This document shows, one piece after another, positions 1-64,000 of a DNA stretch of 64,000 bases. Source of the DNA: Parasitella parasitica NRRL 2501 (lineage: Eukaryota > Fungi > Mucoromycota); NCBI GenBank assembly GCA_025201805.1, contig MU619251.1, forward strand, positions 1 to 64,000, read 5' to 3'. The notes beneath the pieces were generated by a model. The model worked only from the letters and a program-made list of their open reading frames with translations. It ran no database searches and was not told the origin of the DNA. Position 1 is the first letter of the stretch; each line of letters starts with the position of its first letter. The translations under genes and the position numbers were made by a program.

Positions 1-645
1 GACCCAAGATACTTGTCAAGCCATCCATTTTCAGGAATCTCCGAGATTTGATTTTCAATCGAGTGAAATTGCTCTTCAGTAAGCTCATCGACTATTGCTT
101 CTTCGTTATTCTCAAATCGATCACCTTCATTTATTAATTCAGCTTGATTGTCGACAACACTCTTGTCAGCCTAAAATTAACAATGTATCAGGTTGCTAAC
201 TCAGTCATACTACGGTATAAGTTGGTGTAGTACCTCATTTTCGCTATTTTTGGAAATGGCGTTGTGTTCAGTGTCGACAGAGAGGCCTTCGAAGTCTTTA
301 ATTACTTGATATTTTTTATTGTGGATTGTCTCTTCTTCGACAATCTATTATGATAAACTACATTAGGAAATCATAACCATTGAAAAAATCTAGATGGCTC
401 ACCTCATCAATATTTTCTGCTGCATCTTTTTCATTACTCAAAGTCTGTTTTAAGTTTACTGCCACTGCGTCCACTGCAGATAGTGTTTCGCTCCCAAGAA
501 TGTTTCTTGTTGCTTGAACAGCAACTGGGAAGCTTAATCGGGGCTGGTTCACTAAATGAGCCGGTTTGGGACCTGGAGTCTTGGATCCATGCTTACTTTT
601 TGAACCAGTCGGACGGCCCTTCTTTGCAGGTGTGTTGTAAGGCAT
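1..645 (-). CDS. Hypothetical protein running off the window edge; AT-hook-like KGRP motif, possibly transposon-associated
   Basis: ORF starting MPYNTPAKKGRPTGSK; plausible GT-AG introns at ~345-402 and 171-233 lead into an acidic coding-like sequence. Confidence 0.45.
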
Positions 646-927
646 TGTTTCTAGTTTATTTCATTAATTGAGTCAGTAACTGCTTCGTCGAACATCCAAG
701 ATTGTTTAAAAATGTTTTCTTAAATTTTTAAGACATACTTGAATTTATAATAATATGTTTGTGAAAAGAAGAGAAAAGAAAATAAGCCTTTCAAGTGAAA
801 AATTTACTTAAATGTAGAAATGTCAAATCGAAAAAGGTACAATCAATTAACGGGGTAACAGAATTGTTTACTTCACAGCCGGCAGAATGTTCAGACTCTG
901 CAGTGCTTACTTTAATATATAATCAGT

Positions 928-1020
928 TACACTATTTCGAGCACTCTTATTGGATCATTACACTATTTCTAGCATTTTTATTGGCTCATTACACTATTTC
1001 TAGCTATTTTATTGGATACA
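928..1020. repeat. Three-copy ~31-bp tandem repeat
   Basis: Unit ~TACACTATTTCTAGCAnTTTTATTGGnTCAT starting at 928, 959 and 990. Confidence 0.75.
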
Positions 1021-2852
1021 TTTGGCCTCACTATAAGCGTACCGTCTCAAATCAATGCTTTTGTCCTTTTCTTTTCAAGAGGAGATCTCCCACCAAACGA
1101 AATATACCTAGCTCGCTCTGTTTATATCAAGGCCATCCTCTATCTTTCGAATTTTGATTAACAGCTTTAATTTTAACTCCATGAGTTTGGTGCATTAACT
1201 GCATCCTTAGGTTATTACATAATGATTGAAAACGTTGTTGATTAAAAGCCAAGGAGGTGGATTGGGGGAGTACACAGTTGTGAATTAGTTAAAGAATCTG
1301 CTTGTAGAAAGATTGAGGACTTCAAATGATATTTAAACTACAGCATATTGTTTTACAATGATCAAGGAGATTAATGAGTTGAGCAAGGAAGTTTGTCGCC
1401 TTAAAAAGCAGTTTATATATAGGCAGAACTCTTTATTAACAGCAGTTCTCTCGAAAATTTGTTTGACATCAGAATCCAAACTTCGACTCAGAGCAGTGCC
1501 AAACACGATATGATTTTCAATGATGATGATCTTCACGACACGGCAAGACGACGCGTTGAATGCAGTAACACGAAACGAAAGAGAGCAACACTTGGAATTT
1601 TGGTGAGCATTGACAAGCATCATTTATAGAGATGCTTGCAGATCAATTAACAGATGCAAAATCAAATGATTCTTCCCATGATGGTTAAGTAATTCAATGT
1701 ATTGGGCATTACATTTGATTTGAATTATCAATGCCTGTACACTACTATACCCTGATACATGTATTTTTATGGTGCACAATACAGCAATACTGTTAATCTC
1801 AGAATACACGTTTTGAGTAGACAAATCTGATGGACAGTGGTTGACTTTCTCACAATTATAAGGTCTGTGATCTCACATGGTCTCAAGCAGGTGGCATATT
1901 TGAGCTGTCTCCCGCGCCAAAGAGCTGTTTCGTCTATTTCGGGAATCAAATATTGCTTGTTGAAGTATTCAGAGAAGTAGACCAGAAGGTATTGTTCTAC
2001 TTTTCTGTGCTGCGAACAGTATCATCATCACAACAATAAATCAATTGTTTTGCAGCAGCTCGTTTGAACACCAGAATACCTACTAAGTTTTGCTATACCG
2101 TATAAAATTGCTTGATACAATCTTCATGCAGTACGATACTGTATTAGCTGCAGCAAGAACGCTTTCGTTCATCGCAAACGATAGCCTGTACCACTTTCAT
2201 TGATTTAGCTACATGGGAAACTCCTCCATGTGGATACTGTATCTGTTGAATGATTATAATATCCCTCAAAACCATTAGATTAAAACAAACTATAAATTAA
2301 TTTTAAGGACGATACCATGCTATCTTAATATACTGGTGTGCTATTGTCTCGCGACCTGAAGGTGTAGAGCACTTGTTAGTGCATGTTTAGCTTTGTACAC
2401 TAGCTTTTATTACTAGATCACTTAAATAAATAGAAAAACAGGAATTTTTCTGTAATTTTAGTTTGTGTATTGTGCTGCAAATTGTTGTCGCTTCCTTGAT
2501 GTTCCAGATTCCCAAAATATATCTCCCTAATCATAACGATGGTCATACAACACTAGGCCTATCTCCTAAATTGACATTATAAACTCTATGATTAAGCAAA
2601 AAAGCAAGTTATATTTAATGTTTTTTTATTGTCATCCCAAGTTGAGAGTGTTTATGTTTATATTCACAAAATCTTGACATTATCAAAATGAAAAAATAAT
2701 TACTTAGAGACAAAGGCATGAGGTTATGTGGAAAAGGTTATGGAAGATGTGTACAATATAAATATGAGATCAACCCATAGTATATCACTTTAAAAAAAAG
2801 GACAAAAGAATTTTACAAAGAGGAGAGGAAACACGATATTATTGTTACTGAT

Positions 2853-3330
2853 CTATTGAATATACCAATCGACCTTGAGAATACCCGTATCGAATTTACC
2901 AATCTGAGCAAAGGCAGCAGGAGAGAGATCAATGTGAGTCTTGTCACAGCTTTCGCAGGCGTCCTTGATAGTAACAGTGACACTCTTGCCATTGGCCTTG
3001 TTAACAACCTTGACCTTCTTACCACAGTATTTACTTTCACTGCTGTAACCTCCATAAAGAGAGCCTCCGATAGCAGCAATGTAATCACTATCATCGTTCC
3101 AGTCACCGCATGCACCCTGGTTGGGAGTAAAGAATGTAGCCTGGCCATCGTAGTGCTCGCCGCTGCTAGAAGCAGATTCGCCGGATGATTTCTTGCTAGA
3201 CTTTTTGACAGTTTTCTTGCTAGTCTTCTTGCTGGTCTTCTTGCTGGTCTTTTTAGTGGTCTTTCTTTTGGTTGTAGTCATTCTTTTCTTGGTGCTATGC
3301 TTGCGCTTTTTGGTAGAAGTAGAACGGGCG

Positions 3331-3376
<46 letters not shown>

Positions 3377-3761
3377 AGACATCGTTGTTACATTTGATCT
3401 CTTCTATGAATCTGAGTGGAACAAAAACTTGAGTCTTGTCCTTGTTGGAATCGTAGTCATCAGGCTTATTATACCAGTTGGCAGTTACATTGCATTCGTT
3501 TCCAGAGTGCGTAATGTTTTTAGCATCTTGGAAAGAAAAATTCTTTTTTGCTTTGAAAATGACAGTAGTAGTGACATTCTCGGTGTCGTTGGTGGTAGGC
3601 TTGCATCCATCGCTACCAACATCGATATAGCCACGAATTCGAATATGGTTGTCTGAAGCTCTCAACTTGGCGTTTTCAATAGACAATTGGCAAACGGTAT
3701 CAGCAATAGCACTACCGATAGCAGTTAGCATGAAAACAAGGATACAAGATTGGAGTTGCAT
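2853..3761 (-). CDS. Secreted expansin-like/RlpA-type DPBB (barwin-like) protein with Thr/Lys-rich linker
   Basis: Signal peptide; C-terminal GQATFF..GACG, CGKKVKV, DACESC..HIDLSPAAF motifs; intronless 302 aa. Confidence 0.9.
3331..3375. repeat. (GTA)n microsatellite encoding poly-Thr
   Basis: About 15 perfect GTA units inside the CDS. Confidence 0.95.
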
Positions 3762-5301
3762 TTTCTATAGTGAAATGAAATGGAATGGATCTTTTTTACA
3801 GTGAAAAAAGTGTAGGATTTAGATAGTATAGTGGGATTAAGAGTGAAAGAAAAAACGAATTCGAGTGGAAAACGACTTGGTCTTTTATATCAAAATTTGA
3901 TTGCTACATCAGTTGTAATACACATTTTCATCAAAATGTGCTAAAATCTATTGCTAATGTCCTCACTTGTCGACAATGAAGCACAAGATATCTCGAAAAG
4001 AAAGGCTAATTTATTGGCTGTTACACGGCGCAAAATCAAGGGGTCCCCTTCTTCTGCTGAGTGTGCTGTCAGCATTAATAAACTCAAGACAAAAGTGGTA
4101 AATAATAATTTTCTGCATCTTCTTTGATGGTATATCTGCTTTATTACGGACGTATTAGTTAATGGAAAGCATGCATGGTGTACCTGAAAAGGCATATGAG
4201 CGATTTTCTGAGTTATTTTTCAAGTTCTCTAACTTCAAAAAACAATCGTAGAGGTTGCACATGCTAGTTTAATTTTCTGTATTTTTTTATCATATTAAAG
4301 AATTCTGTCTATATACAGCTTCATTGTTGAATGCGTAACAGTATGTTGGTTTTATTTTCCTAAAATATGGTAAACTGAATCATCAAGATCAGGCAATTGT
4401 GAATCATTTGCAAGTGATTGACGAAGATAGGAAATAGAAGGTGAAGAATTACCGGATAAATGGTATCACAACCATGAACAGGGTACACGCCACTTTATTG
4501 TATTATCGTTGGCAATTGATGGGGTAGCGTATGTAAACACACTTCATCACTATTGACCCATAACGGGGTGTACCAAATTAGGCTTTTCTTCCTTCAAGCT
4601 GGACATCACAGAAGTTGCCGGGATCAAAGATTCCATGATATGTTTATATCATTAAACATCATTTTTTTCTACTTTCTTGTTGTTAACTACCATATTTTGC
4701 TGAACACTATCAATAATCCTGTAATGGCTGATTTAGTGCGCATATAGAAGATGGGTAAGTGGTAACCGTATTCTGGGCTTTTACCTCATTTCACAATTGG
4801 TATCGCAATAAAGCCTGTTGTGCCTTAAAAGCTATAAAATTGTTTTTATTGATAAGAAATATAAAAAGAACGAACTTTTGAAATTTCATACATATTTCAT
4901 GTATGAGATGGTGTAATCAAAGCGGTCCATCAGGATTTACAGAAAAGAGTCAACTTGCAGATATTGATCTAGACAGGTACCCGCATTTACTCAAAATGAA
5001 GGATGGTCTCCAACCGAGATTATACATGTTGTAACCACCACCTTTTTAATTTTTTATTGAGTTTTATGCTACAAACCACATTTTCTTTTGCAAGAAATAA
5101 TTGCAGCACAAGCTTACAAACTGTCGAACAAAAAATGTGATCTATCAAGAGTACAGACCAAATTCTCTTTATTTGATGGGTTTATACTATACAGCTTATT
5201 GGAATTTTTTATGTTATTAAAGGATCGAATAATCATTGTGTTGAAACTATTTCCTTCCACTTGAAATTAATACACGATTATCTGATTAGCGAAAATGACA
5301 G

Positions 5302-5600
5302 ATGTCATTGATTCACGACAAGGCGCACATAAAGGATGGTTCAAACGTTAATGAAAAGAGGAGAATCAAAATTCGCATGATGAATGGTGAAGCTGGAGGC
5401 GTTGATGTCGATAAATATGATATTCAAAGCAGCTTGAAAATAATGAAAAGCGAAATGAGAAACTACGAACCCAAGAATATTTACAATATAATTGAAACGG
5501 GCCTTCTGTACAGAAATGCGCCCACAAAAACTGCCAGTATAGGAACGATCTCCTGAACAAAAATCGATAAAACTCGTATTGCTGTGTATCAGGATTAGAC
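5302..5600 (+). mobile_element. pogo/Tigger (DDE_1, CENP-B-like) transposase remnant
   Basis: GEAGGVD...YEPKNIYNIIETGLLYRNAPTKT resembles the pogo GEA..V / IYN.DETGLFY motifs; catalytic D lost and ORF truncated. Confidence 0.7.
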
Positions 5601-7156
5601 ATTATCAATTATTACAAAAATTTGATTGAAATAAACACAACCATAACATAAAGAACAGCAGCTGGATTACTTAAAATTGACCTAATTGAACTGGATATCG
5701 CGTATATATTAAATAAGCTTCTACGATTCTGTTTGTATACTCACAACTGGAAGAGGTTTGAAAACAGTGCTTGGGTAGCCTCTCAGTTTGAATAAACAGA
5801 AGAAAGCTTGTTATGCACTGTATATTAAAAACTACAAAGGCAATGCTCGTCAGTTGACTATGATACAATTATTGCATTCTTGTTATCTCCAATCGCATCT
5901 TACAGCAAGGAATAATTTAATATATATTACAACAGTTTCATTCTGGCAAAGCTTACATGTCAAAGATCCTGAGTATTTAATTTGCTCTTCAAGATTTTAC
6001 ATTGGCATCATCCTTGAATTACCGTTTCCATTATTTATAGAGTATGGAAAAATTTCAATAACCAGAAATCACTATTATAAACCTTTTGTTAAAAGCATGA
6101 TCAAGGTACGTTTTAGCTGAGCCTTATATGCGATTCATGCCATTTTAATTTCACATACAGTCGTATTTTATTGCAGTCTACTTGAGAATCCTTATTACAG
6201 CAATATGCATTATTTAACAAATGATGTGATGTGAAAATCCAATTGCTACAGCATATAATGCTAGCTTCGGGTATATCAAAGACTTAATTTATCTTGGATA
6301 TCTAAAAATTATGAAAACGCAACGACCTACTGTGTTTACATGAATGCATGATTTTAGAAAAAGGGGGAAAGGAGGGGAAGGAGGGCTCAAAACAAAAGAG
6401 GAGAAACAGATTTATTACTTTGGGAGGGAAAGTTTTATGCAGGTCTGCGTTTATGTACATACAATGCAGGCACATGATATGGTGTGCCACATCCATTGCC
6501 GATGGCTGCATATTTTCAACTAAGAAAAAGAAATAGGCAGAGATATATTTTGCCTTGCAAAATGATATTACTGACAAGTATAACGTTTTATTGTTTAATT
6601 TATATTAAGAAATCCACGTTTCAACTATCCATGTATTGCAAGCATATATCTTTTCACAATGCAGTGTATGCTACTCGCCAATATTTTGTAGATAAACAAT
6701 GCATTATTTTGCTGGTTACCGTTAAATCTTAAAAACAAAATGGTTGTATCAAAGATGATCACTAGGAATATATTCTGGTATAAATAATTGGCACGAAATC
6801 CCTATGAACATATATAGGCTTAAGGAAAAGTATCTTGCTTGATGCTATTCAAATAATAATTTCATTAACCAAAATTGTTATTTTGTATAATTCACAACGT
6901 AGCTCATAATAATACAGGAGTTTTTTTTTTTTTCAAAAAAAAAAAAAAAGGAATGAATAAATAGTTTATGTATCAAAATTTATAAAAAGGATAACATAGT
7001 ATATGTGGGGTAAAATAAGATGGTTATGAGGAAAAATAGTAATAATAATGATAAAAAAGAGACTATATAGAAACTATATAATCCAGAATGATACAAGGAA
7101 GCATAAATGTAGTAAAATAAGTGAATAGTAGCAGCAAATTAGAATACGTAAACCCA

Positions 7157-8010
7157 TTAACCATCTCTACCAAAGTTTGCATGATTCAAATGTGGTTGTA
7201 TTCCAGATAAATCCAAAGGGTGGCCAGGTGGGATCATTGTCGACGTCTGCTGATGTCCCATCCTGACACGGTACACTTGGAGCATATTTTCAAGTTCCTG
7301 AATACGCTGCTGGTGTTGTCTTAATTTATCATGCAATAATCGAATGTGTTCCACCGATTTCCTGAGGATTGTGCCTTTATTCGATTTGACTGCATCTCTA
7401 TCTGGTAAAAGCGTTGCTAACTCAGTAATGCGATCATTAATATTATCTCTTCTTCTACGTTCAACTGCATTGTGAGATTCTCTACGGCGCCTCTTTTTTT
7501 CGAAGATGTGCTGCATACTATATAATATACATTAATACATGTTACAATACCATTAAAAAATAGGTTATTCAGCCATAATAAAACTAACTTTCTCTGTAAT
7601 ATGTCATCCTCTAAACTACCAGGACTTGTAGGCGAAACAAGAGTGTCTGATAATTTACCTTCGGGCATGGGTGAGTTATAGTAGTATTGATGAGGGCTTG
7701 TCACAGAACCAGGCGATTTAACACTTGTAGTAGTAGTAGTAGAAGTAGTAGGTATAGCTATGGGCTGTGGAAAACTAGACGAATTAGAGTTCATATAAAT
7801 GTCATATTGTTGCTGTTGGATCGATGATTTTGGTGACGTTGGTAATGGCACACCATTGTATTGATTATAAAGCTTATTGCTCGGTGGAGAATCTATTGAT
7901 GAAGTAGTAATAGGTGAAGGTAAAGCACTTTTATTATTATTGCTGTTACTATTCAGATCATACTGAGGATGATCAAGATAAGTTGAATGCTGGAATTGCA
8001 TGTTATACAT
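7157..8010 (-). CDS. bHLH-zipper transcription factor (TFE/USF-like); exons 8010-7589 and 7517-7157
   Basis: [31 protein letters not shown]...[15 protein letters not shown]; GTTAGT..TAG intron keeps the frame. Confidence 0.9.
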
Positions 8011-8546
8011 TTTGGGAAAAAAAAAGTAAAAAGGAAAAAGGGCTGATTTTGCTATATATAAATAATCAAAAGTGTGTGAGAACTCAAATATAACATTAAT
8101 TGATGATAATATGACGTATTCTAAGAAGCAGAAGGAGGGAAAAGGGGAGATTTGGGGTACACACAGACAATTGTCTGTAATACAGATCATGGGCGAAATA
8201 TGGGGTCCTTCTGGTAATACATTTATATTAAAGAGAAAGAATAGGTCTCCTTTTTCAAGTGGTAATAATGAAGAGTTCAGTTTAACATTTTAGATTCATT
8301 AGTTTGAATTAAGATGGTGATAAAGAAAAAGTCCTTTATTCTACCGTAACAATTGCGTTATTTTTCTTGCAACTTGCATGATAGTAGTAGGAAATACGGC
8401 TAGTGAGCCAAGTGATCTACTTGAATTGATCAAGAATGCTCAATGTCTTCCAGTAGCCTCAACTATAATGACGTACGAATGAACAATATATAACACCTCC
8501 CAACAAGTCTCGGTTTCATTTTCTTCTTATTTGATTTAAAAACAAT

Positions 8547-8771
8547 ATGTCTAATTTACCAAATAGCCTAGTTGACCCCAATCACCCAACAAAAGAGCCT
8601 TTTTCATCTGCTGGAGAGTCGAAGACAGGTGGCAGTAGAACCTTGTTCGGTGTCGTAACAGCTCCGTTTGCTGCTGTTGGTGGCTTAATAGATCAAATGT
8701 CTCGAAAATTGACAAGAGCGACAGATAGTGAGGAACCTACACCTACTACAACGCCAACAACAAAAGACTAA
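8547..8771 (+). CDS. Small 74-aa hypothetical protein
   Basis: TATATAA about 60 nt upstream, pyrimidine-rich 5'UTR, A-rich start context, coding-like composition, downstream AATAAA. Confidence 0.5.
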   Translation: MSNLPNSLVDPNHPTKEPFSSAGESKTGGSRTLFGVVTAPFAAVGGLIDQMSRKLTRATDSEEPTPTTTPTTKD

Positions 8772-9818
8772 ATCAATGTTCAAATATTTATAAAACTTCC
8801 TAAAAATAAACGATTAAGAAATAATGCATGTTTGTGAGTCATGTCTTTTGAACCAAAAATCAAGTGTTTCATAAATTATCAAATTTGTTTGAACAGTAAA
8901 CAGTTTAATAGATTGCAAGTAAAACATTCCCTCGGTATCATATATATCCATTCGAACCCACATTGGCAGCAGCACAAAAGCAAAGCGGCAACATAAAGTT
9001 GTAGAGGATACAGATTGAAAGCCTGTTTGCATTGAGCCAACAACTAAATAAAAAACATTACTTGAGCAACATATGGTTTAAAATGCTTATGAAACGTTTT
9101 AACATGGTTTTAGCTGCATGTTGTTTGTGAGGACACAGCTAAAATGGGCCCCTTTCAACTATAAGAACAAGTACAGTAGTAGCTGAAATTCCAGATATTG
9201 ATTGATTTGAACACTTAATTTTATCTCTTATATATCTAGCTTAGTTATCTCGACTTTTTGATACGTCTGGAGAGCATTTGCGAATTCATCATTTTTGTTC
9301 GAACTTTCACGAGGTAGCTCTTTAACTTTGGCTACAATTTCTGTTTTTTTAACTTTGATGTTGAAAAATGTACTATAGTTTATACTGGTAAAAATCATAA
9401 GTATAAAACTGCTGCATGTCTTTGGAATGGTTTATTTTAGCGCTTTATATGCCGTATTTTTAATTTCTGAGCCTAAAACAAAAGTTACGCCTTTGATTTA
9501 AAGCTCAATTAAATGTTATGCTATTATGAAAAAAAAAGTGTCAACAAATAGAACTTTCAAATATGGATATATACTCTTAGTACTTCAATGCCATTTATTT
9601 TATAATGACAGGCAATAAAATTCTTTAAAAGCCTTATTGTATCCAGGATGAAGATTATTAATCATTTTAGAACGTTTCAAAGTCAGCCTTTTAATTTTCT
9701 AGCTAAACCCAAGCATTGAATACATTAAATTTGCTATTGTTTTCAACACATGTAACATACTACGTTTATATACAATGTCTATATACCAAATTTATTAAAT
9801 ATAGAAAATAATTGGGCT

Positions 9819-11548
9819 CTATTCTTGCATCATATCTTCATTCTCATCATCTTGTTGATCAGGACCGTCCATGTTAATAGCCATTTCATCCATCATTTCT
9901 TCTAGAGAAATCTCTGGGAACTCCTCATCTGAACCATCATCGTCCGTCATGTCATTATTACCAGCTTGTGTATCGGAAGCGATAGGATTACTATTTTGGT
10001 TTTTGAAAATATTGATAGTGGATCTAAATTCAGGATCTTCTTCAATATCACGCATAAAGAGCTCCATATCGTTTTCAATCTTGGCTTGTTCTTGCTTACG
10101 AGGTAGCATCTCATCCACTTCTTTGCCCAATTGTTGCAGTTTCCAGCTTCTCTGCTTAACCTTCTTTCTGCGAACAGGATATGCTTTACGAACCAATACA
10201 ACATCAGGTAAGTCGGCCGCATTTAAATGATCGAAATCATCGTTATTGAAGTTGGCACGGGCAAGGTCATAACCTAAAACAGTATCACCGGGATTCAAGA
10301 TAGCGCCCAAATGAGATCGAGCAATGAATTGTTCATCGTTTCGACCAAAATCTGACATACGAGCGACATGCACATCACATAGGACTCTTTTGCCGTTGAT
10401 GGGTCCAAGAGGCTCAACGTCCAAGACGTAGTATTCAATCATGGATTTAGCGCTACCCAAAGGATTGAAGGGATGGCGATAGTATTGTGTAGTTGATACA
10501 TCGGCTATAGCTAATGTATTGACATCCATCAAGTGGATAGAGTTGCTGATACGGACACATATCAATAATTGATTGATGTTACCAAAATTGTTGGCCAACT
10601 TTTTGGGTATGCAAACAAGATCGTCTTTACAGATGGGTACAATTTCAGCAGAGTATGTAAATTTATAATTGCTGACACTAGTGTGGATATCTTTTGAAAT
10701 AAGCTGTTCAGATGATTTGTATCTATGACGACTGGTTAAAACACAATTTGCTAATTCATTAGAAGGATTCTTACTTCATGGGCACAACAGCTTGTAAAAA
10801 TTCCACCATCTTGATAGCATGACCACGAGCACCATAGTAAAAATCAATACCATCCTTTGTTTCCTTAATATTTGTGGTATCCTTGTGTGCATTGTGTTTC
10901 AAGATCAACTGCTCCAGATACAAGAAAGTACGTTTATGCTCAACCTTTTGACGCAACTGAACTACTGCCTTCCAGGTATTCTGCGCAGCCAAGCGAGTAC
11001 ATTCATCACACTGCTGACCGGAGACTACATACTCGACCTCGAATATTTGTTGCAAGATGGTGTTGACAAACACTTCTTTTTGAATAGTCAGTTTGACCTT
11101 AATACGCTTACTGTGAGGCTCTGTCCAAATGAAACCTGCATCGATCAAGCGCACTTTGTTGAGGCCCTTTAGTTTCTTCAGACAGAGTGTCAATAATTCT
11201 CGAGATTCGAGTTGTGCATTGACCCACAAGCCGGGAGGTTGCAAATAACGTTCGCAATTACGACAGAAATGAAGAGTTGCTTGCTTGGGAATGCCTTCAG
11301 TAATATCAACTTCATTACGGATACAATTGACACACATGTTGGCAGCATTGGGAGGTGTAGGTGCACCACAGCCAGGACACTATTGGGAAGTTTGGTTAGA
11401 TCATGTGTGTTACTGCGGCAGATGTTTGACATTTGAGGGTCTGGGTCATTACCAAACTATAGAATGCAAAGAATTAATACTGAATTTTCGTAGCTTTTTG
11501 ACAAGATACATACATTAATTGCTCAACAATTTCAGGGTGATAATCCAT
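9819..11548 (-). CDS. NMD3: 60S ribosomal export adaptor NMD3; exons 11548-11514, 11456-11453, 11379-10775, 10722-9819
   Basis: CxxC pairs, FIWTEPHSKRIKVK, QLRQKVEHKRTFLYLEQLILKH, acidic tail. Confidence 0.97.
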
Positions 11549-11763
11549 GACGCTTTATTTTCTCAAGTTATAGAAGGTAATGATGTAGAAGAAGAGTTTT
11601 TCGACTTTGTTGCTTGCTCATTTTATAAAAAATTGAATATGAAAAGGTGTCTTCCCCAAGCCACTACAATAAGGCACATTTACCAGAAAGAAAAAACCTT
11701 TTTTTTTTTTTGTTTTTTGTTTTTTGTTTGATTAATAATATCGTTTTATTTGACTAATCAAAA

Positions 11764-12349
11764 ATGCATATTACTCGTTGTTATTTCTGTTCAGGACCTT
11801 GTTATCCTGGCCATGGTACCATGTTTGTTCGTAACGACAGCAAGGTTTGTAGAAAAGCACATTATTTAGCGCAAATCTAAACATTGCGCCATCATAGACT
11901 TTCCGTTTTTGTAGATCTAAATGTCACAAAAATTTCAAAATGAAGCGTAATCCTCGTAAGGTTCGCTGGACAAAGGCCTTCAGAAAGGCTAGTGGGAAGG
12001 AAATGGTCATTGTAAGTCTTTTTGGAGCGACTATATCCTTATTGAATACTGATCATTATTGTAGGATTCCACCTTTGAATTTGAAAAACGTCGTAATGTG
12101 CCTGTTCGTTATGATCGTAACATGATGGCTACTACAATCAAGGCTATGAAACGTGTGCAGGAAATCAGAGCTAAGCGGGAGCGTGCATTCTACAAGAATC
12201 GCATGGCCGGTAATAAGGAGAAGGAGAAGGAAGATGACATCCGTGTTGTCAATCAAAACATTGAATTGGCCCCTCTGGAATCCAAGAAGAGAGTCCAAGC
12301 TATCAAGGCTGAGAAAGAAAAGAACGAGAGTATGGATATGGAGAATTAA
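11764..12349 (+). CDS. RLP24: Ribosome biogenesis protein RLP24 (L24e family); exons 11764-11844, 11898-12011, 12065-12349
   Basis: [49 protein letters not shown]. Confidence 0.97.
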
Positions 12350-13026
12350 AATAACAGATCAGAAGTCTTCTTGCATGGTTCCTATAGCTTTGCAAAATTT
12401 GTATATAGAATAAAAAGAATTTTAGAGCTCAAAATGACTTTTATAAGGCCTAAAAAGCCTCAAATATGTATATTTGATAGTTGTTACCGATAGCTGTTCA
12501 GTTTGTAACTGAGTATACTGGCGATGTTAAGAGGGTTTGAAGGAAAGCACCGCAAAGACAACAGGCATGTAGCATTTTTTGGTATAATATGAAATCATCT
12601 TATTACACTCTTTTTAATTACTTGAAATTTTGGATGGTAAGACATTGACAATAAGGAAATAGATTATAATGAGGTATTTAGGATATGTAGCAATACTAGT
12701 GGCAATATATCTATTTCAATTTACTAATAGGATTATCAAGATCTTTAACAGCTAAAAGTAAGATATCCATGATCAATAGTTTGGTGATCACTAAATGATA
12801 CCGTTTGCTTTTAAACTACTGATATAAATAGTATCGATTTCTATATCTCATTTTTCTTTCTCGCAACAAATTCTGTTAGAACTATCTATGGGCATCTTGG
12901 ATCCCAAAAAAAAAAACCAATATAAAGCTCCACTTTGTATCAAACAAGTCTGACTACCTTGTGAATTTTATTTCCAGCCTTGATTTCTTTTTTCTTTCTA
13001 GCTCTAACTCTCTTTTACTTATACTT

Positions 13027-13073
13027 AGTATCATAGCTTTGGTTTAATACAAAAAAAAGTATCATAGCTTTGG
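13027..13073 (+). repeat. 16-bp direct repeat around a 15-nt A-tailed insert (minimal retro-insertion footprint)
   Basis: AGTATCATAGCTTTGG at 13027 and 13058 flanking TTTAATACAAAAAAA. Confidence 0.6.
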
Positions 13074-13696
13074 AGTTACTATGCCGTATTACATTATAAT
13101 GACCAAGTAAAATAATTATATGCATTGTTCCCTATTGGGTTTTTTTTGACTCTGAATAAATTTGTTTCTTTAATCATTTGTAAATGATCACTCCTCCATA
13201 TCCCACATTAACTAGAACATTTACTAGTAATTACTCAAGTCAATGTCCTAATGGATTTTTAATAAATAGGAAAACCAAGTTCTATAGTTTATGAAGGCGA
13301 AATTAGCCTAAGTGTTATATTTACTTATGATATGAAAACCACTGCTTCCCGTTGGCGAATTTGTGCGCACTTTTCATTGATGCAGATGTTTTTATTCGAT
13401 AATGGCCCTCAGTCAATCCCATTCTTTCTCGGTTCTACTACTGTTTATTTGGCAAAAGTTACGACCAAAAATTCCGCAAAATTGATATAGACATTGCCCA
13501 GTGAAAACCAAGTTATCATGCCTGATTTACTGAAGCATAGAAAAGGCTTTCTTTTGCTCTTTTTCGAAGCCTATCAGCGATTATTATTGTTATGTCAAAA
13601 GACTGATAAAATGAATCTGCCAAAGGTTACACTTTTATTCATAATACATCTTTCGATGTGTTATATACACATTCATTACACTAGGGTTTTACTGTC

Positions 13697-14760
13697 TATG
13701 TTGAGATCTGCAAGATCGAAATAAGAAAAGTATTATATAAAACGTTGAATTAACGAAATACGAAAACTTGAGATTACTTTATTAAAGATTCAACTTTGCA
13801 TCTGCTATTTATACTTTTTACAACTACATAAATTTTTGGTGACTTATTTGAAATACTAGTCGACACTAATCGATAAGAATAATTTGCAAGCAACATCATA
13901 TCCTTAACAGGGTACGATGTTTTATTATACTACAGGGCTATTGATCTTTGATCTGACAATACCTTATTGTTTGTCAATCATACAGATCTGTGTTACAGAT
14001 AACCTTCATGTTATTGATATAACAAAATATACAGATTTATTTTATACGATAATACATCCAAGGTCTTTCTACTTTCCGCTTTTATATTCTAATTTGATCT
14101 GCCATCATTTAAAATAGAAGACCGTGATTATGTACTTCAATTTTGAAGATTGGAGATTGCCCAAAGGATGTAGTATTATACTTGTCAACACAGGAGAATG
14201 AAGTCTTTGTTTCAAATCAAGAAGGTTATCTGTATCGCCGATCTGTGTGATTGACAAACAATAAGGTACTGTCAGATCAAAGATCAATAGCCTTGCAGTA
14301 TAATAATACATTGTACCCTGTGTCGGTTTTCGCCTATTAATGGAAGGTTGAATCTCATCTCAATTCCAATATTGACACTGACATTCAAATGGAATTGTAT
14401 AAAGACTTTTAGAAACCAGGACCAGAGCAATCCTGGCTTCCTTTTCAATCTTTTATAAAGACCCTACGTTCTCCGTGATATAATCACTTGTAGTCTCTTT
14501 ATTTAACTGTCTTTGGAAATAATCGTTATTCATATAACTCTCACCCTGCCAAGGATATGACGTTGCTTGCAAATTACTCTTATCGATTAGTATCGACTAG
14601 TATTTCAAATAAGTCACCAAAAATGTATGTAGTTGTAAAAAGTATAAATAGCAGATGCAAAATTGAATATGTAATAAAGTAATTTCAAGTTTTTGTATCT
14701 CGTTAATTCAACGTTTTGTTTTATACTTTTCTTATTTTCGATCTTGCAGATCTCAACATA
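13697..14760. mobile_element. Non-autonomous foldback/MITE-like element with ~310-bp imperfect inverted arms
   Basis: 13697-14007 is the reverse complement of 14221-14320 joined to 14549-14760; termini TATGTTGAGATCTGCAAGATCG and CGATCTTGCAGATCTCAACATA. Confidence 0.85.
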
Positions 14761-15943
14761 ATTTTTTATCGCAATGTAAATGATAACTCTGTTTGCTGGT
14801 CGTGAAAAATCAAGGGGACACTATCGCATTTACCTATATAGTATATTTAAGATCTGCCAAGATCGAAACAAAAAAAAAAGTATAAATTAGGATGCTATGT
14901 TTGCTGTATTCATAGAATACCATGGTTACTACTACTTCAACTCAGTTGCAATGACAACTGTTCCTGATCTGATCTAAGGCAAAATTTCATCGATTATTCT
15001 TTTTAGTAAATAAAAGTAATCGATAGGATCTCTTTTATACGAAACCATCTTTCTGGTTTCTACTTATTCTAAATTGCAAAGCTCAACTTATATCGATGAA
15101 TGATTCACTTTCATCACGATTAACTGATCTTGCTCTGACAACTACTGTGTTATAATCTTGTTTGACAATTAAATATCAAACATGGCCTGATTGTATTTTA
15201 TAATAAATTGATTCAGAAAGATTTATTCTGATAAAAATAGACTGCCTCTTGTCAATCAATAAATCAATAGTTTTGTACCTGTTAAATTAAGTCTTTATTA
15301 CTTTCTTATATTCTTTACATCACATTCAATCACTTGCTGTGCTCATTTTCAAGACCTGGAAAAACACTACTAAATTTGTAGATACCAATGAAAATACTAA
15401 TAAAAATGATGTTATTAAATATTGCTGATCTTTCCCTTGTGCTTTCCAGGGTAGAACTTGGTTCTAAGGTTTATTATTTAGCAGAAGTTTTACGACCAAA
15501 TGTCTCTGCTGCAAATTTCTGTTAATTATATTTTGAAAATTAAAAATGCTTCAGTACATATAACTTTTGTTGTTTGAAATATTGCCCAGTAATAATTAAC
15601 TGTTTATGTTCTGCATCAAAGCTCATATAAGTAATGCTCATTGTGCGCCTACAGGTATCGGTTTAACCTACGTGTACGCTCTATTTTTCGGCCAAAAATG
15701 AAACTATAAGTTCCAAGATTTTATTTTAAGGTATATTTACCATTGATTTTTATGAGAACATGTTAAGCTATAGATGTTGCTATGTCTTACTCCTCAATTC
15801 GAAATGGGCACTCACGGGCAAAGCATGTACCTGCGGTGATAGTACGGTTTGGCAGGAAATTTAACTTGAGCAGGTATGCTTTTATCGTTCGTTTTCAAAT
15901 CGCGCCTCAAACCTTCATTGCTAAACATCTCATATTGAGTATC

Positions 15944-16709
15944 TCAACAGCTAGAAGTCTTCCAAGACGTCGGTCTTGTCACTAAAATTACTACCAAGAC
16001 ATTTCGACAAGCCTGTGCTTCCGCAACTGTCGCCCCAGCATACTTGTCTTCCATCGCGTCCACCCACTGGCAATTGTTTTGGAGTTTATGTCTAACGATG
16101 GTACAGAGAAATGTAGTCTACCGCTTTATCAACAACTGCATCCCTCACAAAGCCCGTTTAAACCGTATCTTTCCGGAACTCCATCCTTCCAACCTTTGCA
16201 TGATCTGCTCCTCCTCAGTTGATTCCAGTGAACACTTTTTGTTTGACTGCCCTGCCAAAGCATCAGTTTGGCAGGCTGTGATATTTGAGTTTCTCTGGCC
16301 AACTGTCACCATTTCCGACATCATCCTGGCAATTAGATCGTTTGATTTTTACAACATTCGGTACAGTCAACGAAATGGGGTACCAGCGTCGGTCATCGTA
16401 TTCATTACCTTGGCCAACATTTGGAGATCCCATTTTCGCACTGTATTTGACCGCACACTCTTCACCACAGCAGCAGTATTGGCCGGTATCCGACTCGATA
16501 TTTCAAAACGTATCGATGAAGATCATGTCCATACACTGTTGTGATCATGCTCTTATGAGCTTATTTTTGTTCTTTTTTTATTAACCGTTTATTTAGCCTT
16601 GACATATGTATTATCTTATTAGTTACCAAATCATTTTGCGCCCGTCTCTTGAGGCAGTCTCATCACTGTTCTTTACGCGGAGCAATCAATAAAAACCTTT
16701 AAAAAAAAA
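15944..16709 (+). mobile_element. 5'-truncated L1-like non-LTR retrotransposon (zf-RVT end of ORF2, 3'UTR, poly-A)
   Basis: W..FW..L..CMIC....DSSEHFLFDCP zinc motif; A10 tail; 12-bp TSD ATATTGAGTATC at 15932-15943 and 16710-16721. Confidence 0.9.
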
Positions 16710-17000
16710 ATATTGAGTATCCAATTTGGGTAATACAGAGCGTTCGTTGTCAAGGGTTGAATTTTGCATCGAATCATAATACAGGTTGTAGCACTATTTA
16801 TATACAATTTTATTCTAGTAGAAAATTAAACGAAAATATTGTAATAATCAGTCAAATCAAAGTAGTTGCTTGATGGCCTGTTGAGAAATAGGTCGACAAT
16901 GTTTAGTGTTTAAAGAGAGAAAATTGGCCCTGGTTTATTGAATTATGTTAAATACCAGGAGATGTGCAAAAATGTGCTTTGTAATTCACTGTAATTCAGC

Positions 17001-17032
<32 letters not shown>

Positions 17033-17574
17033 GATAAATTGAGACAGCAAAGGTGTATATCCAGAATCAAAAAGTGAGCAATTATCTTACTAGCATTAGA
17101 GTGTACCCTGCAGGTTACCCTAAAGTTGAGAAATTGTGGTTTTTATAATTAATTTATTTATTATGGTGGGAATTCATCGGATAGGAAGCATTTGGTGCGT
17201 TTCATAGTACTTGATTCGGTTGGAAATTGTAGCATCTACTCACAAACGTACCCTGTAGCGTTTTTATTGCCATAGTACGGTAGTAGTTGTTGTACGATAG
17301 ATATTTCACGTTCTAGGTTTACAAAAACCCATCAAGGAATCCTGATGTATAATCATCATATAGCGTATATTAAGGTGTTTAGCAGTTTTCATTTGCTGCA
17401 GGATCAATGTGAGCTGCTATCTACAGATACGGTTTATGGCATCATCCTGTTTAGTGATATCATACAAAATAATACCATGACGCGGTAACTAAACTTTGCA
17501 GGATGATCATGGTACCTGTGTGGGGGCCACCAGCATTCATTTTAAACACTCTTTCTTCTTCTTTTGAGCAAAAA

Positions 17575-19220
17575 ATGTCAACAAACCAAAATCAAGCTGT
17601 TGTAGGTATAGTTGGCGGTGGTCTTGTAGGTGCATTGAACGCAATCTATTTCGCTCAAAGAGGCTGGAAAGTCGAGCTTTATGAGCTTCGCCCTGGTAAA
17701 GTATCGCCTTTGGTATATAGTATTTGCAGGTGACTGATGTTTCTCACTTTTCATGATAGATATGCGACTTCCAATCCATAGAGAGAGCAGAAAAGGAAAG
17801 TCTATCAACCTTGCCCTTTCAGAAAGAGGTCTCAGCGCATTGAGAGGCACTGGATTAGATCTTGAAAAGACAATTTTGGAAGCATCTGTGCCCATGAGAG
17901 CTAGAATGGTTCACACCGGTAAAAATGGAACGCAGATGTCTCAAGCTTACGATGTCAATGGCCAGGTAAACTTGCATTGAAATGCCAAGCTCCTATGGCC
18001 TAATTTCAATTGTTTAGCACATCAACGCCGTCGACAGAGCTAGATTAAACGAACTTTTGTTGGATGAAGCCGAGTCATTAGCCAATGTGACAGTTCACTT
18101 TGAGCATCGATTGGTGACAGCCGACTTTGACAACAATACTGTAAACTTTATGACAAGGTAGGTCGGCACGAAAGGTATCAGTCGATCGTAAGGAAGATTA
18201 TTGAGTATTTTTTCTTTTTTTTTTTTCCATAGCGATGGAGAAAAGACGTACAAAAACGACCTCGTCATAGGCGCAGATGGCGCATACTCCAAAACCAGAG
18301 CTCAAATGATGCGTCATATGAGAATGGATTACAACCAGGAATACATTGACACTGGCTATTGTGAATTGTCCATGCCTCCTGCTAAAGGGGCTGATGGCAA
18401 GCCTACTTTTGCGTTAGATCCTAATCACTTGCACATCTGGCCCAGACATACTTTCATGTTGATTGCTCTCCCTAACCCTGATTTTTCATTCACTTGCACC
18501 TTATTTATGCCTTTTCAAATGTTTGAGGATATCAAGACAGAAGAGCAGCTTATGGCATTCTTTTCCGAGAACTTTAATGACTCTATTCCGCTTATTGGAG
18601 AAGCTGACTTGAAGTCTGATTTCTTTGCTAATCCTCGAGGCTCCTTGGTCACCGTAAAAGCCTCTCCTCACAATTACAAGGACAAATCTATCATTATCGG
18701 CGACGCTGCTCATGCCATGGTTCCCTTTTATGGCCAGGGCATGAATTGCGGATTTCAAGACGTTGAGGTCCTGCACCAAATTCTAGATCAGCATCAGGTC
18801 AAGCCGCAATCAAATAAGGATGGCGTGATTGTGGGCCTGGAAAAGGCACTGAATGATTATTCCAAGATTCGTGTCAAGGATGCTCATGCCATTTGCGATT
18901 TGGCCATGTACAATTATTATGAGATGCGCCATGCTGTCACTTCTTACAAGTTTTTGGCTAGAAAGAAATTGGAGGGTGCTATTCATTCTGTATTTCCTCG
19001 CTTAATTATACCTTTGTACACCATGGTTAGTTTCTCGACACTCCCCTATTCGAAGGCTATCGACCGCTGGCATCGACAGACTCACTGGTTAAATTTCGCC
19101 ATGATATCCACTACTGTGATTGCAGCCTCCGCTGCTATATTGGTTGTATTCAAAAAGAGAGACCATTTCATGTTTTCTATAACCCGTGCTATTGAATCAG
19201 TTAGAAAATCAAGACAATAA
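17575..19220 (+). CDS. BNA4: Kynurenine 3-monooxygenase; exons 17575-17695, 17760-17965, 18018-18157, 18233-19220
   Basis: GGGLVG FAD motif, [37 protein letters not shown]-terminal TM anchor. Confidence 0.97.
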
Positions 19221-19509
19221 AATATAGTATGCAACAGATGCCAATATGACTGATATCATGAATACATAAAATTCATGGTGTAAAATAACTCAAGATCAAA
19301 TGATTTATGCTAGATATACTTTATGCATACAAATGCATACAGCTTTCCCATGTACTAAACAGCAAGGTAATTTGTCGTTTCTGATTGTGTTAGAGTCAAT
19401 ACTATCCGCTGCATATATCCATGAATGGGACCAATTTATTATCATTAATTTATATAGAGGATGCATTTAACAAATACCTATTTCTTTTTGACTCGATGCG
19501 ATATTCTGT

Positions 19510-20284
19510 TTACATGGCAGAATATACAGTTTGAAAATGAAACATCGGCAGGTCTTTAGTAAATGTTCTTTTCCATGTCTGTATTGTGCTTCCATAATCA
19601 CTGACCAGAAAGACCCGTGATCTTCTGGGCCAGCCTAAATGTTCTGCGCCGTAACCGCCCACACCAGCACCGCCAGCATAGCATAGCTGGATACCCTCCT
19701 TTTCCAAGCAGTAGTCGTTGACATGATCATGTCCACTGGAAAACATCACTGGATTTACTATTTCACGTTCAAAAAGTCAAATCCACACAAAACCTACCAA
19801 GATGTTACTTTAATATCCCCAGCTATCCATGTAATGGGCTTATTAGCAAAAAGTTTGGCATGAATACACATGGATTTGTTTGCTTGTATACCTGTTTTGA
19901 ATGCCTCAAGAGCAGATAGCTTATTCTTTTTGGGGCTGGATACCTCTTCACGAGCGTCACCTAATTTCACAACAGGCTTATTGTCGTTCTCCTGATGGTA
20001 TTCCCTGTGTGTGTTGCATAAATCATAGGTGGGTCTTTTTATATATTCACAAGGCAGTGGTGCAATGCTCTTACCAAATAGGGATGTGAAAGAATGCAGC
20101 AGCAGCAGGGCTTGTGGGAAGCTTTTGAAAAGTAGAGGCAGATGCAATAACCCAATCGAGCTGCTCAGATTTGATGAAATCGTACCCATCTTGACCCTCT
20201 TCCAATGGATAAGCATGGGAGTCGAGGAAGTACATTGTAAAATCATGGGCGCTATGGTACAAGCTTGTTAACGTTATATTCACT

Positions 20285-20320
<36 letters not shown>

Positions 20321-22053
20321 GCCAATCCAAACTTACGCCGAATTCGTGTTGTTTGAATACACTTTCAATATGTAATTGCCTATGCCTGGAAGATCTACTG
20401 GGCCACGTTCTGTCAAAGAGTAGGGCATACGCTTCATAACTTCAAGCAGCTCTTCTCTGGTAAGGTCATTTTCATCGTCGTGATTACCAAACACAACAGC
20501 CCAGGGGATCTTTCTTTTGACGACAGGTTCCGCAAACTTGAAAGTAGCAGCTCTGGCATCACTAACACCTCCTCCATTGATGTTGTCTCCAGAAAATACT
20601 ACGAGATCTGGTTCTTCTCGATCCAACATTCTTTCCATGTATTCAATTGTGGTGGCATCTCCATTGCAATCCATCTAAGAAAAGTTGGGCTTAGTGCCCC
20701 AGAGCATAAAGTACATGGTTTACTACATGCAGCATTACATACATCCACAGGAATATCTTGGCATGATCCTTCCTCATTTGTAAAATGCAAATCTGCCAAT
20801 TGCAAAATCTTGAATTCTCCATTATCATTGAAAGACAAAGGCTTCAGTTTTGGTAGCGCTGAAGCCTGTCTGTTAACAACAAGAAAAATACCCCTACCCC
20901 ATCTTCAGCTCTACGTACCTGTAAATCCTTTCTTAAAGTACAAAAAAGTAGGCTCGCCAAACCCTTCTTTACCTTCTTTTGCGCTGTTCAGGTCTACATT
21001 GATTTTGGACCATCCAAAAGGTGTAACAGCATATTTGCCAAATTCAATGGCCAACTCTTGTACAGCATCTCGCTTGACATCTGGATTGGATGGAGTAGTT
21101 TTGTACCATAAATAAATGGCATCGCCTCGGAGGATTGAATTCAAATTGACATCCACTTTTGTATAGCCTTGGGGCGGCGTTTGCTTGTTTAGAATCACTA
21201 CAACACTGTGCATGTGTATATTCGTGTTGAGTAGATGTATTACACTTTATACAGGGCATGGCAGTATTTACTCTGTAACAGGATCTGCCCTGGATTCTCT
21301 CTTGTAAAAAAGATAGACGCTCATCCCAACCACGACACCTTTGTTTAAATCCTTCTCCACTCTCTCCCAACCCTACCAACAGACATTTGGATCGTGATGC
21401 ATAGCAAAGTCAACTTGGGAAACTTACGTCCATAAAGCAGTTACTAGTAAAGCACTGTTTTGCAGTAATTGATGTTATTGGATCTACAGTGATCTGGTTG
21501 GTTGCTTTGCACTAGTAAATCGCATGCTGTTGGACTCACTTTTTGGACCATCTTGGCTGTAATACATGAACAGAGGAAAACCAGCTACACCTTGATTCAA
21601 ATCAACTGGAATCCGTTTATACTCTGCAGAAACCAGAGGACTTGTGCCTTGCTTGACGATTATAGACGTGATTGGATTCTTTGAGATCGATATGTCTTTT
21701 GTATAGTAGAGCCACAACGATGTCTCGTCGTGTTGCTGCTGCCCACTGTTCAAGTCGACGTTGATTTTGGTCCATTTAGCAAGGTTGGGTATATGGGAGT
21801 CGTTGTTTCCTTGCACTATCTGCAGTTCAGTGATTGGGCTTTGGTCATCATGTTGTTTATAATGAAGATAAACAGAACCGGCGCCATCAACTCCTTGGTT
21901 CAAATCTGTTGGTATTTTGTAGTAGCCAGGGTAGTTGGCGCAAGCGTGGTTGGCATCACAAGATACAATCTTTATGTCAGTAATATAGGCATTAGAGGCT
22001 AAAGCTAGGCTCGATATTAGCAACAACACTGCTGTCAAGCGAAATTTCGTCAT
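19510..22053 (-). CDS. Secreted DCR2/SIA1-like calcineurin-type metallophosphoesterase with N-terminal repeats (multi-exon)
   Basis: FKILQLADLH, PDLVVFSGD, FGNHD, GHDHVNDYC motifs; signal peptide; repeated KI.VDLN.G...YL.Y units. Confidence 0.88.
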
Positions 22054-22580
22054 CAGTTAGTTACTATGGAAAAAGAGAATGGTATTTTGCAGTGGTGTTG
22101 GTGGTGTGTGTGTGTGAGAGAGAGAATTGGAATACCGCATTCATTCAATCTGTTGATGCTTCAGTGATTGACAACATTGGAGCGTGTAATGATAACGAAT
22201 GATGTGCGTGTCATACAGTCTATTGGCTCCAGTTGTAAATAGAGCCGATCGGCTTAGTAAATCAAGACTAAAAGATAAATAAACATGCTTCCATGCCCTG
22301 TGTTCCTTTTTTCATATCTTGGAAGCAAGAACCATGGCCAGGTTTTGAAACGAGAGAAAGCGTTGATTCCTTGGTTTTTGTTGTTGTTTTTTTCCCTTTT
22401 GTCATTTCCTCTACTTTTATATAGTCGTATCATTAAGAAGTATATGTAAGTTTAAAAATAAACAAAAGTGGCGTTTCGTTACACATTTCGATGGATAAAT
22501 AGCTTGCGCTTAAATTCTAATTCATTTTCCTTTGCATCTCTGCTTCTTGTTCTGCCTGGCCTTACATTTCACCCTAAAAC

Positions 22581-25500
22581 ATGTCTCCTTCTCCAAAAGA
22601 TATCCGAAAAAGCCCTTCGCTGGAAAACCTGTACAAGGATCTGCACCTCTACATGAAGGAACTAGATAAAGAAGCTGTAAGTCAGATAAAAACGACCTTT
22701 TGACTAGACTAGACTAAAGGGCCGTAAATGTAGACTGCAACATCAACGCCTGCAAACACCAAGAATACCGAGCCAAAAAGCACACAACCCCCCTTCAGCT
22801 TCAAGATAGCAGGCGCCCTGATGGACGATACCGACGCAAGCAGCAGCTCTTCAGCGACAATAGCCTCCACTTCCACTGCTCGGATATCTTGCTCGGACGA
22901 TCAATGCCACGACAAAGACAAACCACCTGCCCAATTGGCAAACCCAGCAACCGCCTTCCTGTCAGAGCTGTCGAAGCTGTTTGTGCTAAGGGTAAAGGCA
23001 TTGATAAAGTCTCGAAACATATTCTGTTCGACCGAATACCCGAAAAGCTTCACTGGACAAGAAGCTGTGGATACCCTCATTCTTATTATAGGTCTCGACT
23101 GGAGCAGAAAGGAATACAGGGACCTGGCACGCTTGATGATGCATATTCAAGACCCAGCACTATTCTCGCCCATTGCGTATTCCTATAAATCGCTCAATAA
23201 CAACACACTCTACGATTCTCCAAACGAGGCATATTCCCTGGGTGAAGGCATACAAGATGACAACACGGCGTTTACTCAGTCATTAATCATGCCATTGATG
23301 GACTGTTACACCCCACTCTGTATTAAAGGTGCATCGAATGGCTGCTATGCTCCCACCTGTCCAAACAGAGGCACTCAACTACTCTTCAGATCCAACATTA
23401 TCAATGTATGTAAGCAACAGCGGCATGTCTATAAACATCTTGACGACAGACTGATCTTTTCGTATACCGTAGAAGGAGTTGCAAAGAAACATGTCGCTAA
23501 CGTCTTCCATGGCATCGTCTCAGGACACGGTAAATTTACAGACTCAAAAAAAAAAAAACTCTCACTTTATCATTTACTGATAACCGATTTGCATATAGCT
23601 GGTATCGAGATGCTGGTCAAACACGGTATCACGTGAGGTACTGCAGAAAACCTCTTCCAGAGAGATGAAGAGACAGGAGGCTATATACGAGATGATTTAT
23701 ACAGAAGAAGACTACGTTCGAGATCTCAACTTACTGGATGAGGTATGTGCTTTTTTTTTCAGTTTGCATGATACACAACAGGCAAACTCATTCTCTACTC
23801 TCCGCGTGCATATGGTAGTTGTTTGCAAAACCACTTGTACAAGCGCAGTGTATAGAACTTGAAAGACGTCAAGCGTTTTGCAACGAAATATTTGGGAATT
23901 ATGCAGAAATCGCAGAGATACACCGCAACATGTATCGAGATTTGCGAGATCATCAGCTAGCAAGCCAAGAAATGGACCTTGAGGCTGGAGGCGTTGGCTT
24001 TGTAGACGAAATTGGGAGCATAGTGCTTCGCCATGTCGATCAATTTATGCATGCCTACACAACGTATGGCCCGCATTTTATCTTGGCTGAATATGCTGCA
24101 AAGAGAGAGGCGGCCAATAACATTTTATTTCAGAACTTTATCCGAGAAAAGGAAAAACAAGCAGAGACGAGAAAGTTGCCCTTCCGCCATTTCATCATTC
24201 TACCCATCACACGGTTGCAGCGCTATCCTCTACTGCTCGATGCCATTCTGAAACGAACAGTAAACGAAACTGAAAAGCAGACACTCACGAAATGCATTGA
24301 GGGCATCAGAGCTGTCGCTTCCATCGTTGATAGCTTGACAGCAGAAGCCAAGAAAGTGCTGCGTTTGCGAGAGATTAATGACAAGATTCGCTTCAAACCA
24401 AATTATCCGTCCTTTGATTTGGACTTGCTAAACCCCGGCCGGCAGTTAGTGTATGAGGGCTCCCTGAAGCGTCGCTCACATCTGGTGGTTGAATCTGTCG
24501 ATATTCATGTCTTCCTATTTGACCACTTACTGCTGATGACGAGACCAAAGTGCTCTTCAGACGTCTCGAAAGAAGTAGAGTACTACATGCTCTCCAAAAA
24601 TCCAATACCGCTGAGCTTGCTGGTTGTCAATGATGTGGCCGAGAATTTCATCTTTAGCCCCTTCAGATCCACCAAGGGGGTGAACATAAGCAGCGCCAGC
24701 ACTGCTACTCTGTCGTCTTTGATACCCTCGTCACCATTGACGCCGCAAACAGTTCCACTTCAAAGCTCGGCAGTGGCAACGACAACGGCGTCCATAGCAG
24801 CCAACACTCAGTATATAAATCAATCCTCACTCAATATCCGACACCTGGGTAGACATGGAGGAGAATATATTTTGTACACAGAAACCCCAAGCTCGCGTTT
24901 GATCTGGAAGGAGAATATCATACGGGCGCAGTCTGATTTGGCATTGAAGGAAGAGCCCAACAATGCTTTTAAAGTATCTACCATCAGCGACGCTAAATTT
25001 GCTATACAGATTTCGTTCGCTTTATCTTTGCTTTATTTGATTTGTATAAACTATTGCACTGTCAGGAACACCGAACAACCATGGAAAAGTGACATGTATT
25101 GCCTCATTTGGTAAGTGACAAGTAGTGCTATTCACAAACAACATGGATAAGAAGATGTACGGTATGCTCATTTGTTTGTATATGTTTACGTTTCATAAAT
25201 AGTCGGGAGCAAAGGAATGAACATGGTGGCACTTGGTACACAGCAAGGCATTTGGATGGGAAAGGAAGGTGATACAAATGGCTTGACAAGAGTCTTGACG
25301 GTGAATGATGTAACACAGATCGGTGTGCTGGAATCACAAAATATCTTCTTGGTGTTGGCTGGTAAGTGATATAAAAAAGCTTTCTTTTTGTATATGGATT
25401 AATAAGCGGGCATTACAGACAAAGCATTAACAGCGTATCCTCTGACCCAACTGGACCCTACTTCGCCTGCATGCATTTCGACGTCCTTCAAAAGTAAAAA

Positions 25501-26448
25501 GACAGCAGCTTCAGCAGAGAAAGGTGCCGTGAGCTTTAGAGTGCTGGGAAATCGCGTTTCCTATTTCAACTCTGGCACTTGTAATGGAAGAACACTAATT
25601 GTCGCCATGAAAAGAAAAGGGCCTGACAGCCATTTCAAAGCATACGAACCGATCTGTGGCGATTTAAATGACTCGAGGAATGCAAAGTATTTGGTAACAA
25701 AGTCTTCATTCATGAGCAAGCCTGCATCGTGGTTCAAAATATGCAAGGTGAATAGTAAATTAGAATACAGTTGGCATGGCAGTGGTGCTAATCTACTTGT
25801 AGGAATTTTATATTGGCACTGCTTCTTCAGCAGTGCACTTTTTGAAGTCCAAGCTCTTGGTAGCTTGTAGTCGAGGCTTTGAAATCATTGATCTAGATCA
25901 TCTCAGCGAAGTTGCGCCAAATCTTCCGGATTTGAAGCATCGCGATTTCCATTTCATTGCTGCAGACGCAAAACCTTTGAATATATTCAGATGCAACGAG
26001 AACTTTTTAGTGTGCTATGATAAGTTTGCTTTTATGATTACTACGCATGGTGATTATGTCAAAGAGTTTAAAAGGTAAATACATTGCACATATCGAGTAG
26101 AATCGACGTACTAACATTACCACAGAATCGACTGGGAGGGCCATCCTCATGCAGCGGCGTATCATCATCCTTATGTGCTAGCATTCGACCACAGATTTAT
26201 AGAGATTCACCATGTTGAAACAGTAAGTAATTGTGCACGCAGATCATATGCTTGTATATGTATAATTGGATTAACGCTCATCACAGGGCAAGCTGGTGCA
26301 AGTTGTTGTCGGTGATAACACTCGCCTATTGACCTCATCTTTCAATAATACAAATACAACCACATCCAATATTTATGGTCTGATAACCCATCAATTCAGA
26401 ATAGAATACCAGCATATCTTTAAGCTAGAGCCCCTATTTTCATCTTGA
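22581..26448 (+). CDS. Rho1 GEF of the ROM1/ROM2 family (DEP-like, DH, PH, CNH), multi-exon
   Basis: KRQEAIYEMIYTEEDYVRDL, PITRLQRYPLLL, HVFLFDHLLL, CNH-type C-terminus. Confidence 0.9.
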
Positions 26449-26822
26449 TTTATGTATAGCATATCCTCTCTCTTTTATACTTGCAATTTTAGTAATTGGC
26501 AACCAACAACTGCAAACGTTTTTAGAAACACAAGGAAATAAAACTAAATCTTCATTGTACATGTAACTATAAATCTGTGTGGCCTTGTCATATACTAGGC
26601 ACTTATAAAGAAACCGGAGAAAGGCATACTAGATGGTGCCAAAACAGATATTCCATGCATACTATTTCGTGATTTTATTTGATGACAAGCCAACTAAAGT
26701 GCAATTCCAACTTTGCCAACATTTTGTTAGACTCCAATTAAACAGCTATGCTCATCCCGAGGTGTACTTTTAAGCGAAAAATGCTCATGAACTAAATTTA
26801 TTAACTGCTACAACTTAAAGTT

Positions 26823-27108
26823 TTATAATCTAGAGTCAATATTATACTTTGTATGAGAACCCGAGTAGCATAAACGGTTCTTTTGGTCGTAGACTTTTGT
26901 AAAGATGTTGGCCAAGTTCTTTCCAACTCTTTGCACTTCACATTCAAGACGGATAACATCACCTTCAGACACACCGCTTAAATAAGCTACTGAAAGATCT
27001 GTCGAGACGCCAATCATGCTCCATTGCTTTCCTGTGCCCACTAAAATTGCAAAACTACTGCAGATATCGATCAATGTAGCCACACAACCACCATGAAGAT
27101 TGCCTAGC

Positions 27109-27148
<40 letters not shown>

Positions 27149-27383
27149 TTGCTAGATGTTAGATTTCCCCTCCTGCATACACAGACAAAGCACTCAACTG
27201 ATTACAATGGCGTTCCTCAACTTTGAATTCCCAAGTCAGGACATTGGGCTTGGCGGCAGTGATACTAAGATACTTTTCAACGCCATGCTCCCAAAAAGTA
27301 GGACCGTCTGCCTTTTTGTTGTAATAGTCCACCATGTCTTGGAGCTTGGGGTATTTAGTGGCAGCATCTTTAGTAATTTGCAT
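26823..27383 (-). CDS. PaaI/ACOT13-like hotdog thioesterase (2 exons)
   Basis: HCNQL.NLHGGCVATLID..GVSTDLSVAYL..GSHTK. Confidence 0.9.
27113..27146. repeat. (TA)n microsatellite in intron
   Basis: About 17 TA units. Confidence 0.9.
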
Positions 27384-27709
27384 TTTTTCAACAAGGTAAT
27401 AGGATGAAAAGGAATGGTATTAGGCGCCTTGATCATTTATATATGTATATATATTTTTTTTTCCCATTTAGATCGCTCTTGGAACAAATCTATGACTAAT
27501 GCTATTCTCAGGTTTGTCCTCCCCCCCCCCCCCCCCTCAAATGTTCAGATGCGGTGAAAAGCATCGTCTTTTGGTAAAGACTCGTAGAAGCATGTCTGTT
27601 GGGGCCCAGTCACGGCTACAACAGCGTTAACGTTTGGCAGGTTTTGAGCTTGGGTCCATCTCTCTCTCTATTTTTTTTTCTTTTTCTTTTTTCTTCTCAA
27701 ATAACAAAG

Positions 27710-28121
27710 ATGTCTCAACCTCAATTCAGCGAAAACGACCAACGCGAACTTGCTCAGGTAAATATTTGAAAGAAATGGAGGGATTCGCCTGATTGCGATG
27801 TTGAGAAGAAATTTGAAATGGCTGACATTGGGCTGTGTAGTTTCTCGAAGCCGAGCAAGCTAAAGCCCGTGTTCAAGAAACTGTCCACAGCATGACAGAC
27901 AACTGTTGGGTATGTGATTGATTTGTACTATGCACAACGGAATAGACAAGAGAGAAAGAGAGAAATGTTGACATGTGGGCTAGGATAAATGCATCTCAAA
28001 GATCAACAACAAAATGGACCGTTCCGAAGAGGCATGTCTGGCCAACTGTGTCGATAGATTCTTGGACACCAGTTTATTCATTGTCAAGCGCTTGGAAGAT
28101 ATGAGGTCAAGTGGCATGTAA
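27710..28121 (+). CDS. TIM8: Mitochondrial small Tim chaperone Tim8 (3 exons)
   Basis: Spliced MSQPQFSENDQRELAQFLEAEQAKARVQETVHSMTDNCWDKC...CLANCVDRFLDTS; twin CX3C. Confidence 0.95.
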
Positions 28122-28210
28122 ATATGGACATTAGACAATAACAGTAGAATAAATTTATACATATTTGCTTCCTTTTTTTTATATATATATATATATATTT
28201 TTTGGGCTAT

Positions 28211-28868
28211 TTAACAAATGAGGGATGCTACACCATGCATTTCCTCTCGAAGTTCATCCCAAATCTCATAAACCTTGTCAACAATCTCCTTGATACTGGC
28301 ATAGACAGAATGTGAGATTAATAATACTTGGGGGTCTTGTCGTTAAATCCTACCTTTCTTTCTCTTGCTTGATAGTCTCGTCAAAATCTTTGTCTGACTC
28401 CTTGGACTGTATTATCAAGATTTGTAAGTTGGCAGTCTTTTCAACATGCAAATGTGTATATAAATCAGTTTCTGTTTTATCATCTAATCGGTTCACGTTG
28501 TTTACCTTTGCCAACCTTTCTTTTTCAACCTTTTGCAATTCTCGAATGCTGCCGCCGATAACTTGGTCAGATTTACTGACCTCTTTCTCTACGTTCTGGA
28601 TTTCTTGCGAAACATCTTGGAAGCCCTCGGTCACGATCTTGCAAACAGAATGGTATTGTTCTGCAGGACATTTGCCACACAAATAGTCTTGGAAAGCGCT
28701 GTCGACCCTCATTAATCGTCCTGATCACGTTCGTCTTGTTGAAAACAAAGCTTACATGTCAAATTCTCGGTATAATTCCATGCGAGTATCTTGCGCTTTT
28801 AACAGTATCTGGAGTTGCTTGGATAAAGCTTCATTCTTGGCTAGAATTTCGTTCTTTGCTTCAACCAT
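28211..28868 (-). CDS. REX1-B-like (C19orf60-type) coiled-coil protein, multi-exon
   Basis: Q..R.ELY.EFD.AF..YL, C..VT.GF...S.EI, IRELQ..EKERL, I..I.DELR pattern. Confidence 0.65.
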
Positions 28869-29199
28869 CTTGTAAAGAAAAAAAGATGGAAAGTGAATCT
28901 TGCCATGCAACTTTTTTTTGTTTGTAAGGGTTTCTTTGAGCGGAGTGCGTGAATTTAAACAAGAGACAACTCGGAAGCTGTTGCTGGGTACGGGATGCAG
29001 AAATAGCAGCATGCCATTTTGGAAAATGCCAATTGAGAGGCGTAATAACAGTTAAAGAGAGAGTGATATAGCCAAGCAATAACGAGCATATATGAGCCTG
29101 AATCTCTGAAAAATTAAATGGTGAGCATAAATGCTAAATCGCATACAAACAACTGCTGTAATACTGTAGTTATGTTTTAAAAGCATATTTTATCTTTGT

Positions 29200-30900
29200 T
29201 TATTTCTCTTTCTCATCTTCTTTTAAATCATATTCAAAAGAGACATCCCATCGAGCACCAGGGGATCTTGCACTCACATACTTTACAAATCTCATTACAT
29301 TCTCGTCTCGCAAAACCAAAGACAGTTCATTGGATCCAGCTGCCATAGTTAGCAAAGCACCATCCTCGTCGTTGAAACGATAAGTGGCAGGGTCGTCATC
29401 ACCCTCATGAGCAGCCATATAACATTCATAACCACCAAATTCGCAAGAATCCCACTTTTCTGCGGCTTCAGCGTTGGGAGTGGTGGCCAAGCAAAGAGTA
29501 GCGTCTAAAACAGGCTGACCACGAAGATTGGTAGTGGCCAATGTGAAATCATGTCCAGGGCGGAAGCGGCGAGCCGTCCCTCTATGCCCTGTAGGAATCA
29601 ACTGCGATAGGACAGCTAACCAGCGACGGAAGGCCTCGCTCTTAAAATAAGAGCGCAACTGATCAAACAAGACAGAAGTATCCTCACCGGGCTGTATCTC
29701 TTCCGCTAATTTGAGGAAACGTTGCGAGACAGGAGATCCTTGAACAGCCCAGCCACCACGAACACCGGTTCCGTGTGGAGGCATAACAGCCTTTGTAAAC
29801 CCATCCATCTCATCACACTTGAATGTGGCAGCCTTGATTTTAGCATAGACTTCTTGATTCAGGATATCTTTTAATTGGACTGCTGACTCATCCAAAAACT
29901 TGTCCGTGATTTGAGCAATGAATTTAGTGTTGAGGTAAACGGGATTCATCCAGGTGGCAAGCTCTGTTAGGTCTTCTTCAGTCAAGCCCAAGGTAGCCTC
30001 ATCATCTAACTCAGACTTGTATTGCTCAAAGCTTTCTTTGTCCTCGACAGCAGCCACCAGTTGCTGAAGAGTAGATAGAGACTCGCTCTTTTCAGCGTCT
30101 TTCTTGTAACCAACTTCGCCCTCCTGAGGAAAGTGAAACCAACCTTGAATACTAAGGCGAGGTTTGCCTTCAACAACAACCTCCTCGACAGAATGGAAAG
30201 AGTAGCCTGGTAAAACCGTGAACATGGCAAACTGGTTCCATTGAGGAGGAACAGAAACGGTTGGTTCGTTGGCAGGAGTGTCAGGCTTGACTACAGGGTA
30301 TAATTCCAAGGCCCCACCGAAGGAGGGATCCCAATATTCATCCGGATCACCCAGCATGTACAATATGAATGAGATGCGGCGAGTGCCAATAACATCATCA
30401 TGGTTCAAAAGATGGCAACCTTCAGTGTAGGTGTTGACACTCATGTCCATCTTGGACTCCGATAACAATCCGCATCCCGTTACCTCCGAGACATATTCTC
30501 TAAACTCTTTAGAATAAATGGCGTTACGAAGTTCAAACAGAGCAGAGAGTTCGTCTCGCTCTTTTTCATCAAGACCGTCCATGTTGGCTAGGTCACCGGT
30601 CTGATTGACTTTGTAAATGTCGGTTTCCTTGGTAGTGAAATTAAGCTTGCTAAAGATTTCCTTATGGACACGGCGCAACAAATCATCATTGATCAATTTA
30701 GAGATTTTGCAATGAGGGTAAGGCTTGGAGGCTTCGACAGATTTGCGCACGGCGTCGCGGGATTCCTGATCAAAGAGACCAGGAGCAAATTTGTCCTTGA
30801 CGGATTCACGCATTGTATTTTGCTTCTTTATACGCTTGACATCTGTACGATCCTCAGCGGCAATGCTGACGGCTCTGATCTCGGCAGTAGAAGGTGACAT
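29200..30900 (-). CDS. TPA1: uS12 prolyl 3,4-dihydroxylase Tpa1/OGFOD1
   Basis: KETDIYK..QTGDL, LLNHDDVIGTRRISFILY, SFHSVEEV, RLSIQGWFH; intronless 566 aa. Confidence 0.96.
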   Translation of the reverse strand: MSPSTAEIRAVSIAAEDRTDVKRIKKQNTMRESVKDKFAPGLFDQESRDAVRKSVEASKPYPHCKISKLINDDLLRRVHKEIFSKLNFTTKETDIYKVNQTGDLANMDGLDEKERDELSALFELRNAIYSKEFREYVSEVTGCGLLSESKMDMSVNTYTEGCHLLNHDDVIGTRRISFILYMLGDPDEYWDPSFGGALELYPVVKPDTPANEPTVSVPPQWNQFAMFTVLPGYSFHSVEEVVVEGKPRLSIQGWFHFPQEGEVGYKKDAEKSESLSTLQQLVAAVEDKESFEQYKSELDDEATLGLTEEDLTELATWMNPVYLNTKFIAQITDKFLDESAVQLKDILNQEVYAKIKAATFKCDEMDGFTKAVMPPHGTGVRGGWAVQGSPVSQRFLKLAEEIQPGEDTSVLFDQLRSYFKSEAFRRWLAVLSQLIPTGHRGTARRFRPGHDFTLATTNLRGQPVLDATLCLATTPNAEAAEKWDSCEFGGYECYMAAHEGDDDPATYRFNDEDGALLTMAAGSNELSLVLRDENVMRFVKYVSARSPGARWDVSFEYDLKEDEKEK

Positions 30901-32280
30901 CTTGCAAATCTAATATGAAATAATAAAAAAGTAGAAGAAAAGATGTTATCCAGGTCAAACAGATTGCTGTTTTCTGCCCTTATAAGAAAAGAAGAAAAAA
31001 ATTATATATCGTATGATTCTTGGAGTTTTGTACATTCTACTGGTGGATCTCAATTGTTTTTCAAATTTGGAACAGGTTCTTCGGTCCATCAAAAATCCTA
31101 ACACCATGTTGCTAATCAAGATATAGAAGTTTGAGTTGATGAGTTCTATGAGTAAAAGCAACAACAGCAAGTCAGGAAAAAATGGCTTTCGCTCCTTGTG
31201 TTACGGTTATGGACTAAATCAATGCAGAATTTCATAGCCTCAATGTCACACAGAGGAGATAACTTGGCTGATAAAATCTACGATACCTATCAAATAGCTA
31301 TTGCTTTCTGAATGTGTTTTTACATCAGTAGTGATTTGCTAGGTATCAGCTTATTGTTTACGGCGGGTTCCTCGAAGAAATAACTGTAATTTTTTTTGAA
31401 TGCGGTAAAATAAACTTTGATTTGAGATTCTCAATTTTAACTCACAAACACCATTTTTAATATATTGCAAGAGACTTTTCCTATTATTTTTTGTCATTTC
31501 TGCAGCGCAATAATAAAATTCGATTAGTATTTTTGTTGAGATGCTGAATAAATTGATTTTACATGTTGGGAAAGGACATTTTGGCTTGCAGGTTGGACAA
31601 TTGTTAAAAGTAATGGCTAGTCAATACAATACACATATGGCGCAAAAGAAGGGTGTCGTGATATTTGAATACAAAAATCATAAATACAAGTCTTTTATAG
31701 AGTACATTGCCACTACCAAAAACATAAATACGACATATCCGTAGAAACAAGCTCAGAGAGACGATGCTTTGGACAAATTTGCATGAAAGACACCTACAAA
31801 ATTCTTGTCATACACACATCAATATCATTCACATTTAATGAACATAAGAATTCTTTTTAAAGCGTTAGATACTGTATTACAACGAGAAATATCCATGTAG
31901 ATAACTGACTAAAGTGCACAAAGGCCGAAGATCAATGGCCTTTTACGGTGCATCAGTCTTTAACGACCCTTGATTTCAAGTTAATATGCTTATTGTGATT
32001 GTTCAATTTTGCCATTTTAGCCATTGGGTCATTACAAGCGAGGCAATGTTGATTGTTAAAAGAAATTTGCATCAACTATATAACTGTATCTGTGTGAAAC
32101 TCGATATTGGATTGTGTGGTTTACAAAACGTTGTGCACATATAATCGCCTAATTTAGAGTTTGAGATTATGCTGCTGCCGCTCGTAATTTTCTCCCCCTT
32201 CTTTCTTTTTATTTTTTATTTTTTATTTTTTATTTTTTATTTTATTTTTTTCTTCCTCTATATATAAATAGGAAAATAAT

Positions 32281-33793
32281 ATGAACTTGTCAAGAACCTC
32301 TCCCAGTTTAAACGATGCACAAGGATTGCTATATGCAGGTTTTAACCAAGATTACGGCTGCTTTGCTATTGGACTTGATAATGGATTTCGAGTTTACAAC
32401 TGTGAGCCTTTAATAGAACAAGCAAGAGACGGTAAATATAACTTACTTTTTTTTTTTTTTTTTTGTTGAAGTTCAGAGTCGTAGCAACTAATAATCAGCG
32501 ACCAAAAGAGTCGGATGAGGGGGGCATTGCATTAGTCGAAATGCTGTACCGCACAAACTATATTGCGCTTGTGGGAGGAGGCAGAAATCCTAGATATCCA
32601 CCAAACAAAGTGATAATATACGACAGCGTCAAAGGAAAGCCAGTGCTTGAACTAGAATACAAAAACGAAGTGAAAAATGTCAAATTGCGAAGAGATAGGT
32701 AAGCATATACTGCTCTGCATGTGAGGGGGGGGGGATTTTTTTTTTTTTTTTCTTTTTCTAATTTGTAGTATACAAGATTAACCGTAATACTGCAAAACAA
32801 AGTGTTTGTATATCACTTTGCTCTACCACCGCAACTTCTACATACATTCGAAACATGTGACAATGAAAAAGGTAATATGCCTGTTCTTGAATTCGATTCT
32901 GATTCAATAGTTGAGCAAAGTGGTGTATAGGTCTAGCTGCTGTTTCAACATCGTTAAACCATGCCATTTTGATCATCCCAAGCCGGCAAAAGGGACATTT
33001 ACAGATTATCGACTTGAATTCGCTTGGTTATTACATATCCGTGGGGGGAGAGTCCGATCCCTTATTCACAGCACCACCACAAAACGGTAGCCCCAATGGC
33101 AATACAAGACGATCCATCAATGTCAGTATCATAGCAGCCCATTCAGGCAGGCTGAGCTGCATATCGTTGAATCAGGATGGGTCGAGATGTGCGACTACGA
33201 GTGACAAGGGAACACTGATTCGCGTCTTCAATACGGCAACTGGGACACTACTGCATGAATTGCGACGTGGCGTGGACAGGGCAGAAATATACTCGATTGC
33301 ATTCAACACAGAATCCACCCGAATCTGCGTCTCATCCGATAAAGGCACCATACACATATTCAATCTAGATCCGTCTGTCGTTACGCATGTTGATCATAAA
33401 CCTCGTGGCCCAACGTACGGAGAAGTCATGGTGTATCCTACCGAGTCACCCGCAAACTACGGACTCACAACCTCTGGAAACAGAGGCAGTGCGCTCAGCT
33501 TCATGAAGGATCTGCTGCCAAAGTATTTCAGTTCGGAATGGAGCTTTGCTAATGCCAAGATTGCAACTGAAAGTCGGTGTCTGGTGGCATTTGGAAATCA
33601 AAAAAACACGTTTACAGGTATATAAAAAAAAAAGGGTGGCTCGTGCTGGCATGCTTAGGGAAAATGTGTGCTAATGATGTCTATTCCAATAGCAATTTGT
33701 GCTGATGGCAGCTGCTACAAGTTCTACTTTGATCCAAGAAAAGGTGGTGAATGTACGAGGGAATCTTTTGTGCGATTCTTGAAGAGGGAATAA
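32281..33793 (+). CDS. HSV2: PROPPIN WD-repeat protein Hsv2/WDR45 (multi-exon)
   Basis: [55 protein letters not shown]. Confidence 0.9.
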
Positions 33794-33978
33794 TGGCAGC
33801 TACGCATTGAAACTTTATTGCATGCGCCCGACCACGGAACATTTTTTTTTTTTCCCCCCAAATACCTTTACAGAGTATATACAGTCGTTCCAACGCCAAA
33901 GGGCGGTTTTTTAAAAAAAAAAGTGCGGCTAATAAAATTTCCCAAAGAGCGCTTTTAATTTTTCCAAAAGGCGGTTTT

Positions 33979-34203
33979 CCCCTCTTCCATCATCAGTGCT
34001 ATCCGCCTCGACGTCCAAAAAACGATCGATGAGGATCAAGTGCGCAATATCTTATAAATCAATTTAGATTGCTACAAACTTTTAGTTTTAGTTCTCACCC
34101 TTCAATTCGTCAAAAATCTTAAAAGCTAATTGCGCCCGCCGCTTGGTTACAATCCTTGGATTGTGATTTACGCGGAGCAAGTAATAAAAACCTTCAAAAA
34201 AAA
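33979..34203 (+). mobile_element. 225-bp LINE 3' fragment nested in the left arm of the TIR element
   Basis: Encodes ..IISAIRLDVQKTIDEDQVRNIL*, matching the end of the 16-kb LINE ORF; poly-A; 13-bp TSD AAAAGGCGGTTTT at 33966-33978 and 34204-34216. Confidence 0.88.
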
Positions 34204-34376
34204 AAAAGGCGGTTTTGATTCATCCAATGGGCGGCATAATTTTTCCCAAAGAGCGGTTTTTATTTAAATCTCAGGCTATCATGTCCATTTTTTTTTTTAA
34301 AACTTAGGCTATTGTGGCCTCTATCTTGTCCATTTTTTTTTCTAAAGCTCAGGCTGTCTTGGTATCCTTATCAACA

Positions 34377-34601
34377 ATGACTACTATCAGTAGAGAGCGT
34401 GCAGTATGCATGTTCTACCATCAAGATTATGACAAGACTGAAGCCATTGAACTACTCAATGCTATTGAAAAGCTAGATGTTGAAATTTGCTATAAAGATG
34501 ATCCCTGTAAACCGATTTTGTGCTCAATCAGAAGTCTAGTTCATGATCCTGAATGTCATCAGTATCCTGCTTTACTACAAAAAAAACAAAAAAAGATATA
34601 G
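34377..34601 (+). CDS. 74-aa ORF sharing its first ~46 codons with the element's main gene
   Basis: MTTISRERAVCMFYHQDYDKTEAIELLNAIEKLDVEICYKDDPCKP, then a divergent tail. Confidence 0.45.
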   Translation: MTTISRERAVCMFYHQDYDKTEAIELLNAIEKLDVEICYKDDPCKPILCSIRSLVHDPECHQYPALLQKKQKKI

Positions 34602-34732
34602 CAAATAGAAACAAGCTCCCAATTAAATAACGGCTTCTTTGCAACAAAGCCATGCTAGGGCTTTAATCTCGATTTTTTTTTGAAATAAAATAAAATCGCT
34701 TAACTTCATTTATTTATACTTTGTGATAAAGA

Positions 34733-36048
34733 TTATTTAGATCTCTGTAGAGCCTGTTTTCTGCAATCAAAAACTTTAATCTTGTCAGAATCGTTTAAAA
34801 GTTCCTGTGTATCATAGATATGACTAGCGTCACAGCTGGCTAATTTGTCGATGATTAATTTCTTGATATTTGGATTGTTCCTATTATTATAGATCGTGAG
34901 GAGCCGCTTCAATTCTTTTCTAAAAAAAAGGATTTACTTTAAGAACACTTTCAAATCTTCACAATTTGTCGTTAGTCCCGCAAAATCAGTTGCCACAATG
35001 CAGACTCTCTCCATTGAAGAAATATACACCAGCATGTCTAATGAATAAACTGAAATTTAGTTATGATCATGATGACATAACATTTCCTTTCTCACCCTGC
35101 ATATCACCATCCGCATGTATCTGTGGCAATATATGTTCTTGCTTGTTTAAGTCCCTTTCCAATAACGATTCATTTGCATTACAGTAAACAGAGGTGAAAA
35201 CCTTGCTAACCAAGGACCTGTTCTTCAAGTTTTTGCACATTAGATTCAACAAACGAATGCGTGAGTCATCATCTTTTCCGCATGTAGACTTTCTCGCATA
35301 CCCTATCACATGATAACCTTCATCTTTTAAGCTCTGAATAAATCTTTGATAGCGCGGTAAATGGCTCACAATGTCTTCTATTACATTGTCTAAACGCTAG
35401 GTTAATTATGATCCAATAAAATTATGAACGGTTACTGTATGTCTTACCGATATACTCATCCTTTAAAACATAGAGTGAGCGTACTGAAACTTTCTGTCGT
35501 AGATCATTGGATTTTCTCTTTATTCCACTTTCAGTCAAATACAATTTTCTTGAGTTACACCATTTGCCAAAACCATAAGCAGTTTTTTCACTGAAAATAT
35601 CCGCGTATTTCCAAACAACGCTTAGAATATCATTCATGCTTAAGCTTTTGCAAGCATAAGCTTCTTCATTGTTTGGGTTTACTGGTAAAAATGCAGTGTT
35701 CAGGAATTTTATAAGTTGAGATTGACTGACTAAACAAAAAGTTTATCTATGAATAATCGAAATACAAAGCATTTTCTTTTTTGATAAAACTTTACCAATT
35801 TTTTTCGTTTCAACTTCAATTTGATTGTTTTTTTCAGGAGCTTCAGTTGTCTTTTGATAAGTAAGATAGTTATACGGATCTGCTTTTATGGAATTTGTAT
35901 ATAGCAGAAATGGTTTACAGGGATCATCTTTATAGCAAATTTCAACATCTAGCTTTTCAATAGCATTGAGTAGTTCAATGGCTTTAGTCTTGTCATAATC
36001 TTGATGGTAGAACATGCATACTGCACGCTCTCTACTGATAGTAGTCAT
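34733..36048 (-). CDS. ~358-aa protein with a C-terminal resolvase/serine-recombinase-like domain; exons 36048-35796, 35729-35448, 35389-35096, 35037-34938, 34880-34733
   Basis: Four GT-AG introns of 57-66 nt give an open 1077-nt CDS; VIGYARKS...VFTS...ERD...CIVATDFAGLTT...KKLIID. Confidence 0.8.
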
Positions 36049-36082
36049 TGTTGATAAGGATACCAAGACAGCCTGAGCTTTA

Positions 36083-36412
36083 GACAAGATAGAGGACACG
36101 ATAGCCTAAATTTTTAAAAAAAATGGACAAGATAGAGGACACGATAGCCTGAGCTTCAAAAAAAATGGACAAGATAGAGGACACGATAGCCTGAGCTTTA
36201 AAAAAATAGACAAGATAGAGGACACGATAGCCTAAATTTTTAAAAGAAATGGACATGATAGAGGACACGATAGCCTGAGATTTAAAAAAATGGACAAGAA
36301 AGAGGACACGATAGCCTGAGCTTTAAAAAAATGGACAAGATAGAGGACACGATAGCCTGAGCTTTAAAAAAATAGACAAGATAGAGGACACGATAGCCTG
36401 AGATTTAAAAAA
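36083..36412. repeat. Subterminal tandem array, 8 x ~41-43 bp
   Basis: Unit GACAAGATAGAGGACACGATAGCCTGAGCTTTAAAAAAATG. Confidence 0.95.
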
Positions 36413-37145
36413 TATTGACCTTTAGAATAAAAAAAAACCACCCTTTGAAAAAATAAAAACCGCTCTTTGGGAAAAATTATACCGCCCATTGGATGAATCA
36501 AAACCGCCCTTTGGCGTTGGAACGATTGTAATAAACTTGGACTGCATAAAAGGCATCCACTTGGTACCGTATCGTATCGAAAACAGTGCAATCACTACCA
36601 CGTGTATAATTGTATGTTATTAATTAAGGATTCTGTAACTTGACTAATACACAAATTCTATACTTGTTCCTGGTTTTTTAATAGAGGATGTAGAGGGTGG
36701 GCAAAAACTTGAACTTACACTGTAAAAAAAAAAAAAAAAAAATTGCAGAATGCAAAGGCCAATGATCTTGGAAATGACGAGGTTAGAAATAAAAGCTAAT
36801 ATGAATCTGTCAAGTTAAAAAGAAAATCTTTTAGATGCCATAAAGAGAAAGAGAAATGACTAGGGGGGGGGGTTTATCAAGTTGACGTTAGGGAAGCACG
36901 GAAATTAATGATTAAAATTTAGATTGGATGTAGATGAGGCTTTGGACGTACAAGTTAGTTGGCAATTCATCTTCCAAACCGGAGAAGAAACAAGTAGAAC
37001 GATGTATCAGCAAAGTATACATGCAAAACATTTGCTCAGAGCAAATTTTACCAGCCGCACTGTATAACAAAATAAAAAAAACAAAACTTCTGTATAATTT
37101 CGCTCTTTCTCCATCTTTTACATTATAATTATTCCACACAAGAAA

Positions 37146-38758
37146 ATGGATGTTAGTGACTCATGAAATCTTTTCCTTTAAAAACAAAATTTCGTTTATT
37201 TACTGTTATTGAAAATAGTACGATTACCAACATGCCATCAACGATTCTGATTTTGTAACGTAAGGATGAAAATCTTTTTTTTTTTTTTTTAGATAGGAAC
37301 TGTCGCTCACCTTTTCATCCACAGAGAAACATTAGATGACCAAGTGCTGTCGGATAAACCTCGCATCCTGCTTATGGGATTACAAAGGTATCTTATTATT
37401 TTGAAACTAGCAATCATAACATGCATACATTGACATTGAAGATTAGGAGTGGGAAATCCAGCATTCAGCGTGTAGTATTCGGGAAAATGCCTCCCAACGA
37501 CACTTTATATCTTGAAAGCACAACAAAGATTCAAAAAGAAGACATTACGTAAATATAGCAATTCGGACAAACAGCCCAAAAACGCATTACTGAGCTTTCA
37601 TCATATTAGCCGATCATTTATCGATTTTCAAATCTGGGATTTCCCTGGTCAAGTAGACTTTTTTGATGAGATGGCATATGATCCACAAGATATCTTTGGA
37701 ACTGTTGGTGCATTGATATTTGTAATCGATGCTCAGGATGACTACAATGACGCTTTGCACAAATTATTCACTACTGTTACAAGTGCGTACAGAGTAAACC
37801 CTAATATTACATTTGAAGTCTTGATTCACAAGGTGGATGGTTTATCTGATGACTATAAAATTGGTACGTTTTTTAAGAGAAAGTCTGTCGTAAACAGCCA
37901 TGTGGATATTAACCTCAAGTCTGATGACAGACACTCAACGTGATGTGCAGCAAAGAATGAGCGACGCTTTAGCCGACGCTCAATTGGAATACATTCACTT
38001 GACGTATTTCCTTACAAGCATCTACGATAACTCGATCTATGAAGCATTCAGTAAAATTATCCAAAAACTAATTCGAGAATTACCTACGTTAGAAAATTTG
38101 CTCAATGTATTGTGCTCGGTAAGTAGCTTTATTCACCGTTTTCGGCCAAATTCACAAAATAATAACAATCTATTTTATAGAACTCGGGTATTGATAAAGC
38201 GTATCTTTTTGATACATTAACAAAGATATATATTGCTACTGACAGCTCGCCTGTGGACATGCAATCTTACGAGCTGTGCTCTGATATGATTGATGTTTGC
38301 ATTGATGTCGAGTGTATTTACGGGTATGTGCACAAATTAGGGGACGATGGCACGTCTAACAGTCTAGTAGTGCTCAAGGAAGTAGCCCGCATAATCTCTC
38401 AATGCTAGATACGCCTGGGCGCAATAGCAACGTGCTAGATGGTCAGCAAACGCCCGTTTCCCTCGAAGACACACCAGATCCGGACGACGAAAGCCTCGAG
38501 CAAGGATTAGTACAGCATCAACAGCAGCAACCTCAAAGCTCAGAAACCGAAGCTTCCAGTCTAATCAAACTAGACAATGGAGATGTCTTGTATATGAGAG
38601 AAGTAAACAGACTGTTGGTCTTGATATGTCTTTTACGCCAAGATAACTTTGAAAAGCATGGATTGATTGATTACAACTTCCAATGCTTTAAAGAGGCAAT
38701 TACTGAAGTCTTTGAATTCTCAAGGAAACGGAGCACACAGCAGCAGCAACAAGATTAG
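37146..38758 (+). CDS. GTR2: Rag GTPase Gtr2/RagC-D (multi-exon)
   Basis: [51 protein letters not shown]. Confidence 0.96.
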
Positions 38759-38942
38759 TCTTTTTTTCAAGCCAAATAGTAATTAAAATGCTTTATTGAT
38801 ATGGTTTATACAGAATTCGGTGGAAGAGAATCTCTAAAAGCGAGGCTTGAGTACAGTATTGCTGTAGCATTGGAATGTTGTGTATTTATTGAAGAAAAAC
38901 AAGTGTAATATGTTGATAATAAGTGAGATGGATAATAGATAT

Positions 38943-40461
38943 TTAGTTGCTAGCGAGCGCCATGGAATGCTGAGCACCGGCAGAGACACGGATGACCTTG
39001 TGGCCCTCCAGCTTTTGTCCAGTTAACTCTTTAGGAACGGGTTCGTCGTCGCTAGAGCCGTTACCCAACGCATAACATTCGCCGAAACCCCAGGTATATG
39101 CTTTACCAGAAGCAGTGACAGCAACGGAATGGTTTGTGCCAGTTGCAATTTGCGTCACTTTTTCCAAGGAAGGGATAAGAGTAGGAATACCAACAGCACT
39201 CTTGAAAGCAGACGCTTCCGAGTTTTCTTCGCGAGTGCGATTCTTTTCGATCAGTTCAGCAGGCAAGCCCAGCTGGTCTGAATCAGCACGCCCAAAAGCA
39301 TACACATTTCCATCTTCCATTAACACGAGAGAATGATGCTCACCGCCTTGAACAGCAACGATTTTGCCTTTACCCTCGAGGCCCTCGACAACAGTGGGTT
39401 TTGTAATGACATTGGCAGCGGGTTCATTGTCATCTTCGACCGCAAGACCGCATTGTTGGAAATTATTGAGACCCCAAACATAGAGGACATTGTCCTCAGA
39501 AACAGCAAACGAGTGATAAGAGCCGGTGCCGATTAATCTGATGTGCTTCAAGTTTAAGGCTTCAGGACGAAGACCGTTGATTAAATGGCGTTCCATAATG
39601 CGACGGCCCAGTTGAAACTGCTGACCGTTACCCCAAACAAACACACGCCCATCTCTAGTCAGCGCCAAACAATGGTCTGTGCCAGCAGCGATATCAGCAA
39701 TAACGTATTTCTCAAAAGGCTCGAAAATCGCAGGCACTTCCTGAACGGCTTTGTTACGTGAAAAGCCTAAAGGTCCTTCCGCACAACGGTATGTTCCCCA
39801 GCAGTAAAGTTGCCCTTCTTCAGTCAATGCCATGGTGACAGAATCACAACATGCTACCTTGACAACCTTGACATGATCCATATTCTCCACTCTTGCGGGC
39901 TCGTACTCGTCACCAGATCTACCTAAAGCACGTTGATCATTGCAGCCCCAAGACCATAACTGACAGGAGTATTAAAATAATGAACTTTCTTGCTTTTGTT
40001 TTTTTGTTTTTTTTTTTCTATATTTAGCTTTGTATACCTTCCCGTCCTTTGTAACAGCAATAGAATGCATACCTCCAGACACAATGTCCACAATCTCTTC
40101 ATTATCGAGTACTTTTAATGGCATAGGTCTTTTACGCTCCAGCATGTCTTCCCCCAAACCAAGTTGACCCGTATCGCCAGAGCCAAACACAAATACTTTA
40201 CCAACATTCGTGGGTGCTTTAACTACTTGATTTACAGTAAGATTTCTTCTCTTTGAATTGGCATTATCAGTGGAGCGGGTGCGCTTTACAGCCTCGGGTG
40301 ATGCTTCAATCATTTCGATATCAGTATTTTGTCTTTTCAAAGGTGCTATATATACATATATAACATTTATCAGGTTAATTTCGTGTTTTTGCTTTTATTT
40401 TTTTAAAAACGAGGGTGTCACAGAAAAAAAAAAAGACCACCATTGTCGACTACTTACCCAT
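38943..40461 (-). CDS. RCC1: Ran GEF RCC1 (Srm1/Pim1)
   Basis: RCC1 repeats VFVFGSGDTGQLGLG, GGMHS, WGNGQQFQLGR, GGEHHS, AGAQHS. Confidence 0.9.
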
Positions 40462-41188
40462 GGTTAAACTTATATCTATTTATCTCGGGTTATTCTAAAA
40501 GTTGTGTAGAAAGAAAAAGAGAAAGAAACTAAAGAGAAAAAGAGTTTTTTTTTTTTATTATTCCTGCCTCGAACTTTTTGAGCGTTTATGTTCTGGAAGG
40601 ATGAGGTTATGAAGGAAATCGAGTCACGAGAACATGGATGTTTGTTGAATTGGATGCTGTATATCTGCCTTAAAGAGTTTGTATCAAGGTCAATGAATGT
40701 AAAATGAGCCAAATCTATAAAAACTGAGTGTAAAGACAGATTGCAATATTTATACTTTTATAATGAAATCCAAGCATGTGCCTGAAAAATCTTTTATTGT
40801 TTGGTACAGATTTATGTTACTACTATGTTCTCGATATATGGTTATCTGTTCGCCGATGTGGGCTATTCAAAGCTCAGCAATCCCATAGCAAACTTGTGGT
40901 GGACACAGCTTTTTGCTTTGTGCCCTATTGGAGGTGTGGCTACACTAGTTCATGGAGTAAATCACCTGGGGAAAGCACCACTGGTACATTGAGCGATACT
41001 TCGGGATCACTTTTGGTTGCTATGATTTGTCGTACCTTTTAAATCGAATCCCATTGTAAAAGCAAACGCAGTCAAAGTGAGCTGAAAACCATTGGTAAGG
41101 TTTGTGCGATGCTATAATAATATGAAGGGGCAGTGAACCGAAATTTTTTTTTTTTTTTATTCTCTTTTTCTATTGCACAAATTATAAG

Positions 41189-41544
41189 ATGACCTCCTTC
41201 TATGATGAGGTAAGGATCCCAGCAATGCAGCCAATATCGAAGTTGACATTGCATTCCGTAGATTGAGATTGAAGACATGGACTTTAACGAAGAGGAGCAA
41301 AAATATACATATCCTTGCCCTTGTGGTGACAATTTTGAAATCTATATAGTAAGCAACATGCTATTGTTTGATAACATGTCAAGCTAATATTGTGCAACTG
41401 TAGGATGATTTACAAGATGGAGATGATATTGCTCGATGTCCCTCTTGCTCGTTGATCATTCAAGTCATTTACGATCCTGATGAATTTGCAGACCAAGACG
41501 AGGAGACGACGTATCAAGTTGATACAAGTATTGTCGTTTCTTAG
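41189..41544 (+). CDS. DPH3: Diphthamide biosynthesis CSL zinc finger Dph3/Kti11 (3 exons)
   Basis: Spliced [33 protein letters not shown]. Confidence 0.95.
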
Positions 41545-41671
41545 GGCAGAAAAATGCCAGAGCTACTCGACACGAGACAAAAAATTGCATTCCACATTCC
41601 AACACAGATTTTATTATCTTTGTACATTTCCTTGAAAAATATATATATATATATCACTTGTTAGCAAAATC

Positions 41672-42686
41672 TTAGTTTTTTGTTGATCCAAGCTTAGTAT
41701 GTTCATCGGCAAGTTTGTGGTATTCCGCAGCGCCTTGCTCAGCTTGCCGCTTTAAATTCTCATATTCACTCTTCTTTTTCTGCAATTGCTCCACCTCTTT
41801 TTGAAGTGCTTTGATTTCCTCCTCGTATGATTTCTCCATGTCTAGCAACTTCTTTTCATCTAGCTTTGAAGAAGCATGTTCGCCTTTTGCGTACTCCAAC
41901 TCTTCTTCATGTTTCAACATGGCAATAACCAAAGTGCTTGTGCGTTCCAGAATCCTGTTTAAAAACGAGAATATCAGAAGTGAGCTTATCTACCAATCTA
42001 AAAAAAAAAAGAAAAAAGAAAAAAGTAGCCTACAATGATAAAAAGAGGGTGAATCCAGTCAAATAAAGGTTTCTTTGAGCATAAAATTTGCGAGCTTTTT
42101 GGCTTGCTTCATAGCCATAATCATGGTAAGGACGGCCGGCTTCTTCGGGCTGTTCATCTTGCTCAATACGCTGCAAGCGGTTCACAGCATCTATATATTC
42201 AAAACTCCACATTAATCTCTGATTTCACCACTGATTGTTCAATGTTTACCGATAAATAACACAAAGATGAAGCTATAATTGTGACAAACCACGCAGTCAG
42301 TATTTGTAATATTTCACTTTGCATGCGTGAAACCAAACTTACCCAAAAACAATCTTCAAAATTCCAACTGCTTTTGCAACCTACACCATGGAGTCCGTCA
42401 TAAATCACAACAATACATTGATTAAAATAAAAAATCACGCCTTACTGAAGGAGAGGAAGACACGAATCTGAACATTGCTCTACGCCAGCGAGAAGGCAAG
42501 GGGAACTAAGACATGCCATAAGTGTCTGGTTTTAGCTCGAGATTTACATGATGAAACGCTTACCACAAGGACGCCGAATGAGATCATCTAATGTTCATAT
42601 CAGCACAGTACAGGATATATTTGTTTGATACCTCACATTACCTCGAGTACCAAAATAAAGAATACAGTTGTATAGTAAATTGTCAT
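41672..42686 (-). CDS. BAP29/BAP31 (Yet-like) ER membrane protein, many short exons
   Basis: MTIYYTTVFFILVLE, PLPSRWR, KFYAQRNLYLTGFTLFLSL, C-terminal coiled coil. Confidence 0.88.
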
Positions 42687-42814
42687 TTTGAATATTAATA
42701 CGGAAAGAAAAAGAAAAAAAAAACCCCCCAAGTTTACAATAATAAATGTTATAGTTTTATTTTTTACCAACAAAAAAAAGGGGGGGGGGGGCGTGGAGAG
42801 AAGATTTTATAATT

Positions 42815-44040
42815 TTACATATCATCATCGCTGGCAGCAACAGCATCGCCTTCATCTTCATCACCACTGACAAGTTCGTTCTCCTTTTCTGCTTGTGCCA
42901 ACAAAGCAGCAAAATCTTTATCGTCAGAGTCAGATACCAATTTAGCTTCCTTCTCAACCTTAAATTTGGTCCAAGCGTGCTTATCCAGTTCTGTCTTTAT
43001 TGCCTCCACACACTTTTCAATAACTTCAAAACCGAGCTTCTTATCCAAGGAGTCGACAGTGACGACATAGAAAGGTGCAGCCAAATATGTAATCTTGACA
43101 GGAACGTCCTCTGAGCCAGCTGCTTCACCTGCCTTTAAAGCTGCCTTGATGGCATTTACACCATCCATACCAGTACATCTCAAGTCGAGTTCTTTTAGTT
43201 TAAAACAACACTTGTAAGCATAATATCAATATCGGATCTCTTTGTCCACTTACGAGCACGGATCTTGACAGGATTAGGGGTCATTCTACGTTTAATAATT
43301 GCCAATAATTCCTTTTGAACTTCGTCAGACATGCTCAAACCAGCAAAAACAGTGTCAAAATCACTATGAAATACGCTCATTAATCAACTTCATCCACGTC
43401 TACAAAAAAAAAAGCGCTCTTACACAATAGCCATCTTGAAAGCATCGTAAGCATGGCCAAATTTCTTGTACAAAGGCCAGCCGATGGACTCGTATAAATC
43501 TTGAAGAGGTGTGTCATTCTTTTCAGCAACGTGGCGCAGAATAGAATGAACAGCCTTTGATTTCATGTATTTTTCCTCGCATTTGATGATATCTTCGGGA
43601 GTGACACGACGCTTGGATAAATCAATATAACCTAAATGTCGCCAAGCAGTATTAGCCAACTGTGCGCGCCGCGTTAGCAATATGCATTCGTAAATGTACC
43701 CTTTTCTTCGTCAACTCTAAGAACAACCACGACTTCATCTTTGCCGACACGAATCAACTTTTGAACTGAACGGATACGTCTTCTAGACAATTCAGAGAGC
43801 AAAATCATACCCTCTCTGTCTCCATATTCGAGCTATAGTATCATAATAGCAGGGTCAGCTTTGATTTCCCTCCCTCTCTCTCTCTCTCTCCCCCCCCCCC
43901 TCAAATACGTAATAACATTTACTTACAAGCTTAACATAAGCACCCATATCTGCAATTTGACGAACATTGACCATGACAACATCGTCAACTTTGGGAAATT
44001 CATTCTCATACATACGACAAAAGAACTTGTTGTCAGCCAT
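42815..44040 (-). CDS. SUI2: Translation initiation factor eIF2 alpha (multi-exon)
   Basis: [32 protein letters not shown] (Ser51 site), [10 protein letters not shown]. Confidence 0.97.
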
Positions 44041-44108
44041 CTTGATATATTATTACGTCTATTGAACTAACAAAAAAAGAAAAAGAAAAGGGAAGAAGCT
44101 AGGCAGGG

Positions 44109-44119
44109 TGAAAAATTTT
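44109..44119. promoter_or_regulatory. RRPE-like element upstream of SUI2
   Basis: Exact TGAAAAATTTT about 70 bp upstream of the ATG; AT-rich motif, could be chance. Confidence 0.3.
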
Positions 44120-45184
44120 TGAGGCTTTTTGCGCGGAGTTGACCCGAACTGATATCATTGATGTTTGTCTGACTGGAGCAGTGAATGTTGGAGACAGTTA
44201 ACAAATGCGAAGATGCTCTCTATAATATCTTTAGACAAGACATTGATGAATAACAGCTCATTTTGAACCTAGTTTAACAGATTAATGCTAGATTTTTGTG
44301 TCAAATCCTTTCATTTGTCAGCATTTTAATTTTTTTGTAAGAAAATGGATACTTGTGAGGCACACAAATAGTTGCCTTTTTTTTTATGCGCCACTAAAGA
44401 GGTCTTATTGAATGCACTTCTGGGTGGATGTTTCCATTAGAACCACCAATTCCAATCAATTCAAGTACTCAGAATCACGCCAAATTATTCCCCAAAGTTC
44501 GTGGTTGCTATCTAATGCCCCTTTCACCAAAAAAAAAAAGGAAAAAAAACCATCGATTTTCAGCAAATTTTCATGAGGGAATACAAGGAAAAATGAGTGA
44601 AAACCACAGTTTCTTAATTTTGACATCAAAAATGTTGGTTTTTGTTATCTGACGTAATAATCAAAAATATTTGGAAAACCTTCAATTATGGTATATGATT
44701 GTCATTTTAGGCATTATTTATGCAGATTATGGAGTTTCAGTCGAAAAACATATTTTTCTTTGGTCGCGAATTACACAGAATTTTTGATGTGCAATCAAGT
44801 CATAACTTATACCATTGGATGCGCAATCAAATCACCTACAAATACACTTACTTGGTTAATGGACATTAGTTTGATGGCTTTGGAGATCTTGATCAAAAAG
44901 TCCAAATAAATCCCAAATCCTTGGTTCGTTGAATAAAATTAAGCCAAAAATTTTTTGCTCCAACGGCATTTTTGAAATACAGTTCTTCTTTCAGCACCAT
45001 TTTGTAACATAAATGCATCGATACCTATGCGAATAGGCTCTGTGAAAGCAAGTGCTTTAAAAAGATATTCTGTAGGTGAATTAATTATTTATTGCACTGA
45101 ATAGCTTTTTCTCTCCATATTTATTGGCAAAACAAAGGGGGGGAATCGAGAGAGGATGGTATACATAATATAGGTTTTCAGCAT

Positions 45185-47680
45185 CTAATTCGTTTCATCT
45201 TCTAATCCGTGTACACCATAGTCCAGAACTATTAATTGAGTTTTATGTTCGCTATTATCAAGTTAGTTTCTTTTTTTTTTCCTTTTTTTTTGGGCTTTAT
45301 ATACAAGTTCAATCCAATTTTGATACTTTACTTTTTGACAGCGGCAATACATCTTCTTTCATCAAAACAAACTCTCCATACACCAGCAACATCTTCAATC
45401 AAATCATACATTAGTTCTCCTGTTTGCGTATCCCACATCTTGACACCGCCTTCAGAGCCAGAGATAATCTTCAACTTGTCATGCTGAAACGATGTAATCG
45501 GCGCTTGATGCCCATTACTTCCAGCTAAAATGTAAAGACGATCGCCATTAGAGGCATCCCAGATTCTCAAAGTGGCATCTGCAGCTGCACTAACCAGACA
45601 GTCATCAACAAGACCCAGTAAGCCCACCAAAATGGCGTGCCCTAGACAGATGTTCGATTATCGATAAGTAACCATGGCTCAAATTCAAATATTAAAGTGA
45701 GAAAGTGGGGGGGGGAGGAAGGGAGGAGAAGTTTACCTTGCAATACATATTTACATTCGCCACCATCTATTCCCCAAATCCTCACCGATGCATCTAAACT
45801 ACCGCTGATGCAGTGTCGACGCTTTGGATCAATAGCCACACAGTACACCTTCATGGTATGGCCCTTTAAAATGTGTACTTTTTTGCCGGTTTCTAGATTC
45901 CATACAATGACATTATTGTCATAACTTCCACTTACTAAAATATTGCCGTGAACAGCCAGATCTCGCACCGAGTGCTCATGTTCAACCAGTTTATATTTCA
46001 AAAACCGCTGTGATATCACATCATCTTCTAAGCAAGTAGATAAAGGCAGTTGAGGCTCTTTTTCCAGGTCAGGGAGTCTCCAAACGCGGATAGTCATGTC
46101 TCTCGAGCCACTGACAATAATCGGTTCGCTAGGTTCGATGGTAATCGAGCCATCGGGATTGACGATTTTGGAAGGCATAACAATTTTCAAGCATCGTACT
46201 GTGCTCGAATGACCTCTCAAGATGAATCGGCACACGCCCTTTTCGATATCCCACACACGGATGGTTCTATCAATAGAGCCTGTAACCAAAGTATTGCCAA
46301 TATACTGCAAAGCCCAGACTCCGTTATCATGGCCGTTCAGCACACGCTTCAGGTTGCCAGTGTTGATGTCGTACACATTAATGCTATGATCATCTGATCC
46401 AGTGATGATTTTCTCGTCGTCGAATTGCAAGCAAGTCACCAAGTCCTCCTCATGGCCTTCCAGCAGCATTTTGTGATGCAGATTTTGACGCCAGTTCCGT
46501 CGCATGATGGTGTGGCGACGCACAATCTGCTTGTTCGAGTTTTGCAGCCTTTCACTAGTAGTAGGTACGAAATCCAACTGCTTCATCTTTAGTTTCCAGA
46601 CTTCCGAAGCATTGTCGACAAGGGTTTTCCATGAGCGATTGACACCCGATGCACGGCAAAGGGATCGAACATCCAGATACGAGAGCACGATCTCAGCAAC
46701 GCTGCGGGGTAGATTGATGACAATGTCTTTTTTCAACACTTGCATGATGGTTGCGTTGGCCATACGCAATGCATTTCGAGGAGATCTCTTGAGCAATTGG
46801 AACATGAGGTAAGTTTGAATGTTATCTGGTAGGATATCAAACATTTCAATTAGTGATGAAGGCTCAAGCAATGTTGAATTATGAGTATTGTTATTAGAGT
46901 GGATAGTATTAGTGAATGTAGAATTAATAGAAGTGGTAGTAATGGCAGTCGTGGTGCTGATGGTGGGAGCTGCCGTATCCATGGCATCATCCTGTTGCCA
47001 GGGATCTTCATGATCTAAATCGGACACAGGTGACGGAAGAGCAGAATTCGGACTATCAGGTATAATGTCTGCCATTGCTTCTGCTGTGGCATAGGAAGGT
47101 CCAGGTGAGTGTGTACTGCTTGCTGAAGCTGGTATTTGTAAAGCGGCGTTGTTTGTTTGCTCAAAATCTTCGATAGTTTCTAATTCTGCTCGTTTATAAC
47201 TTCTTTCGTCATCCCAGGTTGAGGCTGATCTTTTTCTGGCTGCAGTTATCTATTGGGGAAGGGAAAAAAAAATTTACTATTTTCAAAATAGATTGCCATA
47301 ATCTTGATTTTTACCTGTAATTCTTCGAATAACCCATGCTTTCCATCCACTTTAAATCTAAATCCTTTCATGGTACTTGGGGTTGCGACGTTGGCTAGAG
47401 GGTATAAGTCAGGATTCAAAGAGTACGGAGGGTCAAAATGAAGCTGAGGAAGAATTATCGGATTTGCAGATGTGGCCTCTGTGTGTGTGATATGATTAAA
47501 ATGGGTATGATGCTGTGATTGAGCTTGCGACTGTAGCTCTGGGTGCGATGATTGTGGCTGTGGGTGAGAATGGTGGTGCTGTTGTGCATAACCTGCCGAC
47601 GAATGTCTGTTTGGTGAAGGTAAAGGTGAGGACAACTGGAGCTCAGCAATCGTTAATGGTACACCTGGTGTACTTCTCAT
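45185..47680 (-). CDS. CDC4: F-box/WD40 protein of the Cdc4/Fbw7 family (multi-exon)
   Basis: F-box LPRSVAEIVLSYLD..L; WD repeats VTCLQFDDEKIITGSDD, GH.STVRCL, SGSRD.T.RVW. Confidence 0.8.
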
Positions 47681-48599
47681 CGTTTATTTGCTCAGGTGGA
47701 ATAGAGAAAGAGAGAAAGAGAAAGAGGGAAGCGAGAAATTTATTAAGGAGAAGTTCTAAAATAAAAAGGGAAGGGGTCAACTTATACACAAAAGAGAAAC
47801 AAACGAATGAAAAATGGTGTGTTGTTAGACTTTTATACTCTTGATGATGGAAAGTTGAATTCTACAACAGATGGGCCAATAAATGGTCCACATCCAAATT
47901 TGCAAAAGTGACACAATGAAATACATACACAAAGAGTCTGTTATAATTTTGATGTGGAGCCCTAATCGTATTACACCATGACATTGGCATGAATTGAATG
48001 TTTTATTGAACGATACTATACAACGGCCCGAAGAATGATTAAAAATAACACCAGCTCATTTCAGGAGGGCTAATAGATGGTGATAATGATTATGAATAAT
48101 GTTGATCAATAACAACACCATGAATCATGCTACAATGATACATCGTAAATTTGAGAAATTTGTCTTCTTGTATGTCTTGAAGACGTATCTTTAACAAAAC
48201 ATTTCTTTTTGCAAACCAAGCAAAAAACAAGAAAAAAAAAAAGCCACATGGTCTGAACATTTTCAATGTCGATCATTCAGGGCGGGTTCTGTAGTAGCGG
48301 ATCCATAACCGGTTTGGGTATTTCCATAGCAAAACCATGTCAAACTACAATAAAATGTCAAGCAGACAATGCCTGGGTTATTACTGCTGATTTTGATTAG
48401 TATGAATAGGAAATGTATAAAAATACAACTTGTAAATGAGCTCTTGTAGGCTTTGCGGGTTAATTACACTTCATTTTTTTTTCAGGATGTGATTTATAAA
48501 TAACCCACTCTCAATTTACCAGATGTTTAAAACTGAATTGCCCAGCTTTACGAAAATAAATTGTTCTACTTTTTAGAAATATTTCACCAGACAGTAAAG

Positions 48600-49803
48600 C
48601 AACCACAAAGGTTCTTTATTCAAGCATTTAGGGATTACATTGATCGAGTGTTGAATGAAGTTTTTTATATGTTCAACAGGACCATCTTCACTGCCTTCAA
48701 TTATTCTTGAAAAAGGTGTTTCCGTAACTTTCAATTTCTCACTTCCAACTCGATCCTTCAGCACTTTCCAAAACATCTCTATAGGATTGAGTTCAGGCGA
48801 ATATGGAGGGAGGTAGACTGGTATATAACCCCTTACTAAAATGATAGGGTTAACGGCATCACGAGAATGGATCGGAGCGTAACCCGTAATCATTGAAATC
48901 CTTTCATGTTGGGAAATGCATCCATAATGTCTAAAGTTTCGCTGATGAATTGCACAAAATGGCCAGCTGTAGTTCCTTTTGGTATAGTGCCAACAGAATC
49001 CTCCGGTGTCTTTCTCTTTTCAGCACCAATAACTCTTGGTTTTTTTTTGACATTGCCCGGCTCTCTTATGCTTACATTCACAACACCAAATGCTGAAACT
49101 GCACCAATAACTGTTTGTGATGCACCCTTCGTAAAAGCTGTTTCTTCAATTGCTGGTTTACCACGCTGTGCTCAACCTCTTGAACGACGTATATTTACAT
49201 CGAATCCTGAATCCTGCTTTATCAAAGAAAACGCAATTTTTCATGAAATGCAAATTTTTGTTTTGCCATTCTTCAATCCAGTTTGCGCGAGCCTCAAGGG
49301 TCATCTGACTATTTCTCTCCTTGTAGTTCTCTTTCATGAATCCAGCAACCCTACTCTGTTTTATTTCCAAATGTTCAAAGCTTTGAGTTAAATTTTCGAC
49401 TGCATCCTGGATAACAGCTGAGGGATTCTCATCGAAAAAGTTAATCAAGTCCATTTTGTGGTTCTTGTTTAGTTGACTTGGCATTCTTTTGATGTACAAT
49501 TCGTTTTTTAAAAGGGTGCCTTCTTCTCAAGGTCTTTTTCGTACTTTCTCTTCCACATTCTCGCAGCTTCAGGATTAATGTTGGCAAGTTTAGCTGCTCC
49601 AGTGGGTTTTATCAACTTTTCATGCAGGAAAAAGAAATATCGTAGTCGATCTTCGTTTGTGTAAATGTTACAAGCTGAGCTTCTTTCCTTCTTGACGGTT
49701 ATTTCCTCTTCGTTTTCTACGATGACTTTTTTATTTTATTTTTGATGAACTTGTGTAGATTCGTCAAATTAGCTAATCGGCCATCTTCATAACAGAAATT
49801 CAT
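48600..49803 (-). mobile_element. Degenerate Tc1/IS630-like (DDE_3) transposase
   Basis: NCVFFDKAGF, APIH, YLPPYSPELNPIEMFW; several frameshifts. Confidence 0.85.
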
Positions 49804-50921
49804 CTCGAAACACATTGGATACAGCCGCATATATTCTCTTTTTATAATTCTATAACTGACCCCTTCCCACTCCTTATATATATTACACTGATCGTTTATG
49901 TTTTGTGCTCGGTGGGGTAGCATGTAGTGTTATCCGCCTGCTCTATATTATCTTATTTTGTGGTGCATTAATAAAATTAGCTTTTTCCCCCTTCTACGTT
50001 TATTTTTGTCAATCACTCCATATAGCGTTGGAGATTGATATTATGGTCAAAAAAGTAATAGGATAGTCAATTGTTTGGAGCTCAATTGGTCAATGTTTGA
50101 ATTTCATTTGGCTTGTCCATTTACTGATGAAGAAGTTCTGTGGAATCTGATGTCGACAAAGTACGTTCATTTGCTACACGTTTGTTTAATCACATATTAA
50201 AAACATGAACATAGCGCTGAATGTTACTTTTGTTATATGCAGTTAGACTTATGTACATGTCAATTATTCTCGATACGTGATCTACATTGAGAACAGAGGT
50301 CAGTGTAAGTGTTTTAACACTGATATCACTGTACAAATGATATAATGATCTATTACTACTATGCTTTGAAGGAAACGTGTGTAAGTTTCATAGTCAAGAT
50401 ATAGAAATACAGTATATCAGGATTCGGCTGTATAATTGATGATCAGTTGAAGCTCTTGCAAGGAAAAGACCAATGACTCATTAAAGTCATCTTTTATTTG
50501 GACCTGTCAACTTCTGACATTGTTTTTATTATTAACGAATTTCCGAATCTAACAGAGAACCATAATGAGAGCCATTATAAGAGCGGCCTGGCTCGCAAGA
50601 TTCGTTGTAACAGGATGTTAATTACTTATTGGCTTAAACTAAAGATTTATCTTGCATTCAGCGTATTGTTGCCTATAGTTAATTAATCATTTGCACACAG
50701 GCGTTTTATGCCTGACTTCAAAATCAAGTTTGTTCACTATTTTTTTTGAGAAGAAATAAAGTGCATCTTAACCTACTACGGTACATTAGCTTACGATGAA
50801 TAACGTCCAGCATGTTCAACTTCTCTATAACTGTCATCTTTGTAAAAGAAACGAGCTGTTTTACACATATACACACACACACACACCGAGCTACGGTAAA
50901 AAAAATCGACCTACTTTCTTA

Positions 50922-51790
50922 CTGGGGATGCACAGCTCGCATCTGCAGCGGGCTGTTCCGCTTAACACAATGCTAAGTCAAGGGAAACGAAAAACAATGA
51001 GTAAAAATAACATTTATGAACTGTATAAAGATATAATATATAATGATTTTTTGGTATTTTTAATGTAAAATCCTCGAGTCAAGTTGGTTAATTTTGAAAA
51101 ATCTCAATATAGACAACATTTGATGTATATACTCCTTCGTGGCTTAAGGTGGATGATGGCTGAGGAGCAACTAAAACTTTGATGTCATCTGGCCCTTCAA
51201 CTCGAGATAGGGCGGCGTATAATTGGCCATGCGAGAAAACTGGGACAGGAAGATACAGCCCTACAGATTCCAGAGTTTGACATGACAAAAGCTGGTCTGG
51301 CAGGGAACTGACAACGCTTTACGCCGCCTTGTTCGACTTTTGACGTTTAACGTAACTCTGGGTATGAGCACAACATTGCCTTGATAATGTCCAGTTGCAA
51401 CTTCAGCCTGTAAATCTGAGCAAATGCAGGCGAACTATTCTCAGTTGGAAGTAAGGACCCAATTCTATGGTAAATGCTTCCATGGATTCTGAAAGCGTAG
51501 GCACCACCACGTGAATTTTGAACACTGCCATCCAAGTTAACCCCCATTGACGCGAAGCCAAGTGCGTTGTTATAAGAGCGCACATTTTTCTTGTACTCTA
51601 CGCTTCTACGATTGTTGTTTTGGACCAAATCAGCAATGAATCGTGTTGTAGCTTCTAAAGGTGGAAGAACATATTGGGCTACACCGCAGTATAATTGGAA
51701 CCTGGCCCTCGAAACTCCTCCCTCAGAACGCTCGTGAAGCCACATCAAAGCATTGCAAGAAGGGCATCTAGTAGGCGAACACTTACTCAG
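50922..51790 (-). mobile_element. Internally deleted Helitron
   Basis: N-terminal C..C.ALMW..E..RSYNNALGFASMG..FRIHGSIYHRIGSL..FAQIY lies next to the PIF1 C-terminus QTLESVGLYLPVPVFSHGQLYAALSRV; 3' GC hairpin 50932-50956 followed by CCAG|T. Confidence 0.85.
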
Positions 51791-51839
51791 TACCCACGGC
51801 AAGTATTTACGTTGAGTATATTATACTCATAAAACACCA

Positions 51840-52997
51840 CTAAAGTCCAGTGCCTTGCAAACACCCAGCGATTGAAGCAGCGTTTAGTAAACTTGAAGAA
51901 GAAAAGAAATGGAAACTCTCGACCGGTAAAATCGTTGATGACGTTTTGTACGAGTTTGGGAAGCAATGTCTTGTGGGCCACCGAGCTTGCTCCATGATTT
52001 TAGATTTGCGAGACAAAAATCATTTGAAGGAATGTACAGAGGCGGAGATTGAGGAGATGAAGATAAAGAACCCTATTCAATTCATCAGCCCTATACCAAA
52101 AGAACTTGCGACTTATATCAATGCATTCAATCTTACAAATTTTAAAGATCTACGAGCTTAGCTCTTAAAAGCGCAAGATTGGGAAATTAACCATAGTACT
52201 GATGAGGATCATGATTTGGATTGGGTCAAGCACACCATCCATTCCTTTGTAAGACTGTACGAATCAGGAAATCTGAAAACCGTTCATAAGGAATCATGGT
52301 ACAAATGCGCGTGTGCGGTCCTTGATCGATACTATATTCGATGGTCTTGAAAGTTTACAAGTTGTGCGGTAAATCTATAGCGAAAAATATGTACAAAAAT
52401 ATGTATTAAATTGCATTATATGTTAAGTGGGGAAGCGTCTAGTGCAGCAACTACTAAGTGGGAAAATGTTGACTGAGTGATTGGTTCGAAAGACAAAATA
52501 ACTCGACTTAATTATACGGGAAAGCAAAATGCAACATGAACACGCTTACGAGTATTATGTTGGTGGTACCGCAATTCAGTATCATAATACAAATACACTT
52601 GAAGAAAAGAGATTAAAGCTGCCGAAGACCATAAAAGACATGCTTAATGATCTTAGAATATACAACAATGACGACCGTACGGTACCAACCTTGTCTGTGT
52701 TTGGAATCTATTATGCTGGACTATCTTTTACATGCTGATAGGCCATCAATGTATATTACCAGAATTACTCACTTAAAAGATCACCATATCGCTAGTGATG
52801 TAGCTTCTTTTGGTAGTACCATCTTGCCCTTGTTGGTGCTGATATGGCAGGTTAAGCAACAGATTATTAAAGTACTGTAAAAAAATTTCATATTGTCACA
52901 TCAAGCGCAACTTAATACAAGCAACAGTAGTGATTGGCTGCAGAGTTGTCTATACCAAAATGCAGTTATTGTCATGCCTACCACATCTACTTCGTAA
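51840..52997 (+). pseudogene. Disrupted paralog of the 54353-56124 nuclease-like gene
   Basis: WKLSTGKIVDD..ACSMILDL, KLPKTIKDML, YITRITH; in-frame stops and frameshifts. Confidence 0.75.
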
Positions 52998-54352
52998 ACA
53001 AGAAGCGCAAGACTGATAATTAAATACAAAAAGCTACCGATCCCTTTCCTTTTCGAATTTTTACAAATCATCTTCGAAGCTCATCTTCAAATTTCTCTAT
53101 ATCATCACTATTTTATATTGTATTTTCGATTGTTAATAGCAAACAGTATTGTTACTTTAAATGTCCTATTAAAATGCCTTTGGTTTTTGAAAGCCGTTTA
53201 TAAGAAAAACTGTGTCAAAAGTTGGCAAGCTCAAATAAAAGATGACTTTGTTAACCTTTGTGTTTTATTCCATAAAAACACAATTGGCTTTCAGAAAACA
53301 TGATAGAAATTAATCAGGTAAAGATCTGTTAATAATATTCAAAAATAGAGGGTTCATATACTTTCTACGAACCGAGAGAGGTAATGCGAGGATAAAGGTT
53401 TTTGTGATGAGATCTGGGAGATGGGGTAGATTGTCTCTATCCTAATTGTCATGTCATATTATTTTTGATCTGATGATTTGCTCTTTAGTAGTTTATTTTA
53501 TATTGACAACCGGTTGTAGAATTGAAACATCAACTACGTTGTAATATTGTTTTGATTTTGTTTTTTTCACTTCGGTATTTAGCACAAAGTCTCTTGCATC
53601 TTTAATTTTTTAATTAATCAATATAAATCAAGGTCGTTTAAATCAGTAAAATATAACCAAGCAAAAAGAAAAAAGACTGGTACAAGTATATAAAGCGTTT
53701 GTAGAGGCTCAATCACATTTTTGTACCCATAAAAATACCAAACTTGACAGCTTGGCGAACGCCCAAATCCTACATGATTTCTTGCAAAAAAAGAAGATAT
53801 CTATTATCCAGCCATAATTCTTTACCTTCAGATCCACCAGGAATAGCAAAAGCTCTAACTTCAAGATACAATCTTTGGATCTTCTCGCCTTGACCGCCTC
53901 TGGTGTAAGCTAAACCACCGAAAATTTGAGCAGCTTCATGAGCACAATATTCAAATGTCTGGGTTGACTGAGCCTTACATTAAGCAGTAGGACCGCCCTA
54001 GTTGAAAACGCACCCAAAGTTAGTATATTTTTGTCAGTCAAGCCATATAGCAGCTATTTATGAGCTTTTTACCAAACGAATAGGCTGGATTTCGGCAGGC
54101 TTCTGAATGGTTTGGTAGGCGAGAGATTCTATCCAAGCGTGAGTAGCCTCAACTTGTCTAATCATATTAGCAATTTTGTTACGAATAACTGGGTGATCAA
54201 TCAATTTCTTTTCCAAAAGTTTTTCGTTTGTTGGCATAATATCCACACGAATAATAAGGCATAAGTAAATTGCGCGCTTGCTGTTGCTTGACTAGCTTTT
54301 TTGTTGTGTAAAATTACTTTTTGATCAGTATCATAGTTACTAAATTACAACA

Positions 54353-56124
54353 ATGTCTTCATTAAACGACGCGTTCTGGAACGAAAAAGAAGAAGGTAAG
54401 GGTAGATTAATGCACTTAAATGCCACACTCCTGCTAACATTTAAGAAAGACATAAAAGCTGCAATCCACACGTTAGGATCAGCCGGGCTACCAATCAGCT
54501 TTAATAAAGCTTGCGAACAATTAGCTGAGTGCATCATTGATTCATATGATAATACCACATCATTGTTTATATACAAGACAGCTTGGTGTCGTAAAATTGG
54601 ACAAGTTTTAAATGACTTGAACATTAAATATGTAAGTTTGTTTTCAGTGAAAAGTTTCCAAACCATTCATGTTTTTTTTAGAGCTCGACCAAACCAAATT
54701 GGGAGTATATTGCCATGGCAATTAATGACAAAAGACTTGGTCTTCGTTGCTATGCGCCTCAAGAAAATAGAAACATCAATACCAATAGCAGTGATTCATC
54801 ACGCACAACAACAACAGCAACATCAACAGCAGCATCATCAAGTTCAGAATCTTCCAATACTACAAAGCAATTAAAGCTTTGTTCAGATGACAAAGAGAAG
54901 ATCAAGAACTTGTTTGACAGCTTAGATGAGAGCAAGATGTGGAAGTTGTCAACTGGTACTGTTGTCGAAGAGAAGATGAAGGAGTTCGCTTTGAATTGTA
55001 TTTATGAGCAGTAAGTACTGCGCAATATTTCTATAGATACATACTAATGGGTACTTTTTTTAGCCCAGTGCACTCAATGATACTTGACTTGAGTGATATC
55101 AACTGGAAAAAGTATTTGACTGCTGAAGAGATTAACGAAATTCGAACATTTAAGCAAAAAGAATTAGTTGGATTACCCTCTGAAGTCGAAGATTACATCG
55201 AATCATTAAAAAAATCCACTGATTCTGTTGCATTAAAAACTCAATTGACTGAAGATTTAGACTGTTCTGCTTGTTCATGGATTAAACGTACTCTCTTGGA
55301 ATATTTGAACCTCTTCAAATGCAATTATTTACCCTTGATGGACCAATCAGAAGGAGATGTTCTCCGTAGAGTTTGGTTCTTTTTGGACACTGTATTTGAT
55401 AATTCCAAAATTAGCTGTAGAGGGTTAGAATACATATATATCTAACTTTGGCGACTTATATGCATGTACTAACTGTTTCCTGCTCTATATAATTTAGTGG
55501 CGAAAAGTTGAGTAAGTCGTCTGCTGCAATCAGAAACAATGAAAGAACAATAGCAGGCGAACAAAAGATGGAAAGAATGTTGGTCGGCAGAAAAGTAGAC
55601 TTATTATTTAAACGCCAACATTTGGAATATGGTTGTTCAGAGTGTGGTAGATACGCAGATCAGACAAAGGAGTTGTACGACGGATCATTTAAAATGGTTA
55701 AAGTACTGAAAGATATGTTGTATAATTTACATAATTCTGCACCTACTTCTATACGTGAATTTATTGTTATTGGATTCCTTATGTTTGGTAAGCGATGGTT
55801 TACATAGTCTTTATATTTGTCGATATATTAACTGTCAGTGTTGGTAAATCTTTTATAGAAAACAAGTTTTCTTTAGCATTATGCGATTCGCCCATGGGAT
55901 ACGTAACTAGAATTACTCGTACAAGAGGCTTATTTTTACCTGAAGAATCTGATGACATTTGTATTAAATTGTTACCAATGTTGAAGCTTGCTTATCAAGC
56001 AAGATTAACCATGGAAAGAACAAATGAAATAGTAAGAAAAAGCGCACCAGAAATAGAAGTTGTATCGGAATTTATATCACCATGCTTCAATGCTGGAAAG
56101 AGAAAAAGAAGTAATGAAGATTAA
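54353..56124 (+). CDS. Intact multi-exon putative PD-(D/E)XK restriction-endonuclease-fold protein inside the insertion
   Basis: Introns 54632-54681, 55011-55063, 55424-55497 and 55788-55858 keep the frame; GEK.S..S...N.R...GRKVDLLF....LEYGCSECG..K..KDML. Confidence 0.7.
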
Positions 56125-56704
56125 GCGAGTAGTTAGTTAAAGTTATCATTTTTTTATCGCATGCTATACCCTTTTTTTAATTATTTTAATTAAATTCATA
56201 TGTATTAACCAGTTTCTATTTGTAAAAAAAAGTACATTTTACAATTTATTTAAGGCTCTTCTTTTCATCTAGGTATATTTTTTAAAAAAAGGATCCTCAT
56301 AGATTTACGTGTAAGGTGTTTATTACATTTTAATTGTAGGTAGATGATAAACACACAGCAGACAGAATGATTAAAATTGGTAGCAACAGAATTCAAATAT
56401 CTTTAATCACAAATAATTTAACTAAACAGTAACTTGTTTCTAATTCAAAGCATTTTTTATAAGCTTTATTTAACTATACGGTGCAACGTCTTTCTTAGCT
56501 TCAAAGCAATAAAAGCTTTTACTAACAGGAGTAACCACGTGAAGGTAAAGACAGTTTTACTCCCAAAAGGGTGGTAAAGGGTGGTAAAAGGTAAAGGATA
56601 CGATTAACAAAAAAAAAAAAAGGGCTAATTGTATTACGATACATCCAGGAGGACCTTTCGGAAGCGCCTGGTAGTCTTTTCACGGATTAACAATTAACAA
56701 GAAA

Positions 56705-56859
56705 NNNNNNNNNNNNNNNNNNNNNNNNNNNNNNNNNNNNNNNNNNNNNNNNNNNNNNNNNNNNNNNNNNNNNNNNNNNNNNNNNNNNNNNNNNNNNNNN
56801 NNNNNNNNNNNNNNNNNNNNNNNNNNNNNNNNNNNNNNNNNNNNNNNNNNNNNNNNNNN
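56705..56859. other. Assembly gap
   Basis: Run of Ns. Confidence 1.
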
Positions 56860-59800
56860 GATACATCCAGGAGGACCTTTCGGAAGCGCCTGGTAGTCTT
56901 TTCACGGATTAACAATTAACAAGAGAAAAAAAAGGGGATAGTCTTGATACACGGGCAATAATACTCGTATAAATATTAAATATGCGTACTTTCAAGTACC
57001 GATCAAGAATTTATGACGTAGGCACTAATTTGGCAAGCACTTTGTACGGTATTAATAAACATGCGAGTAACAACATGTTACGCACTTTGATTAACTCTTC
57101 GATGCAAACTCGAGAAAACCTAGTAGCTTGGATCACAATTGCAAGTCTTCCGCTGTTAAAATTATGCATTATATACTTGAGTCCCCTGTTTTCTTTGCCG
57201 ATAAGGTTCTCCTTGGGTACGCACACGTCTAATTTAGCTTTGCTTGAGCACTGCTGTTCGATAAGCTTGTTTAAAACATTACATTCAAATCTAATATAGG
57301 CTGTACCAGAGGGCCAGACGCCACTGCATTTCATTTTTCTAGTAGCTAATGTATTTAAATCGTTAAGCAATTGTTTTATTGCCCAATATAAATTGGCAAA
57401 GTGTACTTACTTACACCAGACATATCACGCTCAATTAGTAGAAATGAGATTCCATTAAAACCTGAACCTTGTTCGCCAGTTCTGACAGCCACAGTCATAT
57501 AATCAGCAAAAGTGCCATTGGTAATCCATTTCTTTTCGCCATTTACAAGGTAATGGTCGCCCATATCTTTGGCTTCAATTAAAAGACCAGCGACATCAGA
57601 GCCCCCTGAAGGCTCGGTAATAGCTAAGCAAATGTTCTTGGTGCCAGCCAAACAATCTTTAACAATCTTGTCTTTAAGATATTTGGATCCAAAATGAAGA
57701 ATGAGAGGAAGGCCGATTCTTAATAAGTTCTAATTAGCAAAATAGGGCTTATTTAAGCATCAATGTATACACCCAAGCCGCCAATAAGACCCCAAGTGAC
57801 CTAAATCAAACATTTAGCAAAGCACGGTTAACTTGAAAAGCCAGAAGTTTACTTGCACCCCCTGAAGCACAACGGGATAGTTCATCAGCCACAACGATAT
57901 GATGGAACGTATCAAACACTTCAGGTGCAATTGCACCTGGCAATGCATAGGGAACATATTGACTCACGACGTGTCCTACGCATGAAGCAAGGATACCTGC
58001 CTTTGCGGCCTTTTCATAAATCTCTCGGGGAAGAGCTTTAGCTTCGTCCCATTCATGAGTAAAAGGCATTATGTCACGTTCAACGAACTCGCGAACTGCT
58101 TGTCTGACGGCGCGATGAGAGTCATTATAGTAAGGGCTATACCAATCTTGGTACCACATGGGATCACCAAACGGTATACAGTCTCCATATAGCTCGCCCA
58201 CCTGAAGAGGATTTTGGTCAACTACTTCATCAGTATCAGTCTCTTCAGCTGTCTCCAAGCCCACTTCACCGATGAGATACTTGGAAGCAATCTTGGTCAA
58301 AACAGATGGACTATGGAATGCATCAAACTGCTTGCTTGTATCCGTACCAGCTGCTTTTAAGAGAACTTTCTTTCCGCCTGGATGGTCATTCAAGAATTTT
58401 GAAATATCATATACCTTGTCGTGGACGATAATCCAGCTAAGTATGTACAGCAGTTTACATACTAGATCAGCATTATAATTTACAAAGAAACGTAGGATTA
58501 AACATACCAATCATCCCCTTGTTTGTGCTTGGTAACTTCTTCAATAGAATATCTCTTTGAAATTTTACTATATTAATACAATCAAATAGGATTAATATAT
58601 ATGTATGCGAATAATAGATAAATCAGGAAAAGAAAGATGTATATCAAGCTTCTTATGATAAAACAATCATCTTATATAATTATATGCCACCTTTATATAT
58701 ATAGATATTTGGTGAGTACTTCACATGTCTATAAATTATGGATCAACGAATTTGAAGGTTACAAAGCATCCCATGATTCTGTATTCTATAATCAAGGCAG
58801 AGTACTCATGTTGGCTAAATTTGTTTTGCTAGTCAGAAGTAGACTTCAGCACGTATAATCCTTGTGCCAGTACCCCACACTGATTGTGTTACGATACTTT
58901 GTATTTGTATCTGATTTTTGTAAAATGATAAAATAGTAAGTTACAAATTAGCGAGTTAGCAATTTAGTTCGCGACCACATCTGCTTTAGACAATAGTAAA
59001 CACTCAGGGTGAGACAGAAAGTACAGTACATTATTGTCATCTTGAAAGAGATTTATATTAGTAACTGCCCCATTGAATAGAATGAATGAAAGTATGATAT
59101 CGATGTTATATGTTTATTATATAATCGAATATACGGCGACAGTTAATTTTAGAATTCTATGGATACAACATACACATTTGAAAACAGTAAAATTTCATTT
59201 ATTTTGGAGATTGGTAACTTTGCAGAGCGAGATGGACCCCGCGTAAACGAAGGTCGGTTTTTACCGTAGCGTAGCGAAGGCTCGTATTTGAATAAAATAG
59301 GTATATATGATGCAATTTTGTGCACCTTACACTTGACAAGCATGTAGTAGTAAATCAAAAATACAGTACACGTCTTCAATAAATAACTGTCATTTCTGGT
59401 TGCGCATAGTGTGGCGGTTGCATGCTTATTGGTTATTGACATTGATACATTAGTATAGTTTACCGAACTGTTATATTAGAGATAAACTTGATACACATCC
59501 AAGATACGATTTGTGCAGCTAATGTCTATTACTGAGTGGATTATATCGTTGCAAATTTATTGTTGTCCAGCAATAAATAAAAATGGTGCTGATTGATAGT
59601 GATAATGTTGTTTTTTTAGTGAAAACTAGAGTGCTGTATGGGATGAATAAGGATTGATAAAAAAAAGTGACAATAGAGCATTGAATCATATTTGTACTGT
59701 TTTGATGAGAGCATTCATTATAATAAGCGTATTGATTTAGTAGATTCAATGCTGGGAGATACAGAATCCAGTATACAGCCAACAACTTGATTGAAAAAAA

Positions 59801-59918
59801 AAAAACAATGTATGCATTATGCATGGTTTCATATACAAGATCTCACCTTGATAATGGTATCTGCGGGGAAATCATAAAATCACTCCACACATTTTGTAAC
59901 AAAAATAGGTTACTTTTA

Positions 59919-61331
59919 TTATTCTACGAGTTTTTCAACAATATAGGGCGTTTCTTTTTCCAAGAAACGAATGGCCCTTGTCTTGATATTAAGTATTGGA
60001 TTATAAAAGCAAAAAAAGTCGGCACCAAGTACAAGATCAACCTTTCCGCCGTATATCATGGGCAAAACTTGGATGTCCATCTCGGATTTCGTACTAGTTG
60101 GATCTGCTGGATGATGAATGGGCAAAGTCAAAACTCCAACTGAATCAACGTAGCCAAAGTCTGTACAGATGCACAAATAATCATTTGGCTTCATTTCGAG
60201 GCCTAATCGAGTAGCACACTCAATGGATATTGCAGAGCTGCCCCAGGACATCTTTGCTAATAGGCCCTTGACTTTTTTACCGTTGATAGGAAGTTCCAAG
60301 AAGGTTAGATTGACACCCAAATGCTTCTCTGGCACATTGGTTAAAAGCGTCCCCATTTGATCCGGTGTGATTGCGCTCATCTTTTCTAGTTGTTTTTTCT
60401 GTTGCTGTAACTGGTTTTGAGCCTTCTTTTCCTTTCGATTTTTCGTGGCTGGCTGTACTGTGGTTGGTATCTGTGCTTTAGTATGTAGTGATGATGAAGA
60501 CGGCGCGGCGGCACCTCTGGCATCTGGTTTTGATGCTTGTGATGATTCAGACGTAGAAGAATGTGAAGTCGAAGATGATACGGCTGATGAAGCCTTTACT
60601 CTGTCCTTTGCTGCCGCTTTAGCGTCGCTTGCATCGTCAGCGGTCTTTTTACTTTCATTTAAAGATTGCTTTTGATCTCCTGGTGGTGGTGCTGATGCTG
60701 GTTCTGGAGCTGATGATGATGCCACCGGGTTTGTCGCTGCAGTTACCGGAAGTGGCAAAGATTCTGTTTTGTTTTCAGTATCTGATTGATCACAAGTGGT
60801 ATCATCCTCAGGTTTCAATAGATGCGAGATTGAGACTGAAGTGTCAAACTTCTGCTCTGAATTGTCTGGGGCGAAATAACCTGAATCTCTGAGTGCCTTT
60901 GAATCAGATGTCTTGAATATAGCATCAGATCTACTCTCGCAGCCCAAAATAGCAGACACTCTTGCACAATGGAGTCGAGCAAATGCTGCTGCCTCTACCC
61001 ACGTTGAACAGGAAAGTTCCACTGGTTCAACCATTCGACGCCAACGCGGATGCAAATTCATGATGAATAATATCACGAGTTCACGATTAGATGGTTGGAA
61101 GTTGAGGCGTAGCACCTTTTTCTGAAATCCTCCAATGTAGTTGTCAAGTTTCTTGGACAGCTCTATTTGCTCGAGCTGAATAGGCGTCCATTCTTGATTA
61201 TTCGGCTCCAATTCGTCCTCGCCTGAGGATGTGGGTTGCTTTTGGCTACGACTGGTAAGGCTTGTCGCGTTGTTCGATGTATTAGGCTTAGAATCAACCT
61301 TCTTTTTAGACTTTCTGACCTTTTGCACCAT
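59919..61331 (-). CDS. 470-aa protein: Gag-capsid-like segment, low-complexity linker, degenerate retropepsin-like domain
   Basis: Uninterrupted ORF; FLELPINGKKVKGLL...SAISIECATRLGL...DLVLGADFF. Confidence 0.7.
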   Translation of the reverse strand: MVQKVRKSKKKVDSKPNTSNNATSLTSRSQKQPTSSGEDELEPNNQEWTPIQLEQIELSKKLDNYIGGFQKKVLRLNFQPSNRELVILFIMNLHPRWRRMVEPVELSCSTWVEAAAFARLHCARVSAILGCESRSDAIFKTSDSKALRDSGYFAPDNSEQKFDTSVSISHLLKPEDDTTCDQSDTENKTESLPLPVTAATNPVASSSAPEPASAPPPGDQKQSLNESKKTADDASDAKAAAKDRVKASSAVSSSTSHSSTSESSQASKPDARGAAAPSSSSLHTKAQIPTTVQPATKNRKEKKAQNQLQQQKKQLEKMSAITPDQMGTLLTNVPEKHLGVNLTFLELPINGKKVKGLLAKMSWGSSAISIECATRLGLEMKPNDYLCICTDFGYVDSVGVLTLPIHHPADPTSTKSEMDIQVLPMIYGGKVDLVLGADFFCFYNPILNIKTRAIRFLEKETPYIVEKLVE

Positions 61332-61475
61332 AATCTACAGCCAATGTTACAGTAAAAGAAAAAGAGCTTCAAACAAGTACCATCAACACATCGGCTATTA
61401 AAACCGCATGGCTGCCGTTTCATCTTTATCATTTTGAGGCGCTCTCCCGTAAGATGCAAATCATCTCTTTCCGTT

Positions 61476-63502
61476 ATGGCTGATAATTTAGAAGAGACAA
61501 GCTTTGATTATATTGTACTTGGAACTGGGTTGATAGAATCTATATTAGCTGGGTAACTAATCTATATCATGTCAGAATAAGAATGTACTGACTATTTTCA
61601 TACAGCTCGCTCGCAAGAATTGGTAGAAAGGTGCTTCATTTAGATAGCCACCAGAATTATGGTGGAAATTGGAGTGTCTTTGGCTTTCGTGAGCTAGTGC
61701 AATGGTATTTGGATAGAAATAAAGGTACATCTCGAGGTCTGGTAATAGAAAAAAAGCCGGGAAATTAACAGTGCCTTTAATGTCTTCGACAGACAATAGA
61801 GAAAAGCCCAAAGGTATTTCTTCAAATAAAAGCAAAAACCTCAATATAGACTCTAATAGTAGACAATACATGTAAGAGGGCGATTTAAGCATTGATTACG
61901 AGCATAACTACGCCTCAAATTTCAAGAATGTCGATTTAAAGATATATAATACCAAGCTTGCCAATGCCGAAATTAACCATAACGAGTCGACCATTAATCA
62001 AGACAAATACAAAGAGCTTATCCCCAAAACTTCATTTCCCCAAGATCAAGAGTTGGTCGATGCATACTTTAGCGACTTGACACCCGAGAATTTGGCTGAA
62101 AAGTTGCCTGAAATTACTGTCTTTGTGAAATTGCTCAATAAATCTCGATCTTACAACCTGGACACAACACCCAAATTACTTGGAGCTCGAGAGGATCTAG
62201 TCGAAACACTGATTCAAAGTGGTGTTGGCCGTTATTTAGAATTCAAAAACGTCGATGGTATCTTTATTTTTGATCAGACTTCAAGAGCATTGGAAAAAGT
62301 ACCTAGTTCTAAAGAGGATGTGTTTACCAACAAATCTGTTACCTTAATTGATAAAAGAAAACTGATGAAATTTCTGACATTTGCAATGGAAACGAATGAG
62401 GAATGCGATGACCCATTATTAGAAAACACGGAGGAAATGACTTACTCTCAATTCTTGCAAGAAAAGTTCAAGATTACTGGAAAGTTACAAGAAGCTATCA
62501 TATATGCCATTGCACTTGTAAATGAGAAAGGTAACAATCTTGAGAATTCAAGTGATTTTCTGCAACTGAAATAGTGTTACCCAGCTTCTGTTAAGGAAGG
62601 CTTACGAAGGACACACCGATTTGTGCTATCGATGGGTAGATTTGGAAAGGGAGCTTATCTTTGTCCTCTTTACGGTGGCGGCAGTGAAATTGCTCAAGCA
62701 TTTTGCAGAGTGTGTGCTGTTTATGGAGGCATTTATATTTTGAACCAGCCTCTAGATAGGTTTGTTGTGGATAAAGAAACAGGCGAATGCGAAGGCATCA
62801 TCACAAAAGAAGGGCAAGAGTACAAGTGTAAGAAACTGATAGCTGGTATTGACTATTTAAATGCATCATTTTTGCCTTCAAAAGATGAACAAACTGGGTA
62901 AGTAAAGATTGCAGGAAGTTAATTACTTGGACTTATCAAATTGCACTAGAACTTGGATATCCAGAGCTATGTTAGTGACAGAATCAGCTGAAGCTAAGCA
63001 ACACATTGCTGAAGCGTTGAGCTATCTTGTATTTCCTCCTGGAAGTGAAGCTGGAAACACTGATGAGCCAATTTATGGCATTCAACAAAATGATGAGAGT
63101 ATGGCATGTCTCAAGGGTCAATGTAAGTGAAGTCATGATCGTAGTAAGAGTATTAGTTAACACTGCTTAGATGTTACGTACCTTTGGACTGCATCAAAGA
63201 ATGACTCTGTGCTCAAGAAGGCAGTCGATTTGCTGATGGAAAAAAAGCCTGCCTCGACCGATGACGAGAACAATACCCAACAATCTGAAAAGCTCATCAC
63301 AGTTTTCTATGATCAGTATGTTCGTAACTCGAAAGCACTACAAGAAAGTTCCGTTAGCAATATTGTGGTCTGTAGTGACCCCGATATCTCTATGGATTTT
63401 AGATCTGCTTTTGAAGAAGCTAAAAACTTATTCTATCAATGTGAGTCTATTGACACTGAGTTTATGCCCGCAGCTGATCAACAAGCTGAGGATGATGACT
63501 AA
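61476..63502 (+). CDS. MRS6: Rab escort protein (REP/Mrs6, GDI family), multi-exon
   Basis: FDYIVLGTGLIESILA, YYGGNW, SGVGRYLEFK, VPSSKEDVF, LCPLYGGGSEIAQAFCR.CAV. Confidence 0.92.
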
Positions 63503-63567
63503 ATAAAATTATAATACTGTTTTATTATGGGGAGATGTTTCTTTTTTTGAATGGTTTAAGATGGTTA

Positions 63568-64000
63568 TTAGTTTACAAGGAAGAACATGTAGACAATTTG
63601 AAGCGCTGCAATAGTGAGCAGGAACCACAAACGTCTTTTACGCTGAGGATTCATAGTTGAAGGTCCAGCTGCAGCATCGGGTAGAATAACATATCTCATA
63701 GAACGAAGCTGCGTACAAATCAGTATCATACAGAAGCGTTAAAGGCTCAACTTACCAAGAAGAAACTGACACATAGGCCAGTGTAGAAAAACACAAGCCA
63801 AGGAATATAGCCACTGCCGCCAATTAATCTTACAATGTCGGTGACGATTATACCAACAAATTTATATCCATAATACGATAACAAATCGAGCATAGACGCT
63901 TCAAAGGGAATGCTCAAAAGATAACAACCTAATCTAGTATAAGCGATTTCCCAAAAGACAACAGCGACCGAGGTAGATACAGCAACATAGAGCAATTCAG
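63568..64000 (-). CDS. YIF1: Yif1 ER-Golgi membrane protein, 3' part
   Basis: LDLLSYYGYKFVGII...FFLLRSMRYVILP...RKRRLWFL. Confidence 0.9.

Follow-up and report, generated by a model that had tools for sequence, protein, structure and literature searches.

The window analysed here is a 64,000-nucleotide stretch of the genome of the Mucorales fungus Parasitella parasitica NRRL 2501 (contig MU619251.1), and positions 33880-36530 within it form a 2.65-kb element. Its terminal inverted repeats (33880-33910 and 36500-36530) consist of TA plus 29 nt and are 97% complementary over these 31 nt with one mismatch, in agreement with the near-perfect repeats and flanking TA reported in a preliminary description of this DNA. 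Since TA precedes CAGT in all aligned copies and the bases further out differ, we read the TA as flanking sequence and place the start of the element at CAGT. The exact terminal 31-mer is found at 12 places in the genome, short MITEs among them, compared with 0 in the reversed control. A TA target duplication together with CAGT-type termini inside inverted repeats is a Tc1/mariner feature. In full, the inverted repeats extend over approximately 630 nt, 200 nt of which repeat the 5' UTR and exon 1 in inverted orientation (34321-34520 against 35905-36104, 95% complementary). Inside the element we found no similarity to a DDE transposase, as described before, and no second gene, including a TnpB/Fanzor2 partner. 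The features of the element are collected in Table 1.

Table 1. Features of the TA-flanked element, in window coordinates.
Feature	Positions	Strand	Description and evidence
Left flanking TA	33880..33881	.	Tc1/mariner-type target-site duplication; TA before CAGT in every aligned copy
Left TIR, outer part	33882..33978	+	CAGT terminus and direct repeats of the AAAGGGCGGTTTT type
Secondary insertion in left repeat	33979..34203	+	Poly(A) retroposon tail; duplicated AAAAGGCGGTTTT on both sides
Left TIR, inner part	34204..34265	+	62 nt, 97% complementary to 36451-36512
Left-arm remnant of the 41-bp tandem repeat	34259..34345	+	2-3 units; inverted-repeat comparison
Left-arm inverted copy of 5' UTR and first ~48 codons of exon 1	34321..34520	+	
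Exon 5 and stop codon	34733..34880	-	RNA joint 34879/34937; frame check
Exon 4	34938..35037	-	Encodes CIVATDFAGLTT at the D-R-x-x-R position; RNA joints 35037/35096 and 34879/34937
Exon 3	35096..35389	-	Recombinase-fold domain begins here; RNA joints, translation
VIGYARKS	35309-35286	-	Ser213 codon 35288-35286, in exon 3
Exon 2	35448..35729	-	Winged-helix domain; RNA joints, homologue alignment
Exon 1	35796..36048	-	Small N-terminal domain; mostly within the right inverted repeat
Tandem array upstream of the gene	36083..36412	.	7.9 units of 41 bp
Right TIR	36413..36528	-	Direct repeats spaced 22 bp; 68 nt missing
Right flanking TA	36529..36530	.	Read directly in the sequence

The left arm is interrupted by a poly(A) retroposon insertion of approximately 225 bp. 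The last ~80 nt of this retroposon tail recur at no fewer than 16 loci, where each copy closes with a run of A and then gives way to unique sequence, and one copy, at C4, matches over 237 nt. The right arm has undergone a 68-bp deletion between direct repeats; the left arm has these 68 nt, as does a 256-bp MITE at C27, to which the outer part of the left TIR is 91% identical. The copy of exon 1 in the left arm opens a truncated reading frame (34377-34601), seen in the ORF list and by protein match. The copy number of the tandem array differs between strains, with a contig of run X14 skipping 282 nt (36083 to 36366). A weak match to U3 snoRNA in the inverted-repeat arms lay below the family threshold and was taken as chance.

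The sole intact gene lies on the minus strand, and its five exons join into a coding sequence of 1077 nt, or 358 aa, with 0 in-frame stops in all exons and four introns that are all GT..AG. All four introns (66, 58, 58 and 57 nt) were seen as joints in RNA contigs, that is contigs of a probable RNA run that are 100% identical to the window. These joints confirm the five-exon coding sequence (34733-36048) that had been proposed from the sequence alone, and the serine of VIGYARKS falls on residue 213, as estimated there. They also ruled out a 46-nt intron 3 and, at the junction of exons 4 and 5, a possible 18-nt 'intron' or a TAA in frame. The gene is expressed and spliced, and its 3' UTR extends to at least 34485 in an RNA contig. 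Three related DNA runs contained contigs with the gene at ~96-97% identity, along with many TIR ends; these contigs did not reach over the flanks of the element, and no empty site was seen among them. Synonymous to non-synonymous changes stood at 9 to 18 among the differences listed, the copies compared being young.

Fold modelling was carried out on the public homologues P0010 and P0043, which stand in for the window protein, the window exons having been searched individually and not as the joined 358-aa protein. AlphaFold models were obtained for full-length P0010 (pLDDT 92.5) and for the C-terminal domain of P0043 (pLDDT 94.1). In VIA-align comparisons, the top 13 and top 14 matches of the two models were all serine recombinases, with best Z scores of 9.8 and 10.2 (gamma-delta resolvase), while the next unrelated folds reached Z 5.6 and 5.5. 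The match to 2rsl (Z 9.8-10.2) had an rmsd of 2.5 A over 102/115 residues, and the IS607-like structures 6dgb and 3lhk were among the matches at Z 7.0-9.5. The top 11 Foldseek matches were likewise serine recombinases, at weak E-values of 5e-3 to 3e-2. Residues 86-177 of the P0010 model resemble winged helices (RFX DBD 1dp7, Z 6.2, 73/76 residues), and residues 206-349, C-terminal to them, form the catalytic fold. The models show the protein as a small N-terminal domain and a predicted winged helix followed by a C-terminal domain of putative serine-recombinase fold. The serine-recombinase-like catalytic domain suggested earlier is thus reproduced in two homologue models that match this fold specifically, and the predicted domain order, winged helix first and catalytic fold last, is the one that had been likened to IS607 TnpA. 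After the last strand both models show only short helices. A homodimer prediction for the catalytic domain scored 0.01, which is evidence neither way.

When the structures are paired, model residue 206 corresponds to resolvase residue 1, and G210, Y211, R213 and S215 lie on G5, Y6, R8 and S10. Across 110 homologues the motif is conserved at 96% (G), 99% (Y), 98% (R) and 89% (S), so that the R-x-S on which the preliminary description depended is conserved in the family. In the homologue alignment Y, R, K, S, R224, R238, S239, S247, R259 and D260 are 89-99% conserved. The arginines of D-R-x-x-R are essential in the serine recombinases studied so far. At this position (gamma-delta D67, R68, R71) the family carries D-(F/Y/H)-A-G-(L/I), with D at 73% and G at 93%; arginine is absent from the family at either position, and the window reads DFAGL, the replacement already noticed in its sequence. 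Pfam searches on each exon and on 117 homologues returned nothing relevant. PF00239 was not matched by any exon or by 117 homologues even at E<=1, nor anywhere in the genome at E<=10, the same profile being positive in 12/14 control genomes. When the family was compared with 7 true recombinases by HHalign, the probability was 4% with only the GY.RKS loop aligned, and with one true recombinase it was 2%. A sequence-profile search of the PDB found no serine recombinase, its matches being confined to a TIM barrel of designed origin and a receiver domain. The proposed likeness to resolvases is well supported by structure comparison, but sequence profiles do not detect it.

The protein is a member of a large, undescribed family that extends across the Mucorales, with 799 clusters at 50% identity and members that are all from Mucorales or Mucoromycota. 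A full-text literature search returned no paper with both 'serine recombinase' and 'Mucoromycota'. At least 10 diverged copies show the same unit architecture, with exon 1 in both arms and repeat arrays that are lineage-specific; the inverted tandem arrays differ from one lineage to the next. Where the ends of a family copy can be read (the window, C14, C209, the left end of C3 and the Hesseltinella P0010 element), it begins with TA/CA in 5/5 cases, the slash marking the edge of the element. Flanking inverted repeats were not found at two homologue loci, in Halteromyces and Mucor saturninus, which may be decayed or domesticated copies. Most intact family copies lack a DDE gene. In the C14 and C22 copies a 3' fragment of a DDE gene and the recombinase-like exon 1 lie together within the long inverted repeats.

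One alternative makes the serine-recombinase-like protein the transposase of the element that encodes it: excision would yield a circle, integration at TA would proceed by strand exchange with a 2-bp stagger, and the flanking TA would be the crossover core and no duplication. This is the transposon class put forward in the preliminary description, and we regard it as unlikely. The specific fold match of the models, with the nucleophile motif at the exact position, speaks for it, as do a DNA-binding domain followed by a catalytic domain as in IS607 TnpA (6dgb and 3lhk), the strong conservation of the putative active-site residues, and the lack of a DDE gene in the window element and in most intact copies. 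Joining the ends would also create a palindrome around TA like a recombinase crossover site. However, the same termini enclose a DDE remnant elsewhere in the genome: a 671-bp element at C169, with termini identical at 29/31 positions, contains what is left of a DDE_3 C terminus, including the LPPYSPELNPIE motif. Homologous TIRs also delimit an element that encodes DDE_3, the 4.25-kb one at C102. It has TA/CAGT ends, a 264-nt TIR that can be aligned with the window TIR, and an ORF that matches PF13358 DDE_3 at E 7e-22; in the alignment, the TACAGT terminus and the AAAGGGCGGTTTT direct repeats are invariant. Four copies of the C102 element are 99-100% identical, which suggests recent activity, and a C166 copy of this type lacks the left end. 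A CAGT terminus next to TA is the hallmark of Tc1/pogo elements, as at the ends of Tc1, Tc3 and Sleeping Beauty, and also counts against a recombinase that defines these ends. So do the replacement of both D-R-x-x-R arginines (F/Y/H and L/I), the apparent lack of a long E helix behind the modelled core, and the invisibility of the Resolvase family to profile searches. The remnant at C169 and the DDE_3 element at C102, with its homologous ends and shared repeats, thus weigh against a new class of serine-recombinase transposon.

Because a DDE_3 remnant lies at C169 and a DDE_3 element with homologous ends at C102, the caveat entered in the preliminary description, that a Tc1/mariner enzyme acting in trans mobilises the element and the gene is its cargo, appears to be the better reading of the sequences. 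We consider it probable (roughly 0.6) that the element belongs to the non-autonomous Tc1/mariner-type transposons (IR-DR), depends on an enzyme supplied in trans and carries the recombinase-like gene as a passenger. Its transposase gene would have been replaced by a recombinase-like unit made up of inverted lineage-specific tandem arrays, a promoter and exon 1 in both arms, and the five-exon gene. A Tc1 DDE transposase supplied in trans would cut out the element and paste it at TA, and would bind the AAAGGGCGGTTTT direct repeats, which the element shares with the recently active DDE_3 element at C102; the sharing is seen in the alignment and the binding is what we infer from it. The 358-aa protein may bind the inner tandem repeats and, by binding DNA or exchanging strands, benefit the unit selfishly, and it would not be the enzyme that defines the TA/CAGT ends. 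The readable genome sequence contained no intact DDE gene flanked by exactly the termini of the element, and the nearest DDE-bearing relative shares only 24/31 of the terminal nucleotides. Some points stand against the preferred reading. The flanking TA would also be left by a serine recombinase with a TA crossover, and a mere passenger should decay. The 89-99% conservation of the putative active site across a very large family and the recurrent architecture argue that the protein does something essential for the spread of the unit.

A two-layer form of mobility would account for the unit differently. In this view the inner unit (~34266-36412) behaves like an IS607 module: the protein, bound to the repeat arrays, would move it independently, and it would tend to land in or near Tc1/mariner elements and be carried onward by them. 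The unit is indeed found in three different frames. In the window it lies directly inside the IR-DR TIRs, at C14 it abuts a DDE gene truncated at the MDNAPIH motif, and at C29, C56 and in Hesseltinella it sits beside full Tc1 copies, with the TA shared with the Tc1 end at two loci. IS607 elements carry multiple subterminal TnpA-binding repeats, which the lineage-specific inverted tandem arrays recall, and a TAGAGGAC core is common to the window and C14 arrays. However, unrelated DNA right at the edge of a repeat array was not found for any copy of the unit, and the readable outer ends are all TA/CA. Adjacency to Tc1 copies may only mirror transposon-rich regions, since the genome contains at least 447 DDE candidates in 32.8 Mb. 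The catalytic doubts raised for the protein as the element's own transposase apply here as well, and we judge self-movement of the inner unit to be quite improbable.

Alternatively, the protein could be a catalytically dead DNA binder of recombinase fold that regulates, for instance, Tc1 transposition or the promoters of the element. The loss of both arginines at the D-R-x-x-R position would fit such a role, as would a profile-profile alignment limited to the GY.RKS loop, the predicted winged-helix domain, and promoter-proximal repeat arrays in both arms. Pure binding, however, would not need the 89-99% retention of the ten residues listed above, which looks like that of an active site, and we hold this explanation to be very unlikely. 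A more speculative view, which we hold to be doubtful, is that the family consists of living eukaryotic serine recombinases, perhaps derived from an IS607-type TnpA, that really exchange strands in Mucorales and thereby move the TA-flanked element as a whole or its inner unit alone. They would have acquired introns, rebuilt the active site with Y-R-K-S and with R224/R238/R259 for the D-R-x-x-R arginines, and use their own repeat arrays as binding sites.

Serine recombinases are little known from eukaryotic mobile DNA, where the few IS607-like cases reported have bacterial-style genes and come mostly from giant viruses and protists (Bao and Jurka, 2013; PMC3627910). Here we describe a large, intron-bearing and expressed family of putative serine-recombinase fold that is spread across the Mucorales and, in the copies with readable ends, tied to Tc1/mariner ends. 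If the protein is active, it would represent a fourth enzyme class for eukaryotic DNA transposons and could provide a compact site-specific recombinase suited to fungal cells. As a mere passenger, it would still join the Fanzor and nuclease genes, and the Tc1/mariner elements of these fungi would be carriers of selfish DNA-acting genes.

Among known systems, the best structural matches are the small serine recombinases (gamma-delta/Tn3 resolvase, Sin, Hin/Pin invertases), with which the modelled domain shares G-Y-x-R-x-S aligned residue for residue. Their DNA-binding domain is C-terminal, behind a long E helix, whereas here it is N-terminal and in the models only a short helix follows the core; R68 and R71 are missing and the HHalign probability is 4%. 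IS607 TnpA (IS1535 TnpA 6dgb; M. jannaschii 3lhk) resembles the family in domain order, catalytic fold (Z 7.0-9.5), Y-x-R-x-S at the nucleophile position and repeated motifs near both element ends. It differs in that TnpA keeps the D-R-x-x-R arginines and has a MerR-type HTH, where the N-terminal domain of our models matches RFX-type winged helices, and the window gene has no Pfam-level similarity, no TnpB/Fanzor partner and four spliceosomal introns. IS607 elements have neither terminal inverted repeats nor duplications (PMC3627910), unlike the window element with its 31-nt (~630-nt in full) inverted repeats and TA flanks. In Fanzor1-only Tc1/mariner elements a passenger gene is all that lies between the mariner TIRs, with the TA duplicated at the target (Bao and Jurka, 2013; PMC3627910). 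The window element is like them in its TA flanks, CAGT termini and IR-DR repeats, in lacking a transposase of its own, in carrying one unrelated conserved passenger, and in having a related DDE_3 element in the same genome. It is unlike them in that its passenger has a predicted serine-recombinase fold and is not a TnpB-like nuclease, in that the first exon and promoter are duplicated within both inverted repeats, and in the lineage-specific tandem arrays that lie between termini and gene.

Alignment with other copies placed the TA in the flank and the true start of the element at CAGT, with inverted repeats (one mismatch) in its outermost 31 nt. The exact terminal 31-mer was found at 12 places in the Parasitella parasitica genome, some of which form MITEs of 122, 256 and 671 bp. 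The 671-bp copy on contig C169 (termini 29/31 identical) preserves coding sequence for the C-terminal part of a Tc1 DDE_3 transposase. A 4.25-kb element on contig C102 (L083, G000:C102:96950-101200) has the same TA flank and CAGT ends, an ORF matching DDE_3 (E 7e-22) and seven AAAGGGCGGTTTT-type repeats, within a 264-nt TIR, that can be aligned with the window TIR; four such copies, 99-100% identical, were present (loci including C102, C166 = L100 and C38 = L101). Because the C169 copy holds part of DDE_3 and the TIR of the DDE_3-encoding element aligns with that of the window, the window ends belong to a Tc1/mariner lineage. The genome thus holds a transposase, probably active, with matching putative binding repeats. 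The preliminary description had proposed a new transposon class, a proposal that is not supported, given the sharing of ends with a DDE_3 remnant and a DDE_3-encoding element, and we consider its mechanism, recombinase-driven transposition at a TA crossover, unlikely. The best supported reading, to which we assign a probability of about 0.6, is that the window element is a non-autonomous Tc1/mariner element, mobilised in trans, that carries a recombinase-like passenger gene.

Further features of the Tc1 elements were observed. In the C102-type element the TIRs reach into the DDE_3 gene at its 3' end. Upstream of the transposase, as read in an unmasked copy, lies a PD-(D/E)XK-like ORF (GFGEVK motif), a further passenger gene carried within a Tc1 frame. 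Many Tc1 DDE_3 genes in the genome form identical inverted pairs, 3.7-8 kb apart, so Tc1 structures of palindromic or 'sandwich' form are common there.

The inverted terminal repeats and flanking TA of the preliminary description were seen again, but the repeats are far longer than the 29 bp noted there, and the right arm reaches into the gene, with the left arm mirroring it (see table). The left arm has fewer tandem 41-bp units than the right, and 68 nt that both the left arm and a related MITE contain are missing from the right arm, a deletion that sits between two GGCGGTTTT repeats. In a contig from DNA run X14, 282 nt of the array (36083-36366) are missing, so the unit number differs between strains or copies. 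Because the final 80 nt of the left-arm insertion were found at at least 16 loci, each time with an A-run and then unique DNA, it is the tail of a poly(A) retroposon which inserted into the resident element. This insertion suggests activity of a LINE/SINE-type family in the genome.

Features of the element and examples of inverted Tc1 pairs (feature, position, strand, details).
Whole insertion	33880-36530		2.65 kb
Right arm, from terminus inward			four 22-bp-spaced direct repeats, 7.9 tandem 41-bp units, 5' UTR, first ~48 codons
Tandem array	36083-36412		7.9 units of 41 bp
Left arm, mirror image of right arm	34204-34265		97%
Left arm, mirror image of right arm	34321-34520		95%
Insertion in left arm	33979-34203		~225 bp, A-run at end, duplicated AAAAGGCGGTTTT on both sides
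Exons 1 to 5	36048-35796, 35729-35448, 35389-35096, 35037-34938, 34880-34733	minus	RNA joints
Inverted Tc1 pairs, examples	C46:211974/215677, C25:91976/96073, C128:47407/51184, C29:17133/23841		

The five-exon gene with an open 358-aa protein was confirmed by four GT..AG joints in contigs of a probable RNA run, which were 100% identical to the window and skipped 66, 58, 58 and 57 nt; the last of these ruled out an 18-nt intron between exons 4 and 5. Every exon is stop-free in translation and aligns to public Mucorales proteins, and the spliced CDS of 1077 nt encodes VIGYARKS at 35309-35286, its serine being Ser213. Transcript contigs extend to 34485, and the 3' UTR therefore runs into the exon 1 copy of the left arm. 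Since the promoter region is present in both arms, transcription may converge over this 3' UTR and could yield double-stranded RNA. A 147-nt RNA-run contig matched the left arm exactly (34367-34513, exon 1 copy) at a depth of 1437 against 304 in the mRNA contigs (~4.7x), a difference that is a lead only, contig depth being a poor measure. A low-support joint skips 84 nt within exon 3 (35215-35300; shorter side 27 letters, ends CT..AC); it may be an assembly artefact, and if real the isoform would lose the GY.RKS loop. Weak matches to a U3 snoRNA model in both arms, antisense to exon 1 (35905-36076, plus strand, 24.5 bits; 34349-34519, minus strand, 19.1 bits), are probably due to chance, as they score below the gathering score of 34 and leave large model parts unmatched.

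No Pfam family was matched by any exon of the window gene or by any of 117 family members, and a PF00239 search of the whole Parasitella parasitica genome gave no match. AlphaFold2 models of two public Mucorales homologues, P0010 (full length, 362 aa, pLDDT 92.5) and P0043 (C-terminal domain only, pLDDT 94.1), stood in for the window protein and were compared exhaustively with 48,161 PDB chains. For P0010 the top 13 matches were all serine recombinases, led by TP901-1 integrase and gamma-delta resolvase, both at Z 9.8 (for 2rsl, rmsd 2.5 A and 102/115 residues) and followed by Tn3, Sin, Bxb1, TnpX and IS1535 TnpA, with the first unrelated fold at Z 5.6; for P0043 the top 14 were (2rsl Z 10.2, first unrelated fold 5.5). 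Foldseek gave the same ranking, with weak E-values. The structural alignment begins at resolvase residue 1, which places the family's G-Y-x-R-K-S on G5-Y6-x-R8-x-S10. The family keeps these residues at 89-99%, and the same holds for R224, R238, S239, S247, R259, D260 and G301 (P0010 numbering). Residues 86-177 of the P0010 model resemble winged-helix DNA-binding domains (RFX, Z 6.2) and precede the recombinase-fold domain, which gives the domain order of IS607 TnpA. The models thus support both the resolvase-like catalytic fold with Y-x-R-x-S and the IS607 TnpA order that had been suggested. Simple membership of the serine recombinases is doubtful, since both arginines of D-R-x-x-R are replaced in the family (by F/Y/H and L/I), only short helices follow the catalytic core in both models, and profile-profile comparison with seven true recombinases aligned the motif loop alone (probability 4%). 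We conclude that the family is a remote, rebuilt relative of serine recombinases and may be catalytically active. That the protein is a dead enzyme serving as a DNA-binding regulator is improbable, the least likely of the readings we weighed.

A profile search recovered 799 family clusters at 50% identity, 425 of them at E<=1e-10. The named members are, without exception, hypothetical Mucorales proteins (Hesseltinella, Halteromyces, Phycomyces, Rhizopus, Cunninghamella, Helicostylum, Mucor and Pilaira), and ~20 diverged loci lie in the 32.8-Mb Parasitella parasitica genome. The gene region 34495-35960 occurred at ~96-97% identity, with other flanks, in DNA runs X9, X10 and X14, labelled as three other organisms; at the protein level the window exons share 80-88% identity with a Helicostylum protein and 74-88% with a cluster to which a Rhizopus stolonifer protein belongs. 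The gene may have spread between Mucorales. The mycoparasite Parasitella parasitica fuses with the fungi it infects. Two full-length family genes had no detectable flanking inverted repeats (L102, Halteromyces radiatus; L104, Mucor saturninus) and may be decayed copies or domestication candidates.

At least 10 diverged copies carry a second exon 1, in inverted orientation, on the flank of the gene. The readable termini (window, C14, C209, left end of C3, and the Hesseltinella element at two loci) all consist of TA followed by CA, and each of these elements has its own set of subterminal direct repeats. As far as copies could be read, the architecture thus appears general to the family. Terminus similarity went with protein similarity, the window and C14 having related ends and exons 1 that are 45-53% identical, and C209 having different ends and 33% identity; for this reason the association of gene and termini looks old and not like a recent capture. 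Tc1 sequence adjoins the inner unit, that is the repeat arrays and the recombinase-like gene, at several loci. The long inverted repeats of C14 and C22 include a DDE 3' fragment and exon 1, and at C14 the repeat array adjoins a DDE gene cut at the MDNAPIH motif. At C29 two identical, inverted copies of Tc1 enclose the unit; at C56 and in Hesseltinella it adjoins a full Tc1 element, in Hesseltinella with a TA common to both. An IS607-like inner module riding in Tc1 elements is a further reading of the family, which we rate as slightly less probable than recombinase-driven transposition. All three rivals keep some weight because the family is large and its active-site-like residue set strictly conserved, and because the lineage-specific repeat arrays resemble recombinase binding sites.

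In Hesseltinella vesiculosa (GCA_002104935.1; L089 3579-8827 and L090), a 2.9-kb recombinase-like element, whose ends read TA followed by CAGTTATTTC and which has 405-nt inverted repeats, shares one TA with a 2.3-kb Tc1 element. The 5-kb pair is 98% identical between the two loci, and a further Tc1 end adjoins the left side at L090. The recombinase-like element and Tc1 either move jointly or target Tc1 ends.

For mobilisation in trans of a Tc1/mariner element with a recombinase-like passenger, the Fanzor1-only mariner elements offer a precedent (PMC3627910): there too a passenger is carried in a non-autonomous Tc1/mariner element.
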